DNA from: a virus | Strand: one strand, 5' to 3' | Length of the DNA stretch: 42,361 nt | IMG/VR virus record: IMGVR_UViG_3300045988_031209 | Span: 1-42,361 of that record | Notes under the pieces: model-generated | Told to the model about the DNA's origin: nothing | The model's input: the letters and a program-made list of their open reading frames with translations, nothing else | The model's database searches: none | Shown here: positions 1 to 42,361 of the stretch, piece after piece | How the letters are laid out: each line of letters starts with the position of its first letter | Numbering within the stretch: position 1 is the first letter of the stretch | Translations under genes and position numbers: made by a program

Positions 1-55
1 TACCATTACCATTTACATTACCATTACCATTTACATTACCATTACCATTTACATT
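1..55. repeat. Terminal overlap, identical to 42307..42361 (circular-assembly overlap)
   Basis: Read directly: taccattaccatttacatt... (55 nt) occurs at both ends. The junction-spanning CDS totals 864 nt (493+371) only if one copy is removed. Confidence 0.9.
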
Positions 56-493
56 TACAGCCGGATTTGCCGCGTTTTGCTGTTTTTGCTCGTCAAAGTC
101 GGCATTTGCCGGATTTGCCGCGTTTTGCTGTTTTTGCTCGTCAAAGTCGGCATTTGCCGGATTTGCCGCGTTTTGCTGTTTTTGCTCGTCAAAGTCGGCA
201 TTTGCCGGATTTGCCGCGTTTTGCTGACGCTTGCCGTTTGTAACTTCTGCGCCTTTACGCCCTGCGGCAGCTCTCTTTTCTCGTTTTTCGTTCCATTTTT
301 TAGAATTTGATTCCACCGCCTCGGACATAAAATCCCACGCCATTTCGAGCTTCTGGTCGTCCTCAAAATTCGGCGGATCGGGGAAATCAAGCAGCGCGTC
401 AAAAATCCTGCCTTTTTGCTCCAGAGACAATTTCCGCAACGGCTTTTTCCATGATTTGTAAATGACTATGCTTTTCTGCTCTTCCTCTTTCAA
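1..493 (-). CDS. Replisome organizer / DnaD-domain replication protein, N-terminal part (continues at 42306..41936; 287 aa in total)
   Basis: TTG start at 493 follows GGAGGTG by 7 nt, with an in-frame TGA at 500-502. Translation is MKEEEQKSIVIYKSWKKPLRKLSLEQKGRIFDALLDF..., then the repeats. This is a different frame from the track ORF 55..402, which reads as Arg/Thr-rich nonsense. Confidence 0.75.
   Translation of the reverse strand, partial: MKEEEQKSIVIYKSWKKPLRKLSLEQKGRIFDALLDFPDPPNFEDDQKLEMAWDFMSEAVESNSKKWNEKREKRAAAGRKGAEVTNGKRQQNAANPANADFDEQKQQNAANPANADFDEQKQQNAANPANADFDEQKQQNAANPAVNVNGNGNVNGNGNVNGNG
3..56 (-). repeat. 18-bp tandem repeat x3 (ccattaccatttacatta), in frame, encoding (NGNGNV)3
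   Basis: Three contiguous copies lie inside the replication gene. The minus-strand reading is AAT GTA AAT GGT AAT GGT. Confidence 0.9.
61..226 (-). repeat. 48-bp perfect tandem repeat x3.46 inside the replication gene; candidate origin iterons
   Basis: Units 61-108, 109-156 and 157-204 are identical, with a partial unit at 205-226. They are in frame and encode QQNAANPANADFDEQK. Each unit contains the sub-repeat GGATTTGCCG / GGCATTTGCCG. Confidence 0.9.
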
Positions 494-672
494 CTGCTTT
501 CACCTCCTTTGCACGCCCGTATAGCCAGATAGCACAGCTTGCGAAATCAAAAGGGGAGATCTCCATTATCCGAGATTGTGGCAAAGTCGTCCATGCTCCC
601 CTGATCATACGCGGGAGATGCCTGCGGGGCGCTGTGCGCGGCATTTGCTTCCCGCACATGATTTGCCGTCTG

Positions 673-1026
673 CTACTCATAGGACGCTGCGGCAGGCTTG
701 TCTGCGGCCTTGGAGCCCGCAAAGCTCACATTGCTGGTCACGACCTCCACGGCGGTGCGGTTGCTGCCGTTCTTGTCCTGATACTGGCGGGTCTGCAAGC
801 TGCCTTCAATGGCAATCAGGTTGCCCTTCTGGAAATACTTGCGCACGAACTCGGCCTGCGCACGCCATGCCACGATGTCGATAAAGTCCGCCTGCCGCTG
901 CTCGCTCTGCCGGGCAAAGTTGCGGTCACAGGCAATGCGGAAGCTGCACACGCTGGTGCCCTGCTGGGTGGTCTTGAGTTCCGGGTCGGCCACCAATCGG
1001 CCCATGATCGCTACGACGTTAAGCAT
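673..1026 (-). CDS. ssb: Single-stranded DNA-binding protein (OB fold)
   Basis: MLNVVAIMGRLVADPELKTTQQGTSVCSFRIACDRNF...DFIDIVAWRAQAEFVRKYFQKGNLIAIEGSLQTRQYQDKNG is a classic SSB core. ATG 1026 overlaps the RecT stop (ATGCTTAA). Confidence 0.9.
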   Translation of the reverse strand: MLNVVAIMGRLVADPELKTTQQGTSVCSFRIACDRNFARQSEQRQADFIDIVAWRAQAEFVRKYFQKGNLIAIEGSLQTRQYQDKNGSNRTAVEVVTSNVSFAGSKAADKPAAASYE

Positions 1027-1714
1027 GAATGTTCGCCTCTTCCTCGGCACTGTCACCTGTGCCGGATTCATAATCAACGTTTGCGCCCATCAGAACTTCC
1101 GGGCATTCAGCACGGGCAAAGTATGCTGCAGCACGGTACTTGAGCATCATTTCGGTCATCTTGGGCCAGTAACTGCCGCTCTTGTTCCACCATCCGGCAT
1201 CCTTTGCCATTTTGACGGTGACTTTAGGACCTTCAACATTCTCGCCGGTAAGCTTATCCACGCCAATCAAGCGGCAGCCCCACGAATCGGTACCTTCCTG
1301 TCCTTCCATGCGGTAACGAGTGCGGCCTGCAAACTCACCGCTGTTGTCAATCAGAGCCTTGCAGCTTTTGCCGCTCCATGTAGGCTGACCATGCACAACG
1401 TAAAGATTTTGCATCACGAACAAGTACGACACGCCCATGCGCTGGGCCATGTCACAGGCAATGGCGCAAGCGCCAATGTTCCCAGCGTAGGTTTGAGGAA
1501 GCATCCCATCCGGCAAATTGGCCATTGCAACTGCCTTAGATTTTGCCAGCTGCCAAATGCGTTCATCTGCGGTCAGGCCCTGCACTTTTTCTGCATAGCT
1601 CTGCGGACGCTGAGCTGGTGCCGCAGCGGGGATAACGGCAGGGGGTTCTGGCGCAGAAACGGCGTTCATCTGAAGTTGCTCAACAGGTGCTTTTTTGATT
1701 TCATTTTCAGGCAT
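1019..1714 (-). CDS. recT: RecT-family single-strand annealing recombinase
   Basis: Conserved RecT-like stretch MAKDAGWWNKSGSYWPKMTEMMLKYRAAAYFAR. It sits directly upstream of ssb. Confidence 0.85.
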   Translation of the reverse strand: MPENEIKKAPVEQLQMNAVSAPEPPAVIPAAAPAQRPQSYAEKVQGLTADERIWQLAKSKAVAMANLPDGMLPQTYAGNIGACAIACDMAQRMGVSYLFVMQNLYVVHGQPTWSGKSCKALIDNSGEFAGRTRYRMEGQEGTDSWGCRLIGVDKLTGENVEGPKVTVKMAKDAGWWNKSGSYWPKMTEMMLKYRAAAYFARAECPEVLMGANVDYESGTGDSAEEEANIHA

Positions 1715-2336
1715 GGTGAATTTCCTCCTCAGTATACTTTACATCAATGATGTGCGCGTAGCGCTTAATTGCGTCCAAATCGGATTTTGTGCAATGAAAA
1801 ACAACTTTTCGGTCACGAGCTTCTTCTTTGCGGGTAAAACTGTCAAAAAAATTATCATCGTATGCATCGCGCTGTTCGCGTCCATAAGCAATCGAAGGCT
1901 TAATCAAATTGATCTCGTACGGGTTCTGCTGGGGTCCTTTGTAATCGTCTGGCAATCCCTTAATAACCGCTTCGCGCAGCAGCGTTGTGTACTCAATACT
2001 ATAACAGCGGTCAATGCTTTCAAATGGTTCTGGCATAATCTCAGCGCCACCCGCAGCGTGGATAATGTCAATATCACACATCAAATGCCCAACCTTGCGG
2101 TAAATGCAGTCGATCACCGAACGACTGCCGCCAGCGCCATCATCGTACAGTACACCGTTCTGGGCAAAGCTGGTAAAATATGCCACCGCGTGATTGATTT
2201 CGCTTGCCAACTCGTTCCCGGTGTTAATAAGTCGAAAAAGCATGTGCTGCGGGCCGATGTAGTAATAAATACCTTCGGCTTTATTAGAAAGGTCTTTGAC
2301 ACGTTCTCGCTTCGTCATGTATTTTTTATCCTGCAT
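1707..2336 (-). CDS. Hypothetical early protein (209 aa)
   Basis: ATG follows GAGGTGA by 6 nt. The end overlaps the recT start. The segment is visibly AT-richer than its neighbours. No motif recognised. Confidence 0.7.
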   Translation of the reverse strand: MQDKKYMTKRERVKDLSNKAEGIYYYIGPQHMLFRLINTGNELASEINHAVAYFTSFAQNGVLYDDGAGGSRSVIDCIYRKVGHLMCDIDIIHAAGGAEIMPEPFESIDRCYSIEYTTLLREAVIKGLPDDYKGPQQNPYEINLIKPSIAYGREQRDAYDDNFFDSFTRKEEARDRKVVFHCTKSDLDAIKRYAHIIDVKYTEEEIHHA

Positions 2337-2342
2337 AAATAT

Positions 2343-2570
2343 TCACCTCGCATACACAACGTTCATATCAGCGTCAAACACCCTGTACAGCTGTTCGGGC
2401 TTTCTCTTTGCCAGTTCATCGGCAATCGCAACTGCATCCGAAGCAACCGGAAATTGCTGTTGCGAAACAAGCGCTGGCGGCTCTTGCCCCACATCGTAAA
2501 TTCTCAAAAGTGCCACTTGTAAAACCTCCTGTTTTGTGCTATTTTTGTGGTGATGGGCGGCGAAACTCAT
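2343..2570 (-). CDS. Hypothetical protein (75 aa)
   Basis: ATG 2570 overlaps the upstream TGA (TGATG). Translation MSFAAHHHKNSTKQEVLQVALLRIYDV... Confidence 0.6.
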   Translation of the reverse strand: MSFAAHHHKNSTKQEVLQVALLRIYDVGQEPPALVSQQQFPVASDAVAIADELAKRKPEQLYRVFDADMNVVYAR

Positions 2571-2857
2571 CACTCTTTGGGCTTGTCCGTGTTGGCGCAC
2601 GGGCAGGCTCTTCTTTTTTTGTGGCGTATCGGCGGCAGACTGTCCACCTCATCACGTCGGATGCGCTCTTTCTCAAAAATGTACTTGCGAGCCCGACGCC
2701 TGCCGTTGCGGCTGTGGCTGCTCGCAGACGCAAAGCTGTTTGCACTTTTGTAACCCAGCCGCCTTGCGCACATCTCAGACGTACCGCTGGCGATCAGGTC
2801 TCCGGTCTTTGCGTCATACACGGTGTACCACATGACATGATGAACAGTGTCATACAT
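2570..2857 (-). CDS. Hypothetical protein (95 aa), basic C-terminus
   Basis: ATG 2857 overlaps the upstream stop by 8 nt. The track ORF 2570..3040 has an implausible N-terminal extension. Translation MYDTVHHVMWYTVYDAKTGDLIASGTSEM... Confidence 0.6.
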   Translation of the reverse strand: MYDTVHHVMWYTVYDAKTGDLIASGTSEMCARRLGYKSANSFASASSHSRNGRRRARKYIFEKERIRRDEVDSLPPIRHKKRRACPCANTDKPKE

Positions 2858-3059
2858 ACGTGATCTCCCCGGACTCCTCTTGCAGCATCTCCCGCACGTT
2901 GTCCATTTCTTCGGCGCACATCTCCCAGACGTTTGCCCGTGCGGAGTATCCGGCCCGGACAACAATGTCATCTGAGGCTTCGGCTTCTCGCCTGCAGCGT
3001 TCGGCAAGCCGCGTGTAAGATTTGACTTTGCCCTCAACATACTCTTTGGCCGTCATCAT
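2850..3059 (-). CDS. Hypothetical protein (69 aa)
   Basis: ATGATGA overlap with the upstream gene stop. Translation MMTAKEYVEGKVKSYTRLAERCRREAE... Confidence 0.6.
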   Translation of the reverse strand: MMTAKEYVEGKVKSYTRLAERCRREAEASDDIVVRAGYSARANVWEMCAEEMDNVREMLQEESGEITYV

Positions 3060-3340
3060 GCCCCACGCTCCTGATTCTCCGGATACTCCGGGTTGCGGGC
3101 GTGGGTGCGGCTGATCTTGCCGTACTTGCGCCGCTTTGCGGCTCTCTCCCTGTCCTCTGCTGCAAAGCCCAGACGAGCCAGCAGAACAGCGGCCAGAATC
3201 AGCACCAGCGACACCGCAAACAGTGTGCTGGAGATGTATCCGGTGGTCTGCGCGGTACCCTCTGCGCCCATAGCTGTGCCCGTTCCAACGCCGCCAAAAA
3301 TGACAGCCAGCCAGTAGTAAGTGGTAGATTTGAGTTTCAT
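3056..3340 (-). CDS. Small membrane protein (2 predicted TM helices)
   Basis: Hydrophobic segments YYWLAVIFGGVGTGTAMG and STLFAVSLVLILAAVLLARLGF. ATGA overlap with the upstream gene. Confidence 0.7.
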   Translation of the reverse strand: MKLKSTTYYWLAVIFGGVGTGTAMGAEGTAQTTGYISSTLFAVSLVLILAAVLLARLGFAAEDRERAAKRRKYGKISRTHARNPEYPENQERGA

Positions 3341-3612
3341 TCTTTCGGGTCCTCCTTTGTGTAAACCTTTTCAAGTTTGTAAAAATCCTTCATCCACGCC
3401 ATAAATCCGGCGCGTGAGATCAGCGGGGCGGCGCTCTTGGTGTCAATAGACGGCACCGCCCATGCCGGGAAGCTGCCGGCCTGAATCATACCGGTAAAGA
3501 TCGGCTCGCTCACAGAAATGTTGTTATCACGCATGATCTGGCAGCACTCTGCAATTCCCATGCTCGGTTTCACTGCCGCACCCCTCCTTTTTTCTCTCAG
3601 CTGCCGCTTCAT
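3337..3612 (-). CDS. Putative DNA-binding protein (HTH_17 / excisionase-like)
   Basis: MGIAECCQIMRDNNISVSEPIFTGMIQAGSFPAWAV resembles MerR/Xis-type helix-turn-helix. ATG 3612 follows GGAG by 9 nt. An upstream TTG at 3627 is also possible. Confidence 0.5.
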   Translation of the reverse strand: MKRQLREKRRGAAVKPSMGIAECCQIMRDNNISVSEPIFTGMIQAGSFPAWAVPSIDTKSAAPLISRAGFMAWMKDFYKLEKVYTKEDPKE

Positions 3613-3709
3613 CTGGATGTGCTCCAACCGCTCCGGCTACCTTGCATCCCAGCGCTGTTCAAGCCAGCGCTTGTTGTAGTGCTTCTTCTGTGCAGGCATG
3701 GTCAGCGCC

Positions 3710-4051
3710 TCACTTCTTAGAGCTGCCAAAGCTGCCAATGAGCCAAAGCGCGATCCACGCCTCCTTTGCGGCTCTCTCAGCTGCCTGTGCCGCTGATTCC
3801 GCGCACCACTTGCCAGCCGAGGCGGTCTTGCGGGGGTCTTGCTGGGCTGCTGCAGCTTCGTCCTCTTCCAGCAGCTTCTTCAGGTCGGCCAAGAACTGGC
3901 CACACATCTTCGCTTTTATAGCTTCCTCCGACTGGCCATACGGGCTGCAAAACGGCCCGGGCTTGAAAAACGACTTTGAACGAAAGTCCTCTTCCAAGAA
4001 CTGATACTTGCCAATCAGCTGGCAAACTTTATCGCGCATCGTGGTTTTCAT
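3710..4051 (-). CDS. Hypothetical protein (113 aa) with C-terminal hydrophobic segment
   Basis: ATG 4051 follows AAGGAGA by 7 nt. C-terminal AWIALWLIGSFGSS. Confidence 0.65.
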   Translation of the reverse strand: MKTTMRDKVCQLIGKYQFLEEDFRSKSFFKPGPFCSPYGQSEEAIKAKMCGQFLADLKKLLEEDEAAAAQQDPRKTASAGKWCAESAAQAAERAAKEAWIALWLIGSFGSSKK

Positions 4052-4067
4052 AAAGATTCTCCTTGCA

Positions 4068-4310
4068 TCAATGACGCATAACAATGTTGGACGAATGAAC
4101 CAGATAGGTCACACCGTCAATCACAACCTGAAGCTGATCGCCTTCATAGTCGCACCAGCTTTCGATATTGCCCTCGACAATCGTTCCGTCGGGCATTTTC
4201 AGCTGTGCCCAGCTGTATTCATAAGTCAAATCGATGACCTGCTTATTGCATCCGGCCATCAGCAAAGCGCTTGCCAATACGGACGCTACACCAACAATAA
4301 TTTTTTTCAT
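4068..4310 (-). CDS. Lipoprotein (80 aa)
   Basis: Signal peptide plus lipobox: MKKIIVGVASVLASALLMAG|C. RBS AAAGGAG upstream. Confidence 0.8.
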   Translation of the reverse strand: MKKIIVGVASVLASALLMAGCNKQVIDLTYEYSWAQLKMPDGTIVEGNIESWCDYEGDQLQVVIDGVTYLVHSSNIVMRH

Positions 4311-4882
4311 GCTCGTTCACTCCTTTTAACAAAATGTTTAATAAAATGTCTTCTCTTTGCTGTGCCGTCGCAGTTCTCTGCGTTTCCTAGCCTCACTCTT
4401 CTCTGCCTTTGCTAAACATCGCTTCTCAAAGCCATTGTGCTACTTGACTAAGCTGGTCCTTGCCAAGCCGTTCCATCGCAACTCTCGGCATTTCTTCTCT
4501 CTTCCATGCCAATGCATCCGAAGCAAAACCTTGCCGCAGCGAATCGTTACGGTGCACCGCTTTTCCTTCGCAAATCACATCAGCGCTTTTCTCTGCCATT
4601 CCTTTGCTCTGCCATTCCCTCGGCGCAGTACCATGCCATCGCTCCGCTACTCTTCGCTTTTCCTTTGCCTTGCCTGTCTGTGCTTCTCAGTGCCACTGCA
4701 CAGCAGTTCACCTCATAGCCTTTGCCTTTGCTGTACACTGCTCCGAACGTTTCTATGCTATTTTCGCTGTGCTTTGCCGTTGCAACGCAAATCACTGCTG
4801 CGCTACGCAAAGCCATCGCACGGCCAATCGAACTCAGCCTTGCCCTGGCAACGCAGGAGCCAGCGATGCGATGCCCTCGCTC
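4311..4882 (-). other. 570-bp non-coding region: diverged roughly 190-bp tandem triplication, pyrimidine-rich on the plus strand
   Basis: No RBS-supported ORF. Dispersed repeats include CTTTGC(C/T) at 6 or more sites, CAAAGCCAT(T/C)G at 4427 and 4808, GCCATCGC at 4473, 4635 and 4812, CGCAAATCAC at 4570 and 4786, and a 16-bp tandem unit x2 at 4592-4623. Confidence 0.6.
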
Positions 4883-5515
4883 TCAGGCTTTCACCTCATA
4901 GGCAATGTAAGTAAAGCGGCCCTTTCCGCTGTTGCGCCACTGGCCGATGCCGCGGAGCTGGCCATAATCCAGCCACTCGCGCACGGCCTTTTCGTGGCTG
5001 TCGTCAAGGAGGGTCACGTCAAACTCGCAGCTGCTGCCCGCCGGGATTTGCTCACTGTTGGCAAGGCTCACACGCTCGCCCTGCGCTGTCTGTGCGCGGA
5101 GTGGGCGCTGGCACTCGGTAATCTCGCCGTTCACATGAATGGGAATCATGCGGGGCTGAACGAAAATCAACCCATCAATGACCTTCTTGTAGGCCGTCAG
5201 CTTGCCGCTTTCGTTCACGGCCTTCTTCTTGCCGGTCTCGGTCTTGCCGCAGATGCGGGAAAGCATGCCGCAGGAGTCCTTGAAGAACCCCTTGACCTGG
5301 TAATCGTAAAAGATCGGATTGCCGTCCGGGTCACGCGGGAAAACGGTCATGCCCTTGTCAGCTACCGCATCAGGGCCAAGAGCCGCCACTTCATCCTCGA
5401 TGGTTGCAGCATCCGGGCTCTTGCTGGCGATAAACTCTCTCGCAACATTGGGGTTTGCGGGCCAGGTGCCCAGCACCGGCTCAATAAACGTAGCTTTCAC
5501 ATGCAGTTTTTTCAT
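4883..5515 (-). CDS. Hypothetical protein (210 aa)
   Basis: ATG 5515 follows GGAGG by 8 nt. Translation MKKLHVKATFIEPVLGTWPANPNV... with C-terminal glycine-rich motif RGIGQWRNSGKGRF. Confidence 0.75.
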   Translation of the reverse strand: MKKLHVKATFIEPVLGTWPANPNVAREFIASKSPDAATIEDEVAALGPDAVADKGMTVFPRDPDGNPIFYDYQVKGFFKDSCGMLSRICGKTETGKKKAVNESGKLTAYKKVIDGLIFVQPRMIPIHVNGEITECQRPLRAQTAQGERVSLANSEQIPAGSSCEFDVTLLDDSHEKAVREWLDYGQLRGIGQWRNSGKGRFTYIAYEVKA

Positions 5516-5540
5516 AATAGTAACCTCCAAAATATATTGA

Positions 5541-6344
5541 TTACGCCACCCCGTCCTGGTTGTGCTGCCGGGCGGCAAGCTCCATCTGCTCCACGCTCTG
5601 CCTGCGCTCCACGCTGGGCAGCATTCCCACGGCCTTGAGCTGCTCATAGATAAACCGCTGACCCGCTTCCGTCCATACGGTGGTGTTCTTGGTGTCCCAC
5701 TCGCCGGTGCTCTTGTGCTGGAACGGCGTGGATTTGCGGTTTTTGGTGTAGCCCTTGCCGCAATACTTGGCGTATAGCACCCACTGCCCGTCGCTGGTCT
5801 TGTACTGGATCTTCAGGCCGTGAAGGATGCTGTTGAGTTTCTCGGCGCTCAGGCCGTAATCCTTGGCAAGGGTGGTAGTGGTGCGGCAGTTCTTGCCCAC
5901 GCACACCGCCCGGGCATACTCTGCATCCGGCTTCAGGTCGTTGTTCTCTGCCAGAAGCTGGCGGTTGGCGGCCTTGAGCTGGTCGTTCTGCTTCTGGGCG
6001 ATCAGCACCGCACGGCGCATGACCGCTTCCGGGCTGTTCCACTGCGCCTCCACGGCCAAGAAATACTGCCGGGCCTGCTTGCCACGCTCGTTGCGCTGGA
6101 TCATGCACAGCTCTTTGGCCATTGGGATGGTGAGTTTGTGGTCAATCGACCTTCCGCCGTTTTCTAAATTTTTAGAAAGCGACACATAATCGATGTTTTC
6201 AGTGAATCCGTATGCAGACATATTCTTGAACCAGTCTGCATACTTGGATTTGACTTCCAAGAATTCGTGCAGCTCCCGGCCGCTCACCGTGGGGCGCTCC
6301 GGGTTATCGTAGCTAACTGGAATCAGTGTTTTCAGATCGTCCAT
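5541..6344 (-). CDS. Phage antirepressor (AntA-like N-terminal domain plus KilAC/ANT C-terminal domain)
   Basis: N-terminal VSGRELHEFLEVKSKYADWFKNMSAYGFTENIDY. C-terminal TTTLAKDYGLSAEKLNSILHGLKIQYKTSDGQWVLYAKYCGKGYT. ATG 6344 follows AGGAGGG by 7 nt. Confidence 0.85.
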   Translation of the reverse strand: MDDLKTLIPVSYDNPERPTVSGRELHEFLEVKSKYADWFKNMSAYGFTENIDYVSLSKNLENGGRSIDHKLTIPMAKELCMIQRNERGKQARQYFLAVEAQWNSPEAVMRRAVLIAQKQNDQLKAANRQLLAENNDLKPDAEYARAVCVGKNCRTTTTLAKDYGLSAEKLNSILHGLKIQYKTSDGQWVLYAKYCGKGYTKNRKSTPFQHKSTGEWDTKNTTVWTEAGQRFIYEQLKAVGMLPSVERRQSVEQMELAARQHNQDGVA

Positions 6345-6358
6345 GTCCTTCCCTCCTA

Positions 6359-6565
6359 TCACGCCACCCCGTCCTGCTGGTTCTGGCGGTCGTTCTTGCG
6401 TACCGCTGCCATGCCCATGCCCATCCAGAGCAGAGTCTGCTTGTCCCGGGGGTCCAGCGAGTCAAACAGCTCGTTGACCAAAGCGTCCGCAGCGTGGGCC
6501 CCGTCAATGGGGATGCTGTACCGCTCTGCGGCCAGATCTGTGCGGTTCTTCTTTGCCTTTGCCAT
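6359..6565 (-). CDS. Hypothetical protein (68 aa)
   Basis: ATG 6565 follows AAGGAG by 8 nt. It ends ...NQQDGVA, the same C-terminal peptide and 16 nt as the antirepressor gene. Confidence 0.65.
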   Translation of the reverse strand: MAKAKKNRTDLAAERYSIPIDGAHAADALVNELFDSLDPRDKQTLLWMGMGMAAVRKNDRQNQQDGVA

Positions 6566-6662
6566 AAAATCAACTCCTTCTGTGGTTGGCACCCGCGACC
6601 CTGCCCGGCTGGCTGCCGGGTGGTTTCGGCCCCTGCCACAGGGCCATCATCAGGCGGGTCTC

Positions 6663-6887
6663 TTAGTAACCAGGCTTTTCATCGCTCAGTGTCTCCCATG
6701 TACCGCCGGGGAGAAAGAACTCTGCGGTGTGATCTTCGAGCGCAGCCATGAAGTTTTCCCACCTCGGCCAGCGGACTTCGTAGCCGTTGACGATCATATA
6801 CGTGAAGCCCTCGCTGCGGTACTCGTTCTCCAAACGGCTCTCTTCCAGCTGAAACAGTGGAATGGACCTGTTTGCAATCTTTTTCAT
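6663..6887 (-). CDS. Hypothetical protein (74 aa)
   Basis: ATG follows GAGGAGG by 8 nt. Protein-like composition. Confidence 0.7.
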   Translation of the reverse strand: MKKIANRSIPLFQLEESRLENEYRSEGFTYMIVNGYEVRWPRWENFMAALEDHTAEFFLPGGTWETLSDEKPGY

Positions 6888-6900
6888 CGTTCAAACCTCC

Positions 6901-7095
6901 TCAGTCCTCGTTCCAGTTGCGATCTGCACCAGCAGTCACATCCTTGAGCTCAAGGATTTTATTCTTGCCAGCGTAAGAGCACCGAAAATTTCTCATTGCT
7001 TCAACAAAGCATCCTTCTTCGGTCGCTTCCCAGCTCTCGGAACAGCAAAAACGGATCTTGCCGTCCTCGCCCATATACTTGATCTGTACACGCAT
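6901..7095 (-). CDS. Hypothetical protein (64 aa), Cys-containing
   Basis: ATG follows GAGGAGGG by 7 nt. Confidence 0.7.
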   Translation of the reverse strand: MRVQIKYMGEDGKIRFCCSESWEATEEGCFVEAMRNFRCSYAGKNKILELKDVTAGADRNWNED

Positions 7096-7110
7096 CCTTG
7101 TGCCCTCCTC

Positions 7111-7362
7111 TCAAACCTGAAATGCCGGGCACACAGTGCCGCGGAAGTGGGTGAGGCGGATCGCGTGCTTCAGCTCCTTCTCGCTCATGCAAGCGGTCTG
7201 GAGCTGGCAGACGAACTTGATTGCCCACCACAGGCCCTGCACCGTCTGGCGGTCAAGCACCGCACGGCGCTCGGCGTCGGTCTGGGCGGCGTTGTACCGC
7301 TTGAGGGTGTTATTGCAATCTGCGACGAAGTTTTCCGGGATGTTAATAGAAAGTGCGTTCAT
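7111..7362 (-). CDS. First gene of the leftward early operon (83 aa); Cro-position protein of unknown fold
   Basis: ATG 7362 follows AGGAGG by 8 nt. It lies directly downstream of the consensus minus-strand promoter. Confidence 0.7.
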   Translation of the reverse strand: MNALSINIPENFVADCNNTLKRYNAAQTDAERRAVLDRQTVQGLWWAIKFVCQLQTACMSEKELKHAIRLTHFRGTVCPAFQV

Positions 7363-7392
7363 GTTTTTGTCCTCCTGTTTGCTTGTGCTTCT

Positions 7393-7425
7393 TAGCTTGG
7401 CTATATTATAGCATAGCTGGGCTAT
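7393..7425. promoter_or_regulatory. Candidate operators: 13-bp palindrome GCTATATTATAGC (7400-7412) and direct repeats TAGCT(T/G)GGCTAT (7393-7404, 7414-7425)
   Basis: Read directly. The palindrome overlaps the -10 of the leftward promoter. Confidence 0.6.
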
Positions 7426-7433
7426 CATGTCAA
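7405..7433 (-). promoter_or_regulatory. Early leftward promoter, TTGACA-17-TATAAT
   Basis: Minus strand reads TTGACA tgatagcccagctatgc TATAAT. The -35 is at 7428-7433 and the -10 at 7405-7410. Confidence 0.8.
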
Positions 7434-7465
7434 CACTTTTTTCTTCGCTCAGCTAATTTTTTCTA

Positions 7466-7494
7466 TTGACACGGCTTTGTGCTTGCTGTATAAT
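7466..7494 (+). promoter_or_regulatory. Repressor promoter, TTGACA-17-TATAAT
   Basis: TTGACA at 7466-7471, a 17-nt spacer, and TATAAT at 7489-7494. The RBS AAGGAGG precedes ATG 7518. Confidence 0.8.
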
Positions 7495-7517
7495 AAAGGT
7501 GCAAGGAGGCGTCGCTA

Positions 7518-7892
7518 ATGAACACTCGAATCGAGCAAATCATTGCAGCGCTTAATATCAAGAAGGTTGACTTTGCCAACCGTCTTGGTGTTTCTCAGCC
7601 CTTCGTTTCTGAGCTTTGTTCAGGCCGGAAGGTTCCCAGCGACCGAACGATCTCCGACATCTGCCGTGAGTTTAACGTCAACGAGACGTGGCTGCGGACA
7701 GGCGAAGGAGAGATGTTCAACCAGATAACCCAGTCGGAGAAGCTGGCTGCTTTTCTCGCTGACATTACGGCGAACGAAGAAGACAGCTTCAAACGGCAGT
7801 TTGTGGAAGTTCTGGCCGATCTGGAGCCCGAAGACTGGAAATTTCTTGAGCGGATGGCGAGAAAGCTGCAAAAAAAAGAGGGAAACCCGTAA
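7518..7892 (+). CDS. CI-like lysogeny repressor, XRE-family HTH (124 aa, no peptidase domain)
   Basis: HTH IKKVDFANRLGVSQPFVSELCSGRKVPSDRTISDICREFNVNETWL. It is divergent from the early operon. Confidence 0.85.
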   Translation: MNTRIEQIIAALNIKKVDFANRLGVSQPFVSELCSGRKVPSDRTISDICREFNVNETWLRTGEGEMFNQITQSEKLAAFLADITANEEDSFKRQFVEVLADLEPEDWKFLERMARKLQKKEGNP

Positions 7893-7909
7893 GGGTTCCC
7901 CTTCTTTTG
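7878..7909. terminator. Intrinsic terminator shared by convergent genes
   Basis: Hairpin GAGGGAAACCC-gtaa-GGGTTCCCCTTC followed by TTTT. An A-run lies on the other side, so it may act in both directions. Confidence 0.65.
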
Positions 7910-7919
7910 CTACCTTGAT

Positions 7920-8033
7920 TTATTTAATCAGCCTGCTGGCGTAAACCCAGACCAGGCGCAGCTTGCGCAGGTCTGCCTTTTCCAGCAGTTTGATAATTGC
8001 GTCAATGTAGCCTTGTCGGTCTGTGGTGTTCAT
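7920..8033 (-). CDS. Small protein (37 aa), not in the ORF track
   Basis: ATG 8033 follows GGAGG by 7 nt. Translation MNTTDRQGYIDAIIKLLEKADLRKLRLVWVYASRLIK, stop TAA at 7920-7922. Confidence 0.55.
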   Translation of the reverse strand: MNTTDRQGYIDAIIKLLEKADLRKLRLVWVYASRLIK

Positions 8034-8065
8034 TCTGATGCCTCCTATGTGATGTAAAATTTAAT

Positions 8066-8677
8066 ATGTGTGAGGTGGTTCCCGTGATATGGAATGTTGG
8101 ATTTCGAAAAAATATCACGCGGGTTATCAATGCGGTCTTCAAGAAAAAAGATGATCCCGAAGTCCAAGAGTCGTTGCATTTTGTGCGCCCGAACGCTAAG
8201 TGGAGCAAATCACCAGAGCCCGTTGTTTTAATCGACCCTGACACCGGGGAGGAATTTGTGGATTTCCCGGAAGAAACAATACCGGAACGGATACGGAAGG
8301 TTTTGGACTCTTTTCTAGTGATAGAGAGAACTTCAGATATCGATATTCTATTTTCAAGATATGATATGATTCTTGATACGCTCGATGAGCTCAAGAAGTA
8401 TGAGAGGATGGGGTTCAAATTTGATTTTAGCCCTACTGAGCTTTATAACATGATGAAATTTTCTCTCGTTGACCTTTTTGAGGTTGTTGTCGAAAATTCT
8501 TATATCAAGCAGCTGGAAAAACTCCTGACTTTGAAAACTCAAAAGGGAAAAGCAAACTCTATTCAAAAGTGGAAAGATTCTTTTTCGGATGAACGAATTA
8601 CAAATTCAATGATGGGTTGTGTGGTTTTACGTTTTGACAAAATGCAGAATTTTATAAAATCAAAAGATGAGGTGTAA
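8066..8677 (+). CDS. Hypothetical protein (203 aa), AT-rich; first gene of the lysogeny-side cassette
   Basis: Hand counts give about 35-42% GC on sampled 60-nt lines, against about 57% in the flanks. The more likely start is GTG 8084, 6 nt after GAGGTG. No family recognised. Confidence 0.7.
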   Translation: MCEVVPVIWNVGFRKNITRVINAVFKKKDDPEVQESLHFVRPNAKWSKSPEPVVLIDPDTGEEFVDFPEETIPERIRKVLDSFLVIERTSDIDILFSRYDMILDTLDELKKYERMGFKFDFSPTELYNMMKFSLVDLFEVVVENSYIKQLEKLLTLKTQKGKANSIQKWKDSFSDERITNSMMGCVVLRFDKMQNFIKSKDEV

Positions 8678-8679
8678 TC

Positions 8680-9393
8680 ATGGCAAATACCTGTCCGGTC
8701 TGCGGCGGCAAGCTGGGTCTGCTGAACCGTGAGAAAAGCGTTGACGGCTTGATTTGCGCCAGCTGCAGCAACTTTTTCTTTTCAAAATTGGGCATCCGGG
8801 CAGCAAAGCAACCGACAGCTGCCCTTGCGGACTACTGGGCTACACTGGAACAGCGTCGGAAGGCGTTCGAAGAAACCGATTCCATTTATGATGGTGACGC
8901 ACTCTTTGTGTCGATTGACAAACCCAACCGGATGTTTTGCATTGGACACCGCAGCGGCGACAAAGGCCCGCGCGTAATCTACAGCTTTGATGAGGTCGCC
9001 GGGTATGAGTCAGATGCGGATGACGTGATGGTCACGCAGTCCATTGGCGGCATTGGCCGTGCTGTGGTAGGCGCTGCCATTGCCGGGCCGGTCGGTGCAA
9101 TCGTGGGCGCATCCACCGCCAAAAGCGAGACCAGGAAGGGGCGCGGAAAGGAAAATGTCTCCATCCGCTTCGCACTTCCTCTGGGAGAGCAGGTTCTGCC
9201 TGTCCAGAAGTATCCGGGCGGCATTACTGAGTTTTTGAAGGAATGCGTTTCCGGCAGGGAAAAGGTGTCAGCTTCAACAGCTGCGTCGGGAAGCGTTGCG
9301 GATGAGCTGCTGAAATTCAAACAGCTTCTTGATCTCGGTGCCATCACCGAGGATGAGTATGCAGCAAAGAAATCTCAACTTCTTGGTATGTAA
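8680..9393 (+). CDS. Zinc-ribbon (DUF4428-like) / glycine-zipper / SHOCT-domain protein (237 aa)
   Basis: CPVCGGK...CASC, then GGIGRAVVGAAIAGPVGAIVGAS, and C-terminal ELLKFKQLLDLGAITEDEYAAKKSQLL. The ATG lies 2 nt after the upstream stop, with GAGGTG inside the upstream gene. Confidence 0.8.
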   Translation: MANTCPVCGGKLGLLNREKSVDGLICASCSNFFFSKLGIRAAKQPTAALADYWATLEQRRKAFEETDSIYDGDALFVSIDKPNRMFCIGHRSGDKGPRVIYSFDEVAGYESDADDVMVTQSIGGIGRAVVGAAIAGPVGAIVGASTAKSETRKGRGKENVSIRFALPLGEQVLPVQKYPGGITEFLKECVSGREKVSASTAASGSVADELLKFKQLLDLGAITEDEYAAKKSQLLGM

Positions 9394-9450
9394 ACCTGTT
9401 CACAACCGAATTATACAACCGCACGTTGTCGTAGCCAATGGGTTTACCCA

Positions 9451-9675
9451 TCACTCTTTTTGATAGGTTTCATCAAACTGTTGCATTTTTTGCAACAGCT
9501 CCCCTGCCCCGGTCTCTGCGCCGCCGGGCGTTTTGGCTGCCGCATGTAAGGTGTGTAGGGCATTGACCTTGCGGGCGGCATACATCATGGCACGCGCCTG
9601 CTGCTCCGGTGTCATATCGACGTAGCAGGCCAGCGCCGCGCGGATGTGATTGCAGAAATGGCTTGTCTTTTCCAT
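9451..9675 (-). CDS. Hypothetical protein (74 aa)
   Basis: ATG 9675 follows GGGAGGA by 6 nt and is coupled to the upstream 36-aa ORF. Confidence 0.6.
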   Translation of the reverse strand: MEKTSHFCNHIRAALACYVDMTPEQQARAMMYAARKVNALHTLHAAAKTPGGAETGAGELLQKMQQFDETYQKE

Positions 9676-9677
9676 GG

Positions 9678-9788
9678 TCAGTCCTCCCAAGGCTGCGGGG
9701 TGCGCTCGGTTCCGGTCAAAACGCTGGCAGGCATCCCGTCAATGATGGTCGTTTCGGTTCCTTTACCGTTTCTTTGATCAAAATCCAT
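9678..9788 (-). CDS. Small protein (36 aa)
   Basis: ATG 9788 follows AAAGGGGA by 7 nt. Translation MDFDQRNGKGTETTIIDGMPASVLTGTERTPQPWED. Confidence 0.45.
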   Translation of the reverse strand: MDFDQRNGKGTETTIIDGMPASVLTGTERTPQPWED

Positions 9789-9834
9789 TTTGTTTTCCCC
9801 TTTCTTTTGTGCATATTTATGTCTTATGTTCCAG

Positions 9835-9843
9835 ATTTTACCA
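9835..9843 (-). promoter_or_regulatory. Extended -10 element TGGTAAAAT
   Basis: Minus strand reads ...gcaTGGTAAAATctgg, about 45 nt upstream of ATG 9788. The -35 is weak. Confidence 0.4.
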
Positions 9844-9881
9844 TGCGCCGTTGGAAAATAAAACACGGATATTTTTTGTCG

Positions 9882-9908
9882 AATGGCGCAGAATTTTTCT
9901 GCGCCATT
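9882..9908. promoter_or_regulatory. Perfect 11-bp inverted repeat AATGGCGCAGA-attttt-TCTGCGCCATT (operator or terminator-like)
   Basis: Read directly. It lies in the divergent intergenic region, 39 nt upstream of ATG 9947. Confidence 0.55.
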
Positions 9909-9946
9909 TTCTGTTAAAAACACGCTGGTTTTATGGGGGCGAAAGT

Positions 9947-10534
9947 ATGAGTTATTTTACGGCGACCCAGATCGGGAAAGCGCTTGCAAAAACCCGGGTA
10001 TCTGCTGGCCTGAGTCAAGCGGAGATCGCAAGGCGCATCGAAAAAGGGGAGCGAACAGTGCAGAGCTGGGAAAAAGGCTGCACCAGCCCGGACAGCGACG
10101 AGATCATGGATTGGTGTACGGCCTGCGGGGCATCCCCCATCGCCGTGTTTATGGAGATGATCCACCCGGAGCTGTACGCGACACCCGATGACGGAAAGAC
10201 CGACACAGAGCTGGACGCGGAGCTGTGCCGCTTTGTGGTAAACTTGCCACCGCTGACGAAACGACTGCTTCTTTTCGTGCTGAAGGGCAACCATGGCAGC
10301 AGCCCGCCCGCTGTGATCTCCGAGGTAGCCGCCAACCTGCACTGCCCACTCAACAACCGGGTCAGCGTGTGCGGAATCATCATCAACCAATACAATTTTG
10401 CCCAGAACATGGGATTAGACCCCTGCCCGGACGACCCACAGCCGCCAATAGACGATTTGAAGGTAACTTACAAGGCCGGGCGTGAAGCTTCGGAAAAAGG
10501 CGCGCAGGGTTACATCGGGCGAAAAAAGGAGTAA
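9947..10534 (+). CDS. XRE-family HTH protein (195 aa) with unknown C-terminal domain, co-oriented with int
   Basis: HTH KTRVSAGLSQAEIARRIEKGERTVQSWEKG. Its stop is 3 nt before the int start. Confidence 0.8.
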   Translation: MSYFTATQIGKALAKTRVSAGLSQAEIARRIEKGERTVQSWEKGCTSPDSDEIMDWCTACGASPIAVFMEMIHPELYATPDDGKTDTELDAELCRFVVNLPPLTKRLLLFVLKGNHGSSPPAVISEVAANLHCPLNNRVSVCGIIINQYNFAQNMGLDPCPDDPQPPIDDLKVTYKAGREASEKGAQGYIGRKKE

Positions 10535-10537
10535 GCT

Positions 10538-11671
10538 ATGAAGTGCGTAAGACCATGTTGCCGGAAGGAGATCCCGGATGGTGCTTCTTTTTGTCCGTGG
10601 TGCGGGAAGAAACAGCCGGAAGCCGCCCCGCAGCAAAGAAAAAAACGCCGCCGTCCAAAGGGCAGCGGCAGCGTGTATAAACTGAGTGGAGCGCGGGCAA
10701 GACCGTATGTTGCGCTTACAGCCAAAAGGGACGTTCTGGGGACGTTTGAAACGGCAGGCGAAGCAGTACAAGCACTGGACGCTTACAACGCCCAGAACAC
10801 CCCCGCAGCGCGTCTGAAGTGCACTTTTGCGGATGCCTATACCCAATGGAAAGCACAGCCCAAATTTAACAAGCTCAGCACGGACATGCAAAAGGGGTAC
10901 GAGCTAGCCTATGCAAAGGCTACGCCGCTATACGACCGACAATTGCGGGACTTGAAAGCGGCAGATTATCAACAGGTCATTGACGCAATGGTGGAAAAGG
11001 GACTCTCCCGAAGCTCCTGCGAAAAGCAGCGCACGCTTTTTAGCCAGATCTGCGAGTGGGCAATGGCGCAGGACATCATAAACAAAAATTATGCCATGCT
11101 GCTGCAGCTCCCGGCGGCTACAGGAAAAGCAGAGCGCACCCTTACCGCCCAAGAGATCGAGCAGATCAGCAGCCGACAGAATGACCCAAGGTTTGGGCAA
11201 ACGGCACAAATCGCAATGGTGTTGCTTTATACCGGTATGCGCATTGACGAGCTGCTTTCCATGCGCTGCGAGGATGTGCATCTGAAAGAGCGGTACATGC
11301 AGGGCGGCGAAAAGACCGAGGCAGGCAAAAACCGCATTATCCCCATCCTTGAGCCCATTTACAAGATCATTGCCTTTTGGATGCTTGACAGCGGGTGTGA
11401 ATGGCTGATTCCATCCAAGGCCGGCACAAAGCTGGATAAGCGCAACGTGGCTACAAAGTTCCGGGCGTTGATGCAGGAATGCCATATAGAGGGCGTGCAC
11501 CCGCATACACTGCGTCATACCGCCAGCAGTAAGATGGTGGAGTGCGGCTTAGAAAAGACCGCCGTGCAGGCCATCTTGGGTCACAAAAATTTCTCCACCA
11601 CGGCCAACAAGTACGTGTCCCACAACAACCCAGCCTATTTGTTGCAGGAAATGCAGAAGATGAAGTACTGA
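10538..11671 (+). CDS. int: Tyrosine integrase with N-terminal zinc ribbon and AP2-like arm-binding domain
   Basis: CCRKEIPDGASFCPWCG, then GSGSVYKLSGARARPYVALT...FETAGEAVQALDAYN. Catalytic region HTLRHTASSKMVECGLEKTAVQAILGHKNFSTTANKYV. Confidence 0.9.
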   Translation: MKCVRPCCRKEIPDGASFCPWCGKKQPEAAPQQRKKRRRPKGSGSVYKLSGARARPYVALTAKRDVLGTFETAGEAVQALDAYNAQNTPAARLKCTFADAYTQWKAQPKFNKLSTDMQKGYELAYAKATPLYDRQLRDLKAADYQQVIDAMVEKGLSRSSCEKQRTLFSQICEWAMAQDIINKNYAMLLQLPAATGKAERTLTAQEIEQISSRQNDPRFGQTAQIAMVLLYTGMRIDELLSMRCEDVHLKERYMQGGEKTEAGKNRIIPILEPIYKIIAFWMLDSGCEWLIPSKAGTKLDKRNVATKFRALMQECHIEGVHPHTLRHTASSKMVECGLEKTAVQAILGHKNFSTTANKYVSHNNPAYLLQEMQKMKY

Positions 11672-11739
11672 TTTGCTAGATTGTTTGTTGGATTATCACG
11701 CGTTTTCAGGTGTTTTCGCACAGTTTCAGTAAAAAGAAA

Positions 11740-11782
11740 AGCGTATAGGCAACTTGTTTTTATCGCCTATACGCTTATTTTT
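11740..11782 (+). terminator. Intrinsic terminator after int
   Basis: An 11-bp stem AGCGTATAGGC/GCCTATACGCT with a 14-nt loop, followed by TATTTTT. Confidence 0.7.
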
Positions 11783-11830
11783 GGAGCTGGTGACAGGAGT
11801 TGAACCTGCAACCCACTGATTACAAATCAA
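11782..11830 (-). other. attP core: copy of the 3' part of a tRNA-Thr(UGU), from the anticodon stem to CCA
   Basis: Minus strand reads ttga tttgtaa tcagt gggtt gcagg ttcaact cctgt caccagc t cca. The anticodon loop carries UGU. There is no D-arm or 5' acceptor upstream, so it is not a gene. Confidence 0.75.
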
Positions 11831-11943
11831 GTTTATTTAACGTGTTAATGTAAATAATTATCAATTTGTTAACTTATTGTTAGACTATGTGCCTCGTGCC
11901 CAAACGCTGAATCTTATGTAAAAATAGCACATTCTATGCCTTT

Positions 11944-12276
11944 TTACAAGTCGCTTATCTTTCGCATTACAAGCTCATACTCTTTTGGGTACACCAGCTT
12001 TATTGCCTTCATGTGCTCGTCAAGCACCTGCATCAGACCGCCAAAAGGAACAGAGCTGGCAGCCGCCACAAAGTCGCTTTGCGGATTTGCTTTTGTGGAG
12101 TATTCCGCCGGGTGCGACGTGGGAGGCAGTGCTTGAGTCTGCATTTCTGCCGGTGCCTGCTTTTCTTCCAGCTCATTTCTCACAGTGCAGAGGGCGGCAA
12201 GCTTTTCCACGCTCTGCCAGTCGGTCGAGCCGCATTTAAGCTTGTGGATGTGGTCATTGATCTCATCGATGTCCAT
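11944..12276 (-). CDS. Hypothetical protein (110 aa), last gene before attP
   Basis: ATG follows a GGAGGAGGG-type RBS. Confidence 0.7.
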   Translation of the reverse strand: MDIDEINDHIHKLKCGSTDWQSVEKLAALCTVRNELEEKQAPAEMQTQALPPTSHPAEYSTKANPQSDFVAAASSVPFGGLMQVLDEHMKAIKLVYPKEYELVMRKISDL

Positions 12277-12294
12277 ACCTTCCGCCCTCCTCCC

Positions 12295-12690
12295 TTATGC
12301 GTTGCGCAGAATGTCCGCCGCGCGTTTGTAAGCGTCTCGCTCTGCGCCGGTGGCGTCCTGCATCATGTCCTCGATGTCGGAGATCATACGCTCTCTGCCA
12401 TCGCCGCGCGAGTAGTGCCCGCGCACATAATGCCGGCCGCGGTTTGCGTAGCTGTTGCCACGGTTGTAGTTTTCGGTGCGCCCATAGTTTCCGCGCATGT
12501 CCGCTTCCCGCTCGCCCGCACGGCTGTACTCGCCGCCCTCGCAGTAATCCTCGATGCGGTGAATGTCCAAAATGATGTCCACGATCTCGCCGATCATCTC
12601 AACATCGCCAGGGGACCGGTTCTTTTTGTCGGTCAGCTCCATGAGCTCGTCGCACATTTCATCCTTCAGATGATTCAGTTTATCCAGCAT
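12295..12690 (-). CDS. Hypothetical protein (131 aa), acidic N-terminus, R/G/Y/N-rich centre
   Basis: ATG follows AAGGAG by 8 nt. Central stretch RGNYGRTENYNRGNSYANRGRHYVRGHYSRGDG. Confidence 0.7.
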   Translation of the reverse strand: MLDKLNHLKDEMCDELMELTDKKNRSPGDVEMIGEIVDIILDIHRIEDYCEGGEYSRAGEREADMRGNYGRTENYNRGNSYANRGRHYVRGHYSRGDGRERMISDIEDMMQDATGAERDAYKRAADILRNA

Positions 12691-12706
12691 GACTTTATCT
12701 CCTTTC

Positions 12707-13129
12707 TTATGCTACCCGCTCAACGATCAGGTTGCTGTTTGCAATGCTGACCGCCTGCGCGCTGGTGTTCTTAACCGCCACAGTCACGCAGCAGCCGCGC
12801 GGCACCTCGATGAACGCCGCAACGAAAACGTTGAAGTAATTTTCGACTGCCGCCGGGGTGACAATAGCTGTCGCACTGGTCATCGACTCACCGCCGACAG
12901 CCAGCGCCACGGAAATGGGTCCCACAGTGCCGCCGGTGGGAATGGCGATATTGCCGCCAAAGCTTACCTTGAAGCGCGCTTTGCACTGATTGGTCAGGCC
13001 TCGCAGAGTCACAAGGCCGCTGCCCTCACGGTGCATGATGCAGGCAGGGGCTTTCACCGCGGTCTCGGTCAGGGGAAAGTTTTCACCCGCCGCCACACTG
13101 ACGGTGTTAGAGTTGCTAAATTCAGCCAT
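12707..13129 (-). CDS. Small all-beta protein (140 aa), C1q/TNF-like (BclA C-terminal-domain-like) by pattern
   Basis: ATG 13129 follows AAGGAGG by 9 nt. Alternating beta-strand pattern ...FKVSFGGNIAIPTGGTVGPISVALAVGGE...CCVTVAVKNTSAQAVSIANSNLIVERVA. Confidence 0.7.
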   Translation of the reverse strand: MAEFSNSNTVSVAAGENFPLTETAVKAPACIMHREGSGLVTLRGLTNQCKARFKVSFGGNIAIPTGGTVGPISVALAVGGESMTSATAIVTPAAVENYFNVFVAAFIEVPRGCCVTVAVKNTSAQAVSIANSNLIVERVA

Positions 13130-13343
13130 TATCCGAAACCTCCTTTTCTGCACAAACAGGCGCATTTACCGCATAAACGGTTTTTAAGATATCCATCCAA
13201 GAATTGGATGGATCTGCTTTTTCCGTATCAAGCAGGGTTTTCAAAATGAAAACATAAGTGTTCAATTCCATCATGCTCATTTTGTTCTTATCCATGCTGT
13301 ACAGATAATCTACAAACTGCTGTTTCAGCTCTGCTACGGTCAT
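13122..13343 (-). CDS. Hypothetical protein (73 aa)
   Basis: ATG follows AAGGAG by 7 nt and is the first gene after a terminator. Confidence 0.65.
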   Translation of the reverse strand: MTVAELKQQFVDYLYSMDKNKMSMMELNTYVFILKTLLDTEKADPSNSWMDILKTVYAVNAPVCAEKEVSDNG

Positions 13344-13361
13344 TCAAATACTCCTTTCATA

Positions 13362-13390
13362 GAAAAACGCCGGGACTTTTGCCCCGGCGC
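13362..13390 (-). terminator. Intrinsic terminator
   Basis: Minus strand reads CGCCGGGG-caaaag-TCCCGGCG followed by TTTTT. Confidence 0.7.
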
Positions 13391-13456
13391 TCTGGTTTGC
13401 AAAATCAGCTCAGGGGCTGAACATTTTCCATTTTGGAAAAAGTTGCCGTGATTCGG

Positions 13457-14296
13457 TTATGCGCAGTTGCCGCAGCCGGTCCCACAGCCATAGTAAATGG
13501 CGTTGGGGTTGGGCACCTGATAGGCAGGCACGGGAGCTTTCTGCTGCAGAGTCCCGATGATCTGGTTGGTCTGCGCGTTCATCGCGGTGGTCAGGAACGC
13601 GCTCTGGCGATCCTGAGAAGCAGCCCGGCGCAGCTCGTTGTTCTCGCTCTGCAGGGTGGCGATCTTATCGTTGGTCAGGAAGTCGAGCACCGCGCGGGTG
13701 TTGCTGTTCTGATTCTCGATGATGTCCCGGGTGTTGTTGTTCATGGTGTTCTGCGTTGCGCAGAAGCCCTGCTGCATCTGGTTCCGGGTGTCGCACTCCT
13801 GCGTGGCCAGATTGTAGTTGACTCCCTGGATCGCGGTCTGGGTCTTGCAGCAGCAGTCTGCCAGCTGTGTAGCCAGAGCATTCTGCCCCTGCATCAGCGA
13901 AACGTTGGTGCTGTTGAAGCCCTGCTGCATGGCGTTGGTGACACCGTTCAGGCCCTGCTGCACGCCGTTGAAGCCCTGAAGCATCCCGGTGTTCATGGCA
14001 TAGAAGCCATCACACAGGCCGCTTTCCAGCCCGTTCAGCTTGTTCATGACGCTCTGGTTGTCGAAGCCGCGCTGCAGGTCTGCCTGGGTCACTGCGCTGG
14101 TCATATAAGGCGAAGCACTGCCCATGCCGCCGCCCCAACCAAAGCCGCCCATGCCGCCCCAGCCGAACATGCCGAAAATCAGGAAGAGGACGATCCACCC
14201 CATCCAGTCGCCGCCCCAGCCGTTGAAGCCGTTGCTGTAACCGTTGGCGGGCTGTACCGGCATGGTCAGAACCGTGCTATCAGAAGAAAGAGACAT
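13457..14296 (-). CDS. Membrane-anchored Gln/Asn-rich repeat protein (279 aa) with Cys-rich C-terminus
   Basis: G/W-rich TM region GWGGDWMGWIVLFLIFGMFGWGGMGGFGWGGG. About 15 units of roughly 11 residues follow (MLQGFNGVQQG / LNGVTNAMQQG ...). The protein ends YYGCGTGCGNCA. Confidence 0.75.
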   Translation of the reverse strand: MSLSSDSTVLTMPVQPANGYSNGFNGWGGDWMGWIVLFLIFGMFGWGGMGGFGWGGGMGSASPYMTSAVTQADLQRGFDNQSVMNKLNGLESGLCDGFYAMNTGMLQGFNGVQQGLNGVTNAMQQGFNSTNVSLMQGQNALATQLADCCCKTQTAIQGVNYNLATQECDTRNQMQQGFCATQNTMNNNTRDIIENQNSNTRAVLDFLTNDKIATLQSENNELRRAASQDRQSAFLTTAMNAQTNQIIGTLQQKAPVPAYQVPNPNAIYYGCGTGCGNCA

Positions 14297-14349
14297 AGTT
14301 TTACTCCTTTACGTTAAATTTTGAAATTTATTCTAAATGCGGCCGCATT

Positions 14350-14574
14350 TTAGAATCCAAACATATTTTTCATGCCGTTGAGCATCGGCGCAATCTGCTG
14401 CGCCCGCTGCTGAATGGCGTTGAGCTGCTGCTGTGAGAGCTGGCCGGATGTGAGCATCTGGTTTATCATCTCCTGCGGGTTTTTCCCCTGCATCTGGCCC
14501 ATAAACTGCTGAAACTGCCCGCCAATGGGGTTCTGGGCCTGTCGGCCCATCGAATCAAACAAGCTGCTGCTCAT
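14350..14574 (-). CDS. Gln-rich small protein (74 aa)
   Basis: ATG follows GGAGGG by 7 nt. Translation MSSSLFDSMGRQAQNPIGGQFQQFMGQMQGKNPQEM... A hairpin containing GCGGCCGC lies right after the stop. Confidence 0.65.
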   Translation of the reverse strand: MSSSLFDSMGRQAQNPIGGQFQQFMGQMQGKNPQEMINQMLTSGQLSQQQLNAIQQRAQQIAPMLNGMKNMFGF

Positions 14575-14577
14575 CGT

Positions 14578-15021
14578 TTAGCCCTCCTTTTCCGGATCAG
14601 GTGCTTCTTGCTTTTCCAGCGCCGCCAGCTTTGCTGCCAGCGCGTCAAACTCCTTGCGGGTGACATACTCCCCGCCTGCAGCTTGTGCGGCTGCAATCGA
14701 CGCTTTGGGGCCGCTGGTGCGCTCCTTGTAGTCGTAGATGCGGAGTGGGAACGGCCTGCCGTCCTGCCCCACTTCTTTGATGTAGAAGGTATCGGAATCA
14801 GCATCCAGTAAAAGCACCCGGCTCCCGTTTGCGACCAGATAGCCCCGGGCTGCTGCTTCACCCTGTACCCAGATAAAGCCGCTGTCAGTCGGTGCGGCCT
14901 GCCCCTGCATTGTCGGCATCATGACAGGCTGCGGCTGATACTGCGCAGCCCTGAGCTGCTCCAGCTGTCCTTGCGGCTGCTGCGGGTAGTACACTTGCGG
15001 GTATCCGTTATAAATCGGCAT
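14578..15021 (-). CDS. Hypothetical protein (147 aa): P/Q/Y-rich N-terminus, small beta domain, coiled-coil tail
   Basis: ATG 15021 follows AAGGAGG by 6 nt. Translation MPIYNGYPQVYYPQQPQGQ...GFIWVQGEAAARGYLVANGSRVLLLDADSDTFYIKE... Confidence 0.7.
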   Translation of the reverse strand: MPIYNGYPQVYYPQQPQGQLEQLRAAQYQPQPVMMPTMQGQAAPTDSGFIWVQGEAAARGYLVANGSRVLLLDADSDTFYIKEVGQDGRPFPLRIYDYKERTSGPKASIAAAQAAGGEYVTRKEFDALAAKLAALEKQEAPDPEKEG

Positions 15022-15400
15022 CGTTTTCCTCCTTGTACCAGTAGTAGATCGGGCATTCTGCGCCACTGTCCCAGCTGTCCCACCACGCGCCGTCGATCAC
15101 GGTCAGGACGTGGCCGGAGCAGCCCAGCACGTACACGCCGCGCGGGTACTCTCGGGCAAAGTCTTCCACGGTGTAGCAGGTGGTGCAGTCCGCTTCCACC
15201 AACCGGCGCTCGAACCCGCGCTTTTGAAGGTACGCGCCCCATGTGCGGTTGGCGCTGGGCATATCGCCGAGGGCGTAGCCGGTGAGCGCCAGCGCAATAT
15301 ACGCCTGCTCCCAGCTCTGACCGGTGGCTGCAGCTACTGCCCGCACTGCGCAGTCCCCGACGCTGCTCCCGCGCGGGTTCGGGTTAAACCTGTGCCACAT
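15008..15400 (-). CDS. Putative papain-like Cys/His protein (130 aa)
   Basis: Candidate catalytic residues lie in VGDCAVRAV (Cys), GCSGHVLTV (His) and WDSWDS (Asp). ATG follows GGGAGGGGG by 4 nt. Confidence 0.65.
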   Translation of the reverse strand: MWHRFNPNPRGSSVGDCAVRAVAAATGQSWEQAYIALALTGYALGDMPSANRTWGAYLQKRGFERRLVEADCTTCYTVEDFAREYPRGVYVLGCSGHVLTVIDGAWWDSWDSGAECPIYYWYKEENDADL

Positions 15401-15480
15401 GGCACCCCCTCCCTTTGCGCCCAGTGTACCGGTTTAAACCGCCGTGAGAGACAACGAACGCACAACGAAGGACAAAAAAT

Positions 15481-15521
15481 CTTGATTTGACCTTGCTTAG
15501 AGCTTGATTAAAGCTTGATTA
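15481..15521. repeat. CTTGATT motifs: AGCTTGATTA x2 with 11-bp phasing, plus a third CTTGATT
   Basis: Exact 10-mers at 15501-15510 and 15512-15521, and CTTGATT at 15481-15487. They lie 80-120 nt upstream of ATG 15400. Confidence 0.6.
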
Positions 15522-15528
15522 CTGTGAG

Positions 15529-15572
15529 CAAAAAAGAAAAGCGCCCACACGGAAAAATCCGCATGAGCGCTT
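15529..15572 (-). terminator. Intrinsic terminator
   Basis: Minus strand reads AAGCGC...GCGCTT followed by TTCTTTTTT. Confidence 0.5.
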
Positions 15573-15634
15573 AAAGATATAAATATACTTATATAAAATG
15601 ATGCAAAATAGAAAGTTTGAACGTTTTACTTGCA

Positions 15635-15674
15635 AAAAATCAAGAGCGGAACCGCCCACAGGCAATGCCGCTCT
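15635..15674 (-). terminator. Intrinsic terminator after the small membrane ORF
   Basis: Minus strand reads AGAGCGG-18 nt-CCGCTCT followed by TGATTTTTT. Confidence 0.6.
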
Positions 15675-15698
15675 CTACAAAGGCCGTAGCTTTTCAAA

Positions 15699-15866
15699 TC
15701 ATAAATCGTATGGCGTATAATGCAAAGACGCATATACCGATAAAACCACGCCTATAAATGCACTATGCCAAAATGGAAGGACGGTTTTTAGAACGCTTGA
15801 TGTCGCCCCAAAAATAATCAGAGCGAACAAAACACGGGACAAAAAGTGATATATTTTATTTGCCAT
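15699..15866 (-). CDS. Small hydrophobic protein (55 aa, 2 TM segments), not in the ORF track
   Basis: Hand translation: MANKIYHFLSRVLFALIIFGATSSVLKTVLPFWHSAFIGVVLSVYASLHYTPYDL. The region is AT-rich. GGAGA lies 16 nt upstream, which is a weak RBS. Confidence 0.45.
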   Translation of the reverse strand: MANKIYHFLSRVLFALIIFGATSSVLKTVLPFWHSAFIGVVLSVYASLHYTPYDL

Positions 15867-15933
15867 AATTCATATAAAATTGTCTCCTGCATGGTACGCA
15901 CTGCAAGTAGGCGAGCGGGAGGCTGTATCAACT

Positions 15934-16021
15934 AAAAAGACCCGCCATGATACGCATCGTCGAGAGGCTTGACGGGTTCAGATATCCACCCTAATGTGCT
16001 TCTTCGAGAGGCCGGGTGGAT
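15934..16021 (-). promoter_or_regulatory. Structured leader: 8-bp hairpin (15984-16021) followed by a terminator-like hairpin and T-run (15934-15976)
   Basis: ATCCACCC/GGGTGGAT stem, then CCCGTCA...TGGCGGG followed by TCTTTTT. It lies between a promoter-like element and the 55-aa ORF. Confidence 0.45.
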
Positions 16022-16032
16022 TTGTTGATGTT

Positions 16033-16061
16033 ATTATACCACAATCAATCCGTCACGACAA
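16033..16061 (-). promoter_or_regulatory. Promoter-like element TTGTCG-17-TATAAT
   Basis: Minus strand reads TTGTCG tgacggattgattgtgg TATAAT. It overlaps the end of the 47-aa gene. Confidence 0.45.
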
Positions 16062-16188
16062 GAACCAGCGCAGGGCCGTTAACGCTGACCTCTGCGTCCT
16101 GATATGGCTCGACAATGGTCGTTTCCACGCCCTCGCGTTTGCGAAGCTCTGTAATAAGATTTGCGGTCGGAAGATTTTCGATGTTCAC
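16045..16188 (-). CDS. BC1881-like small protein (47 aa), not in the ORF track
   Basis: GTG 16188 follows AAAGGAG by 6 nt and shares a GTGA overlap with the upstream gene. Translation MNIENLPTANLITELRKREGVETTIVEPYQDAEVSVNGPALVLVVTD. Confidence 0.6.
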   Translation of the reverse strand: MNIENLPTANLITELRKREGVETTIVEPYQDAEVSVNGPALVLVVTD

Positions 16189-16593
16189 GGTGAGCTCCTT
16201 TCGTCTAGCTTTTCATCAATAATTTTCAGCCTATTGCCGATTGATGTCCGACAATACGGCACACGCGCTGCAATATCAACTTGACATAGCTGGTCAACGT
16301 ACCGCAACCGGGCGATTTTCCGGTCATACCTCCCAAGCGGCGCACGTTTTATCACAGCTTTTATCTGTTCTGCATTAAGCCCTTGCAACGCTGGCGGAAA
16401 GACTATGCGAGCCGCCGCCACAGGCAGCACCGAGCCAGAAGGGCTGCGGGAGCTGTCCGGCGTTGCGCACCATAGTGCCAAGCACGGCAAACTGGTGACG
16501 TTTTATCACCATTTTCGTGATGCAACGAAAATGCTCTTGTGCGGCGTACATCTCGGTGACGCCACCGGGATGCTTGTATGTAGTGCTTGCCAT
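16185..16593 (-). pseudogene. ArpU / sigma-70 region-4-like regulator, apparently split across two frames (16375..16593 and 16185..16490)
   Basis: The C-terminal frame carries IKAVIKRAPLGRYDRKIARLRYVDQLCQVDIAARVPYCRTSIGNRLKIIDEKL. The span is 409 nt, not a multiple of 3. There is no RBS-supported start in the downstream frame. Confidence 0.4.
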
Positions 16594-16603
16594 GATATCC
16601 TCC

Positions 16604-16828
16604 TTACTGCGTTATTTTCTCAGCGTTCGCCTTGTCCTCAGCGTCCAGCGCATCGTAGTACGCCTGCGCAAGGGCTTCCACCTCTGCGATGTCGTCCTCT
16701 GTCAGCAGGCCGCTGTCCAGATGGGTGTACGCCTTGTCCAGCCAGTATGCCACATCACGTCCAGCGGCGATCTCCCGCTTGATGGAGCGCAGGGTCAGGT
16801 CATGCCGTGCTTTACTTTTGATAGCCAT
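16604..16828 (-). CDS. Hypothetical protein (74 aa), XkdX-like position after the tail fiber
   Basis: ATG follows AAGGAGG by 5 nt. Confidence 0.7.
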   Translation of the reverse strand: MAIKSKARHDLTLRSIKREIAAGRDVAYWLDKAYTHLDSGLLTEDDIAEVEALAQAYYDALDAEDKANAEKITQ

Positions 16829-16838
16829 GTGTACCTCC

Positions 16839-18623
16839 TTAGGTCATGGACGCTACTGCGTCCTCCAGCTTTTTGATTGCGATGTTCACGTCCCTCTGAT
16901 ACCCCAGCTTGATGCCAGCACCATCACTGGCCTGCACCACCGTGTCAGGGCCGTAAGCTGTGAGGGCTTTGTAGGCGCCAATTTCGGCAGGGGTGAGCGG
17001 GGTTTCAACGGGGGTGGCAAGGATTGCGTTTTGTTCGGCGAGCGTTTTTGTGTTGTCAAAAGAGGTTTTATCAATCCTCTGCACCTTCACCCCTCTCTCC
17101 AAGTCCAACTCGTCGCACACCCACTGCTGGCCCTGCGGGTCAGTGTAGTTGCCGCCAGAGGTGACAGGGATGCCGGGTAGGCCAGTGGGAGTGGGCAGCG
17201 TGAGGAGCTGTTCGCGGTAGGGTTCGTATACGGTGGCTTCTGTTCCAATTTCTAGCTGGATTTTTGCGTCGTTTAATTTAATTAGTATAGTCGGCAAATA
17301 ATCATTAGCTATATATATAACATACCATCCACTTTGCAATGTTGCTGCATATGTGCCACCTCTTTCCGATATGAGTTGTGCTTTCTGTGTATATGTTTGT
17401 GTTTTTATATCAAAATCTCCAACAAAGCAGTTCGTGCCAATATCGGCATTTCCAGATGCAGTAACACTGCTCTTCACCGGAACGTAAAATACATACCCAT
17501 ATCGCACGCCACCAGTTGGCTTATTAATCTTTGACAGATCGGCATTCGTAACCACTGGAAACAGATTCTTCCCCGTCACCTTCACCGTCAAACTCCCGCC
17601 GTCGCCAGCGCTCACGATAGGCACAGGTGCATCCGGTGTGGGGGTCCCGGACTGCGTGCTCTTGCCGTACACGGTCAGGCCGCACAGGGGCGCAGAAAAG
17701 GCATCGTCAACGGCTATAGGGTTGCCTGTCTCAGTGCCCACAAGGATGTTCTGCCGCGCTTTGACTGCGCTGATAGCGTCACCTGTGGCTTTTGCGTCAG
17801 CGGCTTCGCCCTCGTGGGTGAGGGTGGTGTCCAGTGCTACGGCAGGGCCGGTCTCGCCTTTAGGGCCTTGTGGGCCGGTATCACCCTTTTCGCCCTGAGG
17901 ACCCTGCTTGCCCTGAGGGCCTGTTTCACCCTGTGGGCCGGTGGCACCCGTAGCGCCTGTGGGGCCCTGAGGGCCTGTTTCACCCTGTGGGCCGGTCGGA
18001 CCGATGGGGCCTTGAGGGCCTTGCTCACCTTTGAAGTTTCCGCTTGCAATGCCGTCCTTCAGCTCCTGCAAGCTGTCAGCGGCCTCACCGGCGGCGGTCT
18101 GTGCGTCCTCTTTGGCGGTGGTGGTGTCAGAGAGGGCCTGTCCGGCCTTTTTGGCAGATGCCCAAGCCTGCTGCGCTGCAGTCTGCGCATCGGTCTTGGC
18201 TTGCTCTGCGGCGGTGGCATCGGTGTGCACGGCATCCACCAGCTGCTGCCAGGCAGGTGTGCCAGGCTCCGGCGTGGTGCCATCCTCTGTGCCGGAGTTA
18301 GCACTCACACGGTAATGTAGGTCTGCGCTGGTGACGGTCTTTGTGCCATCACTACCCTCAAAGGTGATGCAGCCATTGCCCGGCTGTGCGGTCACGCTGG
18401 CAGGCACATCCACATAGCCGTCCACCACCAGCGAGGAGGGCGGGTCTTTGCCGTCCGGCACGTGCCAGAAAGCCCGGATGGTCAGGCCCTCCCACTCGCC
18501 GGAAGCGGTGACGGCAAGGCGGTACACGCCCCGGTTTTTGGTGTAGCCAAAGCGCACCATCTGCTCATAGCCGGGCACTTTGATAACGCCATTGGATGCG
18601 AGAGATACGCTTTGCTCGATCAT
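16839..18623 (-). CDS. Tail fiber / baseplate upper protein-like, with collagen-like G-X-Y repeats (594 aa)
   Basis: Central [62 protein letters not shown]. The N-terminus looks BppU-like. ATG follows AAGGGG by 7 nt. Confidence 0.85.
17911..17996 (-). repeat. 32-bp exact direct repeat spaced 54 bp apart within the collagen-like region
   Basis: ccctgagggcctgtttcaccctgtgggccggt occurs at 17911-17942 and 17965-17996. It encodes [11 protein letters not shown] twice. Confidence 0.85.
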
Positions 18624-18627
18624 AAAT

Positions 18628-18966
18628 TTACCCCTTGTTGATGGTAGGCTTCTTTTCTGCCAGTGCCTTTTTCATCATGCTGACGGCCTTTTCAATCACG
18701 CTGTCCAGCACTTCATCCGTGATGAAAGGCTTCAGCCAGTCCGGAAGTGCGCCGCGCAGCGCGGCAAAGACCTGTGCCTTTTTCTTTGCACCCTGACCGC
18801 TGCCCATGATGCTATCCTCGGCGATGGTCACGAGTTCAAGCGCCCACTGCTTGACGTACTGCTTGTAGCCCAGCCGGATGGCACCAACGGCCAGCGCGGC
18901 AAAGCCGATGAACATCAGTACCAGTGCGATGGGTGCGGGGATAAAGTTAAAAAACATTGCTTCCAT
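18628..18966 (-). CDS. Holin, LL-H family-like
   Basis: N-terminal [25 protein letters not shown], then [16 protein letters not shown]...[10 protein letters not shown], typical of LL-H holins. Confidence 0.75.
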
Positions 18967-19339
18967 GATTCGTTACTCCTTTCAGTAGGTAGTTGTTAAT
19001 ATCGGATTTACTTTTTTGCATACCTTCGCGGTTATTTCCGGAAAGTTGCGCATCCAGAAGGTTCTGCACGCCAACAAGGACGAGACGCATTTCTTCATCG
19101 ATTCCGTCAAAGCGCGTCAAGTCGCGTCTAAGGGCCGCGGTGTGCTGCGTGGAAACGGTTTCTACCGCAGCCAGTCGCTTTTCAATGGTGTCAATGCGCT
19201 TGTTCTGCGCATCGTCGGGGGCCTGCGCCTTTTTGATGTACTTATGAATGATTTCCAACACCTTGTCGATGGTGATGGCCGCAGCGCACAGGCTGCCCAG
19301 GATGCCAAGCACCCAAAGCAAAGCTTCTTTTTCAGTCAT
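18947..19339 (-). CDS. Membrane-anchored coiled-coil protein (130 aa), lysis-associated by position
   Basis: N-terminal TM ALLWVLGILGSLCAAAITI. ATGA overlap with the endolysin stop. Confidence 0.65.
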   Translation of the reverse strand: MTEKEALLWVLGILGSLCAAAITIDKVLEIIHKYIKKAQAPDDAQNKRIDTIEKRLAAVETVSTQHTAALRRDLTRFDGIDEEMRLVLVGVQNLLDAQLSGNNREGMQKSKSDINNYLLKGVTNHGSNVF

Positions 19340-20118
19340 TTACCCTCCCGGAGACGGGTCAGACCCTTCTTGCGGATGATACGGGGGTAGTTGAGGGTGG
19401 TCACATTGAGGTCTACGTTGCCGCTGATGCCCGGCACAGCGCCCTTGCTGGTGTGCTGGTGTGCGTTGTAGTTAAACGTCACGTTGGGCGTTTTGCCGGT
19501 GTAGTCGGCAAGCCACACGTCCCACCGGGAGGACAGCCTAGCCATATCCAGTTCGTATTTGTAACCGGTGTAGGTGTAGAGTTGGGCATAAAAGCCCATC
19601 CGCTCCACCTGTTCCAGCGCGTAAGCGGTAAGGTTGGACAGGTCATGCGTGGACAGCTGCTTGAGCTTGTTTTCCTCCACGTCCACCGCCACCGGAAGGG
19701 TCAGCTCCTTGCCGTAGACCGCCTGCCGCACAAGGGCAAGCTCTGCATCGGCCATTGCTTCGTTGGTGGCGTAGGTATAGTAGTAGACACCCACGTCCAG
19801 ACCCGCCGCTTTGGCGTTGCGATAATTGTCCTCAAAGGTGGGGTCGATGTACAGACCGTCCGCCTGCTTGGAGAGCTTGTGGTTGGTGCTCACGGTCTTG
19901 AGCATCGCCCCCTTGTAACCCGCCGCTGCCACCTGCGCCCAGTCGATCGCACCCTGATACCGGCTCACGTCAATGTACCGGTATGGCGGGTCGCCCTTCC
20001 ATCCGGTGACGGTTTCCTCAATGGGAGTCTCTCTGGGCGTTTCCGGCGCAGGGCTTTCGCCGTCCCTGCCAAAGAGCACCTTCACCAGCCACGCCAGAAA
20101 TTCCAAAAGTTTTTCCAT
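19336..20118 (-). CDS. Endolysin, glycoside hydrolase family 25 muramidase
   Basis: YIDVSRYQGAIDWAQVAAAGYKGAMLK...AGLDVGVYYYTYA. There is a hydrophobic N-terminal segment LLEFLAWLVKVLFG. Confidence 0.85.
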   Translation of the reverse strand: MEKLLEFLAWLVKVLFGRDGESPAPETPRETPIEETVTGWKGDPPYRYIDVSRYQGAIDWAQVAAAGYKGAMLKTVSTNHKLSKQADGLYIDPTFEDNYRNAKAAGLDVGVYYYTYATNEAMADAELALVRQAVYGKELTLPVAVDVEENKLKQLSTHDLSNLTAYALEQVERMGFYAQLYTYTGYKYELDMARLSSRWDVWLADYTGKTPNVTFNYNAHQHTSKGAVPGISGNVDLNVTTLNYPRIIRKKGLTRLREGK

Positions 20119-20121
20119 CGC

Positions 20122-20274
20122 TTACTCCTCCTGCACGATCTCCTCAAACCCGCTCTTGATGAGCAGCGCCTTGACCTTCTCCTTCAGCAGGCGGGGGCAG
20201 CGCCCATACAGCGCCTTTGCCTCCTCGACAGTCTCAGCAGACATGATTTCCTGTGCCCACAACATTGCCATCAT
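20122..20274 (-). CDS. XkdX-like small protein (50 aa)
   Basis: ATG 20274 follows GAAAGGA by 8 nt. The longer track ORF starts at a TTG without an RBS. Confidence 0.55.
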   Translation of the reverse strand: MMAMLWAQEIMSAETVEEAKALYGRCPRLLKEKVKALLIKSGFEEIVQEE

Positions 20275-20305
20275 AAATACCATCCTTTCGATTCTTTGTG
20301 TGATT

Positions 20306-20698
20306 TTATGCATAAACAATCTCGCTCATTTCAAGCAAGCACTGTTTCAACATCTCGTTTTCTTTTTGCAATGCTGCCACCGTGTCCGGCAGCTTCTTCC
20401 AGGCTTCGGCCTTTTTGCGCTCTTCTTCCTGCGCGGCCAGCTCTTCGGCGGTGTAGCGGATGTACTTCTGGATGGGCACCTGTTCCACCCATTCCTCCTG
20501 CGCTTGTACGCCGGGGCGGTCAACGATCTTCTGCACGTCCTTGCCACCGTTCGGATACTCGGTCACGGTCTCCCAGTGCCACTGCTCCTCCACGCCCTCT
20601 ACGGCGGGGTGGGTGACTTCTTCGGTGCCGCCCACCAGATACCCAAGCGTCAGGTCAGGGGTCTCAATGGCTGCGCCGTTCTCGTCAATGATTTTCAT
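20306..20698 (-). CDS. Hypothetical protein (130 aa), XkdW-like position
   Basis: ATG follows AAAGGAGG by 9 nt. Confidence 0.7.
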   Translation of the reverse strand: MKIIDENGAAIETPDLTLGYLVGGTEEVTHPAVEGVEEQWHWETVTEYPNGGKDVQKIVDRPGVQAQEEWVEQVPIQKYIRYTAEELAAQEEERKKAEAWKKLPDTVAALQKENEMLKQCLLEMSEIVYA

Positions 20699-20716
20699 AA
20701 GTCAAAGCCTCCTTTC

Positions 20717-21586
20717 TCAGGCCACGCGCCGCCAGATGTGCACATAGTAGGCGGCGGGCTGCACGGTGTTACTGCGACCGTAGATAGGATTCGAGCGAGA
20801 AGCATCAAAAGAAATATCATATGCCGACCCTTCATATCCAGCAAATCCACAATAAGGAGAGCTAGCCTCTGTAACTGCCAAAGCACCTATTGACGATATG
20901 GCGTTTTTATTACCGCGAAATGGTGTTGTTTTACCGTCATTTGAGGTTTCGCTTAAACTACCTGCAATGTTCGGCAGACCAGCTTCAGCGGTTGTACCCG
21001 CCGCGTGGCTTCTGCTGGCACCCATCAGCACGCGGTCGGACGCGATCTGCTCCCATGTTCCGCCAAACAGGGCGGCAGGGCTGGTGGGGTCTTCCGAAAC
21101 CCAAAATTTGATTTTCGCGTGGTCTTCTGCCAGAGCATCTGCAATCAAGGTCTTTACAGCGTCTGCGCTTATCACGCCTTTCATCGCTTCGCCAACAGCC
21201 TTTGCGTCAGCCGGAGCGCCCTCAACAGATAGCGTCTTGTCGGTGCTCACGATGGCCGCAGCCCTGTCCGCTTCAGCTTTGGCAGAAGCGGCAGAGCTTC
21301 CCGCGCTCTTTGCGTCTGCGGACGCTGACTGTGCGCTTTGGGATGCGTCGGCGGCGGAGGTCCGGGCGGCGCTTTCGCTCCCTTCGGCTGCTGCGGCTTT
21401 TTCCGTCGCGGTGCTGGCCGCTCCGGCAGCGGTCTGAGCGGCTTGCAAAGTAGCCTGCTGCTGGCCTGTCACTTCCTCGGCGTACTGCTTGACGTACTCC
21501 ATGCCCTGTGCGATGTCCTCACGGACTTCCACGCCGCGCTCAGCCTTACGGATTCCCGCAATGGCTTCATCAAAAGTTTTATCCAT
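20717..21586 (-). CDS. Tail fiber protein with Ala-rich stalk and tail-collar-like C-terminus
   Basis: C-terminal FGGTWEQIASDRVLMGA...GLPNIAG...NPIYGRSNTVQPAAYYVHIWRRVA. Confidence 0.75.
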   Translation of the reverse strand: MDKTFDEAIAGIRKAERGVEVREDIAQGMEYVKQYAEEVTGQQQATLQAAQTAAGAASTATEKAAAAEGSESAARTSAADASQSAQSASADAKSAGSSAASAKAEADRAAAIVSTDKTLSVEGAPADAKAVGEAMKGVISADAVKTLIADALAEDHAKIKFWVSEDPTSPAALFGGTWEQIASDRVLMGASRSHAAGTTAEAGLPNIAGSLSETSNDGKTTPFRGNKNAISSIGALAVTEASSPYCGFAGYEGSAYDISFDASRSNPIYGRSNTVQPAAYYVHIWRRVA

Positions 21587-21604
21587 AAAACACCTCCTGT
21601 CTCA

Positions 21605-23248
21605 TTAGCCTGACATGTACCCTTTGAGCGATCGACTCAAATCGTAAGCATCGGACGCTTTGCGTGCACTCAAAGCCTGCAGGTCGCTGATGCTGGAAAA
21701 CTCAGTGCCAAATGTAAACTCCTTTTTATCCGGCGAATCCAACGGCTCAACAAGCTTGGAACACAGCAACCAGGTATCTACACCATGCGGTGCAGAGAAA
21801 ATGTGCGTTTGCTTTCCAATTGCAATACGGCTGACATCAATATCAGCGTCTTTCAGATCGACCGCTTTGACCGTCATACCGTTCAGATAACGCAGATTTT
21901 TGGCAAGTTCTTCCTCTGCCGCATCCAGCAAAGACTGCGGCGTGCTTTCGATGCCTTCAATAAAGATCACTTTTGTGATGATGCCAAAAAGCTTTTGCGC
22001 AGCCAGATCGTTTGCGGTTTCTGTGATGGTCTCGCCCCACGAAAAAACAAGCCACGATTTCTTTCTGGCACCTACCGCGATCACCCGCGTGTAGATATCC
22101 TCTGCTTTGACGTAGTTGGTCAAATCCAGCAGATTTGTTCCAAAGGCCACCGTCTGGGTGTTTTTATCGGTGATCGCCTGCAGATAGTCCAGATACCGGC
22201 GCGGTTTTCCGTCATGATCTTCTGCATGGCGCAGCACCAGATATCCGCCGTACTTTTCAACCAGCTCACTCTGCAAGATGTCCCATGTAATGCCGTAGTT
22301 TTTTCCATCGCCAAAGCTGTATGTAGGTTCCTTCACATCAAACAAAAAGCGGGGATCCGTCTTGCCGTTGATAGCAAGACTATATTTCCCGTTTTGCTCG
22401 GTGATTTTAAAAGTCTTGGATTCAGATGCCTGCTCAACGTTATAAATGGAGTACGTGCCAAAATTCTTGTTGCAAGTACCGCAGACGATTTCAGCTTTTT
22501 TCACTTCGACCATTGCATCGTACGTTTTGCCTTTTACATAGGCTGCAAACAGACGCACGCGGAAATTGTTGCTTCCAATCCGTGAAATAATGCGACCGTT
22601 CGCAATGTGCTCTTCACCGATTTTCCAGCTCAGGCAGGAAGCTTTGTCGCTCTCTGTTTGCTCATAGAAAATATTCGTCTTTCCATCCACGGGGTCTACA
22701 ATTCCCCAATGGTAAATGTAATCTCCATCATCAGAATCGTAACTGTAACCCACCTGCACGACTTTGATGCCGTCTACATAGGGCACGATCATGGGGGTGT
22801 CCATCTGCACTTTGCCGGGGGTGAAAGCCTTGTAAGCGTCAACCTGCGCGTTGTGGTTATCGCAGATCCATTCCAGAAATTGCGAAAAGCTCACATTTTT
22901 TGCAGCGTACGGCGCAATGCCGCTGTCATTCAGATACGCAAGCTCCCCTTCGCAGTAGATTTTCTGACGCATCAAAAAATCCTGCTCATGGCTCATGGGA
23001 CGGCCCTGCCAGATGGAAACGCCGTCCTGTTCCACCTCTACCGTAGTGCGCAGCTTTTGCAGCGCAGAGTGTGCCACATTGCCCAGCGGCATGGTAAACT
23101 CAAAAGAGCCGGCTTTACCCACTTCGCGGGTCAGCGTGGGACTGATGAGCTTTTTCGTGTCGGTAATATCGCTGATATCGTGGATACAGACCTTAGTTTC
23201 CCATGTGTCTACATCCGTCTGCACACCAGCATAAACTTTGTAGCTCAT
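21605..23248 (-). CDS. Tal-like tail tip / minor structural protein (547 aa)
   Basis: It lies immediately after Dit with an ATGA overlap. The size and N-terminal pattern are typical of siphovirus Tal (prophage tail family). Confidence 0.75.
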   Translation of the reverse strand: MSYKVYAGVQTDVDTWETKVCIHDISDITDTKKLISPTLTREVGKAGSFEFTMPLGNVAHSALQKLRTTVEVEQDGVSIWQGRPMSHEQDFLMRQKIYCEGELAYLNDSGIAPYAAKNVSFSQFLEWICDNHNAQVDAYKAFTPGKVQMDTPMIVPYVDGIKVVQVGYSYDSDDGDYIYHWGIVDPVDGKTNIFYEQTESDKASCLSWKIGEEHIANGRIISRIGSNNFRVRLFAAYVKGKTYDAMVEVKKAEIVCGTCNKNFGTYSIYNVEQASESKTFKITEQNGKYSLAINGKTDPRFLFDVKEPTYSFGDGKNYGITWDILQSELVEKYGGYLVLRHAEDHDGKPRRYLDYLQAITDKNTQTVAFGTNLLDLTNYVKAEDIYTRVIAVGARKKSWLVFSWGETITETANDLAAQKLFGIITKVIFIEGIESTPQSLLDAAEEELAKNLRYLNGMTVKAVDLKDADIDVSRIAIGKQTHIFSAPHGVDTWLLCSKLVEPLDSPDKKEFTFGTEFSSISDLQALSARKASDAYDLSRSLKGYMSG

Positions 23249-23985
23249 AGGCTTGCCCCCAAATACTTGATGCTGATGCTGCAGTCTGCCGATGCAGCAA
23301 ATACGAGGGTGCCCACCACGCCATCCGGCATAGTAAGCCCCTCGATATACTGCCAGTCGGTGGACTTGGCCAGAATGCCCACCTCAAAGCCATTGAGAGA
23401 CACCGCGATGTTTGCGTAGGTCTCGCTGCGCTGGAAGTAGATGCCGGCCGCACGCGGTGCACCGGTGATGGACACCTCTTTGTCCTCGCCCGCCTTGAGC
23501 GGGATATCCGTGTAGTTGCGCACGATGTCCGTTTCAAAGTTGAAGTCATCCCACAGCCAGTCGTTGGTGCCGTCGTAGACGCTGCGCTTGAAGGGGTTGC
23601 AGGTGCCGGTGATGGTAAAGGTGCTGGAAAGCCGGTCGCGGGATGGTGTGACTTTCCAAAGCCCTTCCCAGTACCACGCCGGGTCTTCATCAAAGCGGCA
23701 CTGTAGCCACTTGCCATGAATGGCATTGGCAATGGTGCTTTCGATGTAAGGCCACTTGCTTTTTGGCGCGTTGCAGAGCAGCTCCATGGTGATGGTGCGC
23801 TTTTTATAGTGCACCTTGCCGTCGTCCCATGTGGTCAGGTTCAGCAGCGAATCAGCACCGGTGACCTGTACAAGGTATTCTTCCGGTTCTGCCGCGCCGA
23901 TTTTAGGGCTGCCTACCTTGAGGTACAGCCCCCAATCTGTCAGGGTGTGAAAATTGCCGATTTTTGCCCCCAGAAGCTTTGCCAT
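23245..23985 (-). CDS. Distal tail protein (Dit)
   Basis: It lies directly after the tape measure gene with a TAATG overlap. It is 246 aa with a Dit-like N-terminus, LTDWGLYLKV... Confidence 0.75.
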   Translation of the reverse strand: MAKLLGAKIGNFHTLTDWGLYLKVGSPKIGAAEPEEYLVQVTGADSLLNLTTWDDGKVHYKKRTITMELLCNAPKSKWPYIESTIANAIHGKWLQCRFDEDPAWYWEGLWKVTPSRDRLSSTFTITGTCNPFKRSVYDGTNDWLWDDFNFETDIVRNYTDIPLKAGEDKEVSITGAPRAAGIYFQRSETYANIAVSLNGFEVGILAKSTDWQYIEGLTMPDGVVGTLVFAASADCSISIKYLGASL

Positions 23986-26750
23986 TACACACCCCTCGCT
24001 TTCCGTTCCACTGTCACGCCGATGCGTGCATCTACGTTGGTCGCCATGCGGGTCGACAGCACGCCCACCAGTTCACCGGAGTCCATGACCACCTGACCCT
24101 TGCCGATGTCGGGCAGATGCTCGTCCAGCATCCCCTCGATACGTTCCAGAATGCTGGTCTGCCGGTCAACAATGGACTGCTGGCCGGTAACGCGGTACTG
24201 CAGGGCTGCGCGGGTGGAGAAGGTGCCCAGACTGTCATATACGCCGGTCTTGTCAAAGGGACTCTGGTAGTGGCTGACAGGCTTCTGATTATTCTTCTTG
24301 TCCATCCACATGGCAAGGCCAATGCCGCCAGCGACAGCGCCCACGCCCAGGATCAGGGCAAGAATAGGATTTGCTGCAACGAAAGACACGATAGTGCCCA
24401 GCGCAGACGTGATGCCACCAGCCATGCCGGAAAAGCTCTGCACGATGCTGCCCAGAGCGCCGCCCACGCCGCCGGACTTTGCAAGACCGTCGATGATCTC
24501 ACCAAAAGCCTTGACCGAATTGGTCACACCGTCGATATCGGATTTTACCCCGCCGTCAGAAAAAAGCTTCTGGAAGATATCAAATGCCTTTCCGATTCCG
24601 CCGCTGAAGTAGCCCTCATTGACCGCGGTCAGTGCGTCCGTAAGCCACTTAGAGATCACGTCGCGCTGCCCCTGTGACACTTCGCCCCAGATCAGATTGA
24701 CAAAATCCAGCCCAAGACTTGCCCAGTCACCGTTTTTGGCATCACTAAAGGCGCTTTTTACCAGCCCGAAAATGCCCTTATCCAGCTGGCCGGAAGCCTC
24801 GCTCAGCTGCTGGTCAATACGGCTCTGGGTTCCTTTCACGCTCTTGTCGATAAGAGTAGAGGTTTCCGTCACCTTATCTTGAATACCGTCGATGTAGGTG
24901 ATGGTCTTCTCGTAGGTCTCCGCGCCGTTCTCGCCGATGCGCTGGCCGGTCTCAGTGACGGTTTTCTTGATATGCTCGCTGTTGTCCGCGTACTTTTCCA
25001 CCGCCTGCTGCACCTTTGTGGTGATGCCGTCAAAGGTGGTCTCGGAGACGTTGGTAAAGGTGCCCAGCAGCGTTTTTGACATGTCATCATAGGTCTTTGT
25101 GACCCTTGTCACCGTGCCGTTGACTTTGGTCTCGACCTGCTTAAAGGTCGTGGCGACGCCGTTCACCATCTCCTTGCCGGTCGTGGTGGTGGTCTCGGTG
25201 ATGCGGTCTTTGATCTTGCCGGAGCTGTCCTTGACCTTTTCGGTAAGGGTCTGGATGCTGGTAGTCACAGTGCCCAGCGCATTTTGTGCGGTGGTGGTAG
25301 CCGTGCTGGAGATGGACGAAATGACCGTTTCGGTGGTGGACTTGGAGCCGGAACCGGATTTTTTTCCGGTGGAGCCGGAAGGGCTTGTGGTGATGGAGCT
25401 GCTTCCGTCTCCGACCGCTGCCGCCAATTCTGCCTGACGCTCCGACCAGCTCTTGTTGCTGATGCCGATGCCTTTTTTGGCATTTTGCCGTAAACGGTTT
25501 TTGTTGCTCTTCCGGTTATTTGCATCCGCGTACTCTTCGTAGGTATCAAAGTCAGCCGTGGCAGCTTTTCCGAGAAAACGGTTGAGCTTGTAGCTCAGCT
25601 GATCCAGCCATGTGGTGGCTTTGCTCGCGAAGTCCTTGAGAGCGTTTTTTGCCGTGTTGATAGGCTCCGTCAGGCCAGTGATCGCGCCTGCGAGACCAAT
25701 CCAGCCGTCCGTTTTGTAAGCTTCCTGTGCTGCGACGAGCATGTCGTTCAGATTGCCGATTACAACGCCGATGCCGCTAGATAAATCGCCGGTCAGCAAT
25801 CCGGCCAGCTGGCTCACGTTGTCCTTCAGGGTGGAAACCCGGCCATTCATGGTCTGGCTCTGGGTGTCCATGCTGTTGTAGTAACGCCCACCCTCTTCGG
25901 AAGCAGCCTGCAAAGCCTGCGTCAGCAGATCATAACTGATGGTCATTTTCTGCACTTCGGCGGTGGACTTGCCTGTGTAGTCGGCCAGAATGCCATACAC
26001 GTCGATGCCTGCATAGGCAAACTGCTTGATATCGACCGCTGTAGCCTTGCCGGTGTTAGCGATCTGCTGCAGGTTCTGCGCCATGCGGTTCAGCTCGTCG
26101 TTGCCGCCGCCGGTCGCAGAGACCGCGTCGCCCAGCGCCATGATGGTGTTGCGGGCATAGGAAGCGTTCTCGCCTGCAGAGATCAGGTACTGGTTGGCCT
26201 GCGTCAAGCTCGCCACGTCAAAGGGGGTTTTTGCCGCGTCTTCCTGGATCTGGCTCATGACCTGCTGCGCCGCTTCCGCGCTGCCCAACATATTGGCAAA
26301 GCCGGTGGTGTATTTCTCGATCTGGGCGTTGTACTCGATGCCGGAAGAGATGAACCCCTCTGCGGCACTGAGTGCAGCGGAGTAAAGCTTCGAGAAAACG
26401 CCCGCCATGACCGTGCCCTGCGCAATGGCACCGGCCAGAGACTTACCTGATGCCTTATCCGTGGAGTTTGCAAAGCCCTCCATGCCGTTGTTTGCAGCTT
26501 TCAGCGCAGTCGTTGTGGCCTTGAGCTGCGCTTCTGCCTGCGCCAGCATGGTCTTGAGATTTTTGGTCTCAGAGGATGCTTTGCCGGTCTTGCCCACCGA
26601 TTCGTTGTAACGTCTGGTCAGCTCCACTACGGCCTTTGCGGCCTTGCTGTACTCGCTGGACAGTGTTGCAACGGTCTTTTTGGTGTCGGACTGGACATTC
26701 TGGATGCCCTGCCGGTAGGCGCTGTCGTCCAGCCCGAGGGTGGCACTCAA
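23985..26750 (-). CDS. Tail tape measure protein (921 aa)
   Basis: Long, helical and Ala/Gly/Thr-rich, with hydrophobic glycine-rich segments near the C-terminus. Canonical position. TTG start. Confidence 0.9.
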   Translation of the reverse strand: MSATLGLDDSAYRQGIQNVQSDTKKTVATLSSEYSKAAKAVVELTRRYNESVGKTGKASSETKNLKTMLAQAEAQLKATTTALKAANNGMEGFANSTDKASGKSLAGAIAQGTVMAGVFSKLYSAALSAAEGFISSGIEYNAQIEKYTTGFANMLGSAEAAQQVMSQIQEDAAKTPFDVASLTQANQYLISAGENASYARNTIMALGDAVSATGGGNDELNRMAQNLQQIANTGKATAVDIKQFAYAGIDVYGILADYTGKSTAEVQKMTISYDLLTQALQAASEEGGRYYNSMDTQSQTMNGRVSTLKDNVSQLAGLLTGDLSSGIGVVIGNLNDMLVAAQEAYKTDGWIGLAGAITGLTEPINTAKNALKDFASKATTWLDQLSYKLNRFLGKAATADFDTYEEYADANNRKSNKNRLRQNAKKGIGISNKSWSERQAELAAAVGDGSSSITTSPSGSTGKKSGSGSKSTTETVISSISSTATTTAQNALGTVTTSIQTLTEKVKDSSGKIKDRITETTTTTGKEMVNGVATTFKQVETKVNGTVTRVTKTYDDMSKTLLGTFTNVSETTFDGITTKVQQAVEKYADNSEHIKKTVTETGQRIGENGAETYEKTITYIDGIQDKVTETSTLIDKSVKGTQSRIDQQLSEASGQLDKGIFGLVKSAFSDAKNGDWASLGLDFVNLIWGEVSQGQRDVISKWLTDALTAVNEGYFSGGIGKAFDIFQKLFSDGGVKSDIDGVTNSVKAFGEIIDGLAKSGGVGGALGSIVQSFSGMAGGITSALGTIVSFVAANPILALILGVGAVAGGIGLAMWMDKKNNQKPVSHYQSPFDKTGVYDSLGTFSTRAALQYRVTGQQSIVDRQTSILERIEGMLDEHLPDIGKGQVVMDSGELVGVLSTRMATNVDARIGVTVERKARGV

Positions 26751-26761
26751 TTCAAAAAGTT

Positions 26762-27073
26762 TCAGGTTCCATCACCCCCTCCGCACAGCTCTTCAAGAGC
26801 CTTGCTGTTTTCTTCCGTGATCTCCGCCGAAGACCGCTTGTCGATCTGCTTTACATAAAGCGGGAATGTATACGAAGCAACGTAGGAATAAAGAGCGTTA
26901 GCTCCCGCAAGACCGCCAACGGCATCTGCTATGCAATCGCGGTAGAATTGAACTTCATCGTGGTTTCTGATTTCTTTTTTGATGTGGTCGAGGATATAGG
27001 ACTTGCCGAAAAGTTCCAGCAAATCCAGACGAATGGTTGAAACCATCCGTTTATATCCTTCCACGCCGATCAC
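26762..27073 (-). CDS. Tail assembly chaperone T-like extension, expressed by -1 frameshift from 27070..27435
   Basis: The ORF is in the -1 frame relative to the upstream gene and is open from the slippery site. It has no independent RBS. Confidence 0.7.
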   Translation of the reverse strand: MIGVEGYKRMVSTIRLDLLELFGKSYILDHIKKEIRNHDEVQFYRDCIADAVGGLAGANALYSYVASYTFPLYVKQIDKRSSAEITEENSKALEELCGGGDGT

Positions 27074-27435
27074 ATCAAGGATTTCAAAAAAGCCATGAAA
27101 TCGTCATCAGACAGCGCGCGGGACATTGCTGCGGCCAGCTTTCTGGTAGGCGGAAGCTCTTCGCCCTTATCCAGCACCACAAAGAGCGGCAGGACCTTTT
27201 CGGTCATGTCTGCGTGCTCTTTGTAGATCATGCGCATCATTTCTTCCGCATTTTTCGCACCCTGTTCTGCAATCTTCTTGGCCTTCTCCTCCGGGGTTTC
27301 GTTGCCAGTCAGCGGCGCAAGCTGAGTTGCCGCCGCCACCGCGCCCGTGTCAACAAGGCACTGCTTGTATGCCTTTGCCAGCTTATAAGTTTTTGCAAGG
27401 TACTCCTTGCCTTCCAGATCAATGATTTCCTTCAT
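27070..27435 (-). CDS. Tail assembly chaperone (G-like)
   Basis: ATG 27435 follows AAGGAGG by 5 nt. It lies between the major tail and tape measure genes. Confidence 0.8.
   Translation of the reverse strand: MKEIIDLEGKEYLAKTYKLAKAYKQCLVDTGAVAAATQLAPLTGNETPEEKAKKIAEQGAKNAEEMMRMIYKEHADMTEKVLPLFVVLDKGEELPPTRKLAAAMSRALSDDDFMAFLKSLM
27085..27091 (-). promoter_or_regulatory. Programmed -1 ribosomal frameshift site T_TTT_TTG
   Basis: The zero frame reads GCT TTT TTG AAA TCC TTG ATG TGA. The -1 frame continues E I L D V I G V E G Y K..., which is the downstream ORF. Confidence 0.75.
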
Positions 27436-27451
27436 GTCTTTCCTCCTTACA

Positions 27452-28042
27452 TCAGGACGCGGCCTTTGTGATAGAGTAGAACTCCATCGGGGCCTGTTCG
27501 GGGTTCTCGAGGTCTGCAAAAGCGGTCAGCGTGATCTGCATCGAGCCGCCGCCGCGATGCTCAGATTTCAGGCTCAGGCCTCCGGTGGACATGGCATTAT
27601 AGAGCTTGACCGCGATAAAACCGCCGCCGATCATGGGGCCGACCCACCAAATGGGCTTGAAATCCGTCAAAGCGGTTTTCAGGCGTGCAACCACGTGGGT
27701 GGGGTCTTCCGGGTCGATGTCCGCAGTACCAATAGCAAGCTGGATGCTCTTAGGGTCTGCGTTGGGAGTCGTGTAAGAGATGGTTGCGGTGGTTCCGGTG
27801 ACTTCCACGCCCTGCTTTGTATTGGTGGGGGCGTTGTCGATTTCGGAAAGGGTATCCTCGGTGGAGTTCTGATAGGTGATAGTTACGCCGCCCTGTGTGG
27901 CGTGAATGACGTTTGTTTCATCGATTTTCGGGGTCTCAAGCGAGAAATCGGACAAAATGTTGCCCGAGCCCTTGGGGATGCTCTTGAAAGCCTCCGCTGT
28001 CAAAACGTTGACGTTAAACTTCTTTGCTAAAGTTTCAGCCAT
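27452..28042 (-). CDS. Major tail protein
   Basis: Position, size (196 aa) and beta-rich composition. RBS AAAGGAG. Confidence 0.8.
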   Translation of the reverse strand: MAETLAKKFNVNVLTAEAFKSIPKGSGNILSDFSLETPKIDETNVIHATQGGVTITYQNSTEDTLSEIDNAPTNTKQGVEVTGTTATISYTTPNADPKSIQLAIGTADIDPEDPTHVVARLKTALTDFKPIWWVGPMIGGGFIAVKLYNAMSTGGLSLKSEHRGGGSMQITLTAFADLENPEQAPMEFYSITKAAS

Positions 28043-28055
28043 ATTGCTCCTTTAC

Positions 28056-28439
28056 TCACGGTATAAGTCGTGTAAGTTCAAAAATAAGGTATTCGCACAG
28101 ATACCCTTCAGGCGTGTTGTTGAGTGGCTGCGCCCAATCTTTATCGTCTTTGTCCAAAAGAATAGCGCCGCCCTCGCACTCGATTTTTAAGCCACCTCTT
28201 GGGATGGCCGCGCTGATTGTATCCTCGGTTTGCAGGATGGGGGCCCTGCCGCCCTTGCTGGGGTACCACAGCCGGGCGTGGAAGGATGCCGTTTCGTTCC
28301 ACCCGCCGGGGATAGTGGGCTTGTAGGTCAGATAGGGCAGTGAAGCGGCAGGAGGGATGTTATCTTCCAGATAGCCCGGGATGCCAAAGCCGTTGAAAAA
28401 TGTGTTCAGCGCCCGGTTGATGCTCTCAGACGGTCCCAT
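28056..28439 (-). CDS. Tail terminator / tail completion protein (127 aa)
   Basis: TAATG overlap with the upstream gene. It lies directly upstream of the major tail gene. Confidence 0.65.
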   Translation of the reverse strand: MGPSESINRALNTFFNGFGIPGYLEDNIPPAASLPYLTYKPTIPGGWNETASFHARLWYPSKGGRAPILQTEDTISAAIPRGGLKIECEGGAILLDKDDKDWAQPLNNTPEGYLCEYLIFELTRLIP

Positions 28440-28807
28440 TACGGCAGCACCGCCTTTTTGCACTTGACGGCCCGCAGTCCCATGCCGGACTCCGGCGGGG
28501 CGTTTCCCTCATCGGCTGCGCTCGTCACCTGAAAGGGCTGCCCGTCGCTCACCCGCTTGATGTAGTCCGGGAAAGCCAGCGGCACGCCGGTGCTGACCAA
28601 CAGGGTATAGGTAGATGCCGTGTCAGCCTGCTCCGCCACCTGTGCTTCCACGGTGGTATCGTGGCGCTCCACGGCCTCAAACTCGGGGCCGTCCTTCCAG
28701 CCGGAAACAAACCCTCCCACGCCGTCCGGCTCATAGCTGCGGGTCTGAAAACAAAATTTTTTGGTGAAGCTCTGCATCACGGTGGATGCAGCGAACGGAT
28801 TGACCAT
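28439..28807 (-). CDS. Head-tail adaptor (head closure) protein (122 aa)
   Basis: MVNPFAASTVMQSFTKKFCFQTRSYEPDGVGGFVSGWKDG... resembles the phage head-tail adaptor family. The track ORF has a spurious extension. Confidence 0.65.
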   Translation of the reverse strand: MVNPFAASTVMQSFTKKFCFQTRSYEPDGVGGFVSGWKDGPEFEAVERHDTTVEAQVAEQADTASTYTLLVSTGVPLAFPDYIKRVSDGQPFQVTSAADEGNAPPESGMGLRAVKCKKAVLP

Positions 28808-28808
28808 G

Positions 28809-29219
28809 TCACATCTTCCTCCACTGATTGATCTCGGACTTATAGCGGGTCTTGCCGTCTGCAGGCAGCCCGTCCGCGCCTGTAGCCATTGTGCCGGACC
28901 ACCCGGCAAAGGACTGGGACACATACACGCCGCCGGCCGGGAGCGCCTTGTCGTATGCGTCGATTTTTTCGGCCAGCGCCACAAAATCAGGCGGCACGCG
29001 CATAGGCTGTACCGTCCCGGTGAAGGTCTCGGCGGTCAGATCACCGTCCCCGGCCTTGTGCACGCCGTCATTGAAGATGGATCCGCACACGAGGAAATAC
29101 TGTCCAGGGATTACCCCGGCGGGCACGGTATCCGGCTCAAAGGCGAACTCCCCGGCAACGGGGTCGTCCGCCCGGTCAAAAAAATTGTGCGTGTATCTGC
29201 ACAGCTCAGGGACGGTCAT
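28809..29219 (-). CDS. Head-tail connector protein (136 aa)
   Basis: It follows the capsid gene. RBS GGGGGTGA. Confidence 0.6.
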   Translation of the reverse strand: MTVPELCRYTHNFFDRADDPVAGEFAFEPDTVPAGVIPGQYFLVCGSIFNDGVHKAGDGDLTAETFTGTVQPMRVPPDFVALAEKIDAYDKALPAGGVYVSQSFAGWSGTMATGADGLPADGKTRYKSEINQWRKM

Positions 29220-29240
29220 GCAAAGTCACCCCCTTGCAGG

Positions 29241-30140
29241 TTAGACCGATTCACCCGGAGTAATGGTCTGGACAGAGATGCCGTCCAGGTACTCAGCAAA
29301 CAGGGTCACGCCGGTGATGGCGAAGCTCTCAGAGACGGCGGTGGTGTAGTTGCCCTGGGTGTGGAAGCCGATCAGGTTGCTGGCCTCGCCTGCTGTGGTG
29401 TACACCAGCCCAGCCTTGGCGTAGTCGCTGTCGGAGGGGTCAACGTAGTACATCACGATGTTGTCCACGGGGGTGGCAATGACCTTGCCCTTTGCGATCT
29501 CGCCGTCAGACAGCAGGAAGATGGTGTTGTAGCCCATGAAATCCTTGATGTACTGGAAGCCGTACTGGTTCTGGATGGTGATGGGTGCGGTACCCAGGTA
29601 CTCCGCCACATCCAAGACGTTGGCAAAGCCCACAACGCCGGTGACGGTGCGGTGCATATTCTTGAACTTGTTCTCCACGCTGCCCTTTGCCATGGCCAGA
29701 GCCATCTGGAAGGTCTTGGGGGTGCCCTTCAGGCTGCCGGTGTTCAGGTACTTGTAGAACTTGTCCGTGACCTTTGCGGTCAGGTCGAACAGGAACTCGT
29801 CATCGGTCTTCTGCACGGCCACATCATAGCCATAGTTCTGGATTGCCTCCAGGGAGACGGCCTTGGCGTACTTTTCGATTGTGATCTTGCCGTAGTCCTT
29901 CTCTTTGACGGTGTACTGGCTGTAGGGGATCTCCTCGCCCTCTGCCACGGTGCCGCTCTGCAGCGTACCCTGAGCGTACTTACTCTTGAGCACGGTGCCG
30001 GGCTGCATCCGGATGGGACGCATGATGCCCATGATCTCCCGCAGGTGTTCCCAGTTGCGCTGGAAGCGGGTCACGAAGTCGATTTCCCGGGGGTTGACGG
30101 TGATCTCGGTAGTGGTGATCAGATTGGTCTTTGCTGCCAT
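29241..30140 (-). CDS. Major capsid protein (HK97-fold type, 299 aa)
   Basis: It lies after the scaffold gene. Size and composition fit. RBS GAAAGGA. Confidence 0.85.
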   Translation of the reverse strand: MAAKTNLITTTEITVNPREIDFVTRFQRNWEHLREIMGIMRPIRMQPGTVLKSKYAQGTLQSGTVAEGEEIPYSQYTVKEKDYGKITIEKYAKAVSLEAIQNYGYDVAVQKTDDEFLFDLTAKVTDKFYKYLNTGSLKGTPKTFQMALAMAKGSVENKFKNMHRTVTGVVGFANVLDVAEYLGTAPITIQNQYGFQYIKDFMGYNTIFLLSDGEIAKGKVIATPVDNIVMYYVDPSDSDYAKAGLVYTTAGEASNLIGFHTQGNYTTAVSESFAITGVTLFAEYLDGISVQTITPGESV

Positions 30141-30143
30141 GTG

Positions 30144-30731
30144 TTAGTCCTTTCCGCCGCCCGTGAACAGGTCGGCATTTGCTGCGATGGCCGCCTGGCG
30201 TTCGCCAGCGTCCTTGATCGCAAAAATTTGCTCTTTGGTCATTTTGGAGCCGGCGTTGGTGGGCGGGTTGTCCACCTTTGCGCCGGTGGTCGTGGTCGTA
30301 GCCACAAAGTCGCTCCAATCAGCTTTCAGGCTGTCGGCGTGCTTCTTGGCATCCTTGACGTTGCCCTTTTCGTCTAGCTCCAGCTTGTCGATGTCCTCGC
30401 CAGACAGCCGAACGACCCGATCAGCATACTTGTCCAGCACCCCGGCGGCCTTCAGCAGCTCCCGGAACTTGGCTTCCTTGGCTGCGTGGGTGTCCTTCTG
30501 GGTCTGCTGGGCTTTGTAGTCGGTCAGGGACTTTTCGGCGGCTTCCTTGCCGCTGTTGGCTGCGTCGCGGTCCTTTTCGGCTTTGGCGAGGGCTGCGTCT
30601 TTCTCATCGAGCTGGTTCTGCAAGGTGTCCGTTTCCTTATGCAGCACGTCCAGAATTTTCTTGAGCTTGCCGCTGGTGTCGGTCGTTTCATCTTCCAGAA
30701 TTTCCCGGAGAGTCTTGCGTTCGAGTGCCAT
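30144..30731 (-). CDS. Head scaffolding protein (195 aa)
   Basis: ATG 30731 follows AAAGGA. The protein is charged and helical: MALERKTLREILEDETTDTSGKLKKILDVLHKETDTLQNQLDEKDAAL... The track ORF extension runs through the tRNA. Confidence 0.8.
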   Translation of the reverse strand: MALERKTLREILEDETTDTSGKLKKILDVLHKETDTLQNQLDEKDAALAKAEKDRDAANSGKEAAEKSLTDYKAQQTQKDTHAAKEAKFRELLKAAGVLDKYADRVVRLSGEDIDKLELDEKGNVKDAKKHADSLKADWSDFVATTTTTGAKVDNPPTNAGSKMTKEQIFAIKDAGERQAAIAANADLFTGGGKD

Positions 30732-30806
30732 GTGATAGTCCTTTCTGCCCTTGCTCGGGCTGCCATGCTTGGCAATAAGGTTTATTTGCCGGACGTGCTG
30801 CCGGTG

Positions 30807-30883
30807 TGGTGCCGCCTGTGGGGCTTGAACCCACGCCCCCCGGATTAAAAGTCCGGTGCTCTGCCAGACTGAGCTAAAGCGGC
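30807..30883 (-). tRNA. tRNA-Lys (anticodon UUU), CCA encoded
   Basis: Hand fold: gccgctt ta gctc agtctggca gagc a ccgga cTTTTaa tccgg ggggc gtggg ttcaagc cccac aggcggc a cca (77 nt). Confidence 0.85.
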
Positions 30884-30954
30884 ATAAAAAAACCACTATG
30901 AAGCCTTTTTCGGGGCACATAGTGGTTAAAATGGGGGATTTCCGTGAATGACTT

Positions 30955-31332
30955 TTACGGCTTCACCTCCACACTTGGCAGGATGTCAGTGTGGAAATAG
31001 AGCTTGTAGTGGTAGGGGTCGGTATGGGTGCCGGTGATGTCCTCCACCACATACATGGTGTAGTCGTTCAGATAGATGTAGTTCTTGCGGTAGGAATCCG
31101 GGCCGACTTTCACCGTGCAGACCAGCTCATTGTTTGAGTTGTTGGAGATGGACATATAGCCCTCGGCTTCCATGATGACCTTATCCGTGCGGGCGTTGTA
31201 GACGGTGATCTTGCGTTCACTCTCAAAGTAATCGGCCTGCTTGGAGATGTTGGCGTTCGCCTCGTCAGCCTCAGAGCAGCCGCACAGACACAACACGACC
31301 AAAAGTGTAATTACTGCAAAAATCTTTTTCAT
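30955..31332 (-). CDS. Lipoprotein (125 aa), beta-rich
   Basis: MKKIFAVITLLVVLCLCG|CSE lipobox. ATG 31332 follows AAGGAGA by 6 nt. Confidence 0.8.
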   Translation of the reverse strand: MKKIFAVITLLVVLCLCGCSEADEANANISKQADYFESERKITVYNARTDKVIMEAEGYMSISNNSNNELVCTVKVGPDSYRKNYIYLNDYTMYVVEDITGTHTDPYHYKLYFHTDILPSVEVKP

Positions 31333-31334
31333 GT

Positions 31335-31673
31335 TTATTCTCCTTTGCAAAAATCCAAGCCTTCTTTGATAACAGTTACCTCTTCTTTGCTGAATATCGG
31401 CTTATCCGCGTCAACCGATACCGTTATCTCAACCTTTGCTCTACCCTCGCCATAAACCAAATCGCAAAGGGCTTGCAAGTTTTTAGTGGCTTCTTTTCCT
31501 TCCTCTAAAAACTTTTTCCTCAGCACTTCTTTTTCTCCGCAGCTCTCGATTGTTAAGAGCTTCTTTTTGGTTTCCTCAATATCTTTTTCTGCCTGTTCTG
31601 CAATAGAGAGCCCTCTTTCTTTGAGAAAACAATGCATTGTGAGCAAATCTTCAAGTCTCTCTTTTTCTGTCAT
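31335..31673 (-). CDS. Hypothetical protein (112 aa), Lys/Glu-rich, AT-richer
   Basis: ATG 31673 follows AAGGGAGA by 5 nt and lies 1 nt after the upstream stop. Confidence 0.65.
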   Translation of the reverse strand: MTEKERLEDLLTMHCFLKERGLSIAEQAEKDIEETKKKLLTIESCGEKEVLRKKFLEEGKEATKNLQALCDLVYGEGRAKVEITVSVDADKPIFSKEEVTVIKEGLDFCKGE

Positions 31674-31674
31674 G

Positions 31675-32127
31675 TTATTCTCCCTTCTCTGCTTCCTCCA
31701 CGGCGATCTGCCGCAGCTCATCAATGTGATCCTCCACCGCTGGGCGGAGGAACGGGCGGGCTTTCATGCCCCGGGTAAAGTGCCACTTGCCGTTGAAGTC
31801 CTTCCAGACCCACGGCGTTTTGCGTCCGTTGCCCTTCTCGGCAAAAACACCTGTGCCCAGCTCAACGTAGACGCTGTAAAACAGGTTGCTGCCGATGGTC
31901 ACGGTCTTTTTTGCGAGGTCGGTGGCAAAGGTCAGGCTCTGCTTGAGCGCGCCGCCCACGTAGCCCTCAATGCCCGTGCTGTCTGCCGTGCCAGTAGGCA
32001 CAAGCAGCTGGGCGTAGTCCTGCACCTTCATGCCCCATAGGGTCAGCACCCGCTCCGCCCACGAGTCCAACGCCTCATGCAGCTGCGGGGTGTTGTCGGT
32101 GAATTTGATGTCGTAGTTAAAGTTCAC
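31675..32127 (-). CDS. HK97 gp10-family head-tail joining protein
   Basis: YSVYVELGTGVFAEKGNGRKT...MKARPFLRPAVEDH. GTG 32127 has a GTGA overlap and follows GAGGGA by 6 nt. Confidence 0.7.
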   Translation of the reverse strand: MNFNYDIKFTDNTPQLHEALDSWAERVLTLWGMKVQDYAQLLVPTGTADSTGIEGYVGGALKQSLTFATDLAKKTVTIGSNLFYSVYVELGTGVFAEKGNGRKTPWVWKDFNGKWHFTRGMKARPFLRPAVEDHIDELRQIAVEEAEKGE

Positions 32128-32357
32128 GGCTTGTCCCTCGGTTCTCGCTTTTTCTTTAAGATGCGACCGCACTCAGGGCAGAAATTCAGCTGTCCGGCAC
32201 GATGCGTTACCGTACCGCACACGCCTGCGCCTTTCCTGTGCGTTTTTGTGATAAGACTGACTTGAAACGTGGTGTAAAGGTCGTTTTCCCCTTTGGGGGA
32301 ATTTTTCTTCCACCACGCAAGCCTCTCGCAAAATTTGCAAGGCTTCTTCTCATCCAT
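32124..32357 (-). CDS. Zinc-ribbon protein (77 aa)
   Basis: CKFC...CPEC pairs. ATG follows AAGGAGG by 9 nt. Confidence 0.65.
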   Translation of the reverse strand: MDEKKPCKFCERLAWWKKNSPKGENDLYTTFQVSLITKTHRKGAGVCGTVTHRAGQLNFCPECGRILKKKREPRDKP

Positions 32358-33381
32358 GCTTTGCAGCCTCCTTTCTGCGTTTTCGCTCTTCTGCCCACCA
32401 CATTTGCTCTTTTTCCTTTCCGCCCTTGGATTTATACCACTCGGTGTAATCCATGACGGGGGTGGTCTCTTTGGTCACATTGTCCCGTTGCATGGCGTTC
32501 TGCCGAGGATACTTGCCCAGCGCAGAGGACAGCACACAGCGGCAGTGGTAGACCATCTCCGGCGCTGCGTTGGGGTCGCCGGGGCGCTGAATCTCGTAGC
32601 CCATGACCTTGAACGGCTCGTCAAGGTCTGCCGTCTGCTGGTCAAGCAGGCGGTGCATCTCACGGGTGCGGTAGTCGTGGGTGGAGGTCCACCGCTTTTT
32701 GACCTCGATGCCCAAAGCCTGGGCGTTTCGCATCTGCTGCAAAGCCCCCGCATTCTGGGCCCCTGTCAACGCTGTAATGGCGTTGTTCATGGCCCAGTGG
32801 ATCTCCGTGTCGGCCATGCCGTTGACGGCCTGCACGGCGATGTCGTGGACGCTCTTGCCCTGCACAATGCCCTGCATGACGTAGCGATTGAACACCCGGG
32901 CATCATAGGTGCGGTTGCTTTCGCTCTTGATGCGCTTGTTGGGCACCATGCGGGGGTTCTCTTTCAGCAGCAGCTTGACGGCCTCGGTGTTGTACAGGGT
33001 CAGCCCGAACGTCACGCCTGCGGCCTGTTCCAGCTCGTAGAAAGCCCAGTTTGCGCCAAAGGAAAAGATATTGTATTGCTCGTCCCGGGCCAGCTTGTAG
33101 GCCGTCTCTTGGGCTGTGGTGCAGGTCTGGGTGATGCCGTCCAGCTTCTTGCGCATCAAATCGGACTGAAAGACCTGATTTTGCAGCCAGATGCGGTAAT
33201 TCTCTTCGGTGATCTCTCCCGCATCCAGCTGCGCCCGCTTGCGCTCGTCCAACGCTCGGTACTTCCCAAGAAACTCGGCGAGCTGCTCGGTCATCTCCCG
33301 GCGGGCAGTGCCGTATACCCGCAAAATGCGGCGGCGCAGGCGGTTCAGCTGGCGGGTAGAGATACGGTCACGGTCAGTCAT
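32350..33381 (-). CDS. Minor head protein (SPP1 gp7 / Mu F-like)
   Basis: C-terminal W.STHDYRTREMHRLLDQQTADLDEPF...PGDPNAAPEMVYHCRCV, typical of the family. It lies after the portal gene. Confidence 0.8.
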   Translation of the reverse strand: MTDRDRISTRQLNRLRRRILRVYGTARREMTEQLAEFLGKYRALDERKRAQLDAGEITEENYRIWLQNQVFQSDLMRKKLDGITQTCTTAQETAYKLARDEQYNIFSFGANWAFYELEQAAGVTFGLTLYNTEAVKLLLKENPRMVPNKRIKSESNRTYDARVFNRYVMQGIVQGKSVHDIAVQAVNGMADTEIHWAMNNAITALTGAQNAGALQQMRNAQALGIEVKKRWTSTHDYRTREMHRLLDQQTADLDEPFKVMGYEIQRPGDPNAAPEMVYHCRCVLSSALGKYPRQNAMQRDNVTKETTPVMDYTEWYKSKGGKEKEQMWWAEERKRRKEAAKHG

Positions 33382-33474
33382 AAGCCAATCGCCTGTGCAA
33401 CGGCCAGAAAGCACCCAGCCACAATGGCAAAATCAGCGACGAAAAGCATCACATCGATCAATCTTCCCAGAGGA

Positions 33475-33699
33475 TCATAAATTTTGCTGGTTTTTTTCAT
33501 CGGCGTCCTCCTCCTCTTTTTCAAACTGCGGTCGTCCAAACGCATCAATGCCGATCATCCGCACGTTTGGCCTTGTGACTTCAATAGTCGTTCCCTGCAG
33601 CAGCTCAACAGCGGAAATGAACCGTTGCATAACATTTTCTGCTTCTTCTGACAGCTCGATTTCAATTTTCCCCTCCATCGGGATTTTAAGATTCGCCAT
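33475..33699 (-). CDS. Hypothetical acidic protein (74 aa)
   Basis: ATG 33699 follows GGAGGG. It overlaps the portal 3' end by 14 nt. Confidence 0.6.
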   Translation of the reverse strand: MANLKIPMEGKIEIELSEEAENVMQRFISAVELLQGTTIEVTRPNVRMIGIDAFGRPQFEKEEEDADEKNQQNL

Positions 33700-35080
33700 C
33701 TCCGTTTCCCTCCTCTCCCTCGTTGCCGTCAATCGTCTCTCTCACCGCACTCTCCGCCATCAGCGCGGCCTTGGCCTGCTCCTTTTGTTCCGGGGTCAGG
33801 TTGGGCAGCAGGTCGATGGCCATGTCCTGACCGATGATCGGTGCCTCGGAGATCACCGTTGCGACCTGCTCAGCCGTGTTGGTGATCTTGCTGCGGTTGA
33901 ATGCCGGCATAGCGTTGTCAAAGCCAGCCAGTGCGCAGATCTGCCGGATGAACGGCTTGACCTGCGCCTCGAAGTCGTCCGCGTTCTGGTTCAGCGGCTC
34001 ATAGGCCGCATCCAGATGGTCGTTTGTGCTGTCCGCACTCACGCAGTGCACATCCAGACCGCCGAAGTCCTCATAGACCCGGGTGTGGAGCAGCTCCAAA
34101 AGAGCCTGCCGGGCCGTCACAGGGATCTCGGTGGTGTAGGGGGTGATCTTGCCGCCCTCGCTGGTGTCTGCGCCTGCAATGTGGTACAAATTCAGCTTGA
34201 CAAGGAACTCCTGCAGCTCGTCATCGGTCATGCCGTTGAAGTTCTCGCACAGCCAGTAGATCTGCGAAAAGTCCTGCAGGTCATTGCAGAAGCCAGACAT
34301 CACCAGATCGGTGTTGTCAATGTAGGCTTTCAGGCCCACAAGGGTGCTCTGGTGCAGATCTGAACCCCACAGCGGCACAATGGGCAAGGCGCTGTAGTTT
34401 TCGCCCTCCACGCTTTCCAGACCGCCGCCGGGTGTGGTGACGGTCACGCTCTTGTATGCCTGCTTCGGCGTTGTCTCTTGCATCACATTGCCGATTTTGC
34501 TTTCCGTATACTCGGTAAAGCCGTCCAGCTCGTACAGGATATAGTGCATATCCGTGTCAGGATTCAGCCGCCAGAAGCGCACACCCGCCTGCAAAAGGCC
34601 TGTCTTTTCATCGTACAGGGGAGCGAACTCGGTCAACTTGAAAACCACCAGGTGGTCGTTGTTCCAGAAGCCGAAGCTCTCGCCATGGATCAGGGCAAAA
34701 TATCCGGCCTTCTGGATCTGCTCGTCAAAGTTCTGCCCCAGCTTGTCCTTGTCCACGCCATCGTCTGCAAAGACCACGCCGTTGCCGAGGGAGTAGGTCG
34801 CCCGCTGCTTGTTGAGCCGCCGGAAAAGATTGCTCTTGACCATATCGGGGTGCAGGACATCCTGCCGTGTGTTCTTGGATAGGCGTTTCAGCATCAAAGC
34901 GTAAGCCTGCGCGAAACGTTCAGCCCCCGGGTTTTTCTGGGCATCGTACAGGTCGGCATCCAGTGCCATCTTGTATGGTCCGGAACTGCAGTGCTGCTGC
35001 ACGAACCGCCGGACAAAATCGGGCTGTTCCCCGGCGGATTGCGCCTGCTGGAAGGTCTGGAAAGTGTATACAGTGCTCAA
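33686..35080 (-). CDS. Portal protein (SPP1 gp6-like)
   Basis: 464 aa, directly after TerL. TTG 35080 follows GAGGAA by 7 nt. The track ORF 5' extension overlaps terL. Confidence 0.85.
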   Translation of the reverse strand: MSTVYTFQTFQQAQSAGEQPDFVRRFVQQHCSSGPYKMALDADLYDAQKNPGAERFAQAYALMLKRLSKNTRQDVLHPDMVKSNLFRRLNKQRATYSLGNGVVFADDGVDKDKLGQNFDEQIQKAGYFALIHGESFGFWNNDHLVVFKLTEFAPLYDEKTGLLQAGVRFWRLNPDTDMHYILYELDGFTEYTESKIGNVMQETTPKQAYKSVTVTTPGGGLESVEGENYSALPIVPLWGSDLHQSTLVGLKAYIDNTDLVMSGFCNDLQDFSQIYWLCENFNGMTDDELQEFLVKLNLYHIAGADTSEGGKITPYTTEIPVTARQALLELLHTRVYEDFGGLDVHCVSADSTNDHLDAAYEPLNQNADDFEAQVKPFIRQICALAGFDNAMPAFNRSKITNTAEQVATVISEAPIIGQDMAIDLLPNLTPEQKEQAKAALMAESAVRETIDGNEGEEGNGDGES

Positions 35081-35082
35081 AA

Positions 35083-36330
35083 TCAATTCCTCAGTTTCAC
35101 AAGGCGCTTTGTGCGCACGAAATAGCGGATAGCGTCCATGCAGTGGTCGTTGACCTTCAGCACGGTGTCGTCTTTGTCCGGATCCCAAGCGTACACGCCG
35201 AACTCTTCCAGCGTGTGCTTGCAGTCCTTGTAGATCTTCAGCCGCCCGGTCTGCAGCATGGTCTGCACGTCCAGAATGCCGCTCAGAACGTCGTTGTTTG
35301 CGGGGGTCTGTGTAAAGCCGTTCTTGCGCAGCTCTGTAATCAGGGGCAGAGCAGAGGGGTCAACGATGATCCTTTCCGGCTTGAGACCGCCCAACCACGC
35401 CTTGAGGTCTGTAACGTACTCGCCCACGGTCTTTTGCCGCTTCTGCTCTCGCCCGCTGTAGTAATACTCCCGGGTGACGATCCAGCAGTCTGCGTCTGCC
35501 TGCTTCTGGAACAGCAGAAAGGTCGTTGCGTTCTGGGTGCCAAAGTCGCACGCCACATAAGCGCTCTTTGGAGACAGCTCGGGCAGCACGTCAATGACGT
35601 GTTTTTTCGGGTCGAACATGTCATATACAAGGCCCTCTGCCACCGTCCACAGACCAAGAATGTAGCGCTGATAGAAAACGCCGCTATACTGGCTGCGGTA
35701 TCTGGCCTTGATGTCCTCGGAAAGAGACAAGTTGTCGTCCATCGTAAAGTGGAGATACATCATCTTGCGGGAGCGGCATTTCCGCACCCACTCCAGATAG
35801 AACCAGTGCTGTGGGCTGCCCGGGTTGCAGTTGAACCAGAACTTTGATCCGGTGACAGAGCAGCGGGCCGTGGCCTGATTGACGAAGCTTTGCGGCATCA
35901 GGGCCACCTCGTCGAAGAATGCCCCGGCAAGGGTGATGCCCTGGATCAGGTCCTGACTGCTCTCGTCCTTGCCGCCAAAAAAGTAAAACTCGTTGGTTCT
36001 GCCGCCCTTGCTGACGGTCATGCAGTTTTCTGCCCGATGCTCCTTGACGTTGTAACCACGGGCTGCAAGCTGCTGCTTGAGCGTCCCTAGCACGTTGCGC
36101 CTGAAGCTGGCAATGGTCTTGCCGCACATGGCAAACTGCTGGCCGCTGTAACAAGTCATAGCCCACTGGACAAAAGAAAAGCTCATGGCAAAGGTCTTGC
36201 CCGAGCGAATAGCGCCATCTGCAATGATGCCGTTGTAGCTGCTGTATGCGCTCTGCGGCGTCCACCAGCTCAAGACCTGCTTTTGCCGTTGGCTGAGGGC
36301 TTTCCAGCGAAAACCGTTACTTTTCCGCAT
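35083..36330 (-). CDS. Terminase large subunit (PBSX / Terminase_3-like)
   Basis: Walker A ADGAIRSGKTF. Walker B-like LAGAFFDEVA. Nuclease-domain signatures in the C-terminal half. Confidence 0.9.
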   Translation of the reverse strand: MRKSNGFRWKALSQRQKQVLSWWTPQSAYSSYNGIIADGAIRSGKTFAMSFSFVQWAMTCYSGQQFAMCGKTIASFRRNVLGTLKQQLAARGYNVKEHRAENCMTVSKGGRTNEFYFFGGKDESSQDLIQGITLAGAFFDEVALMPQSFVNQATARCSVTGSKFWFNCNPGSPQHWFYLEWVRKCRSRKMMYLHFTMDDNLSLSEDIKARYRSQYSGVFYQRYILGLWTVAEGLVYDMFDPKKHVIDVLPELSPKSAYVACDFGTQNATTFLLFQKQADADCWIVTREYYYSGREQKRQKTVGEYVTDLKAWLGGLKPERIIVDPSALPLITELRKNGFTQTPANNDVLSGILDVQTMLQTGRLKIYKDCKHTLEEFGVYAWDPDKDDTVLKVNDHCMDAIRYFVRTKRLVKLRN

Positions 36331-36784
36331 GGTCGGCCTCTTCCTCTGGCAGCATCTCCACGTCATCCGGCGGGCTGAGGTCTGCGGTAGCGCTCAGGGC
36401 TTCCAGCAGGCCATCATCCGGGGCTTCTATGCCGCTCTGGTCTCCCAGCATAGCAAACTTGTCCACGATGGTGCCGAACGCCGTGGACAGCTGCGGCAGC
36501 GTTGCTTCTGCGATTTTGTCAGGGTCTGCCATCGCTTTTAGGTACAGCCCGAGAAGATCCTGTGCTTCCCCGCGCTTACTGCCTAAGTAGGAAAGCATGT
36601 CCTGCGTGTTCTGCTCTTTTTTTAAGGCGCACAAATCCGCACACTTGGGATTATCTTTCACGATTTTCCGCACGGTGCTTTCTGCCACGTCGTTCAGCTT
36701 GGCGGCTCTGGCGTAGCTTTGCAGCTGCACATAGTCAGCAACGATCTTCTTTTTTTGCCTGTCTGTCAGCCGCTTCGCACTCAC
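36317..36784 (-). CDS. Terminase small subunit (HTH type)
   Basis: MSAKRLTDRQKKKIVADYVQLQSYARAAKLNDVAESTVRKIV. GTG 36784 follows GAGGTG by 6 nt. The 3' end overlaps terL. Confidence 0.7.
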   Translation of the reverse strand: MSAKRLTDRQKKKIVADYVQLQSYARAAKLNDVAESTVRKIVKDNPKCADLCALKKEQNTQDMLSYLGSKRGEAQDLLGLYLKAMADPDKIAEATLPQLSTAFGTIVDKFAMLGDQSGIEAPDDGLLEALSATADLSPPDDVEMLPEEEADHAEK

Positions 36785-36810
36785 CGCCACCACCTCTCTA
36801 AACTCATGCA

Positions 36811-36840
36811 AAAGAAAAACCGCCCGGAAATCCGAACGGT
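36811..36840 (-). terminator. Intrinsic terminator downstream of the tRNA cluster
   Basis: Minus strand reads ACCGTTCGGA-tt-TCCGGGCGGT (with G.U pairs) followed by TTTTTCTTTT. Confidence 0.55.
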
Positions 36841-36972
36841 CAGAATATCAAAATAAGCAGCACCCGTGCATTCAGTTCGTTGGACATGCGTCAAACGGTG
36901 GGCACTGCTGCATCCGGAACTTTCGCGGCCGGATGCCCCGCTATTGCGCGGCCCGCTCATAGGGCACGCAAG

Positions 36973-37045
36973 CACTCCCGGCAGGGCTCGAACCTGCAAC
37001 ATGCGGTTTTGGAGACCGCTGCTCTACCACTTGAGCTACCGGAGT
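36973..37045 (-). tRNA. tRNA-Trp (anticodon CCA), no encoded CCA end
   Basis: Hand fold: actccgg ta gctc aagtggta gagc a gcggt ctCCAaa accgc atgtt gcagg ttcgagc cctgc cgggagt g. There is one G-G mismatch at 6:67. Confidence 0.75.
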
Positions 37046-37049
37046 ATAA

Positions 37050-37120
37050 AAGCCGCCCTTGGAATTGAACCATCCGTGTCTACACACACGCGCTGCGCTC
37101 CAAACTGCGCTCAGGCGGCC
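37050..37120 (-). ncRNA. tRNA-like element with a non-canonical anticodon arm
   Basis: Acceptor GGCCGCC/GGCGGCT and D-arm GCGC-agtttgga-GCGC fold normally. The T-loop is TTCAATT, but the T-stem has only 3 bp. The anticodon arm is CGTGT-gtgtag-ACACG, with a 6-nt loop (or 4 bp plus an 8-nt loop). Confidence 0.35.
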
Positions 37121-37272
37121 ATATAAAAACAGCTCCGGTTCGCCGCCGTGGCTGTTGGTTGGCGCACATCCTGTCAGTAAAGTTACACCTTGGCAAGGAT
37201 TCTAAGGCCTTTTCTTGGCACGGGAGGTTGCACGTGCGGCCTTGCGGGTTGTCTAGTCCATGCGCCATACGG

Positions 37273-37343
37273 TGCGATACGGCGGAATCGAACCGCCTCC
37301 TGTCTCTCATGAGCGGCAGGCTGCCTTTGTTTCAGTGTATCGC
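37273..37343 (-). ncRNA. tRNA-like element: canonical acceptor and T-arm, no foldable D or anticodon stems
   Basis: Acceptor GCGATAC/GTATCGC and T-arm GGCGG-ttcgatt-CCGCC are canonical. The central part contains CTCATGA (a CAU-type loop), but the flanking stems do not pair. Confidence 0.35.
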
Positions 37344-37529
37344 ATAGAAGCAGCCCGCGAAACGTGAAGAGAGAGCAAAGCCCAGTACCTGCAAACAGAA
37401 AAGGAGGAAAATGCCAAGAAGGGACACGTTTCGGAGGCTGCGTGCATCGGTTTGCCTTTTGGCTTTTCCGATGATACAATTTTACACCATGCGATAGTGA
37501 AACCGCAATGTAATGACAGTGCAATGTTT

Positions 37530-37985
37530 TTAAAGGCTCAGCTCCTCCATTGCTTTTCGCCGCAAGACATAGACCATGCGCAGAGAGTAATTCATATCTT
37601 TTGCGACCCTGTCCCACGTGAGGCAATCGAGATAGTACTTGTACAGCACCGTGTATGCTTTCTCGTTCTGGATCCGGTCAAGTGCGCTTTTGATCTCAAG
37701 AAACAGCCTGTCGCAGACCGCTCTTTGCTCATAGGCGCGGCGCTCCGCTTCCTCTTCGCGTTCAACCGCCCGGGCAAGGCTCTGGCCATCTTTGCTGCCG
37801 CCGGGGGCCGCGCTGAGGCTCTGGGTAATGTGCCGGGTGGCCTCCTGTGCTTCGGCCAGCCGGTCAGACAGCAAGTAGTATCTTTTCTCTGCTTCGCGGT
37901 AGCGGTTCAGCCACGCCTTAACGGCGCAGTAATCGGTTCTGTCCGGCTTCTGGGTGTCAGTGTCAGGCGTCCATGTGCGTGTCAT
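37530..37985 (-). CDS. Late-gene regulator candidate, sigma-70 region-4-like HTH (DUF1492-like)
   Basis: C-terminal AYTVLYKYYLDCLTWDRVAKDMNYSLRMVYVLRRKAMEEL. ATG 37985 follows AAGGAGG by 5 nt. It lies upstream of the tRNAs and terS. Confidence 0.7.
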   Translation of the reverse strand: MTRTWTPDTDTQKPDRTDYCAVKAWLNRYREAEKRYYLLSDRLAEAQEATRHITQSLSAAPGGSKDGQSLARAVEREEEAERRAYEQRAVCDRLFLEIKSALDRIQNEKAYTVLYKYYLDCLTWDRVAKDMNYSLRMVYVLRRKAMEELSL

Positions 37986-38037
37986 TGTCTTCCTCCTTGC
38001 TAGCGAAAATCTCAAAAGTGACTTTTAGCTTCCTGTT

Positions 38038-38241
38038 TCAGATAACGCCCCACACCTTTTCGAGCTTCGTTTTGTCTGAATTCCCCATTTCAGTAATAAA
38101 ATGAGTCAGAACAGCGGAAACTGCTTCGTCGGTCACATCAGACTTGCTTCTCCATAACTGCAATCCATCTTTCCGCTGCTTCATCATCGTTCCGGCATAG
38201 ATGGTTCCGAATAGCCCACACCCAACATGATATTCAGCCAT
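38038..38241 (-). CDS. Hypothetical protein (67 aa)
   Basis: ATG 38241 follows GGAGGA by 5 nt. Translation MAEYHVGCGLFGTIYAGT... Confidence 0.65.
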   Translation of the reverse strand: MAEYHVGCGLFGTIYAGTMMKQRKDGLQLWRSKSDVTDEAVSAVLTHFITEMGNSDKTKLEKVWGVI

Positions 38242-38614
38242 TTTCGTCCTCCATTTCTTCAATCCAGATTTCCGCCCTCGGATTCTGCTTATCATAGTCC
38301 ACCCGGCTTCCGTCGTGGGCTGCCACGATCTGGCTGTTGTCGTCTTCCAGCACCCTAGCCTTTACCAGTATGTCGCAGGTGGCCTCGATGAGGTTTGCCA
38401 GGTCGACCCGGCGGGCGGTCTTCATGTAGTAGACGCACCGCACGTTTACACGGGCAGAGATGGGGCTGTGCGGCCTTTTGATTTGCCGCAGGCAGTCCGT
38501 CTCATACTCCACGTAGGCCTTGCTAGGGGCCACAAATGTGGCACCAGAGTGCGTGCGGAGAATGCGGGCAGAGTTTTTCTTGGTGCGGGGTTCGCCGTAG
38601 AGGGTCAGTTTCAT
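38234..38614 (-). CDS. rusA: RusA-family Holliday junction resolvase
   Basis: MKLTLYGEPRTKKNS...VDLANLIEATCDILVKARVLEDDNSQIV. ATGA overlap with the upstream gene. Confidence 0.85.
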   Translation of the reverse strand: MKLTLYGEPRTKKNSARILRTHSGATFVAPSKAYVEYETDCLRQIKRPHSPISARVNVRCVYYMKTARRVDLANLIEATCDILVKARVLEDDNSQIVAAHDGSRVDYDKQNPRAEIWIEEMEDENG

Positions 38615-39195
38615 CTGCCGTCCTCCACGTAGTACCAGCTTTGGGGCGGGTATTCGATTCCGAATGCTTCTCCCCGGCAAATCAGCTTTTCTGCGTCCCA
38701 TCTGCGGCAGGTGCAACAGTCTCCGCGATGCGTACAGGGCTGTATCGCCCAGAAATCTTTAAGCTTTATTGGCTTTTTGTAGGGTTTGAAGTTTGAAATA
38801 TGCCAGCAGTACGCATCGCGGCAGTCAATCAGCCTCCGTCCTTTCCAGCCAGCATAAGCCTCTACCTGCTGCGGTGTAAGGCAGCTTCCCAAAATCCTTT
38901 CTTCGAGATTCCCCGGAATAGAGCTTGTAAGCGGAGTAATTCTATCGATATCGTTGCAGGTGAACTCGCCAATGACGCGCCCCCTTTTCCCTGGCCAGCC
39001 GCCGTGGACCTTCGCGGACACGTCCCAGTTACGGTCGTCCGAATTAAACTCTTTACTCGCCGTCCGGGTGCAGTAGATATACACCCTGAACGGCGTTTCC
39101 AGCTTCGGGCGGGTCTTGCGCACCTCAATGGTCTTTTGCCCCCGAATGATGAGGTCGCACCATTCAGGCCGAATGCTCATCAAGATAGCTTTCAT
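38611..39195 (-). CDS. ASCH domain protein (194 aa) with Cys-rich C-terminus
   Basis: MKAILMSIRPEWCDLIIRGQKTIEVRKTRP is the ASCH N-terminal signature. ATGA overlap. Confidence 0.75.
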   Translation of the reverse strand: MKAILMSIRPEWCDLIIRGQKTIEVRKTRPKLETPFRVYIYCTRTASKEFNSDDRNWDVSAKVHGGWPGKRGRVIGEFTCNDIDRITPLTSSIPGNLEERILGSCLTPQQVEAYAGWKGRRLIDCRDAYCWHISNFKPYKKPIKLKDFWAIQPCTHRGDCCTCRRWDAEKLICRGEAFGIEYPPQSWYYVEDGR

Positions 39196-39680
39196 TTTTT
39201 CATCATCCCTTCCATTGCCAGCTGCTCGCACTGCTTTTCAGCTTCCCTGCGCTGCTGGTCATACTCAAATAGCATATCTGCGTACTCATTGCCCACCCGG
39301 CGGATGGCGGTTTCCAGCATCTCCGTCACAAGGTCGTGGTACTTGTCTGCGCCCTTGCGGCTGCTCCTGGCAGCTTCCAGGGCTTCCCACAGGTCGGTGA
39401 GTTTGTCCCGCCTGTCAGCGGTGATCTCGCCGTAGCCGTAGGCATCCTGGATCTGCTCCATGCTTTCCCAGCCTTCCAGTTCAGCAAAGGGGTCAGCTTC
39501 AGCCTTTGCCATGCTACGGGCTTTGGTCTTTTTCTTGACGTACCGGGTCAGACCGTCTTGCATCACGGCGCGGGCATCGTCCATCGCCTTACGGATGGCC
39601 TTTACCTCCCGCTCTCTTTTGAGCTGCCCGGGCTGGTTGGCCCATTCTGCCATCAGCTCAGACTTTGTTTTCGGTTTCAC
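39192..39680 (-). CDS. Hypothetical charged helical protein (162 aa)
   Basis: GTG 39680 lies within the conserved junction GGAGGTGCGGACAGGTGA. Confidence 0.65.
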   Translation of the reverse strand: MKPKTKSELMAEWANQPGQLKREREVKAIRKAMDDARAVMQDGLTRYVKKKTKARSMAKAEADPFAELEGWESMEQIQDAYGYGEITADRRDKLTDLWEALEAARSSRKGADKYHDLVTEMLETAIRRVGNEYADMLFEYDQQRREAEKQCEQLAMEGMMKK

Positions 39681-39698
39681 CTGTCCGCACCTCCGTTC
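39677..39698 (-). repeat. 22-bp gene-junction repeat, copy 1 (tcacctgtccgcacctccgttc)
   Basis: Identical to copy 2, with 2 mismatches to copy 3. It contains the stop, the start and the SD sequence. Confidence 0.85.
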
Positions 39699-39943
39699 GC
39701 TTTTGCAGGTTCCCTCTTTCTAGGCGGCTTGGGCTTCGGCATCCAACACCGCACGTTTTCGGTTGGAATGGATCTTGTGATGCTGTACCCATACTCTAAA
39801 ATCGTCCAGCATTTATAGGTGGAGTCATAGCATCCGACCACTGCTTCCTCGTGGAAGAGCGATTTTTCTACAAAGAGGACGGACTTCAGGCTACGAGGCA
39901 GTCTCTTTGATGGGTCAACCCATTTACTTGCAGTCCGCTTCAC
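39677..39943 (-). CDS. DUF551-like protein (88 aa)
   Basis: W..P...LP....VL......(G)......W........V..WMPKPKPP pattern. GTG start in junction repeat copy 2. It ends ANGGADR. Confidence 0.7.
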   Translation of the reverse strand: MKRTASKWVDPSKRLPRSLKSVLFVEKSLFHEEAVVGCYDSTYKCWTILEYGYSITRSIPTENVRCWMPKPKPPRKREPAKANGGADR

Positions 39944-40124
39944 CTGTCCGCACCTCCGTTCTCACAGCTTCCCGAATGCGCAGTCTGGCAAGCTCAGTTT
40001 TCGCATACCACAGCTGCCAGTTGCCAAACCATCCCTTGTAGAGCAGTTTCCCGCCGTAATAAACAAGTTCCTGCCTCATCAGGTGGTCGAGAGAGACGAT
40101 GTAAGTGCCGGGCTTGTACCTCAT
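39924..40124 (-). CDS. Hypothetical protein (66 aa)
   Basis: ATG follows GGGGGTGA by 4 nt. Confidence 0.6.
   Translation of the reverse strand: MRYKPGTYIVSLDHLMRQELVYYGGKLLYKGWFGNWQLWYAKTELARLRIREAVRTEVRTGEADCK
39940..39961 (-). repeat. 22-bp gene-junction repeat, copy 2
   Basis: tcacctgtccgcacctccgttc, exact match to copy 1. Confidence 0.85.
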
Positions 40125-40128
40125 TTGC

Positions 40129-40749
40129 TCACCCCCATTGTTCAGCCATTGCTTTTGCGATGCCAGGAAAAGTTTTGCTGCGTTCTTTTGAGTGGCCGCG
40201 TCCCATCCAATGATTCTTTTCTCGCAATTTTGGTGGCAACGTCGTCATGTAGTCGTACACGTTGTCAGTTTCCTCAAGGATAGGAAGATTTTTAATCCAC
40301 AGGCAAGTTTTCTTTTGCTCCGGGTGTCCAAACTGCCAAGGATTGATAATCTGATCCGGCTTTCGGTATAGCGTAGACATCACGCACACAGGATTTTCAA
40401 CCGCTATATGCGGGACATCCGCTTCAATAAATTTCATAAAGAATGCAGCAGCTTCATAGCGTAAGCTGAGTGGTTTTTTCCCCTCCGTGAACCACCGCGC
40501 ACCAGAAACAGCTAGGTGTGTGCAAGGCGGGTGTGCAATGAGCAAGTCCCACTTGCCAACGTCATGCGTTACGCCGTCCATCGTAATGATTTGCCCCCCC
40601 TCCAGAGCCTTGAGCGCATCTCCAAGAATATGCCACTCGGGATGCCCGCCGGACGGCTCCTGAATATCACAAGAGTAGGCTTCGTGGCCTTTTGCCCGAA
40701 ACGCCTTGCATACTTCCTGCGATTCCTCGCAGGCGATAAGCACTTTCAT
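40129..40749 (-). CDS. Compact C5-cytosine methyltransferase-like protein (206 aa)
   Basis: Motif IV-like LLIAHPPCTHLAVSG and motif VI-like IAVENPV are present. There is no FxGxG motif I and no room for a normal target-recognition domain. Confidence 0.6.
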   Translation of the reverse strand: MKVLIACEESQEVCKAFRAKGHEAYSCDIQEPSGGHPEWHILGDALKALEGGQIITMDGVTHDVGKWDLLIAHPPCTHLAVSGARWFTEGKKPLSLRYEAAAFFMKFIEADVPHIAVENPVCVMSTLYRKPDQIINPWQFGHPEQKKTCLWIKNLPILEETDNVYDYMTTLPPKLREKNHWMGRGHSKERSKTFPGIAKAMAEQWG

Positions 40750-40767
40750 CTGTCCGCTCCTCCGTTC
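40746..40767 (-). repeat. 22-bp gene-junction repeat, copy 3 (tcatctgtccgctcctccgttc)
   Basis: 20 of 22 positions match copies 1 and 2. It carries an ATGA stop/start overlap. Confidence 0.8.
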
Positions 40768-40964
40768 GCTCCCATGTACTTCTTGCGGCCCCGCTCCCGG
40801 TGACGGTCCTCGTGGTCGTAGTGGTAGACTTTGCCTGTGTCCAGCATCTCTCGGGTGTAAGCAGCTTCTGCGCCGCGCTGGCGCTTGAACTCGGCATATT
40901 TAAGGCAGCTGTCGTGGCATACCGGGTGACGAGTGGGGCAGTCTTTGCACGGTGTCATCGTCAT
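40746..40964 (-). CDS. Cys-rich small protein (72 aa)
   Basis: MTMTPCKDCPTRHPVCHDSCLKYAEFK... It ends ANGGADR. ATG 40964 follows GAAGGTG by 7 nt. It overlaps the upstream gene by 65 nt. Confidence 0.55.
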   Translation of the reverse strand: MTMTPCKDCPTRHPVCHDSCLKYAEFKRQRGAEAAYTREMLDTGKVYHYDHEDRHRERGRKKYMGANGGADR

Positions 40965-41433
40965 TTTCCAGCACCTTCGGCGGCATCGGCATCCAGCCAA
41001 CCACAGGACAGTCTATCTTGTTGTTGTAAACTTCGTCCGGGTTGAAGTGGCGGTATTCCCACCAGCCTTCCGGGATTCGGTAGTCGTCCCGTTCTTCGTC
41101 GTATGTTCCCCAATCGGGAAGGTCTTCCCAATTCCATTCACTGTCCTCGGAGAAAACATTGCCGTTTTCATAGTGCGCCGTTGTAATGCCCAGATAGTCA
41201 TTACACCGGTACAAAACCAGCACTTCGGTTTCGACTTCCGGAGGGTTCTTTTCAGGGTCGCGCCATGTCGGCCGCAGGGTTTCCGGGTCGATGGTGGGCG
41301 CCTCGCTCACCATATCTGCGCAACATTCAGCGGTGCTTTCGCACTCGTTTGTGGTTTCGCGTCCAATATACAGGGCGTATTCTTGCATTTCTTTTTCAAG
41401 AGGGGTTGCGTTAATCAACCTCACTTCATCCAT
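40900..41433 (-). CDS. DUF551-like protein (177 aa)
   Basis: C-terminal CPVVGWMPMPP. ATG follows ACGGAGGTGC. Confidence 0.7.
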   Translation of the reverse strand: MDEVRLINATPLEKEMQEYALYIGRETTNECESTAECCADMVSEAPTIDPETLRPTWRDPEKNPPEVETEVLVLYRCNDYLGITTAHYENGNVFSEDSEWNWEDLPDWGTYDEERDDYRIPEGWWEYRHFNPDEVYNNKIDCPVVGWMPMPPKVLENDDDTVQRLPHSSPGMPRQLP

Positions 41434-41608
41434 TTTCCAGCACCTCCGTCCTCACCGGCTTGATGTCCCGATATTCGGGGTAATGGTCGCCCGCCAGCTG
41501 GCAGGCCCGGAACTCTGCCGCAAACTGATTCGCGGCGTTGATGCGGTATGTAAGCGCCGCGTTCCCGTGCGGGCCGCTGCACTCTACGATGACTTTGTAT
41601 CTAGGCAT
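41426..41608 (-). CDS. Hypothetical protein (60 aa)
   Basis: ATG 41608 follows ACGGAGGAC by 3 nt. It overlaps the upstream stop by 8 nt. Confidence 0.55.
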   Translation of the reverse strand: MPRYKVIVECSGPHGNAALTYRINAANQFAAEFRACQLAGDHYPEYRDIKPVRTEVLENG

Positions 41609-41939
41609 TTTGTCCTCCGTTCTGGTTTTCCTGCCCGAGAAGCTTTCTTTCTGCCCTGGACCTGAGCATCCGGGTGCGGGCAGCAAGGCAGTGCTTCGCC
41701 AGCATCTGCTCACCCTGGGCCTTTTCGACGGCCTTTTTCCACGCCGGGAGAAGCTGGCTCTGCCAGCTGCACTCCGAAATCACCTCGTGGAATGTCTTAT
41801 AGGCCATCTCATCCGGCACATCCTTGAGCGATGAGTTCGCCCAGATCTCCGCGATACTTGCGCGGTTCTCTGCGGTCTGAGGCCGTCCAAAATAAGCCTC
41901 AGCGTCCGCAAGGAGCTTTGTCATCATCTCCACTGTCAC
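41601..41939 (-). CDS. Possible helicase-loader-like protein (G39P-like), 112 aa
   Basis: GTGA overlap with the replication gene stop. The pattern LLADAEAYFGRP...IAEIWANSSLKDVPDEMAYKTFHEVI weakly recalls the SPP1 G39P family. Confidence 0.35.
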   Translation of the reverse strand: MTVEMMTKLLADAEAYFGRPQTAENRASIAEIWANSSLKDVPDEMAYKTFHEVISECSWQSQLLPAWKKAVEKAQGEQMLAKHCLAARTRMLRSRAERKLLGQENQNGGQNA

Positions 41940-42361
41940 GGTTTCACCCCCTTGAAAATATTTGCGTATGCTTCTGCGGTGCTTTCTGTGGCTTGCTTCC
42001 CGCGAGGCTGCTCTTGTCGGCGCTGCTCATTCGCTGCCACGTCCCCCGGGGTGCGTATCCCGTCCCGCTGCCAGCCTGACAATATGCCGTTGATGTAGCT
42101 CCACGAGCGCTTTCCGGCTTCTGTGGATTTGTCAATCGCCAACAGGATCATCTCTGTGCTGTACTCCTGCCTCCACTTCTGCAGCTTGTCCAGCGCAGAG
42201 CGTGGGAAGTCCCCAACGGCCTGCTGATAATGCTGGACGATTTTAGAAAGTTCTACATCAACGGCGGCGGGGGTGGCGCTATTATATACACCACCGTTAG
42301 GTGATATACCATTACCATTTACATTACCATTACCATTTACATTACCATTACCATTTACATT
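41936..42361 (-). CDS. Replisome organizer / DnaD-domain replication protein, C-terminal part (upstream part at 493..1)
   Basis: ...NVNGNGISPNGGVYNSATPAAVDVELSKIVQHYQQAVGDFPRSALDKLQKWRQEYSTEMILLAIDKSTEAGKRSWSYINGILSGWQRDGIRTPGDV, a DnaD/DnaB_2 C-terminal signature. Confidence 0.8.
   Translation of the reverse strand, partial: NVNGNGNVNGNGNVNGNGISPNGGVYNSATPAAVDVELSKIVQHYQQAVGDFPRSALDKLQKWRQEYSTEMILLAIDKSTEAGKRSWSYINGILSGWQRDGIRTPGDVAANEQRRQEQPRGKQATESTAEAYANIFKGVKP
42307..42361. repeat. Terminal overlap, second copy of nt 1..55
   Basis: Exact 55-nt identity with the window start. Confidence 0.9.

Follow-up and report, generated by a model that had tools for sequence, protein, structure and literature searches.

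The window, the whole stretch of DNA that was analysed (42,361 nucleotides of the viral record IMGVR_UViG_3300045988_031209), carries two adjoining plus-strand genes, here called gene 1 (8084..8677) and gene 2 (8680..9393), which sit in the cargo slot of the lysogeny control region of a gut phage. The phage is temperate, and its lysogeny module runs in the order repressor, variable cargo slot, integrase. Upstream lies a divergent lysis/lysogeny switch (7405..7494) with two sigma-70 promoters of perfect consensus, one on the minus strand (7433-7405) and one on the plus strand (7466-7494), each matching TTGACA-17-TATAAT at 12/12 positions. The left border of the slot is a plus-strand gene for a CI-like HTH repressor of 124 aa (7518..7892), which matches HTH_3 (E 7e-9) and Phage_CI_repr (E 2e-6) as well as phrog_8 and phrog_4. 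A bidirectional, terminator-like hairpin (7879..7902; a 10-bp stem with 6 GC pairs and T/A runs on both sides) parts the repressor gene from the cargo operon. The same hairpin ends a divergent minus-strand ORF of 37 aa (7920..8033), whose strong RBS, noted in an earlier sequence-only reading of this DNA, is AGGAGG and which public assemblies call as a gene; all the ORFs of that reading lie where it had placed them. The 37-aa ORF tracks the repressor allele and not gene 1, being present both in a locus without gene 1 (L094) and in one with a different gene-1-family allele (L185).

The cargo operon opens with a conserved leader, ATGTGTGAGGTG, which includes an RBS (8066..8077, plus strand). This leader stands 5' of whichever cassette comes first: before gene 1 here, directly before gene 2 where gene 1 is absent, and before an Ltp-like gene in L019. 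Gene 1 ends with TAA at 8675-8677 and gene 2 begins with ATG at 8680; the RBS of gene 2 (GAGGTG, 8669-8674) lies within gene 1, just as the 2-nt spacing and the internal SD had first been read. No convincing plus-strand promoter was located for the operon, so the assumption that the lysogen expresses it is based on its position and orientation. The right border of the slot is a minus-strand promoter of sigma-70 type (TTGGCT-17-TATAAT, 9410..9438) that points antisense into gene 2, and a weak terminator-like hairpin with a T-run follows gene 2 on the plus strand (9438..9460). In the form TTGACx-17/18-TATAAT this promoter recurs in 47/54 distinct downstream sequences; it is a perfect TTGACA-17-TATAAT in a distant clade (L127) and is also found 3' of the Ltp-like replacement gene. 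Next comes a conserved right flank (9451..11671), made up of orf79 (79 aa, minus strand, 9451-9690), a second HTH gene (9947-10534) and a tyrosine integrase (10538-11671). The two genes had originally been placed between repressor and integrase. Their membership of the lysogeny module holds, but the minus-strand 79-aa ORF and the second HTH gene separate gene 2 from the integrase. An Rfam scan of 7300-10100 found no known RNA family.

Gene 1 is an AT-rich, optional accessory gene that encodes 197 aa from GTG 8084, or 203 aa from ATG 8066. The GTG is the start used by most homologues and in the public gene calls; an RBS, GAGGTGG, lies at 8072-8078. Its GC content (8084-8677) is 38.4%, with a GC3 of 41.9%, and the stretch 8300-8677 reaches just 33.6%. 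It is the lowest-GC 594-nt stretch of the window (window mean 54.6%, sd 4.3), where stretches of that length with GC <=40% make up 0.26%. The compositional contrast pointed out earlier is thus real, although the 57% given for the flanks was slightly high (about 51-57%). A 594-bp segment (8061..8654), flanked by short TAAAAT repeats, is absent from L094, which has a precise deletion of gene 1 and keeps gene 2. Gene 1 came as an optional insert from a donor of low GC content; its extreme composition, its razor-sharp junctions and the deletion in L094 make it look horizontally acquired, in agreement with the original proposal. It evolves under purifying selection (dN/dS 0.12).

The AlphaFold2 model of gene 1 has a mean pLDDT of 54.8, and Foldseek returned just generic helical bundles (E >= 0.6). 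A profile search found 108 representative proteins that share gene 1 aa ~65-168, a widespread helical domain conserved over ~100 aa. In gene 1 this core spans 8282..8584 on the plus strand (aa 73-173 of the 203-aa reading) and bears the motifs TSDIDILFSRYD and LKTQKGKAN, which across the family take the form (T/V)FFSRY and LKTxKGKxN. Distant members match the gene-1 alignment with an hhalign probability of 99.2 (E 1.6e-19). The family is PHROG 7974/17596-like and has no Pfam model in the Pfam copy used; phrog_7974 matches 52/62 relatives, its direct match to gene 1 being weak (E 0.081). The N-termini are variable and include TM segments, a Zn ribbon, DUF4236, SAP and RNase T. One relative also gave a PDC-S48/DEDDh match, which is confined to its fused RNase T domain and does not cover the shared core.

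Members of this family usually lie directly 3' of a repressor or ImmA gene and 5' of an integrase. A search of viral contigs with an 11-sequence core alignment yielded 72 neighbours in 20 viral locus clusters, including 25 HTH_3, 11 serine recombinases, 6 tyrosine integrases, 4 S24, 4 M78 peptidases, plus TIR, SNIPE-like, HicA and PemK proteins. Analogous slots adjoining gene-1 relatives encode ThsB-TIR, a SNIPE-like DUF4041 protein and the toxins HicA and PemK. One distant relative has a bPH_1 protein next downstream. The core is also common to SpyM3_1353 of Streptococcus pyogenes 315.5 and gp15 of Clostridioides difficile phage phiCD38-2 (a 'DUF4236 domain-containing protein') and to PHROG 7974/17596, with N-termini that differ from that of gene 1. 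The SpyM3_1353 locus reads int, X, small ORF, ImmA-like gene, cI. Unlike gene 1, gp15 adjoins the tape measure gene outside the lysogeny module; it belongs with L163 to the exceptions found in structural modules, among which a member that also matches Phage_Mu_F is counted, and these exceptions weigh against reading the family as lysogeny-module cargo. Streptococcus thermophilus Sfi21 orf203, a gene of the 'immunity region' that lies between int and the metalloprotease and has been reported to exclude heterologous phages, occupies the position of gene-1-family members in Sfi21-like lysogeny modules. It was rejected as a homologue of gene 1 (hhalign probability 0.08).

Gene 2 encodes 237 aa and matches phrog_888 (E 4e-32). 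We define its family by the architecture DUF4428 - PH_gly_zipper - SHOCT (PF14471 / PF27000 / PF09851; phrog_888), which corresponds well to the CxxC..CxxC ribbon, beta-rich centre with glycine zipper and SHOCT-like end described earlier. The DUF4428 zinc ribbon (8689..8775, plus strand; aa 4-32) scores 32.4 bits against a cut-off of 27.8 (E 8.1e-8), and its cysteines (C5, C8, C26, C29) are conserved in A3. The N-terminus, MANTCPVCGG, is itself the zinc ribbon, and there is no signal peptide. A PH-like beta sandwich follows (8872..9279, plus strand), with strands at aa 67-111 and 158-178 and a capping helix at 182-200; it is interrupted by a glycine-zipper insert at aa 113-156 (9016-9147). The PF27000 (PH_gly_zipper) assignment comes from precomputed annotation, which gives it to P0022, a protein 100% identical to gene 2, and to each of the 120 listed relatives. 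The SHOCT domain (9301..9384, plus strand; aa 208-235) scores 28.4 bits against a cut-off of 27 (E 1.3e-6).

The AlphaFold2 model of gene 2 (mean pLDDT 71) has a topology that agrees with PF27000. Its top Foldseek matches in the PDB are nearly all of the PH superfold but weak (E >= 0.06), and a BFVD match is annotated 'Bacterial PH domain protein' (E 5e-4). The Kyte-Doolittle profile peaks at 1.68 over 19 residues at aa 128, and zipper residues G123, R127, G131, G136, G139, G143 and K148 are invariant across clades 30-38% identical. With a pLDDT of just 31-45 for the Gly-zipper segment in this model, the membrane topology is inferred only. Two further comparisons were tried and rejected: the Gly zipper has no significant similarity to the phage's own tape measure protein that would indicate mimicry, and Staphylococcus aureus SA13 gp03, a PH plus SHOCT protein at the same position, was left out of the family because it aligns with gene 2 over SHOCT only.

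Gene 2 is also under purifying selection (dN/dS 0.15), unevenly spread: the C-terminal PH half stands at 0.30, against 0.06-0.08 in the Zn ribbon, the N-terminal PH half and SHOCT. A recombination breakpoint lies within the gene at 8955, as revealed by locus L004, which differs from the window at 1 position over 7200 to 8954 and thereafter shows 25-46 mismatches per 100 nt. The fast-evolving, recombining C-terminal PH half may set the specificity of the protein.

Searches for known families returned little for either protein. PADLOC found nothing for gene 1 or gene 2 at E <= 1, nor anything for the alternative cargo proteins, and lent nothing to the sensor and membrane effector pair put forward in the sequence-only reading. 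NCBIfam had no match to either protein, and neither matched a toxin or antitoxin family. Sequence-profile searches of the PDB with both families gave nothing below E 0.3, and no effector domain was detectable in gene 2 (Pfam, PADLOC). A genome-contig scan with gene 2 alone gave only SHOCT-level matches, in Actinomyces and MAGs, and the literature on PH_gly_zipper, PF27000, phrog_888 and DUF4236 yielded nothing relevant.

Genes 1 and 2 are accessory genes in their own right, exchangeable independently of one another, and lie stacked after a single short leader/RBS. The 69 distinct gene-2 loci have 11 upstream types: gene 1 precedes gene 2 in 28, a 29%-identical homologue does so in 4, and 37 have no gene-1 relative, gene 2 being alone or with unrelated cargo. 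In L051 and L103, for example, gene 2 comes after the repressor with just a short reverse ORF between them, and a distant clade reads S24 repressor, gene 2, integrase. Gene 1, in turn, stands with other downstream genes in 5 loci. In L019 and L029 it precedes an Ltp-like protein (a zinc ribbon, a TM segment and two Lipoprotein_Ltp repeats; PF07553 E 2e-27), and in L040-42 a gene for a 246-aa signal-peptide protein. In addition, 21 loci of the same backbone carry a third gene-1-family allele (306 aa, two TM segments) and a 205-aa protein, without gene 2; comparison of this 205-aa partner with gene 2 shows no relationship. Co-inheritance of the kind expected for a two-component abortive-infection pair, or for a type II toxin-antitoxin pair, was not found, and the claimed sensor-effector partnership fails on this point, one that the sequence-only reading had itself named as grounds for refutation.

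One parallel to a known system is positional. Ltp of S. thermophilus phage TP-J34 (PF07553) is a superinfection-exclusion protein that blocks DNA injection. Its gene has the same place in the lysogeny module as gene 2, which lies on the lysogeny strand in the repressor-integrase interval. The Ltp-repeat protein of L019 and L029 takes the very slot of gene 2, with the same leader and the same right border, a substitution that bears out the idea of this interval as a site for exclusion or defence cargo. The proteins themselves differ: gene 2 has no signal peptide, lipobox or PF07553 repeats, and it is predicted to lie on the cytoplasmic side, whereas Ltp is surface-exposed. ORFA of Lactobacillus gasseri phage phiadh (NP_050111.1, 'DUF4428 domain-containing protein') is a homologue of gene 2 (hhalign probability 99.1, E 4e-19), with homology that spans the Gly zipper, the C-terminal PH half and SHOCT. 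It differs in its length (294 aa) and longer middle region, but the order int, ORFA, metalloprotease, repressor puts it in the same position. Members of both gene families turn up repeatedly in the repressor-integrase interval of unrelated Firmicutes phages.

The modules of gene 2 are also known from another context. SNIPE / PD-lambda-1 is a nuclease bound to the membrane that cleaves phage DNA as it is injected, and its TM-less homologues carry an N-terminal PH or DUF4428, taken as membrane/target adaptors that replace the TM anchor (bioRxiv 10.1101/2025.11.03.685801). Gene 2 combines PH and DUF4428 modules but has no DUF4041 and no nuclease. SHOCT-like domains, for their part, have been predicted to act as inner-leaflet anchors (PMC11237479).

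On balance, and with somewhat better than even confidence, we explain the locus as a stack of independent cargo genes, in which gene 2 would act in exclusion or defence at the inner face of the membrane and gene 1 would be a second factor. Gene 2 is probably cytoplasmic, sits at the inner face and excludes or defends against other phages. Its Zn ribbon is followed by a PH-like sandwich bearing a 24-residue hydrophobic glycine-zipper hairpin, then by a basic linker and SHOCT, and the protein is probably held as an oligomer at the inner face of the membrane. Its most likely role there would be in superinfection exclusion or defence, at the stage of DNA entry or at the membrane. Gene 1 would be an independent factor expressed in the lysogen and not the sensor of gene 2. 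A bolder version, which we offer tentatively and think rather unlikely to hold in full, sees the PH_gly_zipper proteins (gene 2, phiadh ORFA) and the gene-1 helical family as two new exclusion/defence families at the cytoplasmic membrane face, very common in Firmicutes phages, including those of gut species. Gene 2 would then be an 'adaptor-only' relative following the SNIPE logic (DUF4428 plus PH, no nuclease) that blocks the conduit of incoming DNA directly, with the recombining C-terminal PH face setting specificity. The slot, with a portable leader of 12-30 nt at one end and the conserved antisense promoter at the other, would be a site dedicated to cassette exchange.

Other explanations were weighed against this one. 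Perhaps neither gene is defensive, and both serve the life cycle of the prophage, for example by fine-tuning induction, integration or excision through membrane-linked sensing, or by protecting the membrane from the phage's own holin or from host bacteriocins. Across many mosaic relatives gene 2 keeps a near-constant position beside orf79, the second HTH gene and int, and the order repressor, gene 2, int recurs; its constancy within this phage group, far above that of a typical moron (an optional accessory gene), may point to a role in lysogeny itself. The gene-1 family, too, lies very often directly between repressor/ImmA and integrase, with either a serine or a tyrosine recombinase, and bacterial PH-domain proteins participate in leaderless bacteriocin transport (PMC8657885). 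We nevertheless regard this explanation as unlikely, since gene 2 is dispensable and swappable with an Ltp-type protein, gene 1 is dispensable (L094), and no DNA-binding or enzymatic domain is recognisable in either protein. The variable N-terminal adaptors, the recombining surface and the defence/toxin neighbours are moreover a typical signature of conflict genes.

Somewhat more doubtful is the idea that gene 2 is a self-contained toxic membrane effector, acting in single-gene abortive infection or addiction, which antisense RNA from the convergent promoter would keep in check, much as in those type I toxin-antitoxin loci of Firmicutes prophages that overlap at their 3' ends. Glycine zippers do occur in pore-forming toxins, the protein is probably oligomeric via SHOCT, and the strong minus-strand promoter into gene 2 is present in 47/54 distinct downstream sequences and perfect in the distant clade. 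This promoter, however, is part of the backbone rather than of gene 2, as it also follows the Ltp-like replacement gene. Type I toxins do not resemble a protein of this size and build (237 aa, three folded domains), the locus matches no Rfam family, and gene 2 showed no terminator on the minus strand. In addition, dS is high across the 3' end of gene 2, so this end is under no constraint from an overlapping RNA or ORF.

Least probable of all is an obligate pair of the Rex type, in which gene 1 would sense infection and activate gene 2, whose glycine zipper would depolarise the membrane: the translational coupling, with the 2-nt spacing and the internal RBS, and the hydrophobicity of the zipper speak for it, but the two genes reassort freely, being found without one another in most gene-2 loci, in the distant clade, beside Ltp-like or secreted proteins, in L094 and in the 21 same-backbone loci; PADLOC recognises neither protein; and the 24-residue hydrophobic insert, lying inside a folded domain, cannot span the bilayer twice. 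RexA/RexB of phage lambda is a two-gene abortive-infection system co-transcribed with cI. The likeness to it lies in two adjacent lysogeny-side genes, one of them membrane-associated; unlike RexA/RexB, the operon here is cut off from the repressor gene by a terminator, its genes are neither homologous to rex (PADLOC) nor co-inherited, and gene 2 is not a multi-pass channel. Since the two divergent gene-1 alleles (29% identical) each end 2 nt upstream of gene 2, and a distant gene-1 relative adjoins a bPH_1 protein, some functional synergy between the genes is nonetheless possible.

The preferred explanation, independent cargo with gene 2 in exclusion or defence, bears on how temperate phages compete, since lysogeny-side cargo decides which other phages infect a lysogen and the temperate phages of gut Firmicutes are poorly understood. 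If gene 2 does exclude phages from the cytoplasmic face by Zn ribbon, PH, Gly zipper and SHOCT alone, it would represent a new mechanistic class of exclusion protein, and a function would be found for one Pfam family and several PHROGs that are now without any. The prediction is directly testable because both families are present in cultured, tractable phages (phiadh, 315.5 and phiCD38-2). The short leader shared by every cassette also provides a concrete handle on how the slot is shuffled. Both are abundant proteins, and an exact copy of the gene 1 sequence is found in 870 indexed blocks of the assembly collection.

Two genes in the lysogeny module of this temperate phage genome, an AT-rich plus-strand ORF (gene 1, GTG 8084..8677) and the ORF that follows it on the same strand (gene 2, 8680..9393), are shown here to be independent cassettes. 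Judged by composition and relatives, the host is probably a Firmicute of the human gut. At 7405-7494, back-to-back promoters, each matching the sigma-70 consensus at 12/12, separate a Cro-side minus-strand operon from the CI-like repressor (7518..7892); in a phage genetic switch, so perfect a match in both promoters is unusual. Past the repressor come a bidirectional terminator, a 37-aa minus-strand ORF (orf37, 7920-8033), gene 1, gene 2, a 79-aa minus-strand ORF (orf79), a second HTH gene and a tyrosine integrase, which is adjoined in integrated copies by host genes for RrnaAD and an S41 peptidase. The variable interval between repressor and integrase is referred to as the cargo slot.

The sequence-only reading had proposed genes 1 and 2 as a candidate sensor and membrane-effector pair acting in exclusion or abortive infection. 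Its ORF positions are correct, and several of the features it described hold up: gene 1 is the lowest-GC 594-nt stretch in the 42 kb (38.4%, and 33.6% over 8300-8677; the window mean is 54.6%, with sd 4.3 for such stretches), gene 2 begins 2 nt past the TAA of gene 1 with its RBS (GAGGTG) inside gene 1, and the zinc ribbon and SHOCT domain of gene 2 score above the curated Pfam cut-offs (DUF4428, aa 4-32; SHOCT, aa 208-235). The pairing itself does not: the genes lack co-conservation in other loci, an outcome which that reading had itself named as refuting it. Viral loci carrying gene 1 (46) or gene 2 (78) were collected and typed. Gene 2 occurs in 69 distinct loci with 11 upstream types; gene 1 is present in 28 of these, a 231-aa homologue (29% identity, likewise ending 2 nt before gene 2) in four, and no gene-1 relative at all in 37, where small membrane or winged-helix-like proteins, or a mere short reverse ORF (L051, L103), lie between repressor and gene 2. 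In one locus (L094), a deletion bounded by TAAAAT repeats has removed exactly window positions 8061-8654, with gene 2 retained. A clade with about 36% identity to gene 2 shows the order S24 repressor, gene 2, integrase, with gene 1 absent.

Gene 1 in turn is found with other partners. In L019 and L029 the next gene encodes a zinc-ribbon protein that has a TM segment and a pair of Lipoprotein_Ltp repeats (PF07553, E 2e-27), and a 37-nt scar of gene 2 is left; in L040-42 it precedes a gene for a 246-aa signal-peptide protein. Another 21 loci share the backbone of the window phage (integrase identity 92-99%, with one exception at 55%), two of them also having a close repressor allele with orf37, and carry a 306-aa two-TM allele of the gene-1 family together with an unrelated 205-aa protein, gene 2 being absent. 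Casting gene 1 as the sensor of gene 2 is therefore not justified. Exchange also reaches into gene 2: the window and L004 differ once across 7200-8954 and diverge sharply beyond, which places a recombination breakpoint at about codon 92.

The small ORF beside the repressor behaves differently from the cargo. Called as a gene and conserved, orf37 co-segregates with the allele of the repressor and not with gene 1; it may be part of the immunity cassette. Other repressor alleles have a different small reverse ORF at this position, and orf37 resembles the C-terminal tail (...IDAINTRLQKAAPDKVQLVWIFASGIIRA) of a 99-aa HTH regulator in another slot variant (L112).

For gene 1 an ATG reading from 8066 is possible; the GTG start (197 aa), preceded by GAGGTGG (8072-8078), is used in most homologues and in all public gene calls. 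The gene is under purifying selection (dN/dS 0.12) and has no match in Pfam, NCBIfam, PADLOC or PDB sequence searches. An exhaustive profile search recovered 108 representative proteins sharing aa ~65-168, with distant members linked by hhalign (probability 99.2); 52 of 62 relatives match phrog_7974, which has no assigned function. What these proteins have in common is a helical domain bearing the motifs (T/V)FFSRY and LKTxKGKxN, joined to differing N-termini (TM segments, zinc ribbons, DUF4236, SAP or a fused RNase T exonuclease). Relatives come mainly from AT-rich contigs, consistent with the foreign composition of gene 1.

Gene 2 belongs to phrog_888 (E 4e-32), and a database protein identical to it carries PF27000 (PH_gly_zipper). 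An AlphaFold2 model built from two clades with 30-38% mutual identity (mean pLDDT 71) comprises a zinc ribbon (aa 1-37), a helix (46-62), five strands (67-111), a low-confidence insert (114-154), two strands (158-178), a capping helix (182-200) and the SHOCT helical hairpin. In this prediction, the order of strands and helices is that of a PH fold with a loop insertion. The top Foldseek matches in the PDB are nearly all of the PH superfold (p62/Tfb1, Rtt106, FERM, PTB, GRK2) and non-significant (E >= 0.06); in BFVD, a 'Bacterial PH domain protein' is matched at E 5e-4 and SHOCT proteins of phages at E 3e-11. Hydrophobicity in the protein peaks (Kyte-Doolittle 19-residue 1.68) in the insert, GGIGRAVVGAAIAGPVGAIVGAS, which leads into a basic stretch; the insert has Gly, Arg and Lys positions that are invariant in both clades. 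Because both its ends lie in one folded sandwich and its hydrophobic run is only ~24 residues, the model suggests a re-entrant or peripheral anchor rather than a membrane-spanning pore. Gene 2 is under purifying selection overall (dN/dS 0.15). The ratio is 0.06-0.08 in SHOCT, in the zinc ribbon and in the N-terminal half of the PH domain; the C-terminal half of that domain (0.30) is the most variable, recombining part of gene 2. There is no signal peptide, and Pfam, PADLOC, NCBIfam and PDB sequence searches found neither an enzymatic nor a DNA-binding domain, leaving targeting and anchoring modules only. SHOCT-like domains have been predicted to act as inner-leaflet tethers (PMC11237479), and SNIPE defence nucleases that lack a TM anchor are reported to carry N-terminal PH or DUF4428 domains (bioRxiv 10.1101/2025.11.03.685801).

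The borders of the slot suggest how cassettes are exchanged. Homology among differing upstream contexts starts at ATGTGTGAGGTG (8066-8077), 18 nt upstream of the GTG of gene 1. In loci without gene 1, the same element and up to ~30 nt more of shared leader stand directly 5' of gene 2, and the leader is also found 5' of the Ltp-like gene in L019 (6650-6685), where the gene 2 scar stands before a second copy of the leader. A similar GAGGTGTAAYC before gene 2 is regenerated by the 3' end of gene 1. It appears, then, that a short portable leader/RBS is where cassettes stack up and are swapped, and its homology would be the recombination substrate. The portable form, (ctatttttgt)ATGTGTGAGGTG, lies 5' of each different cassette, being upstream of gene 2 in L050, L051, L056 and L103. 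The right border carries a strong minus-strand sigma-70-type promoter (9410-9438 in the window), which lies immediately past the stop codon of gene 2 or its replacement and is directed antisense into the slot. In the form TTGACx-17/18-TATAAT it is present in 47 of 54 distinct downstream sequences; the promoter also occurs in L019 (7270-7310), and in the distant ~36%-identical clade (L127, ~5790-5820) it is a perfect TTGACA-17-TATAAT. Short inverted repeats (ACAACC...GGTTGT) flank its -10 element.

Other phages show what such slots contain. In 20 clusters of other viral contigs, as in the contexts examined individually, members of the gene-1 family typically follow the order repressor, (ImmA), X, integrase. 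Their 72 neighbours include 25 HTH_3 proteins, 11 serine recombinases, 6 tyrosine integrases, 4 S24 and 4 M78 proteins, and their neighbourhoods also hold HicA and PemK toxins. Analogous slots elsewhere carry recognised defence genes, since family neighbours include DUF4041/T5orf172 (SNIPE-like; L211, 1539-2885), DUF4231 with ThsB-TIR (L154, 5774-6854), HicA/HicB (L169, 5289-5918) and JetA of Wadjet (L145, 1276-2586). In S. pyogenes 315.5 the family member SpyM3_1353 (X) is part of the gene series int, X, small ORF, ImmA-like gene, cI, and the gene 2 homologue ORFA of L. gasseri phiadh (probability 99.1) sits between int and the metalloprotease/repressor genes. By contrast, in C. difficile phages of the phiCD38-2 type the family member (gp15, DUF4236; L213, 10168-10809) has tail chaperone genes on one side and the tape measure gene on the other, and Phage_Mu_F is an additional match for one gene-1 relative; the family thus extends beyond lysogeny modules.

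We favour a reading in which the gene 2 protein would form an oligomer on the cytoplasmic face of the membrane and interfere with superinfecting phages at a step that takes place at the membrane, of which DNA entry is the simplest candidate. Such interference would explain why gene 2 can be replaced by an Ltp-type protein. Gene 1 would be a separate factor expressed in the lysogen. That the genes instead serve the prophage's own lysogeny or membrane protection is improbable; that gene 2 is a toxic effector under antisense control, the right-border promoter notwithstanding, is slightly more doubtful still; and a Rex-like pair is the least probable, with the two genes separable as described. Databases already contain clusters for both families (Pfam PF27000, PHROGs), so this is not a new kind of system, though a literature search found no experimental work on either. 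The finding is a hotspot of a known kind occupied by two families that are uncharacterised, with a clear negative on their proposed pairing.

The window has a second low-GC island at ~15500-16000, with 594-nt stretches starting at 15441-15481 below 42% GC. It holds a minus-strand 55-aa ORF with a two-TM look (15699..15866), adjoined by a 130-aa ORF on the same strand (15008..15400), and may represent a further accessory gene for a small membrane protein, or a gene of holin-like type. The phage has two tRNA genes, tRNA-Lys(TTT) at 30807-30883 and tRNA-Trp(CCA) at 36972-37045 (minus strand); as the former falls inside a 258-aa ORF that was listed mechanically (30144..30920), that ORF is possibly spurious or shorter.

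Follow-up and report, generated by a model that had tools for sequence, protein, structure and literature searches.

A putative conserved phage accessory operon adjoining attP, interspersed with lineage-specific small genes

The crAss-like phages of Bacteroides that carry homologues of g7, the signature protein of the locus described here, are virulent. In the Suoliviridae, the crAss-like block consists of a holin, a LysB/FtsL-like protein, an R/G/Y-rich protein, the g7-like protein and proteins of ~140 and ~187 aa, and this order is conserved. The g7 homologues of crAss-like phages are clear and often adjoin the holin, while comparisons of the neighboring genes with the g9, g10 and g5 profiles were negative. 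By profile comparison, it is demonstrably g7 only, and not the whole operon, that is common to these phages. Another homologue is found in the cultured Bacteroides phage C3_41T2LP (HMM E=1.4e-39). The cultured Butyrivibrio phage Ceridwen carries the complete operon directly 3' of its lysin and a small membrane ORF. Ceridwen has been seen growing lytically only and is considered virulent by its authors, and it possesses an XRE/antirepressor pair (PMC7372960). It may be a temperate derivative. In a prophage of the cultured Vescimonas fastidiosa MM35, the block lies directly after the holin and amidase, at the prophage edge, and Dulem virus 33 carries it with amino-acid identities of 27-62%.

The window, which is the whole 42,361-nucleotide stretch of the IMG/VR record IMGVR_UViG_3300045988_031209, contains a 4.6-kb interval in which one conserved operon is combined with several small genes specific to the lineage. 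All of the minus-strand ORFs that the initial annotation described between the collagen-repeat fiber and attP are present (Table 1). The endolysin belongs to the upstream context of the island, and the fiber gene lies downstream of the holin. The attP core is the 3' ~50 nt of a tRNA-Thr(TGT) and gives a partial Rfam tRNA match; ARAGORN found no complete tRNA there.

Table 1. Features of the island and its flanks, with positions in the window
Feature	Position	Strand	Evidence or remark
Tyrosine integrase, convergent	10538..11671	+	Pfam Phage_integrase 6e-31
Strong terminator 3' of attP core	11739..11776	-	z=-7.5
attP core, 3' part of tRNA-Thr(TGT), anticodon arm to CCA	11781..11849	-	tRNA-Thr similarity
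g11, 110-aa helical protein, last gene before attP	11944..12276	-	29 loci
g10, 131 aa	12295..12690	-	family alignment
g9, 140-aa stand-alone TNF/C1q jelly roll, BclA-C / BxpB / ExsFA type	12707..13129	-	AF2 + Foldseek
g8, 73-aa ORF, occasional insertion	13122..13343	-	8 loci
Intrinsic terminator, 13-bp G+C-rich stem + U5, between g7 and g8/g9	13364..13393	-	z=-3.0, computed on a 112-nt segment containing the stem
g7, 279 aa, signature protein	13457..14296	-	phrog_16490, 5e-62
g6, 74-aa Gln/Met-rich, NPLF...GDP...SG..SQ.QLN motif	14350..14574	-	Q 23%, M 12%
g5, 147 aa, P/Q/Y-rich N-terminus	14578..15021	-	family alignment
g4, 130-aa papain-fold protein	15008..15400	-	alignment + AF2 pLDDT 93.4
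Tandem array, 11-bp unit x3.7 copies (TAATCAAGCTt, minus strand)	15481..15521	-	TRF score 54
Strong intrinsic terminator, 15-bp stem + U-run	15539..15572	-	-25.2 kcal/mol, z=-6.7
Moderate terminator-like hairpin + U-run, directly 3' of g3	15642..15675	-	z=-1.9
g3, 55-aa hydrophobic peptide	15699..15866	-	hydrophobic window 8-32, KD 2.04
Weak hairpin + U-run, g3 leader	15934..15976	-	z=-0.1, no stabler than shuffles
Sigma-70-like promoter, TTGTCG, 17-nt spacer, TG-TATAAT	16033..16061	-	10/12 matches + extended -10 TG
g2, 47-aa BC1881-family protein, insertion private to window	16045..16188	-	NCBIfam NF033495
g1b, stand-alone sigma-70 region-4 / LuxR(GerE)-type HTH, module head gene	16185..16430	-	
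g1a, 72-aa ORF, strong SD, overlaps g1b in different frame	16375..16593	-	
g0, 74-aa acidic helical protein, lineage-specific	16604..16828	-	window, L001, L002 only
Collagen-repeat tail-fiber-like protein, 594 aa	16839..18623	-	Pfam Collagen 2.3e-9 + PHROG tail-fiber families
Holin	18628-18966		
GH25 endolysin	19336-20118		

Judged by its synteny, the core, g1b followed by g4-g5-g6-g7-g9-g10-g11, makes up a single phage accessory operon that is conserved and mobile. The same order of seven or eight genes was found in ~80 genomes or MAG contigs of gut Clostridia. In 90 loci picked via g9 and scanned with iterative HMMs, g7 was present in 84, g5 in 73, g10 in 62, g6 in 53, g4 in 52, g1b in 50 and g11 in 29, with contig ends accounting for many of the absences. 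Gene order was fixed across these loci, and 14 possessed the full set. Thus, on the question raised by the initial annotation itself, the gene set does travel together across phages. However, the accompanying picture of an island of separate units fails, as the core is a single conserved operon whose seven or eight genes make up one syntenic block. Phages with two unrelated backbones carry the block beside the attachment site. Of the 18 loci with an integrase or recombinase no more than 3.5 kb away, most have it downstream in convergent orientation, at a distance of 80-760 bp. A serine recombinase is found 284 bp upstream of the block in the Lachnospira type. No recognized lysis genes adjoin the block in C3_41T2LP or in the Lachnospira-type phage.

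The description of g4 as a papain-like Cys/His protein is supported by its confidently modeled fold and by Cys17, His97 and Asp108, which are invariant in 59 homologues. The protein matches phrog_3754 (5e-30), and its PDB matches, to Josephin-2 (TM 0.51), staphopain and Tae4, are weak. The same fold is common to many stand-alone phage proteins in BFVD, one of them annotated as Peptidase C39. Since the fold is widespread in phages outside the operon, g4 may be an independent passenger. The start of g5 is probably M16 of a 162-aa ORF. Its family shares a small beta-rich domain (IWVQGE...YxKSxDxSG) and a C-terminal helix (YVTRxEFxxL), and it matches phrog_21718 (2e-25). The composition of g6 agrees with its description as Gln-rich, and the protein matches phrog_22984 (1e-19). 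The protein g10 is helical at both ends, with a HKLTDTIKNIDKI-type motif at the N-terminus, and its middle is R/G/Y/S-rich. Neither g5 nor g10 has relatives in PDB or Pfam. The C-terminal motif of g11 is of the type WxVMDELM...NPRxYxxVMRKI, and the protein has no family match in Pfam, PHROG or NCBIfam.

Both g7 and g9 belong to very large families, with at least 7,932 and 7,986 clusters at 90% identity, respectively, and at least 610 representatives at 50% for g9. The features attributed to g7 as an anchored, G/W-rich Q/N protein with a Cys-rich tail are all present. An acidic N-terminus precedes a single G/W-flanked hydrophobic anchor (residues 32-53). The long helical region that follows is Q/N-rich and includes a near-invariant CCC; there are also a PxPAY motif and the Cys-rich C-terminus, and the protein has nine Cys in total. 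No positive-inside bias places the large domain outside, so charge does not settle the topology, and no core protein besides g7 has an N-terminal hydrophobic stretch. For g9, which starts at an internal Met of a 152-aa ORF and has a conserved GCC motif, the C1q/BclA-C-like assignment is well supported by structure. The AF2 model (pLDDT 96.7) has as its top Foldseek matches 9h38, 1wck, 8d02 and 7r1m (probability 1.0, TM 0.70-0.77), the proteins being F-BclA, the BclA C-terminal domain, BxpB and ExsFA. A Pfam BclA_C match was obtained for two of 66 relatives, at 7e-7. Across phages of Oscillospiraceae and Lachnospira and a lemur-gut phage, g9 retains 59-62% identity, compared with 41-59% for g7 and 27% for g11. 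Such unusual conservation does not fit a host-range determinant.

The island does have its own putative regulator, as g1b, a dedicated small HTH protein, precedes the core at the head of the operon in 50 of the 90 loci. Its start is probably the GTG at 16430 or 16421, giving 78-81 aa, and the mechanical ORF reaches 16490. Sigma70_r4 matches were obtained for 16 of 32 family members (4e-10) and GerE matches for five (2e-6), while matches to PHROG transcription-regulator families were weak. The initial annotation had regarded g1a and g1b as a split ArpU/sigma-r4-like regulator. This was not supported, because ArpU is unmatched and proteins homologous to the C-terminal half stand alone as complete sigma-r4/LuxR-type HTH proteins, mostly of 66-106 aa, with two longer and one truncated. 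Likewise, g1a was rejected as an ArpU N-terminal half, having no Pfam or NCBIfam match and being confined to the closest relatives. By family search it occurs in the window, L001 and L002 only; in L093, a fourth close relative, the corresponding DNA is 70% identical and contains two overlapping ORFs of comparable size. Short inverted repeats occur within g1a. For g0, Pfam and PHROG searches gave no family match. The fiber, which matches L002 at 69% and L001 at 50% (tblastn), forms with g0, g1a and g1b a block that moves together in these two relatives.

From their distribution, g2, g3 and g8 are insertions, and g0 and g1a are confined to the closest relatives. The identification of g2 as BC1881-like is secure, its NF033495 match (E=1.9e-15, 56 bits) being above the curated cut-off of 27 bits. 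It also matches phrog_5765 (7e-17) and was found in none of the other loci surveyed. The g3 ORF is precisely deleted in L001. In L002 it is conserved with 100% amino-acid and 95% DNA identity (15636-16046), between flanks that are far more divergent. With its promoter, its leader and its terminators, g3 makes up a discrete moron-like unit, which the promoter in Table 1 would drive. Of the two transmembrane segments assigned to g3, one corresponds to the strong hydrophobic window, but the second stretch is weaker and was read by eye. The close relative L093 lacks g8.

Of four proposed intrinsic terminators, those 3' of g7 and upstream of g4 are strong and the one after g3 is moderate, but the hairpin in the g3 leader is weak. 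This hairpin scores 26.5 bits against the abiF RNA motif (Rfam RF03085), below the gathering score of 37 (E=0.15). The strong terminator upstream of g4 is 98% conserved in L002 and is predicted to isolate the core operon from everything upstream. A terminator is found 3' of g1b in many loci, and a TRTG extended -10-like motif lies just downstream of g1b in 18 of 73. Upstream of g4, the window yielded no promoter of the sigma-70 type. The proposal that phased AGCTTGATTA repeats split the island could not be upheld: there is one array only, which is an insertion relative to the closest relative, L001, where it is absent, and the decamer is at chance level in the window (three observed, 1.9 expected). 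Overall, the genes and most protein descriptions of the initial annotation were borne out, but not the split ArpU, the repeats or the independent units.

Searches of Pfam, NCBIfam and PADLOC returned nothing recognizable for the block, and its PHROG matches are of unknown function, in accord with the proposed lack of a recognizable virion or lysis gene. The block is thus accessory, adjoins att, is insulated, has its own HTH and co-travels as a set; these parts of the earlier interpretation stand, but the separate units do not, and conversion and a surface or secreted role are not supported. With its position adjoining attP and, in many loci, its promoter-plus-terminator framing, the block bears the classic signature of prophage-expressed morons. 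Against this reading are the complete operon in the apparently virulent Ceridwen and the presence of g7 in crAss-like phages, and for the same reason a role in lysogenic conversion is weakened. The g7 homologues in crAss-like and Bacteroides phages further speak against any role restricted to lysogeny, to Firmicutes or to spores. Surface remodeling or a secreted product is disfavored because g7 alone is anchored and no charge bias places its domain outside.

The best explanation of the whole, offered tentatively, is a separately transcribed module that builds a membrane complex on the cytoplasmic face. The operon would be a separate, HTH-controlled transcription unit whose products assemble on that face of the membrane. 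In this complex, g7 would serve as membrane tether and coiled-coil scaffold, presumably oriented N-out/C-in because all of its partners are cytoplasmic, and g9 would be a trimeric cap or adaptor. The low-complexity or helical partners would be g5, g6, g10 and g11, with the Met/Gln-rich g6 possibly shielding the g7 anchor, and g4 would process or cross-link one of the partners. Such a complex would act in the lytic program, in egress, the timing of lysis or exclusion during infection, and would not serve to change the lysogen surface.

The genes between the lysis genes and attP form, judging from sequence comparison, one conserved operon into which other genes have been inserted. The core of this operon consists of g1b followed by g4, g5, g6, g7, g9, g10 and g11 (minus-strand ORFs numbered from the lysis side), and all eight genes occur in the same order in Dulem virus 33 from lemur gut, with 27-62% identity to the window and a position between the lysin and the integrase. 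A scan of species-representative genomes with the g9 profile returned 80 loci, mostly in Oscillospiraceae, Lachnospiraceae, Ruminococcus and Acutalibacteraceae. Several of the loci are contigs of about 40 kb in MAGs of Collinsella, Alistipes, Bacteroides or Methanobrevibacter and are taken to be mis-binned phage contigs. These 80 loci, nine earlier loci and the window were analyzed together with iterative HMMs. Among the 90 loci, g7 was present in 84, g5 in 73, g10 in 62, g6 in 53, g4 in 52, g1b in 50 and g11 in 29; gene order was constant, and many of the absences are contig ends. The initial annotation had described a cargo island divided into separate units. Its observation was largely right, and so was its reading of an accessory set that travels together; by HMM the core co-occurs in a fixed order across the 90 loci. 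The independence of the units was not upheld because the core from g4 to g11 keeps one order across about 80 genomes, and the proposed surface or lysogeny-specific role is probably mistaken as well.

The operon is frequently found close to integration genes. In 18 loci an integrase or recombinase gene lies at most 3.5 kb downstream, mostly in convergent orientation and 80-760 bp away. The block of a Lachnospira-type phage lies 284 bp downstream of a serine recombinase, so its genes are the first prophage genes inside attL. In the cultured Vescimonas fastidiosa MM35, g4 to g11 follow a holin and an amidase and abut host genes. The complete operon is also present in Butyrivibrio phage Ceridwen, directly after the lysin. 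Only the lytic cycle of this phage has been seen and its authors regard it as virulent; an XRE/antirepressor pair is present (PMC7372960). The arrangement in the window is given in the table.

Features of the window in and around the operon, with further elements discussed in the text
Feature	Position	Strand	Remarks
GH25 endolysin gene	19336-20118	-	followed by a 130-aa ORF, then the holin
Holin gene	18628-18966	-	upstream of the collagen-repeat fibre
594-aa collagen-repeat fibre gene	16839-18623	-	followed by g0 to g11
g1a	16375-16593	-	overlaps g1b
g1b	16185-16490	-	overlaps g1a
Promoter-like site of g3 unit	16033-16061		10/12 matches plus TG
Hairpin	15934-15976		not more stable than shuffled sequence; sub-threshold abiF-motif match
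Terminator	~15642-15675		moderate
Terminator	15539-15572		strong; z=-6.7
Tandem array of 11-bp units	15481-15521		3.7 copies
Direct repeat TTCGTTG / (C/G)(C/G)TTCGTTGT	15401-15480		2 copies, 11-bp spacing; found by eye
9-bp tandem repeat GCCGCCCAT	14144-14174		3.4 copies, inside g7
Terminator	13364-13393		strong; 13-bp stem, then U5
attP core	11781-11849		3' part of tRNA-Thr(TGT); after g11
Terminator	11739-11776		strong; follows attP core
Tyrosine integrase gene	10538-11671		convergent with operon; HTH repressor-like gene beyond
Gene for 237-aa DUF4428/SHOCT protein	8680-9393	+
Gene for 203-aa neighbour	8066-8677	+
tRNA-Lys(TTT) gene	30807-30883		phage's own
tRNA-Trp(CCA) gene	36972-37045		phage's own

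ARAGORN found no complete tRNA at the attP core, as is expected of such a core. At the gathering threshold, Rfam recognized two tRNAs only in the window, and its abiF, S15 and snoRNA matches there were all sub-threshold. The phage carries tRNA-Lys and tRNA-Trp genes of its own. On the lysogeny side, beside the repressor, a gene encodes a protein that combines DUF4428 with a glycine-zipper-like region and a SHOCT domain, and this gene has a homologue in the close relative L093. Together with its 203-aa neighbour, this gene may represent a separate prophage-expressed function.

Several insertions were observed in or near related loci. Homing-endonuclease-like genes interrupt two operons: in Dulem virus 33 one annotated 'endonuclease' (L003 11466-12017) is located between g6 and g7, and in Ceridwen a 287-aa ORF that is HNH-like by eye (L090 12449-13312) separates g9 and g10. 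Both operons are otherwise intact around these inserts. A Lachnospira/Ruminococcus-type phage with a g5-g7-g9 block is itself inserted in a sporulation-type sigma gene. The sigma-gene fragment, comprising r3-r4 and SigG-like by eye, was found at L004 and L007 (host side ~8079-8886) and L091 (5939-7964), next to a PRC-barrel (YlmC-like) gene in L004/L007 and to spoIIGA and sigE in L091. In the excised form, represented by L005, L006, L008 and L009, the junction carries a serine recombinase. It would be unusual for a forespore sigma gene to be interrupted by an intervening phage.

The genes outside the core behave differently. Among the 90 loci, g0, g1a, g2, g3 and g8 are rare or unique, and DNA comparison with the close relatives L001, L002 and L093 revealed a mosaic in which the interval from the lysis genes to g4 is a hot spot. 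For instance, g4 to g7 share 91% identity with L093, in which g8 is missing and other genes lie between the holin and g4. In this comparison g2 was seen in the window only. It encodes the 47-aa protein previously called BC1881-like, and it scores above the curated cut-off of that family (NF033495, 1.9e-15, 56.3 bits where 27 is required, covering model positions 2-45 of 45). The g3 unit is 95% identical in the DNA of L002, cleanly deleted in L001 and absent from L093. Because of this mosaic presence, its promoter-like site and two downstream terminators, g3 is by its sequence features a classic moron. Its product contains one strongly hydrophobic window and a second stretch that is weaker.

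Of the four intrinsic terminators originally proposed to divide the island, two are strong and one is moderate, but the hairpin at the fourth site is no more stable than shuffled sequence. Phased repeats had been given the same role. The island contains a single local tandem array, which is missing from the closest relative L001, and the count of decamers in the window showed no excess over chance. Because L001 lacks them, the 11-bp repeats were rejected as a conserved operator. Just beyond them, the direct repeat containing TTCGTTGT, a candidate operator of the HTH protein described below, is present in L001 too; it precedes a TACACT -10-like hexamer by about 22 nt.

In many loci a terminator follows g1b. 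In 18 of 73 loci (e.g., L030, L033, L034, L046, L047 and L004) the sequence TTTTT[A/G]TGC[G/C]AAAAT comes directly after this terminator and just upstream of the first cassette gene. This sequence resembles a TRTG extended -10 promoter of Gram-positive bacteria. The window does not contain it, and no sigma-70-type promoter was found there upstream of g4. At least ten loci (L003, L010, L016, L023, L027, L033, L034, L046, L048 and L062) also possess a small conserved ORF of ~50-65 aa with a motif of the type RLIAAG...A...W/Y...G.D..LE.YV between g1b and g4, which the window lacks. In position, in framing by a terminator and promoter and in lying outside recognizable morphogenesis genes, the core resembles phage morons and lysogenic-conversion cassettes such as those of Staphylococcus and Streptococcus prophages. 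It differs from them in that its seven or eight genes form a fixed operon, which is conserved across phage families. The g4 to g11 core has an upstream terminator and, being conserved in order across about 80 genomes, does not show the variable presence of a moron. Since the operon is fixed and occurs also in an apparently virulent phage, the core is not variable single-gene cargo.

The regulator of the operon was first read as a split ArpU/sigma-r4-like protein. Neither g1a nor g1b matched ArpU (NCBIfam phage_arpU, a protein of ~140 aa) or any other NCBIfam or Pfam model at E<=1. The relatives of g1b are complete proteins, mostly of 66-106 aa, without the N-terminal half represented by g1a, and thus a frameshifted ArpU was rejected. 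Sigma70_r4 is matched by half of these relatives (16/32, best 4.2e-10), Sigma70_r4_2 by 9/32 and GerE by 5/32. The g1b of the window is itself below detection in Pfam and is tied to these relatives by the iterative family HMM and weak PHROG matches alone. On these profile matches, the g1b family belongs to the sigma-70 region 4 / LuxR-GerE HTH proteins. It resembles GerE and stand-alone sigma-70 region-4 regulators in the size and model matches of its members, and it is not a member of the ArpU family. The island would thus possess its own regulator, as originally suggested. By family search, g1a was found in the window, L001 and L002 only; at this site L093 has 70%-identical DNA with a similar overlapping ORF pair. 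The reading frame of g1b is +1 relative to that of g1a, and the overlap of ~50-115 nt is kept in close relatives. The g1a region also includes the short inverted repeats CATTTTCGT...ACGAAAATG and GGTGA...TCACC. The overlap and the inverted repeats could be signs of translational coupling or a structured leader.

The product of g4 had been described as a papain-like Cys/His protein, and both alignment and modelling agree with this description. Cys17, His97 and Asp108 are invariant in 59 homologues, and the predicted structure (pLDDT 93.4) has an alpha-plus-beta fold. Its matches in the PDB are weak but all of papain type, namely Josephin-2 (the best, TM 0.51), staphopain and Tae4. In the viral structure library BFVD, the fold is common among small stand-alone proteins from phages of many hosts, and one match is annotated as a Peptidase C39 domain. 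With Cys, His and Asp in catalytic order on a modelled papain-type fold, g4 is a predicted papain-like protein of clan CA. It is similar in residue order, fold and size to other clan CA enzymes, including C39-like peptidases, Josephin-type isopeptidases and NlpC/P60 or Tgl amidases/transglutaminases. In contrast to them, g4 has no match to a curated family, as comparison with the C39, NlpC/P60 and CHAP models yielded no Pfam or NCBIfam match at E<=1, and its fold is spread over many unrelated phages.

The start of g9 was placed at an internal Met, as in its homologues, giving the 140-aa protein first noted as C1q/BclA-C-like. This likeness was confirmed in the model, which is a jelly roll throughout (pLDDT 96.7). 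The best Foldseek matches (probability 1.0, TM 0.70-0.77) were the C-terminal domains of F-BclA and BclA, BxpB and ExsFA (9h38, 1wck, 8d02 and 7r1m); over 9h38, 3tyj, 2r6q and 1wck, TM was 0.69-0.77. Further matches were TNF-family ligands and then phage fibre knobs, among them the knob of the phi812 spike and fibre domains of cyanophages. Based on the model, g9 has the BclA C-terminal / C1q-TNF jelly-roll fold. Like BxpB and ExsFA, it is a stand-alone protein in the range of ~140-170 aa. However, its identity to the Bacillus exosporium proteins BclA, BxpB and ExsFA is just 10-14%, it lacks a collagen-like GXY region, and it is encoded by phages, including phages of non-spore-forming hosts. 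The window g9 did not match Pfam BclA_C, which is matched by 2 of 66 relatives (best 7.3e-7). The family has 610 representatives at 50% identity.

The g7 protein answers to its first description as a G/W-rich, membrane-anchored Q/N protein with many cysteines. It has one hydrophobic segment (residues 32-53) with G/W runs on either side, a Q+N content of 21% and 9 Cys. The 9-bp tandem repeat GCCGCCCAT encodes part of its G/W/M-rich segment. When g7 was used in tblastn, crAss-like phages and the cultured Bacteroides phage C3_41T2LP were matched. Against the g7 HMM, the C3_41T2LP protein aligned with E=1.4e-39 over the G/W anchor, CCC, ASQ..Q, PxPAY and the Cys-rich end. Because of these homologues, g7 is not specific to Firmicutes, spores or lysogeny. 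In three genera of Suoliviridae, the gene order is holin, LysB/FtsL-like protein, R/G/Y-rich protein, g7-like protein, ~140-aa protein and ~187-aa protein. The neighbours of g7 in the crAss-like and Bacteroides phages were considered as divergent forms of g9, g10 or g5, but hhalign did not support this, with probabilities below 1%. One annotated g7-like CDS, cr109_1 gp64 (L095 5728-6711), is read as two ORFs under table 11, a sign that an in-frame stop codon may be recoded in that crAss-like genome. With its N-terminal anchor, long helical region, conserved cysteines and holin-adjacent gene, g7 resembles i-spanins and LysB/FtsL-like proteins. It differs from i-spanins in having no lipoprotein partner and no detected sequence similarity, and in that the hosts of the window's relatives are Clostridia, which are monoderm. 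No core ORF except g7 has the hydrophobic N-terminal segment that a lipoprotein signal needs. LysB-like genes, moreover, already exist separately in crAss-like phages with g7 homologues.

The remaining core proteins are of low complexity or helical. The 74-aa protein g6, which had been noted as Gln-rich, contains 23% Gln and 12% Met. Searches of all island products with Pfam, NCBIfam and PADLOC recognized BC1881 only, and the defence components of PADLOC-DB gave chance-level matches to a ZorA coiled coil (E>0.03). Profiles of g4, g5, g7, g9 and g10 found only chance-level matches among PDB sequences (keratin, HA2 and designed helical proteins), with an empty result for g4. When members of the g5, g7 and g10 families were compared one by one with Pfam, nothing above noise appeared, and spore-coat families in Pfam had no match among the g5, g7, g9, g10 and g1b families. 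Literature searches on BC1881, BclA with prophage and C3_41T2LP yielded nothing relevant, and no paper describing the module was found.

A hydrophobic N-terminal segment is absent from six of the seven core products, g7 being the exception, and the charge distribution of g7 has no positive-inside bias. The simplest reading would be a complex on the cytoplasmic side of the membrane. In such a complex g7 would serve as tether and scaffold, g9 as an adaptor that by analogy may be trimeric, the low-complexity core proteins as partners and g4 as a predicted processing or cross-linking enzyme, while g1b would control the operon. It is conceivable, though on balance doubtful, that the g7-centred block is a membrane apparatus of gut phages, so far unrecognized, which is late or associated with egress and is widely shared by temperate Clostridia siphophages and virulent Bacteroides crAss-like phages. 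Its G/W-anchored, Cys-rich coiled-coil protein and TNF-like trimer would then act with the holin, for instance in timing lysis, in release or in exclusion at the inner membrane face. Alternatively, the block may be cargo that is expressed in the prophage and alters the lysogen by membrane-level superinfection exclusion or envelope change, as first proposed, and we regard this as a somewhat unlikely possibility. Such cargo would explain why the block abuts attP or a recombinase in two unrelated backbones and the prophage edge in V. fastidiosa, has an HTH protein of its own and is exchanged among phages as a unit; the upstream terminator and the host-type extended -10-like motif of 18/73 loci would provide moron-like autonomy. 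However, the full operon is found in Ceridwen, g7 lies beside the holin in virulent crAss-like phages, and PADLOC gave no matches. A lysogeny-specific role is therefore probably wrong. A surface or secreted product is likewise improbable, given that only one core product has a hydrophobic N-terminus. Exclusion itself could still be the function because virulent phages encode exclusion functions too.

An accessory virion fibre is possible but rather unlikely. Here g7 would form a trimeric coiled-coil shaft and g9 a TNF-like knob, with g5, g6, g10, g11 and g4 as chaperones or a maturation enzyme. TNF-like knobs do occur on phage fibres, as the Foldseek matches illustrate, and chaperone genes commonly follow fibre genes. 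A collagen-repeat fibre gene is located downstream of the lysis genes in the window as well, and the crAss-like g7 homologues lie amid structural genes and are labelled 'outer capsid protein/viral fiber' or 'spike protein', but these labels are computational rather than experimental. The fit is poor because a hydrophobic segment of ~20 residues is odd for a fibre base, g9 is far better conserved than the usual receptor-binding proteins, and the block has been exchanged between unrelated structural backbones. Lysis genes and strong terminators also separate it from the structural operon. Highly improbable is a mimic of the spore coat or exosporium, in which a GerE-like regulator, a BxpB/ExsFA-like trimer, Cys-, Q- and R/S/Y-rich proteins and a Tgl-like cross-linker would change the spore surface or build a cross-linked casing. 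In structure g9 is best matched by exosporium proteins, with a weak sequence link to BclA_C, some g1b relatives match GerE, and the composition of the core parallels that of the spore-coat proteins GerQ, Tgl, CotG and ExsY. Many host lineages form spores, and one carrier phage integrates in a sigG-like gene. Nevertheless, a phage of Butyrivibrio fibrisolvens, a species not known to form spores, carries the operon, and g7 is found in phages of Bacteroides, which are non-spore-formers, so the likeness to the spore tool-kit is one of analogy. It is compositional except for the fold of g9, TNF-like folds are frequent in phages, and no coat family in Pfam was matched by the five core families searched. 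Finally, a chance pile-up of unrelated morons without common function does fit g2, g3 and g8 in their mosaic hot spot. As an account of the whole it is extremely improbable, and for the core it is refuted by the fixed order and co-occurrence of g4 to g11 in about 80 species-level genomes, at identities of 27-62% in the closest worked example.

In public data, clustering at 90% identity gives at least about 7,900 clusters each for g7 and g9. Among the matches listed, no cluster was named more precisely than "hypothetical protein", and no Pfam domain recurred. From these cluster numbers and the lack of specific names, the block ranks among the larger pieces of "dark matter" in the phages of mammalian gut Clostridia. 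Viewed as one operon, eight anonymous ORFs become a single testable unit and a signature for annotators, and cultured material is at hand in Butyrivibrio phage Ceridwen, Bacteroides phage C3_41T2LP and the Vescimonas fastidiosa MM35 prophage. The predicted BclA/BxpB-type fold in a phage-borne protein is of interest for the question of how exosporium proteins arose. In addition, g7, as a shared protein encoded adjacent to the holin, connects abundant phages of the gut across two host phyla.
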